Below, in pieces: positions 1 to 64,000 of a DNA stretch of 64,000 nucleotides. The first letter of the stretch is position 1, and each line of letters begins with the position of its first letter. The notes under the pieces were generated by a model. The model was given only the letters and a program-made list of their open reading frames with translations. It was not told the DNA's origin and did not search any database. The stretch covers positions 448,001-512,000 of the forward strand of contig CBDDCX010000006.1 of NCBI GenBank assembly GCA_965226375.1, in the 5' to 3' direction. Origin of the DNA: Longimicrobiales bacterium. Lineage in GTDB: Bacteria > Gemmatimonadota > Gemmatimonadetes > Longimicrobiales > Gaopeijiaceae. The translations under genes were made by a program, and so were the position numbers.

Positions 1-2
1 GT

Positions 3-812
3 CGTATCAGCCTGGACACGAATTGGCGACACAAGACGTTCCTCGCCGGTGGAAGTCTCGACGAGTTCTGGAGGGGCAGTATCGGTGGCGACCTCACGAT
101 ACGGGGTGGCTGGGCGCTGCGGGCATCGTTCATCACGGAGGAAGTCTTCTATCCGCACGAGCTGTACGCCGACTATGCCATCGAGAGTCCGACCGCTACG
201 GGAACCGACACCATCCCCTACGTCGGCGTGCCGAAGATCGCCACCTACAACCTGAGCCTCGGCCTGACGTTACCGCGATCGCAGCACTTCAGCGGCAGCA
301 CGTCTCTCCTCATCGGCGAGGACGTGAACTACGACGAGTGGGCCCCCGGGTATCTGTTCCTTTGGCGGAACACCCTGGTTTGGCGACCGACGGACCAGCT
401 CCGCATCGAGGGGAGTTGGGTGCGCCAGCAATACTTGCGCAAAGTCGACAATAGCACGCTGCGCATCCGCGACCTTCCACGTCTCAAGGTCGAGTATCAG
501 CTTACGCGTGCGATCTTCTTCCGCTTCGTGGGTCAGTACGACGCCACCAACGTGGACGACCTACGTGACGACACCCGAACCGAGAATCCGATCTTGGTCC
601 GCAACAGCGACGGCATCTACGAGCCGGAGCTGGCATGGACCCGCAACGACTTCCGCGTCGACGGGCTCTTCTCGTTCGAGCCGAGCCCCGGAACGGTGAT
701 CTTCGCCGGTTACGGCAGCAGCCTCACCGAGATCGACTCGTTTCGCTTCGATAGCCTGGAGCGGACAAGCGACGGGTTCTTCGTCAAGCTGAGCTACCTG
801 CTGAGGATGTAG
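3..812 (+). CDS. DUF5916/CBM9-type outer-membrane protein, C-terminal part (5' end outside window)
   Basis: Frame of ORF 228..812 is open back to position 3. The C-terminus closely parallels the next gene (RLKVEYQLTRAIFFRFVGQY...FEPSPGTVIFAGYGSS...KLSYLLRM). Confidence 0.8.
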   Translation, partial: RISLDTNWRHKTFLAGGSLDEFWRGSIGGDLTIRGGWALRASFITEEVFYPHELYADYAIESPTATGTDTIPYVGVPKIATYNLSLGLTLPRSQHFSGSTSLLIGEDVNYDEWAPGYLFLWRNTLVWRPTDQLRIEGSWVRQQYLRKVDNSTLRIRDLPRLKVEYQLTRAIFFRFVGQYDATNVDDLRDDTRTENPILVRNSDGIYEPELAWTRNDFRVDGLFSFEPSPGTVIFAGYGSSLTEIDSFRFDSLERTSDGFFVKLSYLLRM

Positions 813-823
813 AGCCCTTCCAC

Positions 824-3193
824 GTGCTTCTCCCCATACTCGCGGTACTCCAGGTCGCCGCCGGCCCCTTGAACGGCGCCGCCTCGCAAACTACCTACCG
901 GGGTGTGCTCACTCAGCTCGAAGTGACACCACCCAGAATCGAAGAAGAGATCCAGGTTGATGGACTTCTCGATGAAGGGGCTTGGAGGAGAGCCGCAGTC
1001 CTCACAGGCTTCTCGCAATACCAGCCCATGGACGGCGTGCCGGCCGACGACCGAACAGAGGTGCTCGTCTGGTACTCATCGAGCGCGATCCACTTCGGGA
1101 TCCGTGCCTTCGAGCCTCACGGCGTTGTTAACGCGACGCTGGCCGATCGCGACAACATCAACAACGACGATCACCTGCAGCTCTTGATCGATCCGTTCAA
1201 CGACGGTCGCCGCGCCCTTGTCTTCGGTGTGAATCCCCTGGGTGTGCAGGCCGACGGAATGAGGGTGGAACGAGGGTTCCAACGCACCAACTCCACGAGG
1301 GGCGCCACCAGCCCCGTGGATCTGTCACCGGACTTTCTCTACGACTCGAGGGGTCTCATCACGGACTACGGTTACGCGGTAGAAGTACGGATTCCGTTCA
1401 AGAGCCTCACGTTCCAGCCGAGCGAGATCCAGGACTGGGGCATCAATATCATCCGGCGGGTGCAGCACTCGGGAAGGGATCAGACCTGGACACCCGCGCT
1501 TCAAAGCCGAGCCTCGTTCTTGGCCCAAAGCGGCACCTTGTTGTCACTACAAGGCATGAATCGGGGGCTCGTGCTCGACGTCAACCCAGTGGTCACGACC
1601 TCCATTGCGGGCTCCCCGGCTGACGCCGGGGGTTCCCCCTCGGAGGCGGGGTGGAACTACGACGGGAACACTCCGGAGTTGGGCGGCACGCTCAGATGGG
1701 GGCTGACGAACAACCTCACGTTTACCGGCACCGTGAACCCCGACTTCTCACAGGTGGAGGCAGACGTCGGGCAGACCGACTTCAACCCGCAACGCTCCAT
1801 CATCTTTCCGGAAAAGCGCCCGTTCTTTCTAGAGGGTAGTGAGAGCTTTCAGACCCCGAACAATCTCATCCACACACGAAGGATCGCGAACCCGGTAGGC
1901 GCGGCGAAGCTGACGGGTAAGATCTCGGGAACAGAGGTGGGATTCCTGACGGCCGTGGACGACAAGGCGCTGTCTGAGTCCGGCCTCGACAACCCCATCT
2001 TCAACATCCTTCGCATCAAGAGAAACATCGGCGAGGAATCCACGGTCGGCGTCGTGTACACGGACCGCATGGAGGGGTCGGACTACAACCGCGTGATCGG
2101 GGCCGACAGCCGAATCATCGTCGGCGGGAACTACGACTTTCAGGCTCAGGGTACCGTGACCCTCGACCGAAAGGACGAGCAAACCGACGACGCATACATG
2201 TGGGATGTGAGCTTGCGACGTACCGGGCGCAGATTCGGCTTCAACACCAATTTCACCGCGTACGATGACGATCTCGCCTTGGGCAGCGGGTTCGTACGAC
2301 GCTCGGGAACGGTGCGCATCGGTGGCTCACCCAGCCTCACCTTCTACGGCGAAGAGGGCGACCGGCTGGAGCAGTATCGAGTCAGCCTCAACCTCTCTTA
2401 TACATGGCTGTACGACACCTTCTTGAACGGGGGGAGCGTCGACGACGCGATCCGCTTCACATTCGGGAACAACTTCATCTTCCGTGGAGGATGGGTGCTG
2501 GGTGCGTCGGTTCTGATCGAGGAATTCTATTACCCGCCCACCTTGTACGCCGACTACTTTGTCGAGCTTCAGTCACCCACCGGAACGGAGTACGCCCCCT
2601 ACGTGGGCACGCCGGCGCTTCAGAACTACCTGCTGTCCTTGCGGTTGAGTACTCCAAGCTCCCAGCGCTTCACGGGCAGCATCTCGTGGATCGGGGGCCA
2701 GGACGAAAACTTCAACGAGTGGGCCTCGGCATACATCAGCTTCCTGACAATCCAAGCGACATGGCGACCTACGGATCAACTTCGGATCGAGGGCAGGTTG
2801 GTGAACCAGAGGGGCTACCGCCCGGACGACTGGAGCGCGGAACGTAAGGTCGACATCCCCCGCCTCAAGTTGGAGTACCAGCTTACGCGCTCGATCTTCT
2901 TCCGCTTTGTGGGCCAGTATCAGGCGACCAACATCGACGACCTTCACGACCAATCGAGAACCGAGGCTCCCATCTACATTCGCAACGACGAGGGGGTCCT
3001 GGAACGCGCGCTGGCCTGGACCCAGAACGACGTCCGCCTCGACGCACTGTTCTCGTACGAACCCAGTCCCGGGACGGTCATCTTCGCCGGATACGGCAGC
3101 AGTATGACCGAAGGTGACTCATTCCATTTCGACAGCCTGGAACGCACGAGTGACGGGTTCTTCATGAAGCTGAGCTATCTGTTCCGGATGTAG
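824..3193 (+). CDS. DUF5916 / carbohydrate-binding family 9-like outer-membrane protein
   Basis: 789 aa with signal peptide, VDGLLDEGAW CBM9-like N-domain, TVNPDFSQVEAD and FPEKRPFFLEG motifs, and a beta-strand C-terminus. Confidence 0.85.
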   Translation: MLLPILAVLQVAAGPLNGAASQTTYRGVLTQLEVTPPRIEEEIQVDGLLDEGAWRRAAVLTGFSQYQPMDGVPADDRTEVLVWYSSSAIHFGIRAFEPHGVVNATLADRDNINNDDHLQLLIDPFNDGRRALVFGVNPLGVQADGMRVERGFQRTNSTRGATSPVDLSPDFLYDSRGLITDYGYAVEVRIPFKSLTFQPSEIQDWGINIIRRVQHSGRDQTWTPALQSRASFLAQSGTLLSLQGMNRGLVLDVNPVVTTSIAGSPADAGGSPSEAGWNYDGNTPELGGTLRWGLTNNLTFTGTVNPDFSQVEADVGQTDFNPQRSIIFPEKRPFFLEGSESFQTPNNLIHTRRIANPVGAAKLTGKISGTEVGFLTAVDDKALSESGLDNPIFNILRIKRNIGEESTVGVVYTDRMEGSDYNRVIGADSRIIVGGNYDFQAQGTVTLDRKDEQTDDAYMWDVSLRRTGRRFGFNTNFTAYDDDLALGSGFVRRSGTVRIGGSPSLTFYGEEGDRLEQYRVSLNLSYTWLYDTFLNGGSVDDAIRFTFGNNFIFRGGWVLGASVLIEEFYYPPTLYADYFVELQSPTGTEYAPYVGTPALQNYLLSLRLSTPSSQRFTGSISWIGGQDENFNEWASAYISFLTIQATWRPTDQLRIEGRLVNQRGYRPDDWSAERKVDIPRLKLEYQLTRSIFFRFVGQYQATNIDDLHDQSRTEAPIYIRNDEGVLERALAWTQNDVRLDALFSYEPSPGTVIFAGYGSSMTEGDSFHFDSLERTSDGFFMKLSYLFRM

Positions 3194-3246
3194 CCGGATC
3201 CTCGTGCCTGGTCTCCGCCCGACTCCCTCCCGATCTGAAACGCCCC

Positions 3247-4201
3247 GTGCGAGCGGGTAGCGCCCGGATGCGGGCATCTCTCGCTCACGCAGCCCGGATC
3301 GCCGTCCTCCTCAACGCAGTGGCACAGATCGGCCTGCCGCACCCCATCGTTGGACAGGGGTCGACCGGATCACTCGAGCACATCGTCATCCCTCGCCTGA
3401 TCGGGGAAATCGATTTCGATGGACGGGTGGACGAACCCGCATGGGCGGCGGTGCCCGTATTCCCCGCCACCATGCACACCCCGCACTTCGGACTGGCGCC
3501 GAGCGAAGCCACCGAATTCCGAGTGGCACATGACGAAAGGCACCTCTACGTATCGTGTCGCGCCTACGACTCCGAGCCGTCGGGAGTCCGTGCTTCATCC
3601 CTCAAGCGTGACCTGGGTGGGTACGCGAGCGATTGGTGCATTCTCATTCTCGACACCTTCAACGACAAGGAGACGTCGTTGCTGTTCGGCACGACCCCAG
3701 CGGGCCTACGAACGGACATCGTCTTCGCCAACGACACGGAGGCGGGCGCCAACTTCAACTGGAACACCTTCTGGGACGCAGCTGAGGGTGAACGTCTCAG
3801 CGGAGGCCGGAGGGTTCTTCGACGGCAGCATCGCATCGGCGTCCCTGACGGGCACGTGGACCCCGTCCAAACACTTCGAGCTCGACACGACGTATCGGAT
3901 AGAAGACGTCCGCTTCGACGATCGAGATCAGGGGTTTACTGCGCACATTCTCAGGCTACGGACCGCGGCCCGACTGGATACCCGGTTCAGCAGCGGAGCC
4001 TTGATCCAATACAACAGCACTGCCAGCTCGGTGACGGTCAACCTGCGGGTGCGCTATAACCCGAGAGAAGGAACCGATCTGTACCTGGTCTGGAACGAAG
4101 GCCTGGTGACGGATCGGTTCAGATTCGACCCGGTCCGCCCACTGAGCGACAGCCGTACACTTCTACTCAAGTACTCTCAGACCCTGACCCTGGGGCTCTA
4201 G
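3247..4201 (+). pseudogene. Third DUF5916-family gene with large internal deletion and frameshift
   Basis: The N-domain (FDGRVDEPAW...NWNTFWDAA) joins at ~3780, out of frame, to a C-terminal barrel segment (LIQYNS...NLRVRYNPREGTDLYLVWNEG...LLKYS). The central PDFSQVE region is missing. Confidence 0.75.
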
Positions 4202-4217
4202 CGTCAGAATTCGGGTA

Positions 4218-4234
4218 GCCCACTCAGGGTGGGC
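4218..4234. terminator. Hairpin between convergent genes
   Basis: GCCCAC-TCAGG-GTGGGC; no U-tract. Confidence 0.3.
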
Positions 4235-4269
4235 CGACAACCCCATAGCGGGGACCAAGGCGTGCCCCT

Positions 4270-5133
4270 CTAGGGAATGCGGTCGCCCGCCGCGGTCCGT
4301 TCGCCCTCCCAGAGAAGCTCGATGCCCCCCTGCCGCGCTCCCTCCTCGATCATACGGAGCGTCATCTCGGGTGCGACATCGAAGAGTTGGCCGTTTCGCA
4401 TGAACCCGATCATGAGCTCCCCGTTGCCGGCCGGAATCAGCTCTACTACGCCACGTCCCCACCGTCCTACGAGTTGGTCACCCTCCTCGCTGATCTCGAG
4501 AGGCACCGTGAGGGGGCCTCCGGTAGTGGGGTCATTGCCGTCCAATCGGTATCGGCCCACGAACGACGCCCGTTCGGTCGCCGACAGCGTCTCGGCGACG
4601 AACTCGGGCGCTTCGATCGTGAGCGGCACATAGGTGGTGCCCCAGTGCACGCGGACCTCCACCATCGACGGGCCCACAACCGGGAAGTACCACGCGAGAG
4701 CCTCCATGTGGGAGCCTTCCTGTGGTTCGACCGTAAAGCTGAGTAGTTGTTGATCCTCGGGCACGGGCGTGTCGTGATAGAGACGCCATGCACGGTTCAA
4801 GAAGACCGTCCACGTATCAGCTTGAGGCTGCATCCACACCGAGTACTTCCCCGCGGGAACGAGATGTCCGTTGAGCTCGATATCCTTGTCCACCTCCATG
4901 GTGGTGGCCCAATTGGCCCCAGAGGTCCACATCTCACCCCAATGGACGACACCCCCGAACAGGTTGTCGCGGCCGCGAGCGACCGGGCGGCCGAAATCGA
5001 ACGTAATGCTCGTGCCGTTGACTATCTGATTGACGGTGCCCCGCTCGCTGCCTCTCGGCTGAGCGGCAAGCGTGTTGGGCACGAGCAAGGCCACAAGGGC
5101 CAGGGCGAACAAACAACCGCGGACAGTGGTCAT
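4270..5133 (-). CDS. DUF2911-domain secreted protein
   Basis: Signal peptide from ATG 5133; QPRGSERGTVNQ, FGRPVARGRDNLFGGVVHWGEMWTSGANWAT and VPAGKYSVW motifs. Confidence 0.8.
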   Translation of the reverse strand: MTTVRGCLFALALVALLVPNTLAAQPRGSERGTVNQIVNGTSITFDFGRPVARGRDNLFGGVVHWGEMWTSGANWATTMEVDKDIELNGHLVPAGKYSVWMQPQADTWTVFLNRAWRLYHDTPVPEDQQLLSFTVEPQEGSHMEALAWYFPVVGPSMVEVRVHWGTTYVPLTIEAPEFVAETLSATERASFVGRYRLDGNDPTTGGPLTVPLEISEEGDQLVGRWGRGVVELIPAGNGELMIGFMRNGQLFDVAPEMTLRMIEEGARQGGIELLWEGERTAAGDRIP

Positions 5134-5237
5134 ACCAGGAGATTCTCCAGGATAGAGGACGGGTAACACGAGAGGTGTACACCTCCTGAGCGAAGGGGAG
5201 CCGGTAGGGCAGGTGGACGAACCGTTCTCACGAACGC

Positions 5238-6239
5238 TTATTCGTCCTGTTGGAAACCAGCGTCGAAGGCCGTCTCCGCCGGCGGAAAGTCGATCTCCCG
5301 AACGAAGCGGCACGCCTCCAGCGCACCGTGCTCCCGGTCCATGCCCGCGTCCTCCCACTCGACAGACAGGGGGCCCTGATACCCGACGCGGTTGAGAGCC
5401 CGGATCACCTCTTCGAAGGGTACTCGTCCACGCCCCAGCGATCGGAAATCCCAGGACCGATCCGCATGCCCGAACGGCAGGTGCCCCCCGAAAACGCCCG
5501 ACGGCATCGGAGTCTCGGACCACCATACGTCCTTCATGTGAGCATGGAAAATGCGTGACTCGAATTGGAGAATGAACGCGACGCAGTCCACCCCTTGGTA
5601 CGCGAGGTGCGACGGATCGTAGTTGAACCCGAAGCTCTCTCGATACCCTACAGCTTCCAGCGCCCGCTCGGCGGTAACGATATCGAAGGCGATCTCTGTC
5701 GGATGCACCTCCAAAGCGAACCGCACCCCCACCTCATCGAACACGTCCAGAATCGGATTCCAGAGCTCCGCGAACTCCGCGAAGCCCCGCTCGATCGTTT
5801 CGGTACTCACGGGAGGAAACGAGTAGAGGAACGGCCAGATCGGGCTCCCGGTAAAGCCGTTCACCACGTCGAGCCCCATGTTGGCCGCGGCTCGCGCGGT
5901 CTGCTTCATCTCCTCGGCGGCACGGGAGCGGACGCCGTGCGGATCGCCGTCTCCCCAGACGTGCGGGGGCAGGATGTCCCGGTGACGCTCATCAACAACG
6001 TCCGCGACGGCTTGGCCAACCAGATGGTTGCTGATGGCCCACACGCCGAGTCCGTGCTTCTCCAAAAGTGCACGACGTTCCTGGCAGTACCCCGGGTCCT
6101 GCGCCCCGCGTGTCACGTCGAAGTGATCGCCCCAGCAGGCCAACTCCAGGCCGTCGTATCCCCACTCGGCCGCCTTACGACAGAGTTCTTCAAGGGGTAG
6201 GTCGGCCCATTGGCCAGTGAAGAGGGTTACCGGTCGCAT
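5238..6239 (-). CDS. Sugar phosphate isomerase/epimerase (xylose-isomerase-like TIM barrel)
   Basis: [14 protein letters not shown] start; ALEVHP, NYDPSH, HAHMKD and LSVEWED metal-binding motifs. Confidence 0.85.
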
Positions 6240-6244
6240 GGTCG

Positions 6245-7417
6245 TTACTCCTCCTGTCCGGGAGGCTCGTAAGCCCCCGACACCCAGGCTCCCCGGCGCC
6301 CGCTCTCCACCGCCGCCTCGATGAAGTGGACGCCCCGCGCCCCGTCCTGGACCGTGGGAAAATCGCCGGCGAACGGGTTCGGCTCTGAGCTGCCCTCCCG
6401 GGCCTGTAGCGTGTGCGCGACGTTGCGGTAGAGGTTCGCGAACGCCTCGATGAACCCCTCCGGATGCCCGCCCGGCAGCCTCGTGTGGGCCTGGGCACGA
6501 TCGGACAGATCCGAGCCACCCACATGAAGCACCGTCTCGGTGCCATCCGGCGACATGAGCCTGAGGCGATCCGGGGATTCCTGATCCCAATCCAATCCTC
6601 CTTCGGTGCCATAGATCCGGAGCCGAAGATGGTTGCGCTCCCCCACAGCGATCTGGGAGGCGAAAAGAAGACCCCTCGCGCTACCTTCGAAGTGGAGGAG
6701 GAGCGTGGCGTCGTCTTCGAGGGCCCGACCGGAAACCACGGTGCCGAGGTCCGCGAAAAGACTCTCGATTTCGAGACCGGTCACATAACGGGCCAGGTTG
6801 TGGGCGTGCGACCCGATGTCCCCAAGCGCCGACGAGATTCCAGCGCGGGTCGGATCGGCTCTCCATTCCGCCTGCTTGTGGCCCTCGGCCTCCAGCAACG
6901 TGGCGAGCCATCCCTGCGAATACTCGACCACCACCTTCCGCACCGTTCCCAGGGCTCCCGAACGGACTCGCTCTCGCGCCTCCTTCACCATGGGGTAACC
7001 GGTGTAGTTGTGGGTCACCGCAAAGACACGATCTTTCTCTGAGGCCAGGCGACAGAGGACCTCTGCGTCTTCCAGAGAGGTCGTGAGCGGCTTGTCGCAC
7101 ACGACGTGAAACCCCGCCTCGAGAAACGCGCGGGCCACCGGAAAGTGGAGGTGGTTCGGCGTAACGATGGAGACGACCTCGATGCGCTGATCGGCGGGCA
7201 GTGCCGCCTCGGCCCGGACCATCTCTTCGTAGGATGCGTAGGCCCTCTCGGGATTGAGGCCCAGCTCCGCGCCGGTCTGCCTGGAGAGCTCCGGGTCCGA
7301 GGAGAACGCACCCGCAACGAGCCCGAACTGGCCGTCGAGCGCCGCCGCCATTCGGTGCACGGGTCCGATGAAGGCCCCGGGGCCACCGCCCACCATGCCG
7401 TAACGGACAACCTTCAC
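6245..7417 (-). CDS. Gfo/Idh/MocA family oxidoreductase
   Basis: [28 protein letters not shown]. Confidence 0.9.
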
Positions 7418-7448
7418 GCGCGAGGAGCCCTAGAGGCAGCGTTGAAGA

Positions 7449-7715
7449 TCATGCCCCGAGGCTCTCGACGACGTAGCCGCCGGCCCTTCGATCCCGCGCA
7501 TAGAGCGTTCCAAAGATCACCGTCAACAGTCCGCACAGCGGGACCAGGTAACGGAAAGAGATCCGGCCCCCGTAGTTATCCGCCGGCCCGAGCACCGACC
7601 GGGCCTCGGCAAAGGCCACCGAGGTAGCGATGAGCGCGACGCAACTTCCGAGAAAGAGTCGCTTGTCGTGGAAGGTGGCGCCGCCCGGGGAATCGGCCGA
7701 GAGAGAGTCGGTCAT
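7449..7715 (-). pseudogene. MFS sugar transporter remnant (first and last helices fused)
   Basis: 88 aa: KRLFLGSCVALIATSVAFA (TM1-like) directly followed by GGRISFRYL...IFGTLYARDRRAGGY (last-TM-like), inside a sugar operon. Confidence 0.6.
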
Positions 7716-7717
7716 GG

Positions 7718-8476
7718 TCAAGCTAGTCCAAGGTGCTCGAGCACCTCGCGGGGCGGGGGATCCCACCGCGCCAGCGGTACGTTGCCGATGTATTGGAGAT
7801 CCTGCATCCCCTCTTCGGTGGTCCAGAAGGCGCCGGCCGTGAGATCACGAATCCGGGCAAAGAAACGAGCACCGGCCTCGAATCCCGGCGCCGCATCAGG
7901 CACATGGGCGATGTCGGCGCAGATCTCGTCTCGACGAGCGGGCCTCAGGTCGCGGAAGCGCGTGCCCTGTCCGAAACGGCGCCCCGACTCGGAGTCCAGC
8001 CACACCAGGCCTCCCCTGACGAGCACCCGATCCCGGCCCATCCCTTCATATGGGGCGCTCACCCACTCGTCGATGTAGTGGTGGGCACCCACGGCACTCG
8101 CCGCAGGCGAGCGGCCGTCGGCCGGGATGATCACGTCGCAGAGAACGGCCAGCGTATCCAACTCGTCCTGTGTAAGGACTCGCTCCCAGGGGATCACCGG
8201 AGCCAGCAGATCCGGGTCCGCAGCCGTCCCGGCGGCCAGAACATTACGAGCCGGCACTGCGGCTCCCCCGGCCGGCCGCTGGGTACTGGCGCATGACGCC
8301 AGGCCGGGAGTGGCCGCGGCCACCGCCATCACTTTCAAGGCCATACGCCGGTCCATGGATCCCTGCGCAGGGCTACCGGTGGGCGAGACCACGGGCAGGT
8401 TCGTCCCGCGAGCCTTCCGCGCGTCAGCTCCTGGCGCCGAGTCGGTGCGGACCGGGTGATTCCTATCCTCGCTCAT
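7718..8476 (-). CDS. Gluconate 2-dehydrogenase subunit 3-like (GMC partner subunit)
   Basis: MDRRMALK Tat-like motif; LCDVIIPAD, YIDEWVSAP, GAFWTTEEG...YIGN; overlaps the GMC stop codon. Confidence 0.85.
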   Translation of the reverse strand: MSEDRNHPVRTDSAPGADARKARGTNLPVVSPTGSPAQGSMDRRMALKVMAVAAATPGLASCASTQRPAGGAAVPARNVLAAGTAADPDLLAPVIPWERVLTQDELDTLAVLCDVIIPADGRSPAASAVGAHHYIDEWVSAPYEGMGRDRVLVRGGLVWLDSESGRRFGQGTRFRDLRPARRDEICADIAHVPDAAPGFEAGARFFARIRDLTAGAFWTTEEGMQDLQYIGNVPLARWDPPPREVLEHLGLA

Positions 8477-10254
8477 CCGATGCTCCCGCGTTGGAGCTCG
8501 TCCACCAGGTAGTCGACCGCCCGCCACGCGATGGCCATGATGCTCAATGTCGGATTCTTGTCTGCGTTGGACACGAAGCAGCCACCGTCGGTGACGAACA
8601 GGTTGTCCACCTCCCACGACTGGCAGAAGGAGTTCAGCACCGACCGGGAGGGATCGTCCCCCATGATCACACCCCCCACCTCGTGGATGATCTGGCCGGG
8701 ATTCTGGATGGAATCGGCCCCGTCGTCATGGATGGTGCTCAGGACCCGCCCCCCCATCGACTCGATGATTTCCGCGAAGGTGCGCTGCATGTGCCTGCTC
8801 TGGTTCAACTCGTGGTCCGACCACTTCCAGTTGAAGCGGAGGACCGGAATGCCCCACTGATCCACCGTATCCGTATCGATCTCGCAGTAGCTGTCCTCGT
8901 TGGGGATCATCTCCCCGCGCCCGTCGAAACCCAGGAACGAACCGTAATAACGGCGGCAGTCCTCCTTGAAAGCCTGCCCGTACGAGCCCTCGGTAAAGCG
9001 CTCCAGGCGGCTGAACGATCCGCCGCTCGGCATGCGCCGACCCCCGCCGAACTCGATGTGGTAGCCCCGCGCGAAGTCCAAGCGCCCGCGCGCCTGTTCC
9101 CCATACAGCCACCAGGGCATGTACAGGTGCATCGCCGAGGCACCGTCGCTGTTGTGCGGCGGCATGCTTTCCATGGCGGGAATCTGGCCCGACACCCCCG
9201 CACCCACCGTGTCCATGAGGTATTTCCCCACCAGTCCGCTGCCGTTGGCGAGACCGTCCGGGAATTGGCTGCTCTTCGAGTTCAGCAGAATGCGAGCCGA
9301 CGAACAGGCACTGGCAGCCAGGACCACGACCCGCGCACTGACGTGCTCGTCGAGTCGCGTGTGCTTGTCGATGTAATGGACACCGGTAGCCCTACCCTGT
9401 GCATCCACGGTCACCTCTCGGACCATGGCGCCGGTGACGACATCCACATTGCCCGTGGCCACGGCGGGTGGAATCACGACCGTGGTAGACTGAAAGTTAG
9501 CCTTGATGGAGCATCCCCGACCACACGGAGTCGCCCAGAAACACGCCGCCCGGGAGCGCATGGACTCGCCGAGGACGCGCTGGGCCAACGGGTTGTTCGG
9601 GTGGATGAGCCCCGGAAGGCTCTCGTGATCCTGCACTTCGGAGAGGATGGCCAGGTGGGCTGGAATCACCGGAATGTCGAGATCGGCACACGCTCGCTGT
9701 GTATAGAGCTCGTGCGCACGCGGAGCGGGAGCTGGTTGAAGAACGCCGGGGGAGGAGTCGGGCGTGTTTTCGAGCCCTTCGTTGGACCCGTAGACCCCGA
9801 TGAGCCTCTCGGTCTTGTCGTAGTACGGAGCCAGGTCCTCGTAGGTCATGGGCCAATCGAAGCCCAACCCATCGCGAGACCTGGGCTTGAAGTCGTACGC
9901 GCCCATGCGAAGGGAGATCCGGCCCCAGTGGTTGGTGCGGCCACCGAGCATGCGCGCCCGCCACCAACGGAACTCGGTGCCTTCAGCACTGGTGTACGGC
10001 TCGCCCGGGACCTCCCATCCCCCATCCACCGTGGCGTCGTAGAAGCCGAACGGCTTCTCGGGCGTGCCCCCTCCCCGGAGCGGTGCGTCCTTGGGAAGGT
10101 TGAACATCGGAGTCTCGGTGGTGGGATCGTAGTCCCGCCCCGCCTCGAGCAAGAGTACCTTCACACCCGCCACGGCCAGCAGGTACGCACACATACCACC
10201 GGCGGCACCGGACCCGACTATGATCACGTCGTACTGTTGCCGAGCTTGGCTCAC
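8473..10254 (-). CDS. GMC family FAD oxidoreductase (glucoside 3-dehydrogenase-like)
   Basis: YDVIIVGSGAAGG, LGGRTNHWGR, IHEVGG, KNPTLSIMA and a Cys cluster CFWATPCGRGC; GTG start overlaps the upstream stop. Confidence 0.9.
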   Translation of the reverse strand: MSQARQQYDVIIVGSGAAGGMCAYLLAVAGVKVLLLEAGRDYDPTTETPMFNLPKDAPLRGGGTPEKPFGFYDATVDGGWEVPGEPYTSAEGTEFRWWRARMLGGRTNHWGRISLRMGAYDFKPRSRDGLGFDWPMTYEDLAPYYDKTERLIGVYGSNEGLENTPDSSPGVLQPAPAPRAHELYTQRACADLDIPVIPAHLAILSEVQDHESLPGLIHPNNPLAQRVLGESMRSRAACFWATPCGRGCSIKANFQSTTVVIPPAVATGNVDVVTGAMVREVTVDAQGRATGVHYIDKHTRLDEHVSARVVVLAASACSSARILLNSKSSQFPDGLANGSGLVGKYLMDTVGAGVSGQIPAMESMPPHNSDGASAMHLYMPWWLYGEQARGRLDFARGYHIEFGGGRRMPSGGSFSRLERFTEGSYGQAFKEDCRRYYGSFLGFDGRGEMIPNEDSYCEIDTDTVDQWGIPVLRFNWKWSDHELNQSRHMQRTFAEIIESMGGRVLSTIHDDGADSIQNPGQIIHEVGGVIMGDDPSRSVLNSFCQSWEVDNLFVTDGGCFVSNADKNPTLSIMAIAWRAVDYLVDELQRGSIG

Positions 10255-11030
10255 GGCAGTCGTCGAATCTTGATGTTGCGGAAAGCCGCCCGGTCCCCGT
10301 GATCCTGAAGTCCGATATGGCCCTTCGAAGCCCGCCCGTACTCGGGCCAGTCGTTGAACTTGCTGGCGGCGACGCGCTCCAACCAGTCGGGGCTGCCGAA
10401 CTCGTAGGACACGATGTGCACACCGTTCATCCAATGCTCCACGTGGTCGCCGTTCACGATGATACGGACGAAGTTCCATTCGCCGGCGAACCGCGCGAGC
10501 CCTCGAGGAGCCGGGTGCAGTCCGTAGTTCGCACCTGCTGAGGTGAGGGCGGACCCGCCGTCCCCGTGATTCTCATCGTCGAGGGCCTGCATCTCCGGAG
10601 CCCCCATGTAGATCTGTTCGAGACCCTCCACCGCACGGTAGAAGATGCCGCTGTTCCCTCCCAGCTCCACCTTCCACTCCAAGGTCAGGTCGAAGTTCTC
10701 GAACTGCTCGGTGGTGATGATGTCCCGACCCGGTCCGACTCGAGTGAGCTCGCCGTCCACTACCCGCCAGCCGTCGGGCACCTCCTCCATCATGTAGCCC
10801 CGCCAGCCGGCGGTGGTCCGGCCGTCGAAGAGGAGTTCCCAGCCGGCTTCGCGCTCGGCGTCCGTGAGCGTGTTGATGGGTGGTCCCTGAGGCTCCATCT
10901 CCTGCGCCGCAGCCGACCCCGCCGATAGCAGTGGGCCGGCGGAGAGAACGCCGACCAGGACGGCCGAGAGCCGGTACCGAACCACGCGGGGTCGCCACTT
11001 CACCACGCCCCCTACCCAGACCCCGGTCAC
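10251..11030 (-). CDS. DUF1080 (3-keto-disaccharide hydrolase/hydratase) family protein
   Basis: [40 protein letters not shown]; signal peptide. Confidence 0.9.
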
Positions 11031-12508
11031 ATCGACCACCCGGGTCGGTATTCACGGGACAGGTACTGATTGGCCTCTTCGATATTGGTCACCCTCATGT
11101 TCGCTCCGTCGTACTCGATCTTGCGTCCCTGGCCCGTGCGTAGCGCCACGATGCCGAGGAGCATCACCTCCGTGAGCCGGGCCGCATAATCGAAGGGTGA
11201 CGTGGCCGTGGTCTCGCCTTTGCACGCCATCGCCCAGTTCATCTCGTGACTCTCTTCGACGCGCGCATAGGTCTCGGCCACCCCCGCGGCCTCTTCCTGG
11301 AGAGCCTCGGGGAAGAGGACCGGATTCCGACCGTAGGTCTCGTGCATGAGGATGCCGCGGTCCCCCACGTAGATCACGCCCCCCTCCCGCTTCAGGGCGA
11401 TTTCCGGGGGGAGCTGTTCAGGCCGAGGCGGCATGAGGCCGCCGTCGTACCAGTACATGTCGACCGGGGGACGCTCCCCTCGGCTCGGGAATTCGTAATG
11501 GACGGTCATGGCCACCGGGTAGCTGACCGGAGCCTCACTGGGTCCTCCCCAGGGAGTCGACGTAGTCTCGACCGCAGTCGGGTAGCCGAGGTCGAGCGCC
11601 CAGAACGGGTGATCCACCAGGTGTGCTCCCATATCGCCGAGAGCCCCCACACCGAACGCCGTCCAACCCCGCCAATGGAATGGGTGATAAATCGGGTGGT
11701 ACGCCACGTCCTCGGCGATAGCGCCGACGAAGTTCTTCCAGTCCAGGGTCAACGGCTGTGCGTAGCCCCCGTCCAACGCTGCAGCGATGCGGCGGTTCGT
11801 CGATCCTGGCCACCAGTCGCTCTGGTCGGGCATCTCTTCGGGTGTGACCGGCAAAGGAAGTCCCTGGGGCCAGATGGGACGATTGGTCCAGATGTGCACT
11901 TGGCGCACGGCACCGATCACCTCGGCCTCGATCCACTCGTTGACCAGGCGCGCACCATCTTCGGAGTGGCCCTGGTTGCCCATCTGGGTGACGACTCCTG
12001 TCTCGCGGGCGATCCTGGACAGAAGTCGCGCTTCGGCCACGGTGGACGTCAGAGGCTTCTGAACGTAGACATGCTTGCCCATCTCCATGGCAGCCTTCGC
12101 GATGACGGCATGGGCGTGGTCGGGCGTGGCGATCAGAACCGCGTCGATGTCCCTCTGCTTTTCGAGCATCTCACGGAAGTCGCTGTAGTGCGTCGCCCTT
12201 TGGTACTGCTCCTGCCATCGAACGCCCTGGGGTCGAGCGTTCCCGTCGCTGTCTTTGGTCCGCTCGGTGACCTTGCGGGTCACATAGTCGAAATCGATGT
12301 CACATACGGCGACGATATTCTCCGTGCCGAGTTCCTGGGCGTTCTCGCCGCCCATCCCCCCGGCCCCCACGATCGCGACATTCAGGGTATCGCTGGGAGC
12401 CTGGTAGCCGACACCTCCCAGCACATGTCGCGGCACGATCATACCGCCCAAGGCGAGCTTCGAAGCGCCCTCGACGAAGCCGCGCCGAGTCATGGAGTTG
12501 TTGGACAC
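11027..12508 (-). CDS. Tat-exported Gfo/Idh/MocA oxidoreductase
   Basis: GAGGAGG RBS before GTG 12508; MTRRGF twin-arginine motif, [30 protein letters not shown]. Confidence 0.88.
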
Positions 12509-12646
12509 GGCGAGTTTTCCTCCTCGTAATCGGTGGCCGGCATCCGCCCCGAACATCGACGGTCCGGGCTCGTGCGACAACATACATGTGTTGGGGCCCA
12601 CGGACACGGCGGGGCCGGGGCAGATCCCGAGGCCTATACTGAGCAG

Positions 12647-13960
12647 ATGACGACTGACATGCAGTCCAGACCGATTTCGATCTACCCTATCCTTTCGGTC
12701 AATTTCGTGGGAACGCTCGGGTTCAGCATCGTCCTGCCATTCCTCGTGTTCCTGGTGACGAGGCTGGGGGGCAACGCCCTGATCTACGGGATCATGGGTG
12801 CCACCTACTCGTTCTTTCAGCTTATCGGAGCACCCATGCTGGGCCGCATGTCCGACCGGTACGGGCGCAAGCGGATCCTGCTGGTGAGCCAGCTTGGCAC
12901 CCTCAGCTCGTGGGCCATCTTCCTCTTCGCACTCGCCTTGCCGGTGACACCCTTGATCGAGGTCGACTCCGGGATGACCGGAGCGTTCACCGTGACCATC
13001 CCACTGGTGGTCCTCTTTCTCGCCCGTGCCTTGGACGGGATCACGGGTGGGAACGTGTCCGTGGCGAACGCCTATCTGGCAGATATCACCGCGGAGAGCG
13101 ATCGAAGCGCAAACTTCGGTAAGATGGCCGTCTCGGGTAATCTCGGCTTCGTTCTCGGTCCGGCCATCGCGGGTGCCTTGGGTGCCACGGCCCTGGGGGA
13201 GGTCCCTCCCGTCGTCGCCGCTTTGCTCATCTCGGTGGTCGCGAGCCTCATCATCGGCTTCAAGCTGCCCGAGTCCACACCCTGCCGCCTCACATCCGAC
13301 CCCGAGCACACGAGCGTCCGTAAGGTCCTCGGCCAGGAGCAGAAGCCCTGCTTCCGGCTCGAGGGCGGATCCGAGTTGTCGATGACGGAGATCCTGGCCC
13401 TGCCTGGCGTCCCTCTCCTGCTGAGCCTCTACTTTCTCGTCTTTCTCGCCTTCAACTTCTTCTACATCGCCTTTCCCGTGCATGCCGCGACCCGGCTCCA
13501 GTGGTCCCTCACGGACATCGGCATCTTCTTCTCGATCATGGGCCTCATGATGGTCGTAGTGCAGGGTCCCGTCCTGACCCGGGTCTCTCGGATCTGGCCG
13601 GAAAGAACGCTGGTTATCGCCGGAGGATTGGTGCTGGCGGTCAGCTTCCTGCTGTTTACCATGGAGGGAAAACCGCCTGCCTACGCCGGGGCAGCTCTGC
13701 TCGCGCTGGGCAACGGCGTCATGTGGCCCTCGCTCATGGCCATCATCTCGATGTCGACGGGTTCGGAGGCACAGGGTGCAGTCCAGGGCTTGGCGAGCAG
13801 CAGCGGAGCGGTGGCCAGCATCGCTGGGCTACTCGTGGGCGGTCTGTTATACGGAGTGCTGGGAGCAAGTGTCTTCGTGTTGGCGGCCGTCATCACATCG
13901 ATAGCCGTGGCGACGAGCCTGCGCATTACACACCCGGCCCCACAACCCGCCACCCGCTGA
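12647..13960 (+). CDS. MFS transporter (TetA/DHA1-like)
   Basis: About 12 hydrophobic segments; [10 protein letters not shown] motif [23 protein letters not shown]. Confidence 0.88.
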
Positions 13961-14025
13961 TCCGAGGCACCACGCGACACAAGACGTGCCCACCGGCCCG
14001 TCTTCCCGACGGATTCGGCGGCTCG

Positions 14026-15496
14026 TCACCGATTCTCGAAGAGGATCAGGAGGTCGTCGATCTCGTCGATACCACTGATGTCCAGATCTCCGTCGTTGTC
14101 GCGGTCGTGGAGGATTACACAGGAGGCCGCCTCCGAAGCCTCGAGCGCTACGGGGAACCGGACCAGCGAGCCCCCCCCCGACGTTCTCGTGGATCTCGAA
14201 ACGCCCAGAACTGAAGTGCGACGAGACGGCATCCAGGTCGCCATCCCCGTCCAGGTCACCCAGGTCGATGGCCAAGGGGAAATCGCCCAGGTCGTGGTTC
14301 TGGTCCAACCTCAAACCCCCCTCACCATCTCCCAGGAAGACCGCCAGGGTACCTTCGACCGGATTCACACCCGCAAAGTCCACATGCCCGTCTCCGTTGA
14401 GATCGCCGCTCGCCAGCATCCACGGATCCCCGCTCGTGGGGACCCGATCGGTCTCGGTGAACGTCCCGTCTCCGTTCGACAGGAAGGCGGTCATGTCGCC
14501 GCTCAAGCGCGCACCGATGACGAGATCGACGAGACCATCCTCGTTGAGATCTCCGACGGCGCAGCTCCACTCTCCATCTCCAGCGTCGAAGGTACCCCGC
14601 GAGCTGAAGAGTCCGGCTCCATCGTTCTCGAACAACGCCACGTGGTTGCCTTCGCGCGAGGCGGCGACCAGATCGGGATCCCCGTCATTCTCGAAGTCGA
14701 GAAGGCAAAGCCCCCTTATGCGTGCACCAGCGTCCAAGTTCTGCCGATGCACGAGGCCGCCTGATCCGTCCCCGTGAAAGATTGCCACGTAGGTACCCAT
14801 TGCACTCCCCACCGCAAGGTCGGGGTCCCCATCACCGTCGAAGTCCGCACCCTCGTTCGTGCTCGGCCGGTCTCCCTGGGGGACAGGAACCACTGTGAAG
14901 GGACCATATCCACCTGTACCGTCGTTCATGAAAACCCGCAGATCGTTCGATTCCTCGTTCGGCGTGACCATGTCCGACCATCCGTCCCCATCGAGGTCCC
15001 CCGCGTAGGCGCCGTATGTCTGGATGTGCTCCTCACCGGGATGCCGCACTTCCACGGTGCTCACTTCCTCGAACGTCATGGAGGTGGGCGCGACGGCGAC
15101 CCAGAAGGTCCATGTGAACCCGTGCAGCATCTCGGCGCTGTCCGCGCCACGCACCGACCCCCTGGGAATGGTCACGGTCACCGACTCTCCCGCTGACAGG
15201 GGCCGGGCCGGGGAGAACCGAAGCTCCCGGTCCCCGTCGCTGAGCGTCACCGAGCCCGTCAGGACTCCGGACCACCTACCGAGAACCCGCACGTCCCCAT
15301 CAGACACGGTGCTGGAGTCGAGGGGTCGGTCGAAGACGACGATCAAATCGTCGGACGCCCCGGCCGAGGTCGCATTCGCGCTGGGGGTGCGTGACAGAAT
15401 CTGGAGCGGGACATCCGGGCCGATCCCGTCATCGGAATCCGCGCAGCCGAACACAAAGAGAACCACCGCCGTCAGGCCGACCACCGGAACCTTCAT
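14026..15496 (-). CDS. Lipoprotein with Ig-like domain and FG-GAP/VCBS repeats; frameshifted at a G9 tract
   Basis: Lipobox VFGC and repeated DLDGDG.D motifs. The last repeat (HDRDNDGDLD) lies in another frame after the G9 run at 14171-14179. Confidence 0.75.
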
Positions 15497-15674
15497 GACT
15501 GAGAATCGCGGCACCGCATTCGCTCCCGCGTGGGCGGCCTGATGGAACCGTTCGTAATCGACATCCTTCGCTACGCTAGCGAACAACTTGCGGTTACACA
15601 CCTTGCAGGACGCACGGCCTGTCCGGAAGATGCGGATCCCCGACCGGTCTAACTTCGCATAGCGGGAGACGCGC

Positions 15675-16010
15675 ATGAGCGTCGGAGACGACGTACACGC
15701 GAGCGCATTGGTTCTGGACGCCCATACCGACACCCTCCAGCGTCTGGTCATGGACGAGGTGGATCTCGGTGTCCGCTCTTCGGGTGATCCCCTGGTGGAG
15801 CGGGCCGACCTGCCCCGCTACGCCGAGGGCGGCATAGACGCACAGATCTTCGCGGTCTGGGTGGACACCATCTACGTGCCCCACCACGCGGCGCGACGCG
15901 CGTTGCAGCAGATCGATGCCTTCCATCGTGTTCTGGAGGCGTACCCCGACCGCGTCGGGCTGGCCCGCACAGGCCAGGACGTGAGAGACCAGTCGGCGGC
16001 CGGGCGCTGA
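15675..16010 (+). pseudogene. Truncated membrane dipeptidase (peptidase M19)
   Basis: VLDAHTDT, DLPRYAEGGIDAQIFAVWV and ALQQID match the N-terminal third of the family; the ORF ends at 111 aa. Confidence 0.75.
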
Positions 16011-16074
16011 GTTATCTCCGTTATCTTCCTGGCTTCCCGCTGCCCGCAACGACATCGAACGGTGCTTTCTTCGC

Positions 16075-16140
16075 CGGCGGAGCCGCGCTTCCAACGGCGG
16101 CGAAGCCGCTCTACAACAGCGGCGGAGCCGCTCTACATAG
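16075..16140 (+). repeat. Three imperfect ~22-bp tandem repeats
   Basis: CGGCGGAGCCGCGCTTCCAACGG / CGGCGAAGCCGCTCTACAACAG / CGGCGGAGCCGCTCTACATAG. Confidence 0.7.
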
Positions 16141-16151
16141 ACGGTCGACCC

Positions 16152-17477
16152 TTGAGACGTTCCCCCTCCTCCATCCTTCTCTTCTGGACACCCCTCGCAG
16201 CCACCTGGGTGATGATGGCTTCGGAGGGTCCGTTCTTAGCGGCGGTGATCGCCCGCCTGGTCGACCCGAAGTTCAATCTGGCTGCCTACGGAGTGGCCTT
16301 CGCGTTCGCCATCCTCATCGAGTCGCCGGTCATCATGCTCATGAGCGCGTCGACCGCCCTTGCAGAAGATTCGGCGACCTACCGCAAGCTCAAGCACTTC
16401 ATGCACGGGCTGAACGCTCTGGCCACAGGCCTGCTGCTCTTCGTGCTGATACCTCCCGTGTACCACTGGCTGATGGACACGGTCCTCGGCCTGCCGGAGG
16501 AAGTGGCCAGCCTGACCTATGGAGCCCTCTGGATCTTCTTGCCCTGGGCGGGAGCCATCGGATATCGACGGTGCGTACAGGGCCTCCTGATCCGATCGGG
16601 ACGGACGCGCCTGGTGGCCCTGGGAACCGTGGTACGACTCACGACGATGGCGGCCACCGCTCTGGTTCTGTACCGGGGCTTTTCACTGCCGGGTGCCTGG
16701 GTGGGGGCCGCCGCGTTGACCGTGGGCGTTTGTATGGAGGCCATAGCCGCCCGGCTCATGGCCATCACCACCATCCGGGAGCTTCTCGCAACCGAGACTG
16801 GGGGTCCCGAGTCGGGTGAGCCGCTGGGATACGGAGCGATCGCCCGATTCTACTACCCGCTGGCCCTGACTTCGCTCATCGGACTCACGGTGCAACCGCT
16901 TCTGACGTTCTTCATGGGCCGAGCCCTCTCGCCCCTCGAGTCACTGGCGGTCTTCCCGGTCGTGCACGCACTGTCGTTTCTCTTTCGCTCCCTGGGACTG
17001 AGCTTTCAGGAAGCCGCGTTGGCTCTCATGGGAAGGCGGCACGAGCACTTCCCCGAGTTGGCCCGGTTCGCCCTCTGGCTCGGGCTCGCGAGTTCGGCCG
17101 CGCTTGGGCTCGTCACCTTCACGCCTCTCGCTTCGGTGTGGTTTGGGACGGTCTCAGGCCTGAGCCCCGAGTTGGTGGCGTTTGCCCTTGCGCCGGCCCG
17201 GGTCCTGGTGCCGCTCCCGGCGTTGTCGGTTCTGCTGTCACTCCAGAGAGCGGTGCTCATGCAGGGGCGGCGCACCCATCCCATCACCTTGGCCACGTCC
17301 ATCGAAGTCACGGGAGTGGCCGTCCTTTTCGTGACCTTTGGATGGGGACTGGACTTCGTAGGCGTAACCGCAGCGTTCATCGCCTTCCTGGGAGGCCGAC
17401 TGGCCGGAGTACTCTACCTGATGCGGAGCTCACTGGAGGTGCTGCGGGCGTCCGGCTACGACCTGGCCAAGTCGTAG
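16152..17477 (+). CDS. ANKH-like / MOP-superfamily membrane transporter
   Basis: Duplicated FW/FYxPLA halves, LAAYGVAFAFAILIESP and many TM helices; the TTG start is tentative. Confidence 0.6.
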   Translation: MRRSPSSILLFWTPLAATWVMMASEGPFLAAVIARLVDPKFNLAAYGVAFAFAILIESPVIMLMSASTALAEDSATYRKLKHFMHGLNALATGLLLFVLIPPVYHWLMDTVLGLPEEVASLTYGALWIFLPWAGAIGYRRCVQGLLIRSGRTRLVALGTVVRLTTMAATALVLYRGFSLPGAWVGAAALTVGVCMEAIAARLMAITTIRELLATETGGPESGEPLGYGAIARFYYPLALTSLIGLTVQPLLTFFMGRALSPLESLAVFPVVHALSFLFRSLGLSFQEAALALMGRRHEHFPELARFALWLGLASSAALGLVTFTPLASVWFGTVSGLSPELVAFALAPARVLVPLPALSVLLSLQRAVLMQGRRTHPITLATSIEVTGVAVLFVTFGWGLDFVGVTAAFIAFLGGRLAGVLYLMRSSLEVLRASGYDLAKS

Positions 17478-17486
17478 CACCTTTCA

Positions 17487-17539
17487 GTTGCACCTCGGTT
17501 GCACCTCGGTTACGCCTCGGTTACGCCTCGGTTGCACCC
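17487..17539 (+). repeat. 11-bp tandem repeat, ~5 copies
   Basis: GTTGCACCTCG x2, GTTACGCCTCG x2, GTTGCACCC. Confidence 0.85.
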
Positions 17540-17654
17540 ATCCCGACACGGCTCCATGGTAGCTGTCGGGGCCCGCGCCGCGAGAGCATGGTCCGACCCG
17601 CCCAGGATCAGACGCGCGGTAAATCGACCGAGCGCTAGACACGTGATCAAGTGA

Positions 17655-18344
17655 GTGAACGCCATGAAGCAGACCGGACGCCTGGGCTTTCGGATCGTGA
17701 CGGATCTTCCCCGACCGGCCCCCGAGCTGGTGGCACGCTTTCGGGGAGTGCCGAGCTCCAATGCCGCCGACGCCATGGGCCGATTCCACTTCATGGACCC
17801 CGGAATCGTCAGTCGGTCGGGTATGCCCGCTTGCGGCGTCGCCGTCACCGTGAGTTGTCGGCCGGGAGACAACCTCATGGTGCACAAGGCGCTCGAGGTC
17901 GCCGAACCCGGTGACGTGGTCGTGGTAACGACCAACGGCAACATCACGAGCGCCGTCTTCGGGGAACTCATGTGCAACTCGGCCGTGGCGGCCCGCCTGG
18001 GCGGCATTGTAGTGGACGGCGCCATTCGGGATGTCTCCGATCTCGCCGCTCTTTCGTTCCCCGCGTTCAGCCGAGCCGTGAACCCTGGGGGGTGCGACAA
18101 GGACGGTCCGGGCGAGATCAACGTGCCCATCGCATGCGGAGGCGCGGTCGTAATGCCCGGAGATATTGTCCTGGGTGACGAAGACGGCGTCACCGTGGTG
18201 CCCAGGGAGGCCGCCGAGGAGGTCGCGGAGTTGATCGAGGCGCTCCAGGCCCGAGAGGCCGCACGCATCGAGGCGATCGCGGGGGGCGAGGTCTTCAAGG
18301 CCCAGATCGACGATAGTCTTCGCGCGAAGGGGATCATGGAGTGA
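17655..18344 (+). CDS. RraA family / HMG aldolase-like protein
   Basis: GDNLMVHKAL, FGELM, VVDGAIRD, PGDIVLGDEDGVTVVP. Confidence 0.85.
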   Translation: MNAMKQTGRLGFRIVTDLPRPAPELVARFRGVPSSNAADAMGRFHFMDPGIVSRSGMPACGVAVTVSCRPGDNLMVHKALEVAEPGDVVVVTTNGNITSAVFGELMCNSAVAARLGGIVVDGAIRDVSDLAALSFPAFSRAVNPGGCDKDGPGEINVPIACGGAVVMPGDIVLGDEDGVTVVPREAAEEVAELIEALQAREAARIEAIAGGEVFKAQIDDSLRAKGIME

Positions 18345-19474
18345 CGTCTCCGCCGCCGATGCTGCTCATGACGCCGGGACCCAGCCGTGTACCGGATCGC
18401 GCCTTGGAGGCGGGGGCACAGCCCGCGATGCACCACCGCACTCCCGAGTTCTCGGAGCAGCTGGGAGCGGTGATCGAGATGATGCGCCCCCTGTTCGGCA
18501 CGACCGGAGACGTCCTGCCGGTGCACACTACAGGCCGGGGCGCCATGGAAGCGGCGATCTGCAATCTGTTCTCCCCGGGCGATGAGCTCATCGCCTGCTG
18601 CAACGGCAAGTTCGGGAACATGTGGTCGGGCTTCGCAGAGTCCTACGGCCTCACCGTCCACCGCGTCTCAGAAGACTGGAGCCAAGGTCTGGACCGAGAG
18701 GAGATCGAAGACGCCTTCGTCGACTTCCCCGCATCGAAGGCCATCTTGGTGGTCCACTCCGACACGTCCACCGGTGTACTCAACGATGTCGAGGCGGTCG
18801 CCGCCCTGGCTCGATCCAGAGGCGCACTGACCTTGGTAGACTCCATCAGCGCCGTAGGAGGCGTTCCGTTCCGCTTCGACGACTGGGGCGTCGATCTAGC
18901 GGTCACCGGGAGTCAGAAGTGCTTGATGTCGAGTCCCGGACTCGCCTTTGCCGTCCTGGGACCGCGAGCATGGGCGGCTGTGGAGTCCGCGAGCCTCCCC
19001 GCGAACTATTGGAACTTCAGGGCGATCCGGGAGACCCTCACGGAACCTCGTCCTGAGACGCCCGGCACCACGCCTGTCCATCTGGTTCTCCAGCTTCGCG
19101 GTGCCCTCGACATGATCCATGAGGAGGGGCTGGCGGCGGTCTTCGCCCGTCACGAATCCATGGCGGCAATGTGCGTGGCCTGCGTGCATGAGCTCGGCCT
19201 GGAGCTGCAGTGCCCCGATCTCCCTCGCCACTCTCCAACGCTGACAGCGATCCAGGCACCCGAGTCGGTGACGGCATCCGACATCCGGGACGGGCTGCGC
19301 GAGCAGAACATTCTCGTTGCAGTGGGTCTGGGCCCGTTCGAGGGCCGCAGCGTTCGTATCGGTCACATGGGTGATATCAGGCCCGACGACGTCGAGCGCA
19401 CCCTGGTGGCCCTGACCGAGGTGCTCGGCGAACTGGGATGGAGCTCCCGATCCCACGCGAGCACGACCGGCTAG
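18341..19474 (+). CDS. Class V PLP aminotransferase (alanine/serine-glyoxylate type)
   Basis: LMTPGPS, HSDTSTG, VDSIS, TGSQKCL (PLP lysine), RIGHMG. Confidence 0.9.
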   Translation: MTSPPPMLLMTPGPSRVPDRALEAGAQPAMHHRTPEFSEQLGAVIEMMRPLFGTTGDVLPVHTTGRGAMEAAICNLFSPGDELIACCNGKFGNMWSGFAESYGLTVHRVSEDWSQGLDREEIEDAFVDFPASKAILVVHSDTSTGVLNDVEAVAALARSRGALTLVDSISAVGGVPFRFDDWGVDLAVTGSQKCLMSSPGLAFAVLGPRAWAAVESASLPANYWNFRAIRETLTEPRPETPGTTPVHLVLQLRGALDMIHEEGLAAVFARHESMAAMCVACVHELGLELQCPDLPRHSPTLTAIQAPESVTASDIRDGLREQNILVAVGLGPFEGRSVRIGHMGDIRPDDVERTLVALTEVLGELGWSSRSHASTTG

Positions 19475-19485
19475 GGCATACGCAC

Positions 19486-20750
19486 GTGGCCGGGAAGACC
19501 ATCAGCGAGAAGATCCTCTCCGAGAAATCGGGTCGGTCCGTTTCTGCCGGTGACTTCGTTATCTGCGAGCCCGACCGTCTCCTCGGAACGGACGCGGCGA
19601 CGCCGATGGCGATCGACTACTTCAACCAGATGGGCAGCGAGGTTGTCTTGCACCCAGAGCGGGTTTTGATCGCACTCGATCACTACGCACCACCGTCGTC
19701 CGCGGCAACCACGGGATTTCACGATCGGATCCGTGGATTTTCTGGCTCCCACGGACTTCGAGTCTGTGAGGTCGGGGACGGAATCAGCCACCAGTTGGCT
19801 GCCGAGCTGGGTTGGGTGCGGCCGGGAGACCTGGTCGCGGGAGCCGACAGTCATACCGTCACGTTGGGAGCGCTCAACGCTTTCGCCACGGGCATCGGAT
19901 CCTCGGATCTGGCGGCGGCGCTCGCATGCGGACAAGTATGGCTCCGCGTACCCGAGACGCTCCGGATCCGTATCGAGGGGGCGCTTCAGCCGGGCGTGAG
20001 GGCCAAGGACATCGCCCTGGGATACTTCGAGAGACGGACGGCCGTGGTTCCGGCCACATGGCTCTCGAATTCGACGGCGAAGGTGTGACGGAGATGGTGA
20101 TGGACGAACGATTCGTCGTGAGCAACCTCGTCGTGGAGATGGGGGCCAAGGCAGGAATCTTTCGAGCGGACGACACCACCCGACGCTACTTGAGCGAACG
20201 CTCCTCCGACGGGTGGGAGGCCGTCGAGTCCGACGCGGACGCCCACTTCGCGAGAGAGATCGTGATCGACATCGGAGACCTGTCGCCTCTCGTGGCACTG
20301 CCGCACGACCCCGCGAATGTGGCGGGGATCGAAGAAGTTTTGGGAGAACCGATCGACATGGTATTTCTCGGGACCTGTAGCGGAGGCAGGGTGGACGACT
20401 TTCGTCGTGCCCTGGCGATTCTCCGTGCGGGGGGCGGGCCGGCCGACGGGGTTCGGCTGGTGGTCACCCCGGCTTCGCGGGAGGTCCACGACCAGCTGCT
20501 CGACGACGGCACCCTCGACGCCCTGCGCGCCATGAGTGCCGTGATCACCACGCCGGGATGCGGTCCCTGCTGCGGCACGTCCGAGCCGATCCCCGAGCCC
20601 GGCATGCGGATCATCTCCACAGCCAACCGCAATTACCAGGGCCGCATGGGAGATGCTACCGCGTCCATCTATCTGGCCTCACCCGAGACGTGCGCTGCAA
20701 GCGCGGCCATGGGATGTATCACTGATCCTCGTACAATGCTCGGGGCGTAG
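19486..20750 (+). pseudogene. leuC: LeuC/homoaconitase-like large subunit split by a 1-nt frameshift
   Basis: KTISEKIL, DH, GISHQ and GADSHT lie in one frame; GTCSGGR, PGCGPCCG, TANRNYQGRMG and YLASP lie in another. The frame is restored if GGG at 20019-20021 is GGGG. Confidence 0.8.
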
Positions 20751-21268
20751 TGGAGTTCTACGCCGAAGGACGAGCCCACCGACTCGGCGACGACGTCAAC
20801 ACCGACCACATCATAGCCTCATCCCGCAAGAAGGAGACGCTCGATCCTCACGAACTGAAGGAATTCCTGTTCGAGGGCTCCAGGCCCGGGTTTGCCGCCA
20901 CCGTGGAAGAGGGTGACGTTCTGGTGGCGGGCCTGAACTTCGGATGCGGATCGGCCATGGAGGTCGCGGTCACAACTCTGATGGCCGCTGGGATTCGCGT
21001 CGTTCTCGCGGCCAGCTTTGCTCGGACCTACTACCGGAATGCCCTGAATAACGGGCTCATTACGTTGGAGTGTGACGTATCGGGTATTCGAGACCTCGAC
21101 CGCCTCAGGGTGACCCTATCGGGAGAGAACGTCCACGTGACGAACCTGACCCGAGGAGTTCCCATCCGGACCGAGCGAATCTCCGGCATCGCACAGGAAC
21201 TCTTGGAGGCAGGTGGAATCGTGCCCCTCATACGCGACCGGGGTGGTCTCCGCTCGCCCCTGCCGTGA
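20750..21268 (+). CDS. leuD: LeuD-like dehydratase small subunit
   Basis: GDDVNTDHII, NFGCGSAME, SFARTYYRNALNNG. Confidence 0.85.
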   Translation: MEFYAEGRAHRLGDDVNTDHIIASSRKKETLDPHELKEFLFEGSRPGFAATVEEGDVLVAGLNFGCGSAMEVAVTTLMAAGIRVVLAASFARTYYRNALNNGLITLECDVSGIRDLDRLRVTLSGENVHVTNLTRGVPIRTERISGIAQELLEAGGIVPLIRDRGGLRSPLP

Positions 21269-21280
21269 CTGCAGCCGGCC

Positions 21281-23965
21281 TCAGGAGGCCCTGAAGGCCA
21301 CCACCGGATCGATCCGGGTCGCCCTTCGCCCAGGCACATAACACGCCAACAGGACCATGGCGCCCAGAAGAGCAGCCGTCGCAACGAACGTGATCGGGTC
21401 TACCACGGGGATGCCCCAAACCAGCCCCGACATCACTTTCGCCAGGCCCAACGATCCCAGAATACCCACCAGCAGTCCCAGAGTGATGAGCATAAGCCCG
21501 CGCCCGAGAACCACCCGCATCACCGTCTCTCGTTGCGCGCCCAGCGCCATGCGAATGCCGATCTCATGAGTACGCTGGCTCACGCCGAAGGCGATGACTC
21601 CGGCGATACCGGCGAGGCTGACCAGGAACGCGACCCCCGCAAAAATCGACAGCAACACCACGGTCAGACGCCGGGGCGACAGCGCATCGCTCTGGAGCTG
21701 ATCGAGCGTCGTAATGTTCGACACTGGAATCGTCGGATCGAGCTCTGCCACGATCTCACGGAACTGGCGGCCCATGGCCAGCGGATCTCCGGCCGTCCGA
21801 ACCACGATGTTCTGCACCCGGTTCCCCTGGCGCATGGCTCCGTAGACTTGGGCCGGCGGCCGGGTCTCCAGCCCCACTTCGTGCACGTCCCGCACGACTC
21901 CGACCACGGTGAACATCGGATTGTCACAGCCACCCATCATACTGCAGGGCGCGTACCGCTTGCCGACCGGATCCTCACCCGGCCAGACCGTCTCCGCCAG
22001 AGACTCGTTGACCACCGCAACGAGTGGACCACTATCGTCGTCGGCCACAGTGAACGTGCGTCCCGCTAGGAGAGGAATACCCACGGTCCGGAAATACCCG
22101 ACATCCACCGTGCGCGGCTGAGCCTGCGGCAGACGCGTGCCGTCCGTTTCTTCGGCCCCCTCGGGCCGCACACCGTGGAACATGGCCTGCTGAAACTGCA
22201 TGGGTGAATTGTCGGTCAGCGCCGTCGAAAGGACTCCCGGCAGGCCGCTGATCCGGTCGCGGATAGTCAGGAAGAACTCCTGCTGCTCCTCAGGGCTCAT
22301 GCTCGAGTTCCGGGAGTTCACCGTCGCCCGCATGCTGAGGACGTTTTCCGACTCGTAACCCGGGTCCACCTTCTGCAGCTCCCAGAAGCTTCTCATGAGA
22401 AGCCCCGAGCCTACCAGCAGCGTAAAGGCGAGACCCAACTGGGCCACGACCAGCATACCCTGGAGCCGCTGGCCCTTCCGCCCACCAGTCATTCCCTGCG
22501 CTGCTCGCAGATGACTGGAGACCCGCCTTCCGGCGGTGAGCGCCGGCGCCCCTCCGAATACGAGCCCTGTAACGACGGAAACGCCGAACGTGAACAGCAG
22601 GACCGTGCCGCTCATCGAAGCCTCGTTGGCGCGCGGCGTGAAGCGACTGGCAAAGGCGACAAGCAAGTCGGTGCCTAACCAAGCGATCAGAAGACCAAAG
22701 ACACCGCCGAGCATTGCGAGGAGCGTATGCTCAGTGATCAGCTGCTGAACAAGCCTACCACGACGAGCGCCCAGTGCCGAGCGTACAGCGAGTTCCCGCT
22801 TCCGCTTGGTCATGCGGGCCAGTGCGAGGTTCGCCACGTTGGCACACGCGATCAAGAGGACCAGCCCCGCTGTACCCAAAAGGAGCAACAGCGTGGGCCG
22901 TGCGTTCTGGACCAACTCCTCCTTGAGCAGCGTGCTCCCGAAGTTCTGTCCTCGCTCCACAGAATAAGCGCCAGGGTATTCGGCCGTCATCTGCTGCATC
23001 ACGGCTCGCAGGTCGCGTTGCGAGTCCTCGAGGCCCATACCGGGACGCATGCGACCAAAGACCGACATCATGCGGTGGTTCCGGTTCTCCCTGAAGGACT
23101 CGGAGGAGCGGATCGGGCACGCGGACGTCGGCATGTAGAAGTCGTTCTCCCGGGGGTGCTGCGGCACCGGCGGTAGAATCCCGATCACCGTATGCATCTT
23201 GCCGTTCATTTCAAAGGCTTCGCCCACAACAGCCGGATCGCCTCCGAAGCGACTCTGCCAGTAACCGTAGCTCATGAGGAGCACCGGCTCAGCCTCCAGC
23301 CCGTCGTCTTCTTCGGTGAAGTCGCGGCCCAGGACGGGTCGCATGCCCATGAGGTCGAAGAAGTGTGATGAGACCACCCCCACCCGGACCAACTCGGCGT
23401 CGCCGCGGCCGAGAAGGGTGAACGACATGCCATGATACTCCGCCACACTTTCGAGTGAGCGGGTCCGAGCACGCAGATCCTGGATGTCGTGCACCGAGAA
23501 GAACAGGTTGTCTCGGCCGCCCGCCTCTTGGGGCTGCTGCAAGTAGACCAACCGGTCACCCTCGGCGTACGGGAGCGGCTTGAGCAGCACCCCGTGGATC
23601 ACACTGAAGATCGCGCTGTTGGCACCGATCCCGAGCCCTAGCGTGAGCACCACCACGGCGGTGAAGCCGGGATTCTTCCGTAAGGATCTCAGCCCGAAGC
23701 GCACATCGTTCACAATCCCGCTCATCCTCATTCCACCCCCCCCGGTTCCGTGACTCGCCATCAGCGCAAGCGCGCCAACGCTCACCACCTGCCGCCAATA
23801 CCACCAGTTGGCCCGTCTCGCGCCGGCCCCTGCCACCCTCTGAGCGAACTCCTCGGCCAGATCCCCCAGCGCCGCCTCCCCGGCCCGCGTCGGCGGAAGA
23901 ACGCTCTCCAGAAAGCGCTCTGCCAAACGCGGAGGTCTTACGCCGCCCGCATCACGTCCCGCCAT
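21281..23965 (-). CDS. ADOP-type duplicated MacB/FtsX-like ABC permease with N-terminal prefix domain
   Basis: LGDLAEEF prefix, LGIGANSAIFS, LLIACANVANL, EIGIRMALGA, PGRRATRIDP. Confidence 0.9.
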   Translation of the reverse strand: MAGRDAGGVRPPRLAERFLESVLPPTRAGEAALGDLAEEFAQRVAGAGARRANWWYWRQVVSVGALALMASHGTGGGGMRMSGIVNDVRFGLRSLRKNPGFTAVVVLTLGLGIGANSAIFSVIHGVLLKPLPYAEGDRLVYLQQPQEAGGRDNLFFSVHDIQDLRARTRSLESVAEYHGMSFTLLGRGDAELVRVGVVSSHFFDLMGMRPVLGRDFTEEDDGLEAEPVLLMSYGYWQSRFGGDPAVVGEAFEMNGKMHTVIGILPPVPQHPRENDFYMPTSACPIRSSESFRENRNHRMMSVFGRMRPGMGLEDSQRDLRAVMQQMTAEYPGAYSVERGQNFGSTLLKEELVQNARPTLLLLLGTAGLVLLIACANVANLALARMTKRKRELAVRSALGARRGRLVQQLITEHTLLAMLGGVFGLLIAWLGTDLLVAFASRFTPRANEASMSGTVLLFTFGVSVVTGLVFGGAPALTAGRRVSSHLRAAQGMTGGRKGQRLQGMLVVAQLGLAFTLLVGSGLLMRSFWELQKVDPGYESENVLSMRATVNSRNSSMSPEEQQEFFLTIRDRISGLPGVLSTALTDNSPMQFQQAMFHGVRPEGAEETDGTRLPQAQPRTVDVGYFRTVGIPLLAGRTFTVADDDSGPLVAVVNESLAETVWPGEDPVGKRYAPCSMMGGCDNPMFTVVGVVRDVHEVGLETRPPAQVYGAMRQGNRVQNIVVRTAGDPLAMGRQFREIVAELDPTIPVSNITTLDQLQSDALSPRRLTVVLLSIFAGVAFLVSLAGIAGVIAFGVSQRTHEIGIRMALGAQRETVMRVVLGRGLMLITLGLLVGILGSLGLAKVMSGLVWGIPVVDPITFVATAALLGAMVLLACYVPGRRATRIDPVVAFRAS

Positions 23966-24287
23966 CGAGCTCCGCCTCCAGCCCCTCCCAAAGTCCCATC
24001 AGGGCCTGCCGGGACTCCCGAAGCGCGTCCAACCCCTGCGGAGTGACTTTCACGTACCGGCGCCGGCGTCCTCCACGTGTATCGGAAGGATCGCCGTAGT
24101 TCGAAGCGATCAGACCCTTTGCCTCGAGCCGGTCGAAGGTGACGTATAGTGCGCCACGAGAGACCTCACGACCCGAGCGCTCCGCGATCTCGTGCGTGAG
24201 TCTGACTCCGTAGGCCTCACCCCCCAGATGGAGGGACGCCAGTAGGACCATCTGCTCGAATTCTCCCAAATACCGCTTAACTGACAT
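23952..24287 (-). CDS. PadR family transcriptional regulator
   Basis: LGEFEQMVLLA, AYGV, GALYVTFDRLEAKG, RGGRRRRY; overlaps the permease start. Confidence 0.9.
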   Translation of the reverse strand: MSVKRYLGEFEQMVLLASLHLGGEAYGVRLTHEIAERSGREVSRGALYVTFDRLEAKGLIASNYGDPSDTRGGRRRRYVKVTPQGLDALRESRQALMGLWEGLEAELDGGT

Positions 24288-24568
24288 GGATGCCTCATCC
24301 CACGATGGTTGACGACTTTGTAAGCTTGCCCGCATACAAGGTAAGCAACTCGCTGGCGAGTGCAAGGGGAATCGAGAAGCGACACGTCCACGGGTGTACC
24401 TGAGGGGGGTCGGATCGTATCTTATTGTGTCGGTACGCTTGCCGTGGATCGGTCAGGTATCGCATGGGGCCAGAGGCCCTACCTGTCGACACCCAAGAAT
24501 TCAAGAATGGGCCCCGACCGCCCGGGACCCTTGCTTTCATAGACGCTCAAATTTCGGATGGACTAACC

Positions 24569-24973
24569 ATGTCAAAACCCCCCCTACCGTTGATCGTCAA
24601 GTGGAGAGACCTGGCCCAAGAAGGCCGTTTTTACACTGACATCGCCAAAGATCACCCCGACTATACCGCGAGCCAGATCCGGCATTACTGCCTCGGTCAC
24701 TCCGGCGCAAAGGCGCCCGGCCCGCTCCAACGTCGCCGACGCTGGCCCGACAATCCGTGGCTGCAAGGCGAGAGGTCTCCCCACGCCCTCCTCACGAAGG
24801 AAGACGTGTTGAAGGTGCTCGACGACTGGGACGACAAGAAGGGATACTGGAACCATGCAGCAGGCCACTGGGCCAAGCTGTTGACCGTATCCCGCAGCAC
24901 GATCCTGGCCGTCCGACGCGGCGATACCTGGAAGCACCTCGCGCATCCCAACGCAGGGCGCAAGAAGAACTAG
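24569..24973 (+). CDS. Small HTH protein resembling the DNA-binding tail of phage HNH endonucleases
   Basis: QGERSPHALLTKEDV...AKLLTVSRSTILAVRRGDTWKHL; no HNH motif seen. Confidence 0.55.
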   Translation: MSKPPLPLIVKWRDLAQEGRFYTDIAKDHPDYTASQIRHYCLGHSGAKAPGPLQRRRRWPDNPWLQGERSPHALLTKEDVLKVLDDWDDKKGYWNHAAGHWAKLLTVSRSTILAVRRGDTWKHLAHPNAGRKKN

Positions 24974-25028
24974 CGTCTGTTGGACAGGTAGAGCGGGTTA
25001 GGGATTCTACGCCCGACCCTCACATCGA

Positions 25029-26105
25029 TCACATCTTGCGACAGGGATCCTTGATGAGGCGTCGCGCCCGGTTTTCAGAGCCGATGATTTCGTAGAAGCC
25101 CTTCAGGTAACTGAGGGCGTCTTCGACTTTGTCCTCCTGGAACCCCTCCAACCCCGTGTAGAGCGCCTCGAAGTCGGAGCGGAGACGCTCGAACTCCGAG
25201 TAGATGTCCTCGAAGTCCAAATCGGGTCTACAGAATCCGCGGTAGACCCGGTCACGGACCGAGCGGATGTTGAGGCTGGCGTCTGGCTTTGCGTACGAAG
25301 GTGCCACGAATCCGGCCCAGTCGAAGTCGTACGGCGTGGGTACGTGCACGCTCTCCGGTGTTCTCAGCAGGACCACGTTGTGGAAGTAGATCATGGACCA
25401 GTCGGTGTTACCCATCATGTACTGGAATACGGCCATGCGCGCCGATTCGCGTGCACTCAGGTGCCGAGGGTGGACCTGCTTGGTATGAAGGATCATGCCA
25501 CCCAAGCGCTCCGCGATGGCGTCCTCCTCCTCGATCAAGAACGCGAAGCGCGTGAAGGGATCGTCTTCGCCACTGGTGTCCACGTAAGTGATGCGCGCGA
25601 GGCGAACCCGAAAGCTACGGTCCGTGATCACGTTGTAGGTCCGATAGACCAGATATTCCTCGAGCAGGTTCTGCTCGTCCCCTTCTCCGTCCCGGCAGTG
25701 AGTTACGAGCTTGATCTTGTCCTGCCCGTCGAACACCGTCCCGCCTAACGAGCCCTTTGGAAGATTCAGCCGCAGCGGAGGGAATCGACAGGTCTTGAGC
25801 CTGAACCTCCCTCGCGTCCGCACCTTGACCTCGATCTCTTGCTGGGATCCGTCGTCGGCCGTCATGGTGAGGACCCCCGGCCGATACTCGCTGTCCTCCT
25901 TGCGGTCTCCTTTGATCTTGTCAAAGTCGGCCGCCAAGGTGAACTCGATGACGTCGTTGGACTGGAAGAGAGGCGGGGGTGGAGTAGGCTCCCCGGTGGC
26001 CGAGTCCGCCGAGGCTGGCTGAGCCTGAATCGGGATGGCCGCGGCATGAACGGGGGCCAAGAATGCAACGGTTGTGACGAGTATGGGAACTACGGGCTTC
26101 CACAT
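25029..26105 (-). CDS. Secreted CotH-like atypical kinase-fold protein
   Basis: Signal peptide; VRTRG, EYLVY, FLIEE, MGNTDWS...HN and PYDFD pattern. Confidence 0.6.
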   Translation of the reverse strand: MWKPVVPILVTTVAFLAPVHAAAIPIQAQPASADSATGEPTPPPPLFQSNDVIEFTLAADFDKIKGDRKEDSEYRPGVLTMTADDGSQQEIEVKVRTRGRFRLKTCRFPPLRLNLPKGSLGGTVFDGQDKIKLVTHCRDGEGDEQNLLEEYLVYRTYNVITDRSFRVRLARITYVDTSGEDDPFTRFAFLIEEEDAIAERLGGMILHTKQVHPRHLSARESARMAVFQYMMGNTDWSMIYFHNVVLLRTPESVHVPTPYDFDWAGFVAPSYAKPDASLNIRSVRDRVYRGFCRPDLDFEDIYSEFERLRSDFEALYTGLEGFQEDKVEDALSYLKGFYEIIGSENRARRLIKDPCRKM

Positions 26106-26111
26106 GGCTTT

Positions 26112-27194
26112 CTAGCTCCTTTTCTTCAATCCCTGGAGCGATCTCAGCTCCGCGGCGCGCACATGGTCTCCGCCGTCCTTGCGGATGGCGTCCAGCAGCG
26201 CGCCAGCCGGCACGTGTTCCTTGACCCGCACCAGATATTCCAGAATCGACACCCCATCCTCACCTGGGATGATCTCGGCCAGGCGCCACCGGACGGCCAG
26301 TGCGGCGAGGTGGCGCTCGACCAACTGCTGGGTCTCGCCGGCTAGATCCGTATAGACGAGCAGAATCGAGAACTGCTTCTTCTCCTTGTGGACATCGCTC
26401 TCCGCGTCCAGATAGCGGTCGACTCGGGCCACTCGGCGTGCAACCTCCTTGAGGTCGGTCTGCGGCATAGCGGTCAGGAGGGCCGAGTCACCGATGCTGA
26501 GAGCGGATTCGGCCGACCCGGGGCCGGCAAGCACGTCCCCCAACGCCAGCCCCGACGTACGCTTGAGCTGGTCCACGTAGATGTTGCCGAAATTCATCTT
26601 CCAGAGAATCAGATTGACGGTGTTGAACACCATCGAGGCCAGCAGGGCGGTCCCGAGCCGTTGGTCACCGGCGGCCAGGCCCACACCGATGGCCAAGAAG
26701 ACATACACGGCATCCTTCGTATCCTCGAGCGTGGTGCGGAACCGCACGGCCGCGACGATTCCCGCCAGGCTGAACGCCAGGGCCACGCTCGTCTTGACGA
26801 CGATGACAATACCCGTCACCGCGACCGGCAGAATGATGAGGGTGTGCACTACCGACTGATCGTAGCCACTCCTCCTCTTGATCATGATGTAGGTCCAAGC
26901 CACCGGGACCATGATGGCCAAAGCCGCCAGGAGGGAGAGCCCGTCGATGGCCAGTGCCTCCCAGCCCCGCCCGATGGTACCGTCCGTCAGCGGCACTCCC
27001 CCAAACGTATCCGTGATGGCGTCGGAGATAGCGTCTTGATCGGACCGGGCGACGGCTCTTTCGAACCAAGGGAAGGCCCAGACCAGAACTGCCATCGTAG
27101 AGACCAGGAGCCCGTAATAGACCGCGATGCGAACGATCGAACGCGTCGTGCGATCCGTCGCCGGACGTCCCTGCTTGGGCTCGGGATTACTCAA
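26112..27194 (-). CDS. DUF4956 family membrane protein
   Basis: ALAFSLAGIVAAVRFRTTLEDTKDAVYVFLAIGVGLAAG; TTGA overlap with the upstream stop. Confidence 0.85.
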   Translation of the reverse strand: MSNPEPKQGRPATDRTTRSIVRIAVYYGLLVSTMAVLVWAFPWFERAVARSDQDAISDAITDTFGGVPLTDGTIGRGWEALAIDGLSLLAALAIMVPVAWTYIMIKRRSGYDQSVVHTLIILPVAVTGIVIVVKTSVALAFSLAGIVAAVRFRTTLEDTKDAVYVFLAIGVGLAAGDQRLGTALLASMVFNTVNLILWKMNFGNIYVDQLKRTSGLALGDVLAGPGSAESALSIGDSALLTAMPQTDLKEVARRVARVDRYLDAESDVHKEKKQFSILLVYTDLAGETQQLVERHLAALAVRWRLAEIIPGEDGVSILEYLVRVKEHVPAGALLDAIRKDGGDHVRAAELRSLQGLKKRS

Positions 27195-27613
27195 AGCGAG
27201 TGCTCGTAGCCGAATTCCGTGAGGAGCACGTCGTCGAGGTGATCGGCCTGCTCTGAGGTCCACAGAATGAGATCAATGATCTCTCCCGGATCCAGGTCCT
27301 CCACCGGACGTCCCGCCGTGAGAAAGACGACGCCATCCCGCGCGACTGAGAACGCCGCGCGGCCGAGGAAATCGTGATTGAGGCCGAGAAGCCGGTCCAT
27401 GAACGCCTCACCGTGATCGACGGGAACCCGCATGATCGAGAGGCGAACCACGAGCACAAGGCCCTCAGGACCCTCGGACTGCCGTACCACCCCGGCGAAA
27501 CCCGAAGCAGAACCTCTCTGGATCGGCTCTTCGAACCCGACAGCGAGGGTGCCGTGCTCAAGGTGGTCGAGGATGCGCTCGACCAACACCATTAGGGACT
27601 GGATCTCGACCAT
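27191..27613 (-). CDS. YbjN / T3SS-chaperone-fold small acidic protein
   Basis: 140 aa: RGSA, RLLGLN, GRPVEDLDPGE, ADHLDDVLLTEFG. Confidence 0.65.
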   Translation of the reverse strand: MVEIQSLMVLVERILDHLEHGTLAVGFEEPIQRGSASGFAGVVRQSEGPEGLVLVVRLSIMRVPVDHGEAFMDRLLGLNHDFLGRAAFSVARDGVVFLTAGRPVEDLDPGEIIDLILWTSEQADHLDDVLLTEFGYEHSL

Positions 27614-27675
27614 GGACCAACTTGGTCGTCGGGACGCCGGCTTCGCAAGTTCAAGCCCGGGATCGACGTCGAGCG

Positions 27676-28736
27676 CTACATACCCTCCCACCAGGTGGAA
27701 CCCACCAGCCGAAAATGACTCAAGCGTCTTCCTGCATCGAACGCGTGGCACCGGTTGTAGTGGATGAATCCGTTCTGACGCACGTCGGTGTAGTTGCCGA
27801 GACCGTTCAGGCCCGATACCACGAGCCCGTCGACGTGGAAGTCATCGTTGGGCGGATTGAAGTAACCGGCCAGAATGACGCCTTCCCAGCTATAGTCCAC
27901 CTCTACCGTCAGCGTACCGGCCACGATCAGCACGCCTCGTCCACACACGGACGAGGTGCCCGTCACATTGCCGGTAAAGCGCGTCACCGGAAACGAGTCG
28001 GCGGGCAGCGAACACGGTGGCCAGACGTTCTCGTAGTCCACGGGGAAACTCGTGCTCGTGAGCAGATCCCAGTCGAGCCCTAGCGTGTCCAACACCGCCG
28101 CCAAGGAGCCCACGGTAAGCGAGTCCGCGGTACCGGTGACATCGGCGGACCCGTCGATGGTCAGGCTGCCAGAGCCCATCAGGACCGCCATGATGTCGGT
28201 CTGGCTTTGCTCGCAGTCCAGCGCCGTGGCCTCATCGAGGCCGTATGTTTCCGTGGCGTTGTGCAGTCGCATGTCGCCGGTTGCCTGGGTCAACGCCGCC
28301 GCGTGATCCAGGGCCGCTTCCCGTTTCATGGCGTATTGGTAGATCACCCGGCGGGCGGCGGCTCCCGAGACGGTCGGGTCCGTGTACACACCTTCGGAGC
28401 GCAGCAGGTACAGAGTCTCATAGTCGTCGACCTCAGCCACCAATCGGGCGGTGACCACTGCGTCTCCTCCCTCGATGGAATAGGTCACCGTAGTGTCGTG
28501 CACACCTACCTGCATCGCGACGTAGCGCTGGAGACCGGCCCGGGCAACCGATCATGCTCGTTGTGTCTCCACCGCGTTCACGCCCAGGAGGGCTTCGTCA
28601 GCACAACCTGATAGCCGGCCGCCCCCGCGATCCCGATGGCGAAGAGCAGGAGTACAACCAGTGCGAGCACGAACCCGCCCCGGGAATCGTCAGGCGGGGA
28701 GAGCTCGTCAACCCGACGCGGCGATGGCGCGTTCAC
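27676..28736 (-). pseudogene. PilX-like minor pilin, inactivated
   Basis: RGGFVLALVVLLL N-terminus; 1-nt frameshift at ~28597, then in-frame TGA at 28552-28554 within QRA*SVARAGLQRY; C-terminal GRGVLIVAGTL...WEGVIL. Confidence 0.7.
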
Positions 28737-28750
28737 GGAGATACCCACGG

Positions 28751-29584
28751 TCAGTTGGAGTTCTTCAGGGGAATCTTTACGGTCCATGCGTACTCGTACG
28801 GTTCGCTGGTTCCGACCAACTTAGGGGCTATGGCAGCAGTCGTCACCTGAAGAGTCTGGATGCTGTCGAGCGCGGTCCCGGTAATGGCGTCGAGGAAGTT
28901 CGTCCCATCCTTCGAGTATGAGAACGCCGTACCGGAATCGATCCCGGTTGCGAACTCCCTGAGCGCGTCTCCCGTCACGCCGCGGTACACCGCCAACGTG
29001 GTCGGATCGAGATCGGACGTCGCGACCCTGAACTCCACTTCCTGCCAGATCATAATGGCCTCACCAAGAGTCGTACCACCCGATATCAGCAACCGCCCAT
29101 AGTCCTGACTAGCTCCAACCGTATCCGCCCCCGATCGCGTAGCACATTCGTCTGCATCGGCGGCCCCCGAAGAAACCAGGAGGTTCGACCACGGGTCGAG
29201 GGCGTACGTCCAATCACCGTTCGCGTCCTGCCGGGCGTATCCCGCAACCTCATTAGAGCTGATGTCAGAGAGTCCGGGCATATACACTCTTCCGTGACCT
29301 GCCTGCGCGTGGCAAACGCCACCGACCGCCAAGGGCAGTCGAATCACGAATCGCTTGGACTGGGCCAAGATGACACCACCCTCCGAGACACCACGGATCT
29401 CTGAGGCGATGAGGTCCGACACCACCCGGAGGTTGTCGTGCACTTTCGACCTTCCCATGACCAACGCATAAAAATCGTTCTGGGTCAGAAATACAGACGC
29501 CACAAGGCTCACGATGAGCGTGGACAGCGTGAGCGCCACCATCGCCTCGAGGAGGGTAAAGCCCCCCGCGCCGAGCGCCTTTAC
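28751..29584 (-). CDS. PilW/GspJ-like prepilin (start codon unclear)
   Basis: GFTLLEAMVALTLS prepilin motif; the expected start position reads GTA. Confidence 0.7.
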   Translation of the reverse strand, partial: VKALGAGGFTLLEAMVALTLSTLIVSLVASVFLTQNDFYALVMGRSKVHDNLRVVSDLIASEIRGVSEGGVILAQSKRFVIRLPLAVGGVCHAQAGHGRVYMPGLSDISSNEVAGYARQDANGDWTYALDPWSNLLVSSGAADADECATRSGADTVGASQDYGRLLISGGTTLGEAIMIWQEVEFRVATSDLDPTTLAVYRGVTGDALREFATGIDSGTAFSYSKDGTNFLDAITGTALDSIQTLQVTTAAIAPKLVGTSEPYEYAWTVKIPLKNSN

Positions 29585-29973
29585 CAGGATCGGTTGACGA
29601 ACGTCGTCCCGGTGAAGGACGGACCGGACCCGCTGGCGGGAAGCAGCCATACCTTGGCGTGTCGCGCCAACGCGGTCGAGTCTGTTACCGTGATCAGCCA
29701 ATAGTATGTCGATCCCCGAACCTGTGTCATCGAAAAAACCGTCGAAACCGCTAGAGAGTCGTAGTCCATGACCTCCAGGCTGTCCAGGCGCTCCTGCCCC
29801 ATCACGCTGAGCTCCGACCGGATCGCGGCCGACTCCATTCGAAGTGACAGCGTCCCAGTGAGATTCACTACCATCAGCACCCCGACCGAGAAGATCACCA
29901 ACGCCCCGATCACCTCGATCAGGGTAAAGCCCCCAGCGGAGACGCGCAGTCGACTGCGACCTCGCGTGCTCAC
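29581..29973 (-). CDS. PilV/GspI-like prepilin
   Basis: GFTLIEVIGALVIFSVGVL; GTGA overlap with the upstream stop. Confidence 0.85.
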   Translation of the reverse strand: MSTRGRSRLRVSAGGFTLIEVIGALVIFSVGVLMVVNLTGTLSLRMESAAIRSELSVMGQERLDSLEVMDYDSLAVSTVFSMTQVRGSTYYWLITVTDSTALARHAKVWLLPASGSGPSFTGTTFVNRSW

Positions 29974-30212
29974 CGTCTGTCGACCTTTGAGGCCCCCATA
30001 CTGTTGAAGGACACCTCATACCCGTTTTCGCCGGCAACGAACAGTGCGACGCCCAATGAACCGCCGGCACCGCTCAGATCACCCACTCCACGCGTATCAA
30101 AGACCAAACTATCTCCACTCAACTGGAGGTTAACGGAGTCGAGTCGGATTTCGTCCGACTCGCCGAACTCCCGCATCACGATGGTGTCACCGGACTCGAA
30201 CCGGAGCAGATA
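29970..30212 (-). pseudogene. FimT/GspH-like prepilin, 3' part (IS-interrupted)
   Basis: YLLRFESGDT...LVFDTRG...VSFNSMGAS; rejoins the 5' part in frame when the IS is removed. Confidence 0.8.
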
Positions 30213-30285
30213 CCCTCTCTGCCAACGTACGTGAGACACGGAGCACGCAAAGAATTAGAGTAGGGCGAAGGCAGAGAAAACGAAC

Positions 30286-30735
30286 ATGTTGGGACTGCGA
30301 GAGAGAATGGCAGAGAATGGTAGTGCCCCTGGAACCGGGGAGGCCAAGCGAAGCGCGGCAGCTCCTGCGGACCCGGAGGTAGTAGATAGGCCGCTACGGC
30401 GGCGGTTCAGTCCGTCGTACAAGCTGCGGATCGTCGAAGAAGCGGACCGGTGCACCGAGCCCGGCGAGGTGGGTCAAGTCCTGCGGCGAGAGGGCCTGTA
30501 CTCGTCGCACCTGACGACGTGGCGCAAGGCGGCGCATAGCGGGTCGCTGAAGGCCCTGTCGAAGAAACGCGGCCGCAAGCCGGAGCGAAATCCGCTGGAT
30601 GAGAAGGTACGCAAGCTGGAGCGGCGAAACGCACGGCTCGGGAATGAGCTCAGGAAGGCACACCTGATCATCGACGTGCAGGGAAAAGTTGCGGGGCTGC
30701 TGGGGATAAGCCTCGACGACGGGACAAACTCTTGA
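30286..30735 (+). CDS. IS3-family transposase OrfA
   Basis: RRRFSPSYKLRIV...LRREGLYSSHLTTWR HTH and a C-terminal coiled coil. Confidence 0.88.
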   Translation: MLGLRERMAENGSAPGTGEAKRSAAAPADPEVVDRPLRRRFSPSYKLRIVEEADRCTEPGEVGQVLRREGLYSSHLTTWRKAAHSGSLKALSKKRGRKPERNPLDEKVRKLERRNARLGNELRKAHLIIDVQGKVAGLLGISLDDGTNS

Positions 30736-31739
30736 AGGCGGCCGATGAGCTGGCTAAGCACGTCGGTGTAAAACCGGCGTGCGCGGCCCTCGAGGTCTCC
30801 CGATCGACGTTGTACCGTCGTCGAGGCCCATCAACCGGGCAACAGCAGCCCCGCCCGACGCCCGCCCGGGCATTGAGCGAGACGGAACGAGGCGAGGTCT
30901 TCGACACGCTGTGTTCGGAGCGGTTCGTGGACCGCTCACCCGCCGAGGTGGTGGCCACGCTGCTCGACGAAGAGGTCTACCTGTGCAGCGAACGCACGAT
31001 GTATCGTGTTCTGGCCTCCGAGGTGCCGGTTCAGGAACGCCGGGCGCAGCGCACCCATCCCGAGTACAAGAAGCCCGAGTTGATGGCCACGGCGCCGAAC
31101 CAGGTGTGGTCCTGGGATATCACGCGGCTGCTCGGGCCGAAGAAGTGGAGCTATTACTACCTCTACGTCATCATGGACATCTACAGCCGCTACGTCGTGG
31201 GCTGGATGGTGGCGGACCGGGAGAACTCGGCCCTGGCCGGCCGGTTGATCCAGCAGAGCTGCCTGAAGCATGGCGTCCAGCCCCGGGTCCTGACCCTGCA
31301 CTCGGATCGGGGAACTCCAATGACGAGCCAATGCACCGCTCAACTTCTCGCTGACCTCGGCGTGACCCGCTCGTTGAGCCGGCCTCAGGTGTCGGATGAC
31401 AACCCGTTTTCCGAGGCTCAGTTCAAAACCTTGAAGTACCATCCCTCGTTTCCCGGACGGTTCGGGGATCAGGGCCAAGCCAAGACGTTCTGTCGATCGT
31501 TCTTCCGCTGGTACAATGCCGAGCACCGCCATGGCGGCATCTCGATGCTAACCCCCGAGCAGGTCCACTTCGGGAACGCCGATCAGGTCATTGCCGGCAG
31601 GAAATCCGTGCTCCGCGAAGCATGGGCCGCTCATCCCGAACGCTTCGTCAGAGGTGTGCCGAAGCCCAAACCGCTCCCGGAGGCCGTCTTCATCAATCCT
31701 CCCATCCCTTCCCTCACCACACAGGACATTGCTCTCTAA
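30732..31739 (+). CDS. IS3-family transposase OrfB (DDE)
   Basis: PNQVWSWDIT, DIYSRYVVGW, LHSDRG, DNPFSEAQFKTLK, WYNAEHRH. Confidence 0.92.
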   Translation: MKAADELAKHVGVKPACAALEVSRSTLYRRRGPSTGQQQPRPTPARALSETERGEVFDTLCSERFVDRSPAEVVATLLDEEVYLCSERTMYRVLASEVPVQERRAQRTHPEYKKPELMATAPNQVWSWDITRLLGPKKWSYYYLYVIMDIYSRYVVGWMVADRENSALAGRLIQQSCLKHGVQPRVLTLHSDRGTPMTSQCTAQLLADLGVTRSLSRPQVSDDNPFSEAQFKTLKYHPSFPGRFGDQGQAKTFCRSFFRWYNAEHRHGGISMLTPEQVHFGNADQVIAGRKSVLREAWAAHPERFVRGVPKPKPLPEAVFINPPIPSLTTQDIAL

Positions 31740-31779
31740 TTAATCCCGTAGAGTGTCCCATTGTCGTTGACAGGTTCCG

Positions 31780-32010
31780 ATACATCATCTGCACCTCGTC
31801 GAAGTCGATGACAACGCTCTCTCGTCTTCGGACCGCGCTCGTCCTCGCAAGGCCAATGTCCATCGCGAACACCTGGGCCGCCCTTTGAGCGGCCGTACGC
31901 GTCTGGTAAGCCGAAAACACCCCCGCCGCCGCCGCGAGCGAGAGTGATAGGAGAAGCATGACGACCGTCAGTTCGAGCAGTGTAACGCCTAGTCTCGTCC
32001 CGTGGTCCTC
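31780..32010 (-). pseudogene. FimT/GspH-like prepilin, 5' part
   Basis: LGVTLLELTVVMLLL...ARTSAVRRRESV; start position uncertain. Confidence 0.78.
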
Positions 32011-32221
32011 ACTTCTCCAAAGGCCGTTGCCTCTGGTGAAGCCCAAGTATCTGCGTTCCAATGCGATACCTAAAGATTGGTAAGTTATGTCCCACTTCTC
32101 AACAGTTTTGGTGCGGCAGCGAGCGGACGGGTTTGCCCTGTTCCCTGAGAGGAGGGGAAGTATACCTTGTTTCGACCCGTTCGAGTAAGGTTCGATTCGA
32201 CCACTGCACGAGGAGATTCCC

Positions 32222-32836
32222 ATACCCCGCAAGGCATTCCGCCTGAAGCACGCGTCGGTCGCGGTCGGCCTTTTTCTGGCCCTGGCGGGGCTCCAACCCG
32301 ACGACCTCCGCGCCCAAGACGTCGACGGCGTCGAGTCCATGGAGGCAGTGACGGCCTCCATCGGCGGCTTCCTTCGCGGCGCGAAGATCATAGGCGGGAC
32401 GGAGGCCATGCTGGGGGGCGAGGCCTCGCTCCACTTTTCCCGGCACTTCTCGATCGGTGCGGCCGGGGGAGCCTTGTTAGGCCCGGTGTCCGTGACCGAA
32501 TCCGGGGCCGACCTCGGCACGGACCTGCGTATGGGTTACGGGGGCGTGCTCCTCGGATACGAGGCTCGCACAGCGAATACGGTCTCGGTGGCCGGACGAT
32601 TGCTTCTGGGGGCCGGCCACGCGTCGATAAGGGCGATACCGGTGGGAAACGAGCTAGGAGCGGACAACTTTTTGGTCCTCGAGCCCGAGGTCGTACTGCG
32701 GTTCCGTGCGGTGGGACCCGCGCACCTCGGGTTGGGGGCGGGCTATCGGATGACCTTCGGAGTTCAGGATCTGCCTACCCTGACGGACCACGATCTCGAG
32801 GGTGTCAGTGTGACGATCCTCCTGCTATTTCTGTAG
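32222..32836 (+). CDS. Small outer-membrane beta-barrel protein (apparent ATA start)
   Basis: AGGAG RBS, then in-frame ATA and a signal-like segment; MGYGGVLLGY, FLVLEPEV and GAGYR amphipathic strands. Confidence 0.6.
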   Translation: MPRKAFRLKHASVAVGLFLALAGLQPDDLRAQDVDGVESMEAVTASIGGFLRGAKIIGGTEAMLGGEASLHFSRHFSIGAAGGALLGPVSVTESGADLGTDLRMGYGGVLLGYEARTANTVSVAGRLLLGAGHASIRAIPVGNELGADNFLVLEPEVVLRFRAVGPAHLGLGAGYRMTFGVQDLPTLTDHDLEGVSVTILLLFL

Positions 32837-35800
32837 GACCCCACCCCCGGTCGCTCCGTTGGCGAGCTCCGCCATCAAAGCGATCTCCCGAACCGCCACA
32901 GAGAGCCCCGATACCGACATGGATTCCTCACCGCGGATCTCCTCCATCAGTTCCTGGAAACGCCCATACTCGCCTGTGTTGGTGCGTAAAGCTCCGTCCC
33001 CCTCTTCCGACCCCACGACCAGCCGTGTGAGGGATGAATGCGCCCGACTCAGATCGGCGGCCAACGCCTGCGCAGCCCGCTGTTCCCAACGATCCTCCGA
33101 GGCAGATCCGAAGATCGCCTGCCTGAGCCATGGAATGTGGAAACGCTCGGAGACCTGGTAGTACGCCCGAGCCGCCACCAGAGGCTCCGTACCCGTCTCC
33201 CGCGCAACTCGGAGGATCTCGAGCAACTGATCGAGGAACCGGAGGGTGATCAGGCTCCGCGCAAGAGACGACTCCGCACCGTTTCGTTCGATCTCGGTCA
33301 CGCGACGCTCGAAGACGATCTTGTCCTCCCCAGCCACAAAGTCCCCGAAGTCGGCGCGCAGCGTCTCGAGCTTGCCCCGGTTCTCGCCGATGAGCTTGGC
33401 CGTCTGGCTCTCACTGTCAACATTCGCAAGAATCCAGCGAGTAGTCCTTTCGAGTACTCGTGCAAGCCCGAGCAGCCAACGATACGCCACCCTCGACGAG
33501 AGTCCCGCCTCGGCTCCGCTCACTCTACGGACGAGCTCCTGATGACCGGCCAGACGTGCTGCAATCAGCCACGCCCGAGCGACGTCGGCAGCCTCCCGAC
33601 CCGTATCGCGCGACACGCGGTTCACAAAAGTGGCACCCATCAGGTCGACCAGGTCGTTGGTCAACTGGCAAGCGACGATCTCGCGCCGCAGCCTATGGAG
33701 GCCAAGGCTCTGCTTGCCCGAAGCCTCCAGGGCGGCGTCGGGGAAGTAGTCCAGCAGGTAGTCCTCCGTGCCATCGTCGTCCGGGAGCTCGCTTTTGAGT
33801 AGACGGCCCATGAGCTCCAGCTTGGCGTAGGACAGCAGCACACAAAGCTCCGGACGGGTCAGGGAAACCCCCTGCTCCTCCAGTCGGTCGCACAGCACCT
33901 CCCACGTCGGCAGATGCTCTGCGGCTCGCTCCAGCCCACCGGTCTTTTCCAGCGCGGACATGAGGTCCCTGAAATCGTCCAGGCCGTCGCTGGCCCTCTG
34001 TTGGTCGAGGGAGATGGCAAGACTCTGGCTCTCGTTGTCGGCGAGAACCAGTTGAGCAACGGAATCTGTGAGTTGCTCGAGCAGTTGGTTCCGGTCGTCC
34101 TCACCCATGGTCCCCGAGCGAACGGGATGCCTTAGCAGGATCTTGAGGTTGACCTCCCGATCGGAGAGGTCCACACCACCCGAGTTGTCCAAGGCATCCG
34201 TGTTCAGCATACCACCTCGCAGGGCGAAGTCGATCCGAGCCCGTTGCGTGAAGCCCAGGTTGCCGCCCTCGCCCACGACCCGGCAGCGAAGCTCATCGGA
34301 GTTCACCCGGACAGCGTCGTTGGAGGGATCCCCCGCATCGGCGTCGGACTCGAAAGGTGCCTTTACGTACGTCCCGATGCCGCCGTTCCAGAGCAGCTCC
34401 ACGGGTGACCGGAGTACCACTCTGATGAGAGACTCCCCATCGAGAGTCTCCACGTCGTCCGAAACTCCTAGCGCCTTGCGCGCCTCGGGGGTGAGATCGA
34501 CCTCCTTCGCGCCTCGGGGCACGATCATGGCACCCGTACTCAGGACGTCGCGATCGTAGTCCTCCCAACTCGACGGCCCCAGCGCGAAGACACGCTGGCG
34601 CTCCTTGAACGAGGCTTCGGGATCAGGATCGGGATCGATGAAGACATGGCGGTGGTCGAAGGCCGCGACGAGCTTGATCTGCGTGGAGAGGAGCATTCCG
34701 TTGCCGAACACGTCTCCGCTCATGTCCCCGATCCCGACCACGGTGAAGGGCTCCATCTGGATGTCCTTGCCCTGCTCGCGGAAATGCCGCTTCACGCACT
34801 CCCAGGCACCCCCGGCCGTGATGCCCACTACCTTGTGGTCGTAACCGTACGATCCCCCGGAGGCGAAAGCATCGCCCAACCAGAAGTCGTACTCGGCGGC
34901 TACACCGTTGGCCACGTCCGAGTACTTGGCGGTGCCCTTGTCCGCCGCCACCACCAGGTACGGGTCGGCCACGTCCCAGCATACCACGTGCTCAGGCGGA
35001 ACGGTGGCGCCTTCGTGGTCGAGATTGTCGGTAAGGTCGAGTAGCCCCCGCATGAGCGTCTTGTACTGCTCGCGTGACTCCTCCGCCATCTCGTCTCGGT
35101 CGACGATCTTACGTAGGGTGACATACCCCCCCTTCGATCCAGCCGGCACGATGACCGCATTCTTCACCATCTGGGTGTTTACGAGCCCCAGGATCTCCGT
35201 GCGGAAGTCGTCGGGCCGATCGCTGTATCGAATCCCACCGCGAGCGACGGTGGCACCGCGAAGGTGGACGCCCTCCATACGCGAGGATCGCACCCACACC
35301 TCGTACAGCAGCCTCGTTCGAGACACGTCCCGGAGAGCCCTGGCCGCCACCTTGAAGGAGATGTAGGGCACGCCCCCCGAACGTCGCGTAGGTGATCGTC
35401 CCCCGTTGCGGAAGTAATTGGTGCGCAACGTCGCATCGAGAAGAGCCGCCATCCGACGGAGAGCCCGATCGTCCGCCAGGAGCGTAACCGAGGTCATGAG
35501 CTGGGTCAGAAGGGCACGCAGGTCCTCCACGAGCGCCATCCTGTCCTCGTGGTTGACGGGGCCCTCGGGGTCGAACTTGGCCGTAAAGATGTCGAGGAAG
35601 ACCCTGGCGATGTTGGGATAGCTCACGAGCGCCGTGGGCAATGACAGCCGACTCGGCACCGCGCCCAACTGGAACGCGTAGGCCGTATACGCTCTGAGCA
35701 CGTCGACCTCTCTCCATGAGAGGTTGGCCAGGATTACGAGTGCGTTCAGAGTATCGTTGGTCGCGTCACCGAAGCGGACGGCCAAGATAGCGTCAGCGAG

Positions 35801-37732
35801 GAGGGGTCCCTGATCCTCGGCCTCGAGCGGCCTCGCCGCCGAATCCTGCACCGAGAACGAGTAGATGATGGCGTCGGGCGTACCCCGCCCCTTGATTTCG
35901 TAGGGCACCACCGCGATCACCCTGAGGCCCGCATTCTCCAGAATCGGCATGAAATCCGAGAGGATGAGCTTTTCGCCGATCAGGTAGAGCTTCAGCTCCG
36001 TGGTGGCGCCCTCCTCGTCAGGGGCACTACCGCCAGCGAACGAGATGGAGACCACGCGGTCGTCCGCCCGCATGGCCTCCAGTTCAAGAATGTCATTGAC
36101 CGCCACCAACGGCTCCGTGGCAGCTCTGTACTCAGGACTGAACCCCTCGCCATATCGAGCCGCGAGACGACGGGCCTCTTCGGGCGGTCGTACCTTTTCG
36201 AGGCCCCCTCGAACACGATCCGCCCAGGACCTGATGAGCTCTCCGATCAACTTCTCCAGGTCGCGGCTGTCTAGTCCCTCGATCTCCTCACCGGGCGCGG
36301 CCATATAGAAGTGCAGTCGGGCTTGATCGCCTTCGCCCAGGGTCAGGTGATAGTTCAGGACATCGGCCTGGAGATACCGAACCAGAGCCTCTTCGATTGC
36401 CCGCCGCACGTCACCGGAGAATCTGTCCTTGGGGATGATGACCATGACCGAAAATCCCCGACGGAAGGGATCTTCTCGCACCGTAACGCGGACGTCGTCC
36501 GTGTGGTACGACGTCAGAACGATCTGGACATCGGCACCTATCTGTTCCACCGTCGAGACGAACAGCTCCTCCTTCGGCATGGAGCTGAAGATCGTCTTGA
36601 TCTCCTTGTAGTCGTGTGATCCCTCTGAGGCGCTGGCACCGTCGAGGATCACCTGCAGCTTGCGCCGCAGGATGGGGATTTTCTCCGCTTCCTCCGAATA
36701 GGCCTTCGATGTAAACAGGCCGATGAACCGGTGCTCTCCCAGAACCTGCCCTTCCGACGAGAGCTGCTTGATCCCGATGTAGTCCATCCGGGCGAGGCGG
36801 TGCACGGTAGATAGGGCATTGGTCTTACTGATGATCAGGTTCGGCCCACCCTCGAGCAGGTCCCTGATCCCGGGCCGGAGATCGCTCACCAGCACCGGCT
36901 CCGCGTAGGACGACTCCGCCTCGTTCCTCAGGACCCCGAGACCCGAGCCGGGCTCGACCACAATGGCCCTTCCACCCTCGATGTCGACCAGGTCGTAACC
37001 CCGATACCCCAGGAAGACGAAGCCCCCATCACGGAGCCAGCGCAGAAACGCCTGAATCTCGCCGAGCTCCTCGCCGATTTCGGCGAGCTCGGCCATGCTC
37101 TCCGCAAGCTCGGCCACGACGTCGTTTACCGCATCGATCATGGGATGGAAGTCGTCGGTGGCCCGGACCACATCCTGAAGTCGACTGTTCGCCTCGTTAC
37201 GGAGGTAGTCCAGGGCCACAGGGTCCGTGACCCGGCCCACCTCACAGTGCACAAGCGACTCCTTGGTCTCTCCCTCCCTGGATGCCCGCACATCTGTGAC
37301 CTGGCCATCCTCGCCCCGCTCCACGTGGATCACGGGGTAGACGAGATGCTCTATGGAGAGGTCCTGCGTGTGCAAGAACTCCCGGAGGGAGTCCACGATG
37401 AACGGACGCTCGGAGATGTTGGTGCGCAGAACCGTTACGGGTGCGAACCATCCTTCGTTGTCGACATCCGGATTAAACACCTCCACGTCGACCCGATCGG
37501 GCCGGGCACGCTGGAGAAAACGCCAGGCCCCGAGCACCGTGCGTGCCAGTGCCTCCGCGCTGCGCTCTTGCAGAAACTCCCCTGTCGCCTTGGACAAGAA
37601 GATCTCCGCGAACGAGGTGACTAGTGCAGCTTCGTCCGGGGAGACCTGCCGCTCGAGTTGCCGGCATACCGCGTCGATGGTAGGCGAGTCCTGCCGCAGT
37701 TGGCGGACCGTCGCTTCGGATGTGTCGCTCAT
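32825..37732 (-). CDS. gdh: Large NAD-specific glutamate dehydrogenase
   Basis: ~1635 aa; ARGGIRYSDR, QMVKNAVIVP, YLVVAADKGTA, GDAFASGGS, GDMSGDVFGNG, EGGNLG. Confidence 0.95.
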   Translation of the reverse strand: MSDTSEATVRQLRQDSPTIDAVCRQLERQVSPDEAALVTSFAEIFLSKATGEFLQERSAEALARTVLGAWRFLQRARPDRVDVEVFNPDVDNEGWFAPVTVLRTNISERPFIVDSLREFLHTQDLSIEHLVYPVIHVERGEDGQVTDVRASREGETKESLVHCEVGRVTDPVALDYLRNEANSRLQDVVRATDDFHPMIDAVNDVVAELAESMAELAEIGEELGEIQAFLRWLRDGGFVFLGYRGYDLVDIEGGRAIVVEPGSGLGVLRNEAESSYAEPVLVSDLRPGIRDLLEGGPNLIISKTNALSTVHRLARMDYIGIKQLSSEGQVLGEHRFIGLFTSKAYSEEAEKIPILRRKLQVILDGASASEGSHDYKEIKTIFSSMPKEELFVSTVEQIGADVQIVLTSYHTDDVRVTVREDPFRRGFSVMVIIPKDRFSGDVRRAIEEALVRYLQADVLNYHLTLGEGDQARLHFYMAAPGEEIEGLDSRDLEKLIGELIRSWADRVRGGLEKVRPPEEARRLAARYGEGFSPEYRAATEPLVAVNDILELEAMRADDRVVSISFAGGSAPDEEGATTELKLYLIGEKLILSDFMPILENAGLRVIAVVPYEIKGRGTPDAIIYSFSVQDSAARPLEAEDQGPLLADAILAVRFGDATNDTLNALVILANLSWREVDVLRAYTAYAFQLGAVPSRLSLPTALVSYPNIARVFLDIFTAKFDPEGPVNHEDRMALVEDLRALLTQLMTSVTLLADDRALRRMAALLDATLRTNYFRNGGRSPTRRSGGVPYISFKVAARALRDVSRTRLLYEVWVRSSRMEGVHLRGATVARGGIRYSDRPDDFRTEILGLVNTQMVKNAVIVPAGSKGGYVTLRKIVDRDEMAEESREQYKTLMRGLLDLTDNLDHEGATVPPEHVVCWDVADPYLVVAADKGTAKYSDVANGVAAEYDFWLGDAFASGGSYGYDHKVVGITAGGAWECVKRHFREQGKDIQMEPFTVVGIGDMSGDVFGNGMLLSTQIKLVAAFDHRHVFIDPDPDPEASFKERQRVFALGPSSWEDYDRDVLSTGAMIVPRGAKEVDLTPEARKALGVSDDVETLDGESLIRVVLRSPVELLWNGGIGTYVKAPFESDADAGDPSNDAVRVNSDELRCRVVGEGGNLGFTQRARIDFALRGGMLNTDALDNSGGVDLSDREVNLKILLRHPVRSGTMGEDDRNQLLEQLTDSVAQLVLADNESQSLAISLDQQRASDGLDDFRDLMSALEKTGGLERAAEHLPTWEVLCDRLEEQGVSLTRPELCVLLSYAKLELMGRLLKSELPDDDGTEDYLLDYFPDAALEASGKQSLGLHRLRREIVACQLTNDLVDLMGATFVNRVSRDTGREAADVARAWLIAARLAGHQELVRRVSGAEAGLSSRVAYRWLLGLARVLERTTRWILANVDSESQTAKLIGENRGKLETLRADFGDFVAGEDKIVFERRVTEIERNGAESSLARSLITLRFLDQLLEILRVARETGTEPLVAARAYYQVSERFHIPWLRQAIFGSASEDRWEQRAAQALAADLSRAHSSLTRLVVGSEEGDGALRTNTGEYGRFQELMEEIRGEESMSVSGLSVAVREIALMAELANGATGGGVLQK

Positions 37733-37960
37733 GGGTAAGTCAGGAGGAGCCTGTGCGCGTTTGCGTCGCGACGATCGAGGGTCAGAAGAAGAGTCCTCGC
37801 GATTGATCGTCAAAGATAGAAACGGCCACTGGTCCCTTCAAGAAGCACGTGTATGATCCCGGGTCAGCGGCCAACGTTGCCCGTCCAGCCCTGGCCCTCG
37901 CCCACCGGCTGCGTCTAGCTTTCGTGAGCCGGCCTACACGTTGACCATCCCAGGCAACTA

Positions 37961-39202
37961 ATGCGCTTCATTCACGCCGCCGACATACACCTCGACACCG
38001 CATTCTCGAGCCGCTCGGACACGGTCCGGGCACGTTTGCGCGATGCGTCACGCGTCGCCTTCCGGCGGCTCGTCGATCTGGCCCTGGCAGAGGAAGTAAA
38101 CGCGGTCCTCCTGGCCGGTGACCTTTTCGACGACGAACGGCTCTCGTTCCAGACCGAGCGCTTTCTCCTGGAACAACTCCACCGCCTCGAGCAGGCTGGC
38201 GTACCCGTAGTGTACGCAACCGGAAACCACGATCCGGGCCGTGAGGGACGTCGATCGGCAGATCTCGCGTGGCCCGACAACGTGACAGTGGCCGGGAGAC
38301 GAGAAGCTGTGCGCATTACCGTCGAGAACCCCGAAGGCGAAGCTCTGGGCGTGGTAACGGCCGCAGGGCACGAAACCGCCGCGGAAACGGAGGACCTGTC
38401 GGAGACCTTCCCGACCCCAGAGGGACGCCTCCCGGAGGTGGCCGTTCTGCACACCCAGGTCGTGGACTCTCCCGGAGCCACAGATCACGCGCGATACGCC
38501 CCTTCCCACCTCGACGCCTTGAAGGGCGCCGGCTTCGACTATTGGGCGTTGGGGCACGTGCACAAGCGTGCCTGCCTCTGCGAACATCCCGGCATCTACT
38601 ACCCCGGCAATCTCCAGGGACGCACCCATGGCGAACGTGGAGCCAAGGGCTGCCTACTCGTGGAACTCTCACCGGGCGCAGCCCCGACCGTGGAGTTCAA
38701 GGAGTTGGCCCCGATTCGATGGGAGGATGTAGAGGTTCGGGATCCCACCGACGCTGCCTCGCTCGATGCTCTCGTGCGCACGGTAGCCTCCCGGTGGGAC
38801 GAGGCAGTGAATGGAAACGGGATATCCGGGTGGATCGCCCGCATAAGCATCTCCGGAGCGACGCCTCTCTGGAGGGAGCTGTCGCGTGAAGAGGATCAGG
38901 AGCACTTGCGAGAGGAACTGGCTCATCGACTCGAGTTGCTCGACGTGACGCTCCACATCGGCAGCGTACATCCGGAGATTTCGGTCGAGGAACACGCAGC
39001 CCGAGAGGATGTGCTGGGGCAGGTACTGCAACTGGTGGCTTCGGTTCGAGCCGGGGATGCCACCGTGGCCGATCTGCGACCCGAACTCCTTCTTGGTCTG
39101 GACGGACAGGATCATCTGGACGAGTACGTCCGGACCCTCCTGCATTCAGCTGAAGAAGAAGTCCTGTCACGTATGCTCAAAAACGTGGTCGAGCAGGGAT
39201 GA
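37961..39202 (+). CDS. yhaO: SbcD/Mre11-like metallophosphoesterase nuclease (YhaO type)
   Basis: HAADIHLD, AGDLFD, GNHD, ALGHVH, YPGNLQGR. Confidence 0.88.
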   Translation: MRFIHAADIHLDTAFSSRSDTVRARLRDASRVAFRRLVDLALAEEVNAVLLAGDLFDDERLSFQTERFLLEQLHRLEQAGVPVVYATGNHDPGREGRRSADLAWPDNVTVAGRREAVRITVENPEGEALGVVTAAGHETAAETEDLSETFPTPEGRLPEVAVLHTQVVDSPGATDHARYAPSHLDALKGAGFDYWALGHVHKRACLCEHPGIYYPGNLQGRTHGERGAKGCLLVELSPGAAPTVEFKELAPIRWEDVEVRDPTDAASLDALVRTVASRWDEAVNGNGISGWIARISISGATPLWRELSREEDQEHLREELAHRLELLDVTLHIGSVHPEISVEEHAAREDVLGQVLQLVASVRAGDATVADLRPELLLGLDGQDHLDEYVRTLLHSAEEEVLSRMLKNVVEQG

Positions 39203-41880
39203 AGCTCGAGCGTATTCGCGCACGTGCGTTCGGCGGCCTGGAGGCGTTCGATTCGGGGGAAGAACCGCTCTCGGACCTGGCCGTGGTCGTGGGGCCCAAC
39301 GAGTCGGGCAAGACTACCTTCTTCCACCTGCTGGCATCGATCATCTACGGGCTCTACCCGACCTCCCGGGATCTGCACCCCTACGCGCCCTGGAGCGGAC
39401 ACGACCTCGATGTAGAAGCCGACCTGCGCCTGGATGATGACGAATTGTGGAGCGTCCGGAGACGTCTTCTCGCCTCCCCTTCCGGCCAACTCACCCGAGG
39501 CGAACATGAAAAAGCCCTCCGCAATGAAACCCTGCCCTGTGCGACGCACGTCACGCGCGGAGTCTTCCATCAGGTGTTCGCCCTGACCCACACGGAAATA
39601 TCCACCCTCGAGTCTGAGGCCTGGTCGGACATACAGGACCGGCTCATCGGCGCGATGGGTGCACGCGACCTGGTCACTGCACGCTCTGCGGCAGAGGTAC
39701 TCGAGCTGGAAGCTCGCGGGCTGTGGCGACCCGACCGCAGGGGCAAACAGGAGATCCGCCAGTTGCGGGAGCGCATCCATACTGCTTCGGCGAGGCGCCG
39801 CCAAGCGTTGGAAACCGATCGACTGCTCAGAGGCTCGATGGGTGCCCTGGAGCAAGTCAGGCACGATCTGAAAGAGGCCAAACTCGTTCGTGAGCAGCAA
39901 AGGCTCCTCATCGAGCGTACGACCACGCTCCTCCCCGCCCGGAAGCTGCTCGATCGCGCGGCCGAGCTCGACGAGGAGGCCGGCCCACTCCGGGCGTTAG
40001 ACGAGATTCCCCCGGATCCCGTCGCTGCGCACGGCCGCCTCGTCGCCGAAGTGGCCAAGCTCCGCGAACGTCTTGCCCGCAACTGCGAGGAATCCAAGGT
40101 TCCCCGCGAGCGCATGGACACCTTCGGATCCGCCGGAGCTCGCATTCTCGAGGCCCGCGTGGACATCGAGGATCTCGGGGCGGAGGTGGCCGGCCTGAAA
40201 CCGGCTCGTGCCCGCCTCGGCTCCCTAGAACGCGAAATCCAGGACCATCGTCGTCACACCGGTGCGTCCCTGAACGATCTGTTCACGCGAATCCTCACCC
40301 CAGACGAAGAGAGGGCCCTGAGGCGCATCGCGCCGAAGCAGCTCCACGAGCGCATCAGAAGCGCGGTCAGAGCAAGGGATCGTCAGCGGCAACAGGAAAT
40401 TCGCTCCACGCTCCGCGGGGAGACCCCGAGACCTTCAGCCCTAACCCTACTGATCGGCGTGACGTCGGGGCTGGCAGCAGCGGCCCTTTGGTTCACAGAC
40501 GGTGCGGAGCCCTGGCCCAAGGTAGTCGGGGCAATTCTGGCTCTGGCATCGGTCACGCTGCTCACACGGTGGTGGACCATGCGTGAGGTGTTCGTGCGCA
40601 GCGGAGGGGATGATTCGTCCGATTCGCCACCGGAGGGCGGGCCCGGCGATTCGGAGACCGTTGTGTCGGCCGTTACGGCTCTCCGTGGGATTCTTGGTGA
40701 TCTGCCGATCCGTGACGAGGTGGTCGAGGAGCCCGGTCCAGAGATGGGCGCCGCGGTTGTACGGCTCCAGGAGCTGTTGGACGACCTCGACGCTCGAGCT
40801 GTGGAAGCCGAAGAGCTGAGAGGGGCCTTTGCGAGCGCGGGCGAACGCATCGCCACCGTCGGTAGTGGACTGGAGATCGATCTTCCCTCGGATGACACGG
40901 CCGCCGTTCATGTGCTGCAAACCGAGCTTCGTGATGCGGGACGAGCAGAGGAGGTATCCACCTTCGCACGTCGCACGCTGGAAGGTCTGGAACGAGCCCA
41001 ACAAGAGATCCGACATGAGCTCGACGAGCGAACTCGAGAACTCGACCTTCTCGAGGACGCGGTCCGAAAGCTGGGCGAAGGCGACGTCACCTCAGGCTTG
41101 GAGGCGGCCGGGCGAAGGCAGCGCGCCAGGGCGCGCGCGGAGCAGATCCGTGAGGACCTGACCCGCTCCCATCCCGATCTGGAAGAGTTGACCTCTGGAC
41201 TCGACCAACTCGAGAGCGCCGAAGGCCGCCCCATTGGCGACGACGAATTGGCGGCTACGCGGCTCGCCCATGAGGAGCAGTCTGAACACATAGAGGAGCT
41301 TACGGGACGAGTGAAAGAACTCGAGCACGACTGCGCCCACGCCGGGGAGCAAACCACGGCTGACCAGATCGACGGGGAGATCGGGGCGCTGGAAGCCGAT
41401 CTCGGCTACCTGGAGGGCGAGCACGACCGCAAGCTTGTGCTGGCCCACCTCATCCGGGATGCCGATCGCCGATTTCGTGAGGAGCACCAGCCCGATGTGG
41501 TGCGGAAGGCCTCGGACTACCTGAAGACCATCACGAGCGGCCGATACGAGCTCATTACCGTGGGCGACACGGGCAGCTTCCACGTGCGCGGGCCCGGCTC
41601 CGATGGACCCGTGGAGGCGTCGAGCCTCTCCACAGGAGCCCGGGAGCAGCTGTATATGGCGATTCGACTCGCGGTCATGAGTCACCTCGACGAAGAAAGG
41701 GAGAGTCTGCCCGTATTCGTGGACGAAGCCTTCGTTAACTGGGACGCAAGGCGGCGCGCCAGTGCCTTCGCGCTTCTGCGCGAGATCTCGACCACCCGTC
41801 AGGTGTTCGTCATGACCTGTCACGGCCCGTGGGCCGACGAGTTGGTCGCACACGGTGCTCAAAGAATCGAGCTGCCGTGA
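39199..41880 (+). CDS. yhaN: SMC/Rad50-like ATPase (YhaN type) with central TM hairpin
   Basis: GPNESGKTT, LSTGAREQ, VFVDEAFVNWD, MTCH; coiled coils and two hydrophobic helices. Confidence 0.85.
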   Translation: MKLERIRARAFGGLEAFDSGEEPLSDLAVVVGPNESGKTTFFHLLASIIYGLYPTSRDLHPYAPWSGHDLDVEADLRLDDDELWSVRRRLLASPSGQLTRGEHEKALRNETLPCATHVTRGVFHQVFALTHTEISTLESEAWSDIQDRLIGAMGARDLVTARSAAEVLELEARGLWRPDRRGKQEIRQLRERIHTASARRRQALETDRLLRGSMGALEQVRHDLKEAKLVREQQRLLIERTTTLLPARKLLDRAAELDEEAGPLRALDEIPPDPVAAHGRLVAEVAKLRERLARNCEESKVPRERMDTFGSAGARILEARVDIEDLGAEVAGLKPARARLGSLEREIQDHRRHTGASLNDLFTRILTPDEERALRRIAPKQLHERIRSAVRARDRQRQQEIRSTLRGETPRPSALTLLIGVTSGLAAAALWFTDGAEPWPKVVGAILALASVTLLTRWWTMREVFVRSGGDDSSDSPPEGGPGDSETVVSAVTALRGILGDLPIRDEVVEEPGPEMGAAVVRLQELLDDLDARAVEAEELRGAFASAGERIATVGSGLEIDLPSDDTAAVHVLQTELRDAGRAEEVSTFARRTLEGLERAQQEIRHELDERTRELDLLEDAVRKLGEGDVTSGLEAAGRRQRARARAEQIREDLTRSHPDLEELTSGLDQLESAEGRPIGDDELAATRLAHEEQSEHIEELTGRVKELEHDCAHAGEQTTADQIDGEIGALEADLGYLEGEHDRKLVLAHLIRDADRRFREEHQPDVVRKASDYLKTITSGRYELITVGDTGSFHVRGPGSDGPVEASSLSTGAREQLYMAIRLAVMSHLDEERESLPVFVDEAFVNWDARRRASAFALLREISTTRQVFVMTCHGPWADELVAHGAQRIELP

Positions 41881-42731
41881 CGAGCTGGTCTCCGCAGGGA
41901 GGATATAAGCTTCCTCTCCACGCGGAGTGCTTTGGAGAGGGCAGCAGCTCCGTAGTGCTTCTCCATGGTTTTGGAGGGAGCGCCTTCTCCTGGCGATACT
42001 GGGTCCCCGCCCTGGCGGAGCGTCACACGGTGTGGGCCGTGGACCTGAAGGGGCACGGCTCGGCGCCGGCCCCCGAAGACGATCGCTACACCCCTCACGA
42101 TCACGCCGAGCTGATCCACCGCTTCATCATCCAGAAGGACCTGCGTGAGCTGACGCTGTGCGGCCACTCCATGGGTGGGGGACTCGCGTTACTCGTCGCC
42201 CTTCGCCTGCTGGATGAGGGACGGCTCGAGCGCCTCGTAATTGTGGCCGGCGCCGCATACCCGCAGCGGCTGCCACCCTTCGTCAAGTTGGCCCGCATGG
42301 GCCGACCGGCCCGTTGGTTCTTCGCGTCGGTTCCGAAGCGACGGCTCATCGGATGGATACTCCGGTCCATCGTTTACGACCCGTCGGCCATCAGCGGAGC
42401 GCAGGTGGAAGGCTACGCCGAACCGCTCAGAAGCGCGCCGCATCGTCTGGCCCTGATCAAGACGGCGTTGGGCATCATCCCGTCCGATGTCTCCGAACTG
42501 ACCGCTCGCTTTGCCGAGATCGACGTCCCGACGCTACTCCTGTGGGGCCGCCACGACGCGGTCGTGCCGATTTCGGTCGGCGAGAGGCTCCTGGAGGTCC
42601 TGCCCCGCGCGCGCCTCGAGGTTCTGGAGGAGTGTGGTCATCTGTCCCCTGAAGAGCTCCCGAAGGAATCTCTGCAGATCGTCGAGAGCTTCCTCAGCGG
42701 CGACGTCTCAGACGTTCCGTCGCAAGGGTGA
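41877..42731 (+). CDS. Alpha/beta hydrolase
   Basis: LLHGFGG, DLKGHG, GHSMGG, WGRHD, CGHL; GTGA overlap with the upstream stop. Confidence 0.9.
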   Translation: MTSWSPQGGYKLPLHAECFGEGSSSVVLLHGFGGSAFSWRYWVPALAERHTVWAVDLKGHGSAPAPEDDRYTPHDHAELIHRFIIQKDLRELTLCGHSMGGGLALLVALRLLDEGRLERLVIVAGAAYPQRLPPFVKLARMGRPARWFFASVPKRRLIGWILRSIVYDPSAISGAQVEGYAEPLRSAPHRLALIKTALGIIPSDVSELTARFAEIDVPTLLLWGRHDAVVPISVGERLLEVLPRARLEVLEECGHLSPEELPKESLQIVESFLSGDVSDVPSQG

Positions 42732-43401
42732 GGAGCATCTTGCTCCCGGCGCGGATCGTTCCCCTGACGGAGCCGGAGATCTTGGACTCCCCTGCGGACC
42801 GGGCCCCATGGGCGACCTCGATCTCGATGATGCGGAACGCCTGGGTGGTGGCCCGGATTTGCATCTGCAGCGTCCAGCCCCAGTTGCGATCGTCCATTTC
42901 CAGCTCGGCCAGCTTGCGGAAGTCGATGGCCCGGAACGGAGGCAGGTCGCGAAAGCTCCGACCGTAAAGGATGCGAATCATCGAAGTGATCAGGCGGTTG
43001 CCGACCCGTGCATGGGGAAAGAGCGTGCCGACCTTGTCGACGCCTCTCCGTCTGACACCCAACGTGAGATCCGCCTCATCATCGAGGATCGGACGCGTGA
43101 GCATCTCGATCTGTCCCGGGCCCTCGTCGTGATCCGCATCCAGGAATACCAGAACCGCGGGCGGGTTCGGCATGGAGCGCAGGAACTCGATGCCCGCCAA
43201 ACATGCCGCCCCGTACCCCCGCTCCGGCTCCGTGACGAGGTAGGCCCCTCCCTGGACCGCCACATCCGGAGTCCGGTCCCTGGAACCGTTGTCGACCACC
43301 ACGACGGGCCCCACGGACCGATCGCGCAGGTCTGCGAGGAGCCCCGGAAGGGTCTCTTGCTCATCGAGGGCGGGGATCAGCACTGCAACGGAATGGGTCA
43401 C
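42694..43401 (-). CDS. GT2 glycosyltransferase (polyprenol-phosphate sugar synthase-like)
   Basis: LIPALDE, VVDNGSRD, RGYGAAC, FLDAD, SKISG. Confidence 0.88.
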   Translation of the reverse strand: MTHSVAVLIPALDEQETLPGLLADLRDRSVGPVVVVDNGSRDRTPDVAVQGGAYLVTEPERGYGAACLAGIEFLRSMPNPPAVLVFLDADHDEGPGQIEMLTRPILDDEADLTLGVRRRGVDKVGTLFPHARVGNRLITSMIRILYGRSFRDLPPFRAIDFRKLAELEMDDRNWGWTLQMQIRATTQAFRIIEIEVAHGARSAGESKISGSVRGTIRAGSKMLLTLATERLRRRR

Positions 43402-43474
43402 GGTCAGACCGGGAGCGGTGGAGACGACAGAGGCGATCATCGTGAACCTAACGCCTGATGAAAAGGAACCCTTC

Positions 43475-44782
43475 ATGAGGCCGGGCCGTTTCCTCGCGGC
43501 CATGGGTGCCGTCGAATGCGTCTTCCTGGTTACCGCCGCCTGGTGGCCGGAGCGCGGGTTCCCCTGGCCTGGTTTGGGGCTGGTCGGAGGTGCCTTCCTG
43601 GCCTACGTGCTTGCCGCCCGTGCCACCGGAAAAAGTGGCGGCACTCCGACCTCCCCGGGGGAGATCGGATCCCCCTCGTCGAGCTCGCACAGCACCCAGC
43701 TGATGATCATCTGGGGTTGGGCCGTAGTCCTACGCCTGCTCCTGCTTCCCGTGGCCCCGGAACTCACGGACGACTTCTACCGCTACCTCTGGGACGGACA
43801 CGTTCAGCTCCAGGGGGTGAACCCGTACCTCTATGCCCCGGGGGACCCGGCCCTTGAGGCGCTCCGGACACCTTGGCACGGGCTCATCAACAACCCCTCG
43901 GTGTCAACGATCTACCCGCCCTTGGCTCAGATGGTCTTTCTCCTCAACGCTTTGCTGGGCGGGACCATCCTGGGGCTCAAGGTGGTGTGGGTGTGCCTGG
44001 ATCTCGTGACCGCCTGGCTCCTGGGTAGGGTGGCGAGTCGCTCGGGCCGTGACCCACGTGGGGTGTTGATCCTCTACTTGTGGTCACCGTTGCTTATCAT
44101 CGAGACTGCCTGGAACGGGCACCTCGAGACCTTGGGGTTGGTGTTCATCGCACTCCTCCTCTATCTCGGTGCCCATCCGGTGCGGGTGGGTCTGGCACTG
44201 GCGCTCGCTGCCCTGGCCAAGTTCGCTCCGGCCGCCGCACTACCTCCACTGTGGAGGCGATACGGGTGGAGGACTCTGCTGGCCTTTGGTGCCACAGTGG
44301 CTGCGCTCTATCTGCCCTACGCGTCGGCGGGGACGATGCTGTGGGGAGGTCTGTCGACCTTCGCCGAGCACTGGCGGTTCCAGGAGGGGGCGTTCGCGGT
44401 GCTGGAATGGATCATTCCTGGCCCCCGGGCGCCTCGCGTGGCGGCGGGATTGATCGTCCTCGGGGTCATCGGCTGGACGGCCTGGAGGTCGTACGATGCC
44501 GAGAAGGCACTCTTCTGGATCCTGGGGACCGGCCTTCTACTCTCCCACACCGTCCACCCCTGGTACGTTCTCTGGGCGCTTCCCTTCGCGGCCCTGCGAC
44601 GTAACCGCGGCTGGATCCTTCTAAGCGGGCTCGTATTCCTCGGCTACTGGGGTCTCGAGACCTCTCACATCAAGGGGATCTGGCCTCAGCCCGTTTGGGC
44701 CCGTGTGCTCCTTTGGGCTCCCGTGTTCGGGCTCCTCCTGTACGACGGCGTCAAAGATCGGAGACGCCGCGTCGCGGCCTAG
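43475..44782 (+). CDS. GT-C fold membrane glycosyltransferase (GT87/DUF2029-like)
   Basis: LTDDFYRYLWDG, NPY, TIYPP, NGHLE, TVHPWY; many TM helices. Confidence 0.82.
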   Translation: MRPGRFLAAMGAVECVFLVTAAWWPERGFPWPGLGLVGGAFLAYVLAARATGKSGGTPTSPGEIGSPSSSSHSTQLMIIWGWAVVLRLLLLPVAPELTDDFYRYLWDGHVQLQGVNPYLYAPGDPALEALRTPWHGLINNPSVSTIYPPLAQMVFLLNALLGGTILGLKVVWVCLDLVTAWLLGRVASRSGRDPRGVLILYLWSPLLIIETAWNGHLETLGLVFIALLLYLGAHPVRVGLALALAALAKFAPAAALPPLWRRYGWRTLLAFGATVAALYLPYASAGTMLWGGLSTFAEHWRFQEGAFAVLEWIIPGPRAPRVAAGLIVLGVIGWTAWRSYDAEKALFWILGTGLLLSHTVHPWYVLWALPFAALRRNRGWILLSGLVFLGYWGLETSHIKGIWPQPVWARVLLWAPVFGLLLYDGVKDRRRRVAA

Positions 44783-46213
44783 GTCGCCCAGCCCCCCCAG
44801 CCCCAAGCCCAGGTAGCCCGAGCCGAACAGCACGATGAACGGCACCGATCCGTGGAATCCGGCCACGAGCGCACCGGCCAGGTAGCCGACCATCACCGCT
44901 CCCATGGACAACTTCAGGACCAGATCACGTGTGGCGACGGGGGTACGATAGGAGGTGCGCTCGGCCTCACCTTTCTTGGGAGTTCGAACGAAGGCATCGT
45001 CGCCCCGGTGGAAGAGCCCCCGGATCACCGATCCGGTCACCGCGACGGTCAGCCCCACACCCAGGGCCAACGCCTGCGGAACGGCTCGCAGGCTCCAGGC
45101 CCAGTCCCGCCCCCGCTTGCGGGCGGCCTGAGAGTAGAACACGAGGAAGGGCACCGTAGCTGCCGTGAACACCAGAAGGTCCGGGAGCAGATAGTGCTCG
45201 ACGCCGAGCGTGCGTCGAGCGATCTGAGAGGGCAGCAGCAGAAGGCCCAACATCAGCGTGAGCGGATGAGCGAGGTGGCCACACAGGTGCACCGTCGCCT
45301 CCAGCTTTACGCCGAGGGGCCACGGTCCCCGGAGCAACTCCGGCAGGACCTTCTTCGCAGTCTGGATCCCTCCCTGCGCCCACCGTCTCTGCTGCACTTC
45401 CAGGGCACCGACCGTGGACGGAATCTCGGCAGGCACACCGATGTCCTCCAGGAAAACGAAGTCCCATCCCTTCATCTGTGCCCGGTAACTGAGATCCAGA
45501 TCCTCAGTCAGGGTGTCGGCCCGCCAGCCGCCGGCCTCTTCGACGCATGTACGGCGCCACATGCCCGCCGTGCCATTGAAGTTGAAGAAGCGCCCGCTCT
45601 TGTATCGACCGCCCTGCTCGAAGAAGAAATGGCCATCGAGAAAGAGGCTCTGGCCCTTCGTCAGCCAGCTCTCGTCCGCATTCAGATGGTCCCAACGAGC
45701 TTGTACCATACCCACGCCCTGGTCGCGAAACGGGGGTAGGATATTCCGGACCAAGTCCGGTGGGGCCACGAAGTCCGCATCCAGAACGAGGAGGAAGTCT
45801 CCTCGTGATCGCGCGGTTCCGTGGGCCAGGGCGCCCGCCTTGTACCCTTCCCGCGTCGCTCGCCTGATGTGCTCGACGGAGACGCCTTTGGTTCGCCACT
45901 GGGCGGCGAGTTCCCGCGCGATGTCGGTCGTGCCGTCCGTGGAATCGTCCAGGATCTGCACGTCGAAACGATCGCGGGGATAGTCCTGCCCGCACGCCGC
46001 ATCCACGAGCCGGCCAATGACATGGACCTCATTGTAGACAGGCAACTGGATGGTAACCCGAGGAAGCTCCTGCTCGGGCCATGGATCCCGAACCGCCAGC
46101 CGCTCCCGTCGCGAGAGCCATAGCAGGTAGGTCCTGTGCACGGCGAAGGGCAGCAGTAGGGCGAGCACACCTGCCGTGACAAACAGCGTGATGTAAGCCA
46201 GCACTTCCGGCAT
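44621..46213 (-). CDS. Cellulose-synthase-like processive GT2
   Basis: IQLPVYNE, LDDSTD, YKAGAL, DADF, LTEDLD, QQRRWAQG; the true 3' end may be 44779. Confidence 0.88.
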   Translation of the reverse strand: MPEVLAYITLFVTAGVLALLLPFAVHRTYLLWLSRRERLAVRDPWPEQELPRVTIQLPVYNEVHVIGRLVDAACGQDYPRDRFDVQILDDSTDGTTDIARELAAQWRTKGVSVEHIRRATREGYKAGALAHGTARSRGDFLLVLDADFVAPPDLVRNILPPFRDQGVGMVQARWDHLNADESWLTKGQSLFLDGHFFFEQGGRYKSGRFFNFNGTAGMWRRTCVEEAGGWRADTLTEDLDLSYRAQMKGWDFVFLEDIGVPAEIPSTVGALEVQQRRWAQGGIQTAKKVLPELLRGPWPLGVKLEATVHLCGHLAHPLTLMLGLLLLPSQIARRTLGVEHYLLPDLLVFTAATVPFLVFYSQAARKRGRDWAWSLRAVPQALALGVGLTVAVTGSVIRGLFHRGDDAFVRTPKKGEAERTSYRTPVATRDLVLKLSMGAVMVGYLAGALVAGFHGSVPFIVLFGSGYLGLGLGGLGDLGRDAASPIFDAVVQEEPEHGSPKEHTGPNGLRPDPLDVRGLETPVAEEYEPA

Positions 46214-46310
46214 TCGGCTCGCCCGGGTGAGGAAATCAGATGAGAAGGAGTACTCGTAGACCCAGTGTATCCCCAACCCGGCCGCAGGGCATGGTGTTCC
46301 GGGCCCGATC

Positions 46311-47985
46311 CTACCCGCCCGTCAGAACAGAGACGATGTCCATCCTTGTCGCGGAGCGGGCCGGGCCATAGCTGGAGATCAGCCCCAACATCAGGAAAAC
46401 GACCGGAAGAATCACCAACGACCAGGGATGGATTCTGGAAACTCCGAAGAGGAGGTGGGCCCAGAATCCCGAAACGGCGTACGCCAAGGGCAGTCCCAGC
46501 AAGAAACCGTAGAGCATGAGCCCCAGGCCGTCTCGTAACACGAGGAGCCGAACGGCACCACTTCTGGCGCCCAACGCCAACCGGATCGCCATCTCTCTCT
46601 GGCGCCGGCACACCCAAGAATTGACGATTCCGTAGAGACCGACGCTGACCAGAAGAAGCGCGACCAGGGCGGAGATCACGACCAGCGAGAATCTGGTGCG
46701 CTCGTCCGACGTCGTGTTCGCCACGAGCTCTGCGAGCGTGGCGGCTTCAATGATCGGAGCATCGGGATCCACGGACCACACCTCGCGCCTCACCGCCGGC
46801 ATGAGTGACGCGGCTTCGACGTCGGTTCTCAGAACGACGTTCCTGTTCCAACGAGGACTGCGGGCAAAGGTCATATAAATCATGGGTGGGGTGACTTCGG
46901 ACAATGACTCGTGCTTCACGTCGCCCACCACCCCTATGACTCCAGCGGATCGGGTCGGCCCGGGCGAGTCAACGCCTTTCCCACGGCAACCTCACCAGGC
47001 CAGAGCGCATCGGCGAGCGTCCGGTTGACCAGTACGACGTTCCTCGAGTCCTCAACATCCCGGGAGTCGAACGCTCGACCGCGTATCAGGGGCATCCCGA
47101 CCACCTCCAGATAGCCGGGACTGACGAGCCAGACGACTCCCTTATGATCTGATGTGGGATCATCGGGCCTCCCGAACCGGTCCTCGATGGCTCGACCCGT
47201 CAGCGTGCTGTAATTCACAGAAGCGACGCCTTCCACCCCCGGCAGGTCCGCGAGACGTCGATAAATCTCCGCGTAGAAGGCCTGCGCCCCTTCGGGTGAT
47301 CCCGCGGGCCGAAGCCGAAAGGTCAGGACGTCGGTATCGATACCGGGGTCGACCCGTGTCAGCTGCCAAAGGCTCCGGGTCAGATGAGCGGCGGCGGTGA
47401 GCAATACGACCGACACGGCCACCTCGGCCACGACGAGAAGGCTCCTCGTCCGCGTCTGGCGTAGGCTCGCCGTCGAGTTCCGACCCCGCTCCGACACGCG
47501 GCGGTACGCGTCCCGCGTCGCATGGAGGGCGGGACCGGTCCCCATGAGCAGGGCGCTCACAACGCAGACGGCCAAGGAGAAACCCAACGCCCTCGCGTCC
47601 ATAACGACATCACCGGCGAAAGATCCGCTCCCTACGAACAGGATCCCCAACCGGTTCGTCAACATGAACGCGAGGCCCACGCCCAACACTCCGCCGACTC
47701 CCGCCAGAACAATGCTCTCGGTGAGAAGTTGCGTGATCAGGTCGCTCCGGCTCGCACCGAGAGACACGCGCACCCCGAACTCGCCCCGTCGATCGTCACC
47801 ACGACCCAGCATCAGGCCCGCCACGTTGGCGATGGCGATGGTCAGGACCAAGAGCGCGCTGGCAAGCGCGAACAGAAGCGTGCGCTTGACGTCGCGGGCC
47901 TGCCACTCGGAGTCCACAGATCGATGCCGTCCGGGCTCCGCCGGCGCGATGCCCGGATCGGGCGAAAGCCCGCCGGCATCACGCC
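46311..47985 (-). pseudogene. Degraded ADOP-type ABC permease
   Basis: 5' part missing. A GVMPAGF...IDLWTP remnant joins out of frame to LTIAIANVAGL, and a 1-nt frameshift at ~46940 breaks LEVIGVVGDVK. Confidence 0.8.
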
Positions 47986-48097
47986 GGAGTCAGTGCTCTG
48001 GTGCCCGCGCGAAGAGCCGCTGCGGCGGATCAAGTCGAAATTCTGCGAACGGACGAATGAGGCGGACTGGACGCGCCGGCACGCGGCTCGGATCGCG

Positions 48098-48574
48098 TCA
48101 GCCCGGCGTGCCTCCGGCTTCCTCGATCTCGGCAGTCCAGCCGATCTCAACGGCACCCTTCAGGCTCTGCGCCGTAGGGCACTTGTCCACATGTCGTGCG
48201 AGCGCCTTGTCCACGGTCTCACGAGTCCCTTCGGGAATCTGGATGGCATAGTGGACATTGATCGAGGTGAGGACGGGAACCCTGTCTCGCATCTCGTTGA
48301 TCCCCTCCGCACTGGAGCGGATGTGATCGCTCGGCAACTTGACCCCGCGCACCTCCAGTGCGCCTATGAGAGTCCCGAGTAGTCAGCCGGCTGCCGCGGC
48401 CACGAGATAATCCACGGGAAGAGGCAGGTTCGGTTCCGAATCGAGTCCATAGTGGGCTTTCACCGGACCGTGCACGCCGAAGTCGACTTGAGTGCCATCC
48501 TCCAGAAGGGCGCGCCGGTGGACTCCCGACAGCCTTCCAACCTCGGACCGCGCGATGTAGAACGGATCGCTCAT
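48098..48574 (-). CDS. OsmC/Ohr-like protein, probable selenoprotein (in-frame UGA, codon 64)
   Basis: ORFs 48383..48736 and 48098..48352 share a frame: PVDYLVAAAAG-UGA-LLGTL...KCPTAQSL; a hairpin follows the UGA. Confidence 0.78.
48330..48382 (-). promoter_or_regulatory. Candidate bacterial SECIS element
   Basis: mRNA GCGCAC-UGGAG-GUGCGC (48363-48347) with lower helices GACUCU/GGGGUC and CUCGG/CCGAG; the loop is 25 nt after the UGA. Confidence 0.65.
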
Positions 48575-48765
48575 TCCGCCACCTCCCCCTCTGGTTCCGT
48601 TGTCGCCACTTCGAAGCCCGGGCAATCGAGCACGGGTAGCGGCGGGTATTTGCGATAACGCGAGTCCTCGAATGATCGCTCGCAGAGATGAAAGATAGAC
48701 CCTCGCTTGTTCTCGACCACCCGGACGAAGGCGCATTTCTCACAAAGTCCCACGGGCCCGATCAA
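48571..48765 (-). CDS. Small Cys-rich hypothetical protein (putative metal-binding)
   Basis: 64 aa: GLCEKC...RGSIFHLC...KYPPLPVLDCPGFE; 4-bp overlaps with both neighbours. Confidence 0.7.
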   Translation of the reverse strand: MIGPVGLCEKCAFVRVVENKRGSIFHLCERSFEDSRYRKYPPLPVLDCPGFEVATTEPEGEVAE

Positions 48766-49499
48766 GGCCGAACTCCCAGCAGCGCCGACTGGCGCTCGGA
48801 TCGCCCGCCCCGGTGTGAGAACAATCGGGCCGTTCCGCAAACAGTGCATTGCTCCGAAACCGAGATGTGTCCCTGTTCGAGACCGAGTCCCAACGCCTGC
48901 GAGACCAGCACGGCGCGCACGTCAACAGGTGATGGACCGGGCGGCGGAGGCAGCTTCAATGCGTCGAACACCTCGGGGCCGACCTCATAGCAGTTTCTGC
49001 AGATGGCTGGTCCGAGATGCACCTCCAGATCGACGGCCTCCGAGCGAAAACGGGTGCGGAGTGTCCGGACCCCCTCCAAAAGGATGCCGCCCGCGATGCC
49101 TCTCCATCCGGCATGCAGCAGGGCCACGACACACCGTTGGGGATCAACCAGGTATACGGGCACGCAGTCCGCCACGGTAACCGCCAGCAGAACGCCCGAT
49201 GTGGACGTGGCGTGCCCATCCGCGGGATCACCCTGGATGTGTACCCCGGGGGCCAGCTCGTCGTGCACGGCCACCCGGGTCCCGTGCACCTGCCTGGCGT
49301 GGACTACCGCCCCGAATCCGCTGGCGTCCCGGAGCGTCCGCCAGCGCTCATCCGCCGCCGGGGAAGGGGTATCACCGAAGAGTCTCAGGTCGAACGGCTC
49401 GTCCGCGGGACCGGCATGGGTGATGCCGGCCAACAGCCAGGGGAAACGATCCAGCCACTCACCCACCGGATGAAACGGAACGACAGTGTCTGCGAGCAT
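48762..49499 (-). CDS. pgeF: PgeF/YfiH (laccase-domain purine nucleoside phosphorylase)
   Basis: ARQVHG, ADG, VADCVPV, HAGWRG, GPAICRNCYEVG, CT...FSHR. Confidence 0.9.
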   Translation of the reverse strand: MLADTVVPFHPVGEWLDRFPWLLAGITHAGPADEPFDLRLFGDTPSPAADERWRTLRDASGFGAVVHARQVHGTRVAVHDELAPGVHIQGDPADGHATSTSGVLLAVTVADCVPVYLVDPQRCVVALLHAGWRGIAGGILLEGVRTLRTRFRSEAVDLEVHLGPAICRNCYEVGPEVFDALKLPPPPGPSPVDVRAVLVSQALGLGLEQGHISVSEQCTVCGTARLFSHRGGRSERQSALLGVRP

Positions 49500-49542
49500 G
49501 TCGGGGATACTTCAGATCCCCGAAGCGATTATCAAGGCAACC

Positions 49543-52002
49543 CTATCTCACGCCGGTCACACGCAAACCCGCCACCACAGTCCTGGGGAGTCCAGGGTGG
49601 AGCCCGGCCGGGCGCCGCGCCACGCTGTACCGCTCGTCGGTGAGATTCTGGATACCGGCGAACAAGGTCCCCACCCCCTCGAGGTACAAGTCCCCTGCCA
49701 GATTGAACACCACGTACGCATCCGTCCCCTCACCTTCGGGAATGTCCTCCTGCCCCGCCCGTGTGCGCATGGCGCCCGACGCCACCGTAGAGAGCGTCAC
49801 GCTCCACCCCGGACGATCGTACCCGATGCTCCCGCTCATCTGGTGCCCCGGCAGGTAGGGAAGCCTGTCGCCGATCTCCACCTCACCCCAGGGGCCGTAA
49901 TCGGAGTCGAACGCGGACCGGAATTCGGCACGGGTACGTGTGTAGGTAATACGTACCGGCAGGCTAGTGTCCCAGTCGCGCCCCCAGGCGAAGTCGTAAT
50001 CGACAGACGCTTCGACACCCAACACAACGGCATCACCACCGTTGTACGCCTCCCCGGTGCCGTCCTCTGCGGTGGCGAGCGTGGCCCGTCCGAGGATGTT
50101 CGTGTAGTCGCTGTAGAACATGCTCGCCTGGGCGGCCAGACCGGAGTCCCGCCACCTACCTCCCAGCTCGTAGTTGACGCTACTCTCCGGTCGTGTGACC
50201 TCGTCGGCGCCAGGCCCCTGCGGTCCGAACCCCCTGTGAACACCCCAAAAGAGATTGAGCGCGGGAGCGGCTCGATAGGAGAACCCGACACCCGGGATCC
50301 AGGCGTCCACCCGGTTCTTCTGGACGCGGGTCGGCTCCGCGCGCGCCGGGTCGTCCTTGGCGTAGTCTGTACGAGTAAAGTCGATATGCTCGAATCGGAT
50401 GCCGGGTGATACCCTCAGGCGCCCGAGCTCGATCTCATCCTGTACGAAGAAGGCGAGCGCGTCGGCCGAGCTGACGCGATTGGACTGGCTCCCGGGCTCG
50501 CCGGGGGTCGTGAGGACCATACCCTCGTCCCGCATCTCGAAGGCGTCCTCCCATTGGAAGCGGTCCTCCTGGTCACGGTGGAACCGCACGCCCACCTCCA
50601 CCGCATGATCGCCGCGGCTGAGACCCAACGCTGACTGCACACCCTGCGCGAAGTAGTCACGGTTGTTCGCCCTGACCCGGAGTGCGTTGGGATCACTACC
50701 ATGGCCGCGCAGGACAGCCAACGCCGTCCCATGCTCGTCCGGAGCATCCAAGACTTCGCTGATACCCGTGCCGAGCACGCTCTGCAGCTTGTACCAGTTC
50801 CGTGAGAAGTCATTGCGATAGGCCGTGGTCGTCACGTCGACCGCCCCGTGAACCCAAAAGTGTCGGAGCTGAATCTGCGAATGCTCCGCCTTCATCAGGT
50901 CTGACTCGGAGGCTGGATATCGGTGCAGCGGATTCACGGCGAAGTCCGCGTCCGTGAGGCCGAGATAGGTTGATGCCGACTCTTCGTCGGTGTATCCGAG
51001 CTTGGGCTCCAGCTGCTGATACCAAGGACTGCTGCGATCGCTGTTGATCCGGACCTTGCCCATGAAATCGGCCACGTCGAAGCCGGTCGGGGCAGCGCTG
51101 GCCAACTCCTTGAAACCATCGGTCTCCAGCGAGTACGCCTCGATGAGCCAACCGAGGCGGGCCCCCGAATCGCCGATGCGCCCGTGGCCCCTCAACGTAC
51201 CGTTCTCACCCCCCGCCCCCTCCATGAACCACGTGAGCCGATCCGGGATCGACGACGAAACCAGATTGATCGCGCCGCCGATGGTTCGGGGACCATACCG
51301 GACCTGGCTCGATCCCTTACGGACCTCCACGGCCTCCATACGTCCCGCCACCGGAAAGTAGTAGGCGGACGGCGCTGTGTACGGTGCGGGAGCGATGAGC
51401 ACGCCGTCCTCCATGAGCGTGACCTTCGAGCTCCGGTCTACGCCGGTCCCTCTCAGGCCGATGTTGGGACGAAGTCCGAAACCGTCCTCGTCCTGCACGT
51501 TCACGCCCGGCACGAGCCGCAGGAAATCATGCACGTTGTCAAACACGAAGGCAGGAGATTCCAGGTCGGCTGCCACCAACACATGAGCCGCCCCCGGGAC
51601 CTCGTCGATGTCGAGGGGATCACCGATCATCCGTGTCCGTTCCATCAAGACCCTGATGGGATCGAGGCGGATCGGTCCAGCACCCATCTCGGCAACCAAT
51701 CGGAGTTCTCGGTCGTCGACCACCGTCACCGTCTTGGTAAGGGTGGAGTGCCCAAGGCGGACAAAGCGCAAGGATATGGTGCCTAGGGGTATCCCCCGCA
51801 GGGAGTAGCGCCCAGCATCATCGGAGAGGGTGCGAAGAGAGGTGCCCATCACCTCCACGGACCTTCCCGAAAGAGCCGAGCCGTCCTCGGTGGCCTGGAC
51901 GATTCCCGAAATCCTGCCGGGACCATCCTGCGCGTTCAGAGAAGATGAGAACAGTGAGGCCGCGACGATCAACTGCAGAGTCCTGCAAGTGGAGAAGCTC
52001 AT
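49543..52002 (-). CDS. TonB-dependent receptor (FecA-like iron-complex uptake)
   Basis: Signal peptide and N-terminal beta-sandwich; VPGVNVQDEDGFGLRPNIGLRG, EVRKGS...YGP...GGAINL, QNLTDERY. Confidence 0.9.
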   Translation of the reverse strand: MSFSTCRTLQLIVAASLFSSSLNAQDGPGRISGIVQATEDGSALSGRSVEVMGTSLRTLSDDAGRYSLRGIPLGTISLRFVRLGHSTLTKTVTVVDDRELRLVAEMGAGPIRLDPIRVLMERTRMIGDPLDIDEVPGAAHVLVAADLESPAFVFDNVHDFLRLVPGVNVQDEDGFGLRPNIGLRGTGVDRSSKVTLMEDGVLIAPAPYTAPSAYYFPVAGRMEAVEVRKGSSQVRYGPRTIGGAINLVSSSIPDRLTWFMEGAGGENGTLRGHGRIGDSGARLGWLIEAYSLETDGFKELASAAPTGFDVADFMGKVRINSDRSSPWYQQLEPKLGYTDEESASTYLGLTDADFAVNPLHRYPASESDLMKAEHSQIQLRHFWVHGAVDVTTTAYRNDFSRNWYKLQSVLGTGISEVLDAPDEHGTALAVLRGHGSDPNALRVRANNRDYFAQGVQSALGLSRGDHAVEVGVRFHRDQEDRFQWEDAFEMRDEGMVLTTPGEPGSQSNRVSSADALAFFVQDEIELGRLRVSPGIRFEHIDFTRTDYAKDDPARAEPTRVQKNRVDAWIPGVGFSYRAAPALNLFWGVHRGFGPQGPGADEVTRPESSVNYELGGRWRDSGLAAQASMFYSDYTNILGRATLATAEDGTGEAYNGGDAVVLGVEASVDYDFAWGRDWDTSLPVRITYTRTRAEFRSAFDSDYGPWGEVEIGDRLPYLPGHQMSGSIGYDRPGWSVTLSTVASGAMRTRAGQEDIPEGEGTDAYVVFNLAGDLYLEGVGTLFAGIQNLTDERYSVARRPAGLHPGLPRTVVAGLRVTGVR

Positions 52003-52071
52003 GCCCTGGCACCGTGCGTATCTATGTATAAACCCGGCGTTCGCACACATAGCGCGTATCGACGAGTGTTA

Positions 52072-52090
52072 TATGAGAACGAGTCTCAAT
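52072..52090. promoter_or_regulatory. Fur-box-like palindrome
   Basis: TGAGAAC-G-AGTCTCA, 12/14 match to TGAGAAT-N-ATTCTCA, ~70 bp upstream of the receptor. Confidence 0.65.
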
Positions 52091-52245
52091 CACAACACGG
52101 AAGATATGTGCCGTCAACCCTGACGGCAACAACCACTTCAAGCTTGAGCCAGGGCTCGCCGGAGGGGGAAATTCGACTAGGTTACTGGTTCCTATTTTCG
52201 AGGTCGCCGAGGACCGATTACCGGTCCCGCCCGAAGCCGTGAGTG

Positions 52246-55074
52246 ATGGAAGAGAAGCCCTTCGACAGCCAGAACGCCGCGTACGCCCAGGCGCTCTATG
52301 AGGAGTTCGCCCGGAACCCCGAAGCGGTTCCGGAGGAGTGGCGGCACTTCTTTTCGTTGGGCCCAGCCGCTGCCCGTGAGGCGGGACTCATGGTGCCCGA
52401 AAGCCTGGCGGCGAACGGGGGCAGGTCGGTGGCGGACACGCCCGTCGGCGGAGCCGGACAGGTCCCGACCGAAACCCTCCACGCGGTGCAGGGTGAAGCC
52501 GACACCATGCGCCGTCTTCTGCCCGTGGTGGCACGAGCCACGTCGTTCGTGCAGGCCTACCGCGACCACGGGCATCACCTCTCGCAAATCGACCCACTGG
52601 GATCCGCACCTCCGGGGCATCCCCAGCTCGACCCGTCGTTCTTCGGAACAAGCATGGAAGAGCTCGAGGAGCTGCCCGCGTCGCTGGTCATGGAGAACGT
52701 TGGAGACGAGTCGCTCGCAAACGCCCTGCAGAGGCTCCGAAACGCCTACTGCGGAACCATAGGCTACGAGTTCGAGCACCTCGAAGACCCGTCGGTCGTC
52801 CGGTGGCTCTGGGAGCAGGTCGAGTCGGGCATACACGCGCAACCGATGGCGGCAGAAGACCAGGTTCGCCTCTCGCAACGACTGGCCGAGGTCGAGGGGC
52901 TGGAGCAGTTCATCCACAAAGCCTACCTGGGCCAGAAGCGCTTCTCCATCGAGGGAACGGACATGATGGTCCCTATGATGGACCTCTACCTCGAGGAGGC
53001 CGCCCGCGACGGGGCGGAGCGGGTCGTCCTGGGAATGGCCCATCGGGGCCGTCTCAATGTTCTCGCCCACTTTGTGGGTGTGGGATACGAGGAGATCATC
53101 CGTGAGTTCGAAGGCATCCAAGCCAAGGGTGCCTTCACCGTGGAGGGGACCGGTGACGTGAAGTACCACCACGGGGCCGAGGGTGAGCGCAGCCTGGCCG
53201 ACGGGTCGGTGATTCGAATCACCCTGGCGCCGAACCCGAGTCACCTCGAATTCGTGAACCCGGTGGTGCAGGGAATGGCCCGAGCCCTTCAGCATGGTAG
53301 CGACCGGCAGGACTCCGAGCGGAATACGGCTGCCGTGGTGCCGATCCTTATCCATGGTGATGCGGCGTTCGCGGGCGAGGGAGTGGTGGCCGAGACGCTC
53401 AACCTCGGAAGGCTCGAGGGCTACACCACGGGTGGGACCATCCACCTCATCGCCAACAACCAGATCGGCTTCACCACCCTGCCAATCGACGATCGCTCCA
53501 CGCGGTACGCCAGTGATCTCGCCAAGGGATTCAGCTTCCCGATCATCCACGTGAACGCCGACGACGCCGAGGCGTGTATGACGGCGGTCCGGCTCGCCAT
53601 GGCCTATCGGGCCGAGTATCACGATGACGTCGTCATCGACCTGGTGGGCTATCGTCGCTACGGGCACAACGAAGGCGACGAGGCGGGTTATACCCAACCT
53701 CTCGAGGCGAAGAGGATCAAGGAGCATCCGACGGCTCGGGCCGTCTACGCGGAGAAACTCATCAGCGAGGGAGTGCTGAGCAGCGACGACGTGGCGGCCA
53801 TCACGGCTCGGGTGTCGAGCCACCTGCGGGACGCCCAGGACCAGGTGCAGGCCGAGGAACACTCTACCTCGGACGTGTTCGAGGACTCGAACCTGGAGCC
53901 ACCACACGGATCCGTCGCGTCCGTTCCACTCGACGTGCTCGTGGAGGTCAACGCTGCCGCAGTGGCTACGCCTGAGGGGTTCACCGTCCACCCGAAACTC
54001 GAGCGGCAACTCGCGAGGCGCGACGACGGCTTTGGCCCGGACTTCTCGATGGACTGGGGTCACGCCGAGGCGCTCGCGTTGGGCTCGCTCCTCTGGGAGG
54101 GCATCCCGGTGCGGCTCACAGGTCAGGACTCCCAGCGCGGCACCTTCAGTCACCGCCATCTCGTGCTCCACGACTCCGAAACCGGCCGGCAACATACTCC
54201 GCTCGAGCAATACGGAGACGCGCGCTTTACGGTGATCAACTCCCCGCTCTCTGAGATGGCCGTGCTGGGCTTCGAATACGGATACAGCGTGGCTTCGGAG
54301 AAGGACCTGGTGCTCTGGGAGGCTCAGTTCGGCGACTTTGCCAATGCCGCTCAGGTCTCGATCGATCAGTTCGTGTCGTCGGGATGGGAGAAGTGGGGGC
54401 AGGTGGCCACCTTGGCCCTGCTACTTCCGCACGGATACGAGGGCCAAGGGCCGGAGCATTCGAGCGCGCGATTGGAGCGCTTCCTGCAACTGTGCGCGGA
54501 GGACAATATTCGGGTGGTGTCCCCCACCACACCCGCGCAGTACTACCACCTGCTTCGGAGACAGGCACACGTTCGGCCGGAGCGACCGCTGGTGGTCATG
54601 ACTCCGAAGAGCCTGCTGCGTCATCCCAAGGCCACATCCCCCGTCTCCGATCTGGTGGACGGGACCTTCCTGCCCGTTCTGGACGATCCGACGATCGCTG
54701 ATGCCGAGGCGATCACACGACTGCTGCTCTGCTCCGGAAAGCTCTACTACGACCTGGTGGACAGCGAGCTGCGCGGGGATCAGCCTGCGGTGGCGGTGGT
54801 GCGGGTGGAGGAGCTCTATCCGTTCCCTGGGTCCGAGATCGAGGCGCTCCTCACCCACTACCCATCCGTGCGCGAGGTGGTCTGGGTTCAGGAGGAGCCG
54901 AGAAACATGGGGGCCCTTTCTTACGTGGGCCCTCGCCTGAGGGCCGCCGTTCCCCGGGACCTGAAACTCAGCCATGTGGCCCGCCCGGAGCGGGCTAGTC
55001 CGGCCGAAGGAAAGCACATCGACCACGTGGTGGAGCAGGCCCGCGTCATCCGGGAGTCGCTCAAGACTGGGTAG
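52246..55074 (+). CDS. sucA: 2-oxoglutarate dehydrogenase E1
   Basis: GMAHRGRLN, GDVKYH, HGDAAFAGEG, LWEAQFGDF, GPEHSSAR, MTPKSLLR. Confidence 0.95.
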   Translation: MEEKPFDSQNAAYAQALYEEFARNPEAVPEEWRHFFSLGPAAAREAGLMVPESLAANGGRSVADTPVGGAGQVPTETLHAVQGEADTMRRLLPVVARATSFVQAYRDHGHHLSQIDPLGSAPPGHPQLDPSFFGTSMEELEELPASLVMENVGDESLANALQRLRNAYCGTIGYEFEHLEDPSVVRWLWEQVESGIHAQPMAAEDQVRLSQRLAEVEGLEQFIHKAYLGQKRFSIEGTDMMVPMMDLYLEEAARDGAERVVLGMAHRGRLNVLAHFVGVGYEEIIREFEGIQAKGAFTVEGTGDVKYHHGAEGERSLADGSVIRITLAPNPSHLEFVNPVVQGMARALQHGSDRQDSERNTAAVVPILIHGDAAFAGEGVVAETLNLGRLEGYTTGGTIHLIANNQIGFTTLPIDDRSTRYASDLAKGFSFPIIHVNADDAEACMTAVRLAMAYRAEYHDDVVIDLVGYRRYGHNEGDEAGYTQPLEAKRIKEHPTARAVYAEKLISEGVLSSDDVAAITARVSSHLRDAQDQVQAEEHSTSDVFEDSNLEPPHGSVASVPLDVLVEVNAAAVATPEGFTVHPKLERQLARRDDGFGPDFSMDWGHAEALALGSLLWEGIPVRLTGQDSQRGTFSHRHLVLHDSETGRQHTPLEQYGDARFTVINSPLSEMAVLGFEYGYSVASEKDLVLWEAQFGDFANAAQVSIDQFVSSGWEKWGQVATLALLLPHGYEGQGPEHSSARLERFLQLCAEDNIRVVSPTTPAQYYHLLRRQAHVRPERPLVVMTPKSLLRHPKATSPVSDLVDGTFLPVLDDPTIADAEAITRLLLCSGKLYYDLVDSELRGDQPAVAVVRVEELYPFPGSEIEALLTHYPSVREVVWVQEEPRNMGALSYVGPRLRAAVPRDLKLSHVARPERASPAEGKHIDHVVEQARVIRESLKTG

Positions 55075-55092
55075 CTTCGCACCCGGCTACCC
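55069..55092. terminator. Hairpin between convergent sucA and quinone oxidoreductase
   Basis: GGGTAGC-N10-GCTACCC. Confidence 0.4.
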
Positions 55093-55100
55093 ACCTCCGG

Positions 55101-56086
55101 TCACTCCCAGCGGATTAGGAGCTTCCCGAAGTTAGCGTTCGCCTCCATGACCCGATGGGCCTCGCCAGCCTCCTCTGGCGGGAACGTGCGATCGATGACC
55201 GGCCTCGCCTTCCCACTCGAGAAGAACGGCATGACATACTCGCTAACGCTGCCTTCTCCTCCACGGGTCGCGCTCGCAGGACGGTACCCTTGATTGTTGC
55301 CCGTCGGCCCATCATGGCTCTCAGGTCGATGGTGGAAACTGCCCCTCCGGGGACTCCCACCACGACGTGACGGCCGCAGACCGCCACGACCTTCTGATTC
55401 CCCTCCAGATAGGGTCCACCCACGAGATCAAGGATTACGTCCACACCCCTACCTTCAGTGAGGTCCAGCACACGTTCCGGCCATCGTTCGTCTCCCGGAA
55501 TGCCGTGGTCCAACCCGAGTGCCGCCGCCCGCTCGAGCTTGGCGGGCGTCCGGGAGGTGCCGAACGTGCGAGCTCCGAGGGCCTGCGCAATCTGTACCGC
55601 TGTCGTCCCCACTCCACTCCCCACCGCATGGATCAGGAGAGTCTCCCCGGACCGCAGTCCCATTTGCATCACCGCCGCATCGAATGCGGTCATGAACACC
55701 TCGGGAATCGCACCGGCGTCTGCGAGATCGATGGAGTCCGGGACCGGCACGACGCAGGTGCCATGGGTCTTCACGTATTGGGCATAACCACCGCCACCCA
55801 GGATACCCATCACCCGGTCCCCTATCCGCCAACGCTGCACGTCGGGACCCAGAGCGTCCACTACACCCGAGAACTCGAGGCCGGGAATGTCCTCCGGCCA
55901 CCCCTTGGGGACCGGGTAACGCCCCATCCTCTGCAGGAGATCGGCCCGATTGACACCCGACGTTGCGACCCGCACACGGATTTCCCCGGCTTCCGGAGTC
56001 GGCATCGCTGCGGATTGGACCGACAAGACCTCCGGCCCCCCCGATTCCTGCATTACGACCGCTTGCATGCTGCCTGTTTCTTCCAT
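55101..56086 (-). pseudogene. PIG3-type NAD(P)H:quinone oxidoreductase with C-terminal frameshift
   Basis: GVNRADLLQR, PGLEFSG, PEVFMTA, HAVGSGVG. The canonical tail RPVIDRTFP...[19 protein letters not shown] lies in another frame after ~55240. Confidence 0.8.
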
Positions 56087-56130
56087 GCCCGCTATCATAG
56101 GCTGATGCTGACACTTCGCCAGGCCGCCTG

Positions 56131-56913
56131 ATGCTCCTACCCGTCGAGCTCGACCGTCCCATCGTTTTCTTCGATCTCGAGACGACCGGGCTGAGCACCA
56201 CGGATGATCGCATCATCGAGATGGCCATCCTCCGTGTCTCGCCCCAAGGTGACGTGTTGGAGCGTGTTCGCCGCTTCAACCCGGGTTTGCCCATTCATCC
56301 CGAGGCCATCGCCGTGCATGGCATCACGAACGAGGACGTGGCCGGCGAGGCCCCGTTCACCGCGCGTGCAAAGGCCCTCTTCGATCTCCTCGACCCCTGT
56401 GACCTGGGCGGCTTCAACATCCGCCGCTTCGACCTCCCCATGCTACTGGCCGAGTTCAAGCGCGCCGATGTCGACTTCGACTACAAGACGCGCCGCATCA
56501 TCGACGTCCAGAACATCTTCCATCGCGAAGAGCCGCGAGATCTCTCGGCTGCAGCCCGGTTTTACTTGGGACGCGAGCATCAGGAGGCTCACAGCGCACT
56601 CGGTGACATCCGCACCACCGCAGCCGTTCTGGCGGCACAGATGGAGCGCTACCCCGAGTTGCCACGTGACATGGACGCGTTGCATCGGTACTGCGACGAG
56701 TTCATGCCCATCCGGACCGCGATCGATCAGTGGTTCAAGGACGGAGCCGAGGGGCGCGTCTTCCGCCGGGGAAAACACAAGGGCCGAGCCCTCGCTGAGG
56801 TCGCCCTCGCGGAGCCGGATTACCTGCACTGGATGCTCACCGCCGAAGACATGGACGGAGAGGTACTCGATGTCGTCCGTGAGGCCCTGGCGGGTGAGGT
56901 GCCACCCGCCTAA
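56131..56913 (+). CDS. DEDDh 3'-5' exonuclease (DnaQ-like)
   Basis: FFDLETTG, HGIT, GFNIRRFD, AHSALGD, and a C-terminal GKHKG domain. Confidence 0.9.
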   Translation: MLLPVELDRPIVFFDLETTGLSTTDDRIIEMAILRVSPQGDVLERVRRFNPGLPIHPEAIAVHGITNEDVAGEAPFTARAKALFDLLDPCDLGGFNIRRFDLPMLLAEFKRADVDFDYKTRRIIDVQNIFHREEPRDLSAAARFYLGREHQEAHSALGDIRTTAAVLAAQMERYPELPRDMDALHRYCDEFMPIRTAIDQWFKDGAEGRVFRRGKHKGRALAEVALAEPDYLHWMLTAEDMDGEVLDVVREALAGEVPPA

Positions 56914-56998
56914 TTCTACCCTCTCGTGGGTGGCTTATGGATCGGATCCTTCGACGAACCAAGCCGCCCGAGAGGCTTTCACCGGGTAGGAGTCCCTA

Positions 56999-59962
56999 AT
57001 GCTTCGCGTCAGCCACCTGAAGTCGCTCCCGACACTACGAGCGGCTGTCCTGATACTTCCGGTCCCAGGGGTCACTCAGACGGCCTCGATCTCCGAGGAC
57101 CAGCTTGCCACCTTCCGACCGCGGCTCATCGGGCCCGCCGTAACAGGTGGGCGGATTCACGACGTGGAGTCCCTCGCTGAGGATCCGTCGACCATCTTCC
57201 TCGCCTCTGCCTCGGGCCGCCTGTGGAAGACCAGCAATCGGGGCCACACCTGGCGAAACGTCTTTGCCGACCAGCCGGTCAGCACCTTCGGCGACGTGGC
57301 CATCGCCCCGTCGAATACCGACATCATGTATGCGGGCACGGGTGAGCAGAACAACCGTCAGAGTTCGTCCTGGGGAAACGGCGTTTACCGCTCTGACGAC
57401 GCCGGCGAGACCTGGCGCCATCTGGGTCTGGTCGAGACGCGGCACATCGGGAAGGTATTGGTTCATCCCACCGACCCCGACGTGGTCTACGTGGCGGCCC
57501 TCGGTAACCTGTGGCGGGGCAACGAAGAGCGGGGGGTGTACCGCTCTCGGGACGGCGGCACGAACTGGGAGCGGGTCTTGTTCGTGGACGAGCACACGGG
57601 CGCTGTGGACCTGGTCATGGACAGTAGAAATCCGGGGACTCTGTATGCCGCGACGTACCAGCGCCTGAGAAGGACCTGGGGATTCAACGGGGGCGGGCCC
57701 GGAAGCGGAATCCACCGGAGCACCGACGGCGGAGACAGCTGGACTGAACTCACGGGGGGCATCCCGGACGGAGACAAGGGCCGGATCGGCCTCGCCATCT
57801 CCGAGTCCAATCCGATGGTGCTGAACGCCCTCATCCAACATGCGGACGCCGACCAACAGGGCACGTACCGGAGCGAGGACGGTGGAGCGACCTGGCGTAG
57901 GGCCAGCTCCATGGACCCGAGGCCCATGTACTACTCGGAGATCTTCATCGATCCCTCCGACGAGGACCGTGTCTATGTGTTAGGCACCTCGACGTACAAG
58001 AGTGAGAATGGCGGAACGACCTGGACAGAGATCGCGGAGCGGCCCACCTACGATGTGGGGGTCCACGCCGACCAGCACGGCCTCTGGATCGACCCCAACG
58101 ACCCCAACCACCTCTACCTGGTCGGTGACGCAGGGTTGTGGGAGACGTACGACCAGGGGGTGAACTTCAGGAAGCTCAACAACTTCGCCATCGGGCAGTT
58201 CTACGCGATCGGCGTAGACAATCGTGATCCGTACTGGGTGTACGGCGGCATGCAGGACAACCACAGCTGGATGGGCCCCTCCGAGACCCGCCGGTGGATC
58301 GGCATCATCAACGATGACTGGATGCAGACCGGCTTCGGTGACGGCATGTACCAGCAGGTCGATCCGCCGAGTCATCGCTTCGTGTACGCGAACTCGAACG
58401 GCGGCAGCTACTACCGACTGGACGCCGAGACGGGCGACATGCTCGACATTCGCCCTCGAGCGCCCGAGGGCGAACCCGCGTACCGATGGGACTGGGCTGC
58501 GCCGAGCCTGGTCTCCAAGCATGACCCGTCGGTGGTTTACCTGGGCGGGAACCGTCTTTTCATCTCCCGCAACCGAGGCGACTCCTTCGCCCGCACAGAC
58601 GATCTGACGCGCAACATCGACCGGGGTGAGCTTCAGCTCATGGGTGTCTACGGGGCCGACATCGAGATCTCGCCGAACGACGGCACGTCGAACTTCAGCG
58701 AGATCAGCGTCATCGCCGAGTCGCCGCTGGACCCCCAGATCCTGTGGGTCGGCGTCGATGACGGCAACCTTCAGGTCTCTCGGGACGGCGGCCGAAGCTG
58801 GAGTGAGGTGAGCGGCAACGTTACGGAGCTTCCGGCGGGTACCTACGTGAGCCGGATCGTCGGCTCACAAAAGGGGGCCGGCGTCGCCTACGTGGCGTCC
58901 GACGCCCACCGCGATGGGGACTTCGACCCCTACCTCTTCCGCACCGAGGACTATGGGCAGACCTGGGAGGCCCTCGTCGATGGACTGCCATCGGGCTCCC
59001 TGAACTCCTTGGTCGAACATCCGGACAACTCGGACGTCCTTTTCGTAGGCTCCGAGCACTCGGTGTTCGTCAGCACGGATGCGGGCGCGAATTGGGCCAA
59101 AATGCCGAATCTGCCCACGACTCATGTCGATGACATGGTCATTCACCCGAGGGAGAAAGACCTCGTTCTCGGGACACACGGCCAGAGCGTGTGGATCCTC
59201 GACGATACCAGCCCATTGGCCGAGTGGACGACCGACGTTGCCTCTGCAGGCGCCCACGTATTCAGCATCCAACGCGCCACCATATTCCACTACCGTAAGG
59301 TCACCTCGTACCGCGGTCAGGCAGAGTTCGCGGGAGAGAATCCGGTATCCGGCGCCCTCATCACGTACAGCCTGGGTGACGGAAGTGGTGAAGCTCGGCT
59401 GCGGGTGACGGGTCCGTCCGGTCGCGTTGTGCGCGATTACCTGGTGCCTTCCGAGCCCGGCATCCATCGCCTGAATTGGGACCTGCGCAATGCCACCACG
59501 AGCGAGCAGGAGACGTGGCGTCGACACGACGATCCCCGCCTGGCACGACCGATCGACAATCTCGGACCCTGGGTATCGCCGGGTCGGTATACGGTAACGC
59601 TCCAGGCCCGAGGGGAGACCTCGAGCCAGACGGTCGAGGTGAGAGGCGATCCGCTGATGCCCGTGACACAGGCCATGTACGAGGAGCGTGAGACGTATCT
59701 CTTGGATCTCGTCGAGCTGGCTCGGAGCATTCGTGAGGTCCGGCCCGATCTCAGTTGCCCTGGATTCGGATTCGGCGGCGGCCAGAGGCCTGAAGGGACC
59801 GACGGGGAGTTGTGCGAGATCCAGCGTAGTGGGCGCTAACTCTCCGATGCACTGGACGGTGGTGCCGTGCAACCCGGATCCCTCTATCCCCCGACGGCTG
59901 AGCACCTGGGGCGAAAAGCCGCCCGCGAGGCCCGGCTGGCTAGGGTCCTGGAGTCCATGTAG
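56999..59962 (+). CDS. VPS10/BNR-repeat beta-propeller (glycosyl-hydrolase-like); premature TAA near the C-terminus
   Basis: IGPAVTGGRI, many S.DGG.W Asp-boxes and GGMQDN. TAA at 59837 is followed by 40 more in-frame codons (GGAVQPGSLYPPT). Confidence 0.8.
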
Positions 59963-60017
59963 CGCTCACCGATACCGATGCGGTGGGTAGAGAATCTCCC
60001 ATATAACCAAAGGCCAA

Positions 60018-60410
60018 ATGAGCACTTTCTTCTTGCAGTCCCACTCGGGATTTCGATACCTGGTTCTTCTGGCGGGCCTCCTGACCGTGCTGTATTCCAT
60101 CTATGGAGCGGTCACGAAACGTCCCTATGACGGCAGGATGCGCATTCTGGCGTCCAGCTTCGCCGGGCTCACACACCTTCAGATCCTACTGGGGATGGCG
60201 CTGATCTTTTCCGGACGCTTCCAGCCCGCCGTGGCGGGGCACATAGTCATGATGCTCTTTGCGGCGGCCGCGGGTCAGATTCCAGTCTCTGTCATGCGCC
60301 GCCGGCCGGACGAAGAGAAGACTTATCTTCCCCACGGTGTCTGGGCGCTGGTGTCCCTGGCTGCGATGGTGGCCGGTGTCATGGCAATCGGGCGACCGTT
60401 GGTGGGCTAG
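60018..60410 (+). CDS. Small 4-TM membrane protein with helix-embedded His residues
   Basis: HSGFRYLVL, THLQILLG, GHIVMM. Confidence 0.7.
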   Translation: MSTFFLQSHSGFRYLVLLAGLLTVLYSIYGAVTKRPYDGRMRILASSFAGLTHLQILLGMALIFSGRFQPAVAGHIVMMLFAAAAGQIPVSVMRRRPDEEKTYLPHGVWALVSLAAMVAGVMAIGRPLVG

Positions 60411-60451
60411 ACATTGGACTGTCCCGACACGAGGAGCGGGTCGCACAGCCA

Positions 60452-61651
60452 ATGACGTCAACCGCAGAGAATTCGCCCGACTCCCCGCTCTACTCCGCCC
60501 CCAAGGGCGGCCCCGACTTGGGTCTGGTCATGGGGGGCGGCGGGGCTCGAGCCGCCTACCAGGTGGGATTCCTCCGCCACCTGGCCGGGCGGTTCCCGGA
60601 CCTGGAAGTGCCCATCGTCACAGGCGTGTCCGCCGGGGCGATCAATGCCGCCCACCTCGCGTCACACCATGGCTCGTTCCGACAGTCCGTGGAGGAGCTG
60701 GTCTCACTCTGGGAGCGCCTCACGGTCGAAGACGTCTTTCGGGTCGACACACCCTCCCTCGGCTGGACCGGCGCTCGCTGGATATTTCAGTTGCTGTCCG
60801 GCGGCGTGGGTGGCGCGGTGCGGGTCAAGGGTCTGGTCGACACTTCACCTTTACGGACCTATCTGGCAGAGGTGATGCATGCGGTGGACGGCGAACTCAC
60901 GGGAATCCAGTACAACCTCGCGGTGGGCCGGCTCAAGGCCGTTGCGATCAGCACCTCGAGCTATACGACAGGCCAGTCCGTAACCTGGATCCAAGGGCGT
61001 GATCTAGAGGATTGGAGTCGACCCCAACGGCGCTCACGAAAGACGGTGCTCACGGTCGATCACGTCATGGCGTCGTCTGCCCTTCCGCTCTTCTTTCCGG
61101 CCATCCGTATCGGCAAGGAATTCTTCGGAGATGGAGGGGTACGCCTCGCAGCTCCGCTCTCTCCCGCACTGCATCTCGGAGCCCAGAAGATCCTTGCGAT
61201 CTCTACCCGATACGACCGCTCGGCGGCCGAGGCCCGGATACCCGAGGTCACCGGTTATCCGCCCCCGGCCCAGGTGCTCGGTGTACTGCTCAACTCGGTA
61301 TTCCTCGATCTCCTCGACCAGGACGCGCTTCGGCTGGAACGCCTGAACGCACTCATCGATCAAGTGCCCCGGAGCGGAAGGAACGGCCTTCGACCAGTGA
61401 GACTTCTGGTCTTGCGCCCATCCGTCGATCTGGGACGTCTCGCGAACGAGTTCGAGCCCGACTTGCCGAAGACGTTCCGCTTCCTGACCAGAGGGCTCGG
61501 CACACGGCAGACCACCAGTCCGGATCTCCTCAGCCTCGTACTCTTCCAACCGGACTACGTGCATCGCCTCATCGAGCTCGGTGAGACCGATGCTGAGGCC
61601 CGAACCGACGAGATCGAGGAGTTCATCCTGGCGGGGGCCTACGAAGACTGA
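60452..61651 (+). CDS. Patatin-like phospholipase
   Basis: GGGGARAAY, GVSAG, ASSALP, DGG. Confidence 0.9.
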   Translation: MTSTAENSPDSPLYSAPKGGPDLGLVMGGGGARAAYQVGFLRHLAGRFPDLEVPIVTGVSAGAINAAHLASHHGSFRQSVEELVSLWERLTVEDVFRVDTPSLGWTGARWIFQLLSGGVGGAVRVKGLVDTSPLRTYLAEVMHAVDGELTGIQYNLAVGRLKAVAISTSSYTTGQSVTWIQGRDLEDWSRPQRRSRKTVLTVDHVMASSALPLFFPAIRIGKEFFGDGGVRLAAPLSPALHLGAQKILAISTRYDRSAAEARIPEVTGYPPPAQVLGVLLNSVFLDLLDQDALRLERLNALIDQVPRSGRNGLRPVRLLVLRPSVDLGRLANEFEPDLPKTFRFLTRGLGTRQTTSPDLLSLVLFQPDYVHRLIELGETDAEARTDEIEEFILAGAYED

Positions 61652-61783
61652 TCGGGAGGGAGCTTCCGACCCGGTGGGAGCAACGCCGGGAGCACGCATC
61701 AGCGTGCCACGGGTTAGATTTATGGGGCGCATCGAACCGATCAGTTGAGTTCCCGCTCCAGCCCAAACCATTGGAGAACGGTC

Positions 61784-63745
61784 ATGTCGCAGGAGCCTGA
61801 CAAGAGCCTGGCCAGTAAGGAGGAGGCCCGACAGGTCGCCGAATCCGCAAGGGAGACGGAGTGGGGAAACCGAAGCTTCGCCCGGGGCCTGTTCGACGGT
61901 TCTCTCGACTTGCACCTCGTATATCCGCCGCCTGAGCCGACTCCGGAAAGCGAGGCTAGGGCGCGGCCGTTCCTCGAGGCACTCGAAGAGTTCACCATTG
62001 CCCACATCGACGGCGACGCCATCGATCGGGAGAGTTGGGTGCCCCAGGAAGTTTTGGACGGTCTGGCTGAGCTCGGGGCCTTCGGCATCAAGATTCCGCG
62101 AGAGTATGGCGGACTCGGACTCTCTCAGTACCACTACAACAAAGCCCTCGGGATCGTGGCCAGCCGCTGCGGCTCCACAGGTGCGTTCCTGTCCGCTCAT
62201 CAATCCATCGGCGTCCCCCAGCCGCTCATCTACTTCGGCACCGAAGAGCAGAAGAAGAAATACCTTCCGCGTCTCGCGGCGGGAGAACTGTCGGCCTTCG
62301 CGCTCACGGAGTTGGACGTGGGATCGGACCCGGCCAATCTGGCCACAACGGCGGAGCTGTCGGAGGATGGCCAGCACTGGATTCTGAACGGAGAGAAACT
62401 CTGGTGCACCAACGGACCCCGCTCAGACATCATCGTGGTCATGGCGCGGACTCCGGCGCGAGAAGGGGTGCCCCAGCGGAAGCCCATCAGCGCATTCATC
62501 GTCGAGACGGCGTGGGAGGGGGTGGAGGTCGGACACATCTGCAGTTTCCTGGGTCTCAACGGCCTATCCAACGGCGTACTGCACTTCAACAACGTGAAGG
62601 TCCCGAAGGACAACCTGCTCTGGGGTGAGGGCCGGGGGCTCAAACTCGCGCTCATCACATTGAACACGGGACGCTTGTCCATTCCGGCGTTCTGTTCGGT
62701 CGGAGCCAAGGGCGCCCTACTTTCATGCAGGACATGGGCGGCCGAACGGTTCCAATGGGGAGCCCCCGTGGGCAAGCACGACGCCATCGCTCAAAAACTC
62801 GGAACGATGGCCGCCAACACGTTTGCCCTCGATGCCGTCGTCGACCTCACGGCCCGGATGGCCGACGCCAAGAGCTTCGACATTCGCCTCGAAGCTGCCA
62901 TCGCCAAGATGTGGAACAGCGAGGTCAGCTACGAGGTCATCGATGACGCTGTGCAGATCCGGGGGGGGAGGGGATATGAGAAGGCGGACTCTCTCCGCGC
63001 CCGTGGTGAGCACCCGTACCCGATAGAGCGAGCGCTCCGGGACAGCCGGATCAATCTCATCTTCGAGGGATCCAGTGAGATCATGCGCCTCTTCATCGCC
63101 CGCGAGGCTGTGGACGGTCACCTGAGCGTGGCAGGCGACATGATCGATCCGAGAGCCCCCATGGGAAAACGGATCGCGGCATTGTTCCGGGCGGGCGTCC
63201 ATTACGCATGGTGGTATCCCAGCCGCTGGCTCACCTGGGGACGGTGGCCGCGATACGGGGAGTTCGGTCCGTTGGCAGGCCACCTACGCTACGCCCACAG
63301 GACGTCGGCCAGATTGGCGAGGTCGATTTTTTATGCCATGGTCCGCTTCGGTCCGGGCCTCGAGAGAAAACAGGCCGTGCTTGGCAGAATCGTGGATATC
63401 GGTGCCGAGCTCTTCGTTATGGTCTCGACCGTCGTGCGAGCCCAAAGCCTCGTAAGCGCCAATCCGTCGGACCGGTCACCGTATACGCTGGCCGACCTCT
63501 TCTGTCGTCAGTCCAGGGCACGCATCCGGGACAGCTTCGATCGCCTGTTCTCAAACAACGATTCCGCCACGTACAAAGCGGCACAACAAGCTATGGACGG
63601 GATGTTCTCCTGGGTGGAGGAAGGACTCGTGAAGGAAGATTGGATTCCGTCCGCAAAGCGGGCTGGCCCCACCGAGGAAACCCCGGCTGCGCCTAGCGAG
63701 GAGCCCCGACCAACCGGCACGGCCGAACCTGCGCCAACGGTCTAG
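61784..63745 (+). CDS. Acyl-CoA dehydrogenase (long, ACAD9/FadE10-like)
   Basis: AFALTE...GSD, LNGEKLWCTN, LNTGRL, QIRGGRGY, IFEGSSE. Confidence 0.92.
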   Translation: MSQEPDKSLASKEEARQVAESARETEWGNRSFARGLFDGSLDLHLVYPPPEPTPESEARARPFLEALEEFTIAHIDGDAIDRESWVPQEVLDGLAELGAFGIKIPREYGGLGLSQYHYNKALGIVASRCGSTGAFLSAHQSIGVPQPLIYFGTEEQKKKYLPRLAAGELSAFALTELDVGSDPANLATTAELSEDGQHWILNGEKLWCTNGPRSDIIVVMARTPAREGVPQRKPISAFIVETAWEGVEVGHICSFLGLNGLSNGVLHFNNVKVPKDNLLWGEGRGLKLALITLNTGRLSIPAFCSVGAKGALLSCRTWAAERFQWGAPVGKHDAIAQKLGTMAANTFALDAVVDLTARMADAKSFDIRLEAAIAKMWNSEVSYEVIDDAVQIRGGRGYEKADSLRARGEHPYPIERALRDSRINLIFEGSSEIMRLFIAREAVDGHLSVAGDMIDPRAPMGKRIAALFRAGVHYAWWYPSRWLTWGRWPRYGEFGPLAGHLRYAHRTSARLARSIFYAMVRFGPGLERKQAVLGRIVDIGAELFVMVSTVVRAQSLVSANPSDRSPYTLADLFCRQSRARIRDSFDRLFSNNDSATYKAAQQAMDGMFSWVEEGLVKEDWIPSAKRAGPTEETPAAPSEEPRPTGTAEPAPTV

Positions 63746-63754
63746 TGTCCTAAG

Positions 63755-64000
63755 TCAGAACGCCATCGCGTCGCTGGACTGTCGTCGATACAGGCGATCG
63801 TAGACCTCGCTCCTCTCGAGGAGTTCCCGGTGCGAGCCCTGGTCCACAATGGTGCCTTGGTCCAGTACGAGAATCCGGTCTGCTCGTATGACGGTCGACA
63901 AGCGGTGGGCGATAACCAGGGTCGTCAGTCCCTCCATGAGGTGCTCGAGGGCGTCCTGGACCAGCGCCTCGCTCTCGGAATCGAGGCTGCTCGACGCCTC
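63755..64000 (-). CDS. ABC transporter ATPase C-terminus (MsbA-like), partial
   Basis: [11 protein letters not shown]...[10 protein letters not shown]; runs off the window. Confidence 0.85.

Follow-up and report, generated by a model that had tools for sequence, protein, structure and literature searches.

An OsmC-family gene of Longimicrobiales with a predicted selenocysteine codon and a conserved SECIS-like hairpin

The window analyzed here, a 64,000-nucleotide stretch of Longimicrobiales DNA, holds two open reading frames on its minus strand (48383..48736 and 48098..48352 under translation table 11) that raise a simple question: are they separate coding units, the remains of a broken gene, or the two parts of one gene whose internal TGA is read as selenocysteine (Sec)? 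The sequence-only reading had proposed that the two lie in one frame, are parted only by the TGA at 48383-48385, and together give a 158-aa read-through protein, an arrangement that we have confirmed on the minus strand.

The reading frame and its UGA codon

Read through its UGA, the locus forms a complete gene of 158 codons plus stop (48098..48574, minus strand, as are all its parts below), which we assign from its translation and Pfam match to the OsmC family as a predicted selenoprotein gene. It opens with an ATG (48574-48572) that follows a Shine–Dalgarno-like GGAGG (48582..48586) at a distance of 7 nt, both read from the sequence, and closes with a terminal TGA (48100-48098). Codon 64 is the in-frame UGA (48383..48385), the predicted Sec codon on the evidence of column conservation, alignment to the OsmC structure 1ukk, and protein clusters with Cys at this position; the TGC at 48179..48181 encodes Cys132 of the motif K-C-P-T-A, a predicted resolving cysteine that is invariant in our alignment and matched in 1ukk. 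The read-through product contains ...DYLVAAAAG-U64-LLGTL... and ...K-C132-PTAQSL..., its peptide across the UGA is ...AAAAG-U-LLGTLIGALEVR, and the codon 3' of the UGA is CTA. The match to Pfam OsmC (PF02566) spans the UGA, covering residues 51-145 with 52.7 bits against a gathering cut-off of 27.5 bits (E 5.9e-14).

We used the read-through protein as query against 61 related genomes. Of the match rows, the 41 with E <= 1.3e-17 all have a TGA. Another row, which lacks it, is the C-terminal part of a copy with a frameshift, and the five weakest (E 1.5e-6 to 3.6e-4) come from remote OsmC genes that have no TGA. Each of the 20 orthologs extracted (56-90% identical) carries TGA at the same column, in the context AA(A/G)(G/A)-U-(L/M)LGTL, and all 20 are collinear with the window gene and begin at the same N-terminal position or close to it. 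One of them, L042 in genome G029, is frameshifted further downstream of its TGA. In a wider sample of the phylum (401 genomes), matches with E <= 1e-10 occur in 113, with TGA in 150/150 rows among the matches listed (30 rows lie beyond these). The listed rows form two sets of paralogs, with 52-69% and 33-43% identity to the query. A profile of the Cys form, run over contigs, added 46 genomic and 74 metagenomic loci. By label of record, the genome loci belong to Gemmatimonadota-type or Longimicrobiales metagenome-assembled genomes (MAGs; 24/46), ‘Candidatus Eisenbacteria’ MAGs (14/46), and Acidobacteriota MAGs (2/46), with 6/46 lacking a taxon label.

Of the 160 fetched loci in which the codon-64 column is covered, 156 have TGA and the remaining 4 TGC, with protein identities of 50-90% and frames intact on both sides of the column. 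Protein databases additionally hold at least 24 full-length Cys-form clusters (152-161 aa, 50-62% identical to the window protein), every one with Cys at this column, so that UGA and Cys do alternate at a single position, as a selenoprotein reading had led one to look for. Among the matches listed, 95 of 120 homologs are C-terminal halves of only 89-96 aa. Gene callers therefore cut this OsmC subfamily at its UGA codon, and the earlier expectation that annotation pipelines would split the gene is borne out in the databases. Several of these halves carry the names ‘OsmC family protein’ (Gemmatimonadota) or ‘organic hydroperoxide reductase’.

The TGA is not an assembly error: contigs from three studies (runs X3, X6, and X7) cover 48335-49500 or more and are identical to the window at 48383-48385, while differing from it at a few other places. 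This assembly may itself derive from X3. A single 171-nt contig from metatranscriptome run X19 (48295-48465) likewise matches the window without a difference, through the TGA and the hairpin behind it; we do not count it as expression, because RNA libraries can hold DNA and contigs give no level.

The genome to which the window belongs (8 contigs, 90% complete) encodes the full set of Sec genes that the sequence-only reading had suggested looking for. Matches over the curated cut-offs were found for selA (553 bits), selB (332 bits), selD (373 bits), and tRNA-Sec (69.5 bits), the last also called by ARAGORN as tRNA-SeC with anticodon tca; it lies on another contig, and a tRNA scan of the 64-kb window itself gave none. 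The selD gene has one in-frame TGA of its own, in the context ...AHGAG-U-ASKLG..., which we take to be the N-terminal, glycine-rich motif that contains the catalytic Cys or Sec of SelD. Among the 61 related genomes, selA is found in 37 and the TGA-bearing OsmC gene in 28, of which 26 also have selA; the two carriers without a selA match are fragmentary (620 contigs at 78% completeness and 830 contigs at 88%). Among the 33 related genomes that lack the gene, 11 have selA, and in one family of 12 genomes (f2) both are absent. Because genomes that share ancestry are not independent samples, we give this co-occurrence as a pattern and not as a statistic.

These data also bear on whether the UGA is read in some way that does without the Sec system, as Trp or Gly or by leaky read-through, or whether the two halves are made separately. 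It is true that 100 of 141 unique sequences have ATG directly 3' of the TGA, and that gene callers start an ‘OsmC family protein’ of 89-96 aa at that ATG. In the window gene, though, the corresponding CTA is not a start codon, and the C-terminal half by itself cannot make up a folded OsmC domain, because in the AF2 model helix 53-75 spans the break. Reassignment of the codon is opposed by the gene itself ending in TGA, by Cys being the sole alternative residue at the column (never Trp or Gly), and by the co-occurrence of the Sec machinery with the gene. We therefore regard these possibilities, taken together, as highly improbable.

A covarying hairpin behind the UGA

Sec insertion in bacteria calls attention to the RNA just downstream of the UGA, and here the sequence-only reading had described a hairpin, GCGCAC-UGGAG-GUGCGC, with its loop 25 nt after the UGA. 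We find it as claimed: the SECIS-like element (48347..48363) lies within the coding sequence at codons 71-76 (G-A-L-E-V-R), with a 5' arm GCGCAC (48363-48358), a UGGAG loop (48357-48353) that can be closed by a U.G pair, and a 3' arm GUGCGC (48352-48347). The UGA is followed by 19 nt to the stem and 25 nt to the loop. This assignment is based on an alifold consensus fold and on pair counts in an alignment of 141 unique 63-nt windows from Sec forms.

Over these 141 sequences, 844 of the 846 cells of the six core pairs are paired, as are 98.6% of the cells of the upper helix with its closing U.G pair. Three pairs covary (numbered by alignment column): 26-42 (GC 112, CG 15, GU 14), 30-38 (AU 97, GC 28, GU 15), and 29-39 (CG 137, GU 3, GC 1). 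At pair 26-42, the change GGC>GCC, which replaces Gly by Ala, is met by a synonymous CGC>CGG in 15/15 cases. Separately, a change of GCA>GCG is met by GUG>GCG in 28 cases. Neither the observed covariation score nor the percentage paired was reached by any of 500 column shuffles, and slid controls were all far lower. The hairpin is thus conserved across homologs with compensatory changes, which was among the checks proposed for this locus. We rejected the ‘further lower helices’ of the earlier description as a conserved part of the element: they do appear in the single-sequence fold, but are paired in 63.1% of cells, compared to 98.6% for the upper helix.

The significance of the hairpin comes from conservation and covariation and not from energy. 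The 81-nt region folds no better than shuffled sequence (z = -0.16; 80/200 shuffles fold at least as well), and folding energy is uninformative in this setting because the DNA here is G+C-rich. An Rfam scan of 47900-48900 at E <= 10 gave no model for the hairpin; its return was a chance match to a viral element on the other strand, at 16 bits against an 80-bit cut-off.

Codon usage carries a further mark of the element. Third-position entropy at the four-fold codons among codons 69-76 is 0.00-0.94 bits in 137 unique coding sequences, compared to 1.06-1.89 bits at the other 54 four-fold columns, so that suppression of synonymous variation is confined to codons 69-76. In the 141 Sec-form windows, the loop codon for Leu73 is CUG in 138 (CUC 2, UUG 1), that for Leu69 is CUC in 98 and CUG in 37, and that for Gly71 is GGC in 118 (GGT 7, GGG 1); Gly67 is encoded by GGG 52, GGC 43, GGA 42, and GGT 4. 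The conserved peptide G-A-L-E-V-R could itself account for part of the stem conservation. Two loci, L091 and L092, are exceptions that have kept the TGA with a UCGCC loop.

The four TGC forms all use CUC as the loop codon, which removes the loop G. A stem is still possible in three of the four, while the fourth breaks it twice, and the contrast between Sec and Cys forms therefore rests mainly on the loop base. The change would fit a relaxation of the element after a Sec-to-Cys change, as judged from four sequences of which three look close to one another.

The hairpin can be compared with the consensus bSECISearch model as quoted in the legend of Fig. 2 of PMC13188914. As given there, the model allows an apical loop of 3-9 nt (5 nt in the window), an upper stem of 4-16 bp (6-7 bp), a distance from UGA to loop of 16-37 nt (25 nt), and a minimum free energy (MFE) of at most -7.5 kcal/mol (-11.3 for the window hairpin). 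It also places a G within the first two loop positions, and its pattern N1-G-[G|U]-N-N2 fits the window loop U-G-G-A-G with its U.G pair. The MFE bound holds in 140 of the 141 unique Sec-form sequences. Unlike the consensus model quoted in that legend, the window hairpin is without a conserved lower helix.

The sequence-only reading had cautioned that the UGA might instead be a TGC>TGA nonsense mutation, and we have weighed this together with the possibility of a sequencing error, either of which would make the locus a dead OsmC gene. At least one gene of the window, encoding a permease of FtsX/MacB type, is probably broken, with its interruption near 46932-46936, and one ortholog, as noted above, is itself frameshifted. 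Against decay or error, however, stand the recurrence of TGA in 156/160 loci at 50-90% protein identity with intact flanking frames, the covariation of the hairpin, the way in which presence of the gene tracks selA, and the same TGA in contigs from three independent studies; the copies also diverge, which excludes a single contaminating sequence as their source. Conservation of UGA and hairpin, with the contigs from the three studies, disposes of the caveat, and we attach a negligible probability to it. That 48574..48098 is one gene with Sec inserted at its UGA is, in our assessment, highly likely.

Fold, active site, and proposed chemistry

Sequence searches of the PDB reached only the Thermus OsmC structure 1ukk, and that weakly (E 0.0014 and 0.00031 in single-sequence and profile searches), so a comparison of folds was needed. 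An AF2 model of the read-through protein, built from an alignment of 25 sequences, has a mean pLDDT of 94.7 and a pTM of 0.86. In this model, U64 is part of a long helix (residues 53-75), and C132 sits where helix 118-131 gives way to helix 133-138. The best Foldseek matches in the PDB are all of OsmC/Ohr/YhfA type (2onf, 1ml8, 6eb4, 1qwi, 1vla, 1lql, and 1ukk), with probability 1.00, 12-21% identity, and TM scores of 0.64-0.77 normalized to the query. U64 aligns with the first Cys of 1ukk (...HAGCF...) and C132 with the second (...EGCPVS...), and both active-site columns are invariant in the 25-sequence alignment. The fold and both catalytic columns are thus shared with the two-Cys hydroperoxide reductases (1ukk from Thermus thermophilus, 1qwi from E. 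coli, and the Ohr proteins of Chromobacterium and Xylella), from which the window protein differs in having a predicted Sec in place of the first Cys.

OsmC and Ohr enzymes use their first Cys to attack the hydroperoxide, and the sulfenic acid so formed is resolved by the second. By analogy, Sec64 is the predicted peroxide-attacking residue of a two-residue Sec64/Cys132 enzyme, and a course of events can be proposed. With the ribosome at the UGA, SelB-GTP carrying Sec-tRNA(Sec) would bind the hairpin loop, and Sec would be inserted. In the finished protein, the U64 selenolate, placed where the long central helix begins, would reduce a hydroperoxide to the alcohol and become a selenenic acid, which Cys132 of the CP motif would resolve to a selenenylsulfide; a dithiol donor, for example a lipoyl protein or thioredoxin, would then recycle the enzyme, as in OsmC and Ohr. 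On the strength of this analogy we moderately favor hydroperoxide reduction as the chemistry.

A different chemistry for a genuine selenoprotein deserves consideration beside it. The YhfA-like (COG1765-type) branch of the OsmC superfamily is poorly characterized, and selenol/thiol redox or sulfur- or selenium-transfer reactions are possible for such proteins. Consistent with a role of this kind, none of the curated NCBIfam peroxiredoxin subfamily models (OsmC, Ohr, and SACOL1771) is reached by the window protein, which scores 18.9-23 bits against cut-offs of 85.8-166, and the best structural matches include 2onf, 1ml8, and 2egt, which are without assigned function. The genomic neighborhood offers a further hint. 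A small ORF with four Cys codons lies directly upstream and overlaps the OsmC start codon (ATGA); it matches no Pfam or NCBIfam family and only unnamed clusters in the Atlas. The Sec64/Cys132 protein might work with this 4-Cys protein, whose conserved ORF stands immediately upstream of the OsmC gene in 36 of the 143 evaluable loci. On the other side, the ORF is missing in 107/143, both Cys sites of the two-Cys OsmC/Ohr peroxidases are present, invariant, and in the same helices, and the top structural matches include Ohr/OsmC structures whose peroxidase function is known. We judge another chemistry to be unlikely overall, though by no means negligible. As a general rule, the 4-Cys neighbor was rejected as an obligatory partner, being adjacent in only those 36 loci.

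Taken as a whole, the locus is very probably best explained as a single OsmC-family gene whose UGA is read as Sec and whose product is a predicted Sec64/Cys132 hydroperoxide reductase. The earlier proposal of a Sec-containing OsmC protein is thereby supported, through the Sec gene set, the TGA/Cys column, and the covarying hairpin.

Relation to known OsmC-like selenoproteins and significance

OsmC-like selenoproteins as a kind are not new, having been catalogued since 2005. The Sargasso Sea selenoproteome of Zhang, Fomenko, and Gladyshev (2005), in the portion available to us, describes an ‘OsmC-like protein’ with three sequences, assigned to COG1765 and bearing a UxxT motif (PMC1088965). In the available text of two reviews (PMC9312934 and PMC13188914), ‘OsmC-like protein’ is again given with UxxT, under COG1765 in one and under PF02566 in the other; the representative accession of the reviews, MCS5647933.1, may already belong to the branch of the window protein. 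NCBIfam has a model, NF041052, named ‘OsmC-related (seleno)protein’, which is probably a model of the Sargasso family. The window protein scores 23 bits against its 95-bit cut-off, and the paralog 15 bits; nothing in the whole genome reaches 95 bits, the best score (64.6 bits) belonging to another gene, without TGA.

Set beside the Sargasso sequences as far as PMC1088965 presents them, the window protein has much in common with them. Both fall under Pfam PF02566, both place Sec at the first-Cys site, at a helix start following P-x-P...Y-(I/L)-V-A, and both have a second Cys near the C-terminus and a SECIS in frame directly behind the UGA. The differences, drawn by eye from the same partial source, lie in the Sec motif (AG-U-L-L-G-T, hence UxxxT, in the window protein compared to GF-u-LLT, hence UxxT), in the second-Cys motif (K-C-P-T-A compared to Q-G-C-F-A, as in QGCFAE), and in an N-terminus ∼20 aa longer in the window protein. 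The carriers differ as well: the window subfamily comes from MAGs labelled Gemmatimonadota, Eisenbacteria, and Acidobacteriota, and the Sargasso family, in PMC1088965, from the Sargasso Sea sample. The score of 23 bits against NF041052 and the different motifs therefore suggest that the window gene represents a new OsmC subfamily within a known kind of selenoprotein, the Sargasso sequences having been compared by eye. Carriers of this subfamily are chiefly MAGs with a Gemmatimonadota or Eisenbacteria label. At the level of titles, a search for literature on the selenoproteins of Gemmatimonadetes found nothing relevant to it, and the string ‘Gemmatimonad’ is absent from the available text of the selenoproteome reviews PMC9312934 and PMC13188914.

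No new principle of biology is involved, since OsmC-like selenoproteins have been listed since 2005. The finding does correct a database-wide annotation error, in which halves of 89-96 aa stand for what is really a selenoprotein of ∼155 aa, and it adds to the selenoproteome of Gemmatimonadota-type soil bacteria an OsmC subfamily dominated by Sec, which is present in about 97% of the copies seen. The 141 unique sequences also form an unusually clean set for a bacterial SECIS within a coding helix, with compensatory changes and a loop base linked to the Sec or Cys state, and are useful for training SECIS predictors. A more far-reaching joint reading, which we consider speculative and rather improbable, would have a near-obligate selenium branch of OsmC, its SECIS design already in place in an old pair of paralogs, in which the in-frame SECIS froze the G-A-L-E-V-R of the catalytic helix, and in which, for part of the lineage, the enzyme and a translationally coupled, unclassified 4-Cys mini-protein together form a selenol/thiol redox relay dedicated to this purpose. 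If that relay reading were true, it would amount to a new two-component peroxide or redox defense in soil Gemmatimonadota and their neighbors.

Contig depth over the hairpin in metagenomes

In metagenome runs X3, X6, and X7, which come from three studies and have contigs covering the codon-64 TGA of the OsmC-family selenoprotein gene, the summed depth of the contigs shows a three- to eight-fold peak across window positions 48332-48391, reaching 22.3-30.1 in the region of the SECIS-like hairpin as compared to 3.3-7.5 in flat flanking bins. Long contigs in X6 and X7 end at 48335-48344, and several short contigs carrying a few differences stack at 48332-48391. Together, the depth peak, the long-contig breaks, and the short-contig pile-up suggest that a nearly invariant hairpin stretch is common to many related organisms in these samples.

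Other probable selenoprotein genes and disrupted reading frames

We find a paralogue, a second probable OsmC-family selenoprotein gene, in the same genome (G000:C5:228384-228836; plus strand of extracted locus L194, 485-943), whose product is 34% identical to that of the window gene. Its TGA falls at the same column, in the context AAAGG-U-LTGTL, and its hairpin follows the same design (TGA, 24 nt, then CUGGAGG); the second Cys lies within H-C-P-V-Y. Like the window selenoprotein, it scores under the cut-off of NF041052, the NCBIfam model for OsmC-related (seleno)proteins, and the TGA is also present in paralogues of this group from the phylum sample. The selD gene of the genome (G000:C6:613956-614876, in locus L001) carries an in-frame TGA as well (AHGAG-U-ASKLG), so that its selenophosphate synthetase is likely itself a selenoprotein.

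An orthologue of the window gene in a related genome (G029:C49:10056-10506, locus L042) retains the Sec TGA and hairpin, and is split near codon 116 by a frameshift or second TGA; it is probably a broken copy or an assembly error. Within the window, two adjacent minus-strand ORFs with FtsX and MacB_PCD domains (46311-47917) have a TAG (46936-46934) between them, followed by a 2-nt frame offset to the GTG (46931) of the next ORF. The pair resembles an ABC-type permease gene that has been frameshifted, or else misassembled, and this break near 46932-46936 agrees with the sequence-only reading that the window contains lesions.

A four-cysteine ORF overlapping the selenoprotein gene

Directly upstream on the minus strand is a small ORF (48571-48849; 92 aa as listed) whose TGA stop shares bases with the selenoprotein ATG in an ATGA overlap. 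Further upstream, also on the minus strand, are genes for a Cu-oxidase_4/YfiH-type protein (PF02578; 48762-49499) and a CarboxypepD_reg-containing TonB-dependent receptor (49543-52050). The conserved core of the small ORF begins at about residue 33 and contains four Cys residues, in the pattern G-L-C-x-x-C ... R-G-S-x-F-x-L-C ... Y-P-x-L-P-V-x-x-C-x-G-(F/Y); it has no family match in Pfam or NCBIfam, and its Atlas matches are to unnamed clusters only. At 36 of the 143 evaluable loci, the selenoprotein gene is immediately preceded on its own strand by a homologue of the small ORF, which in most cases abuts or overlaps the selenoprotein start codon. The product of this ORF is a possible redox partner of the selenoprotein.
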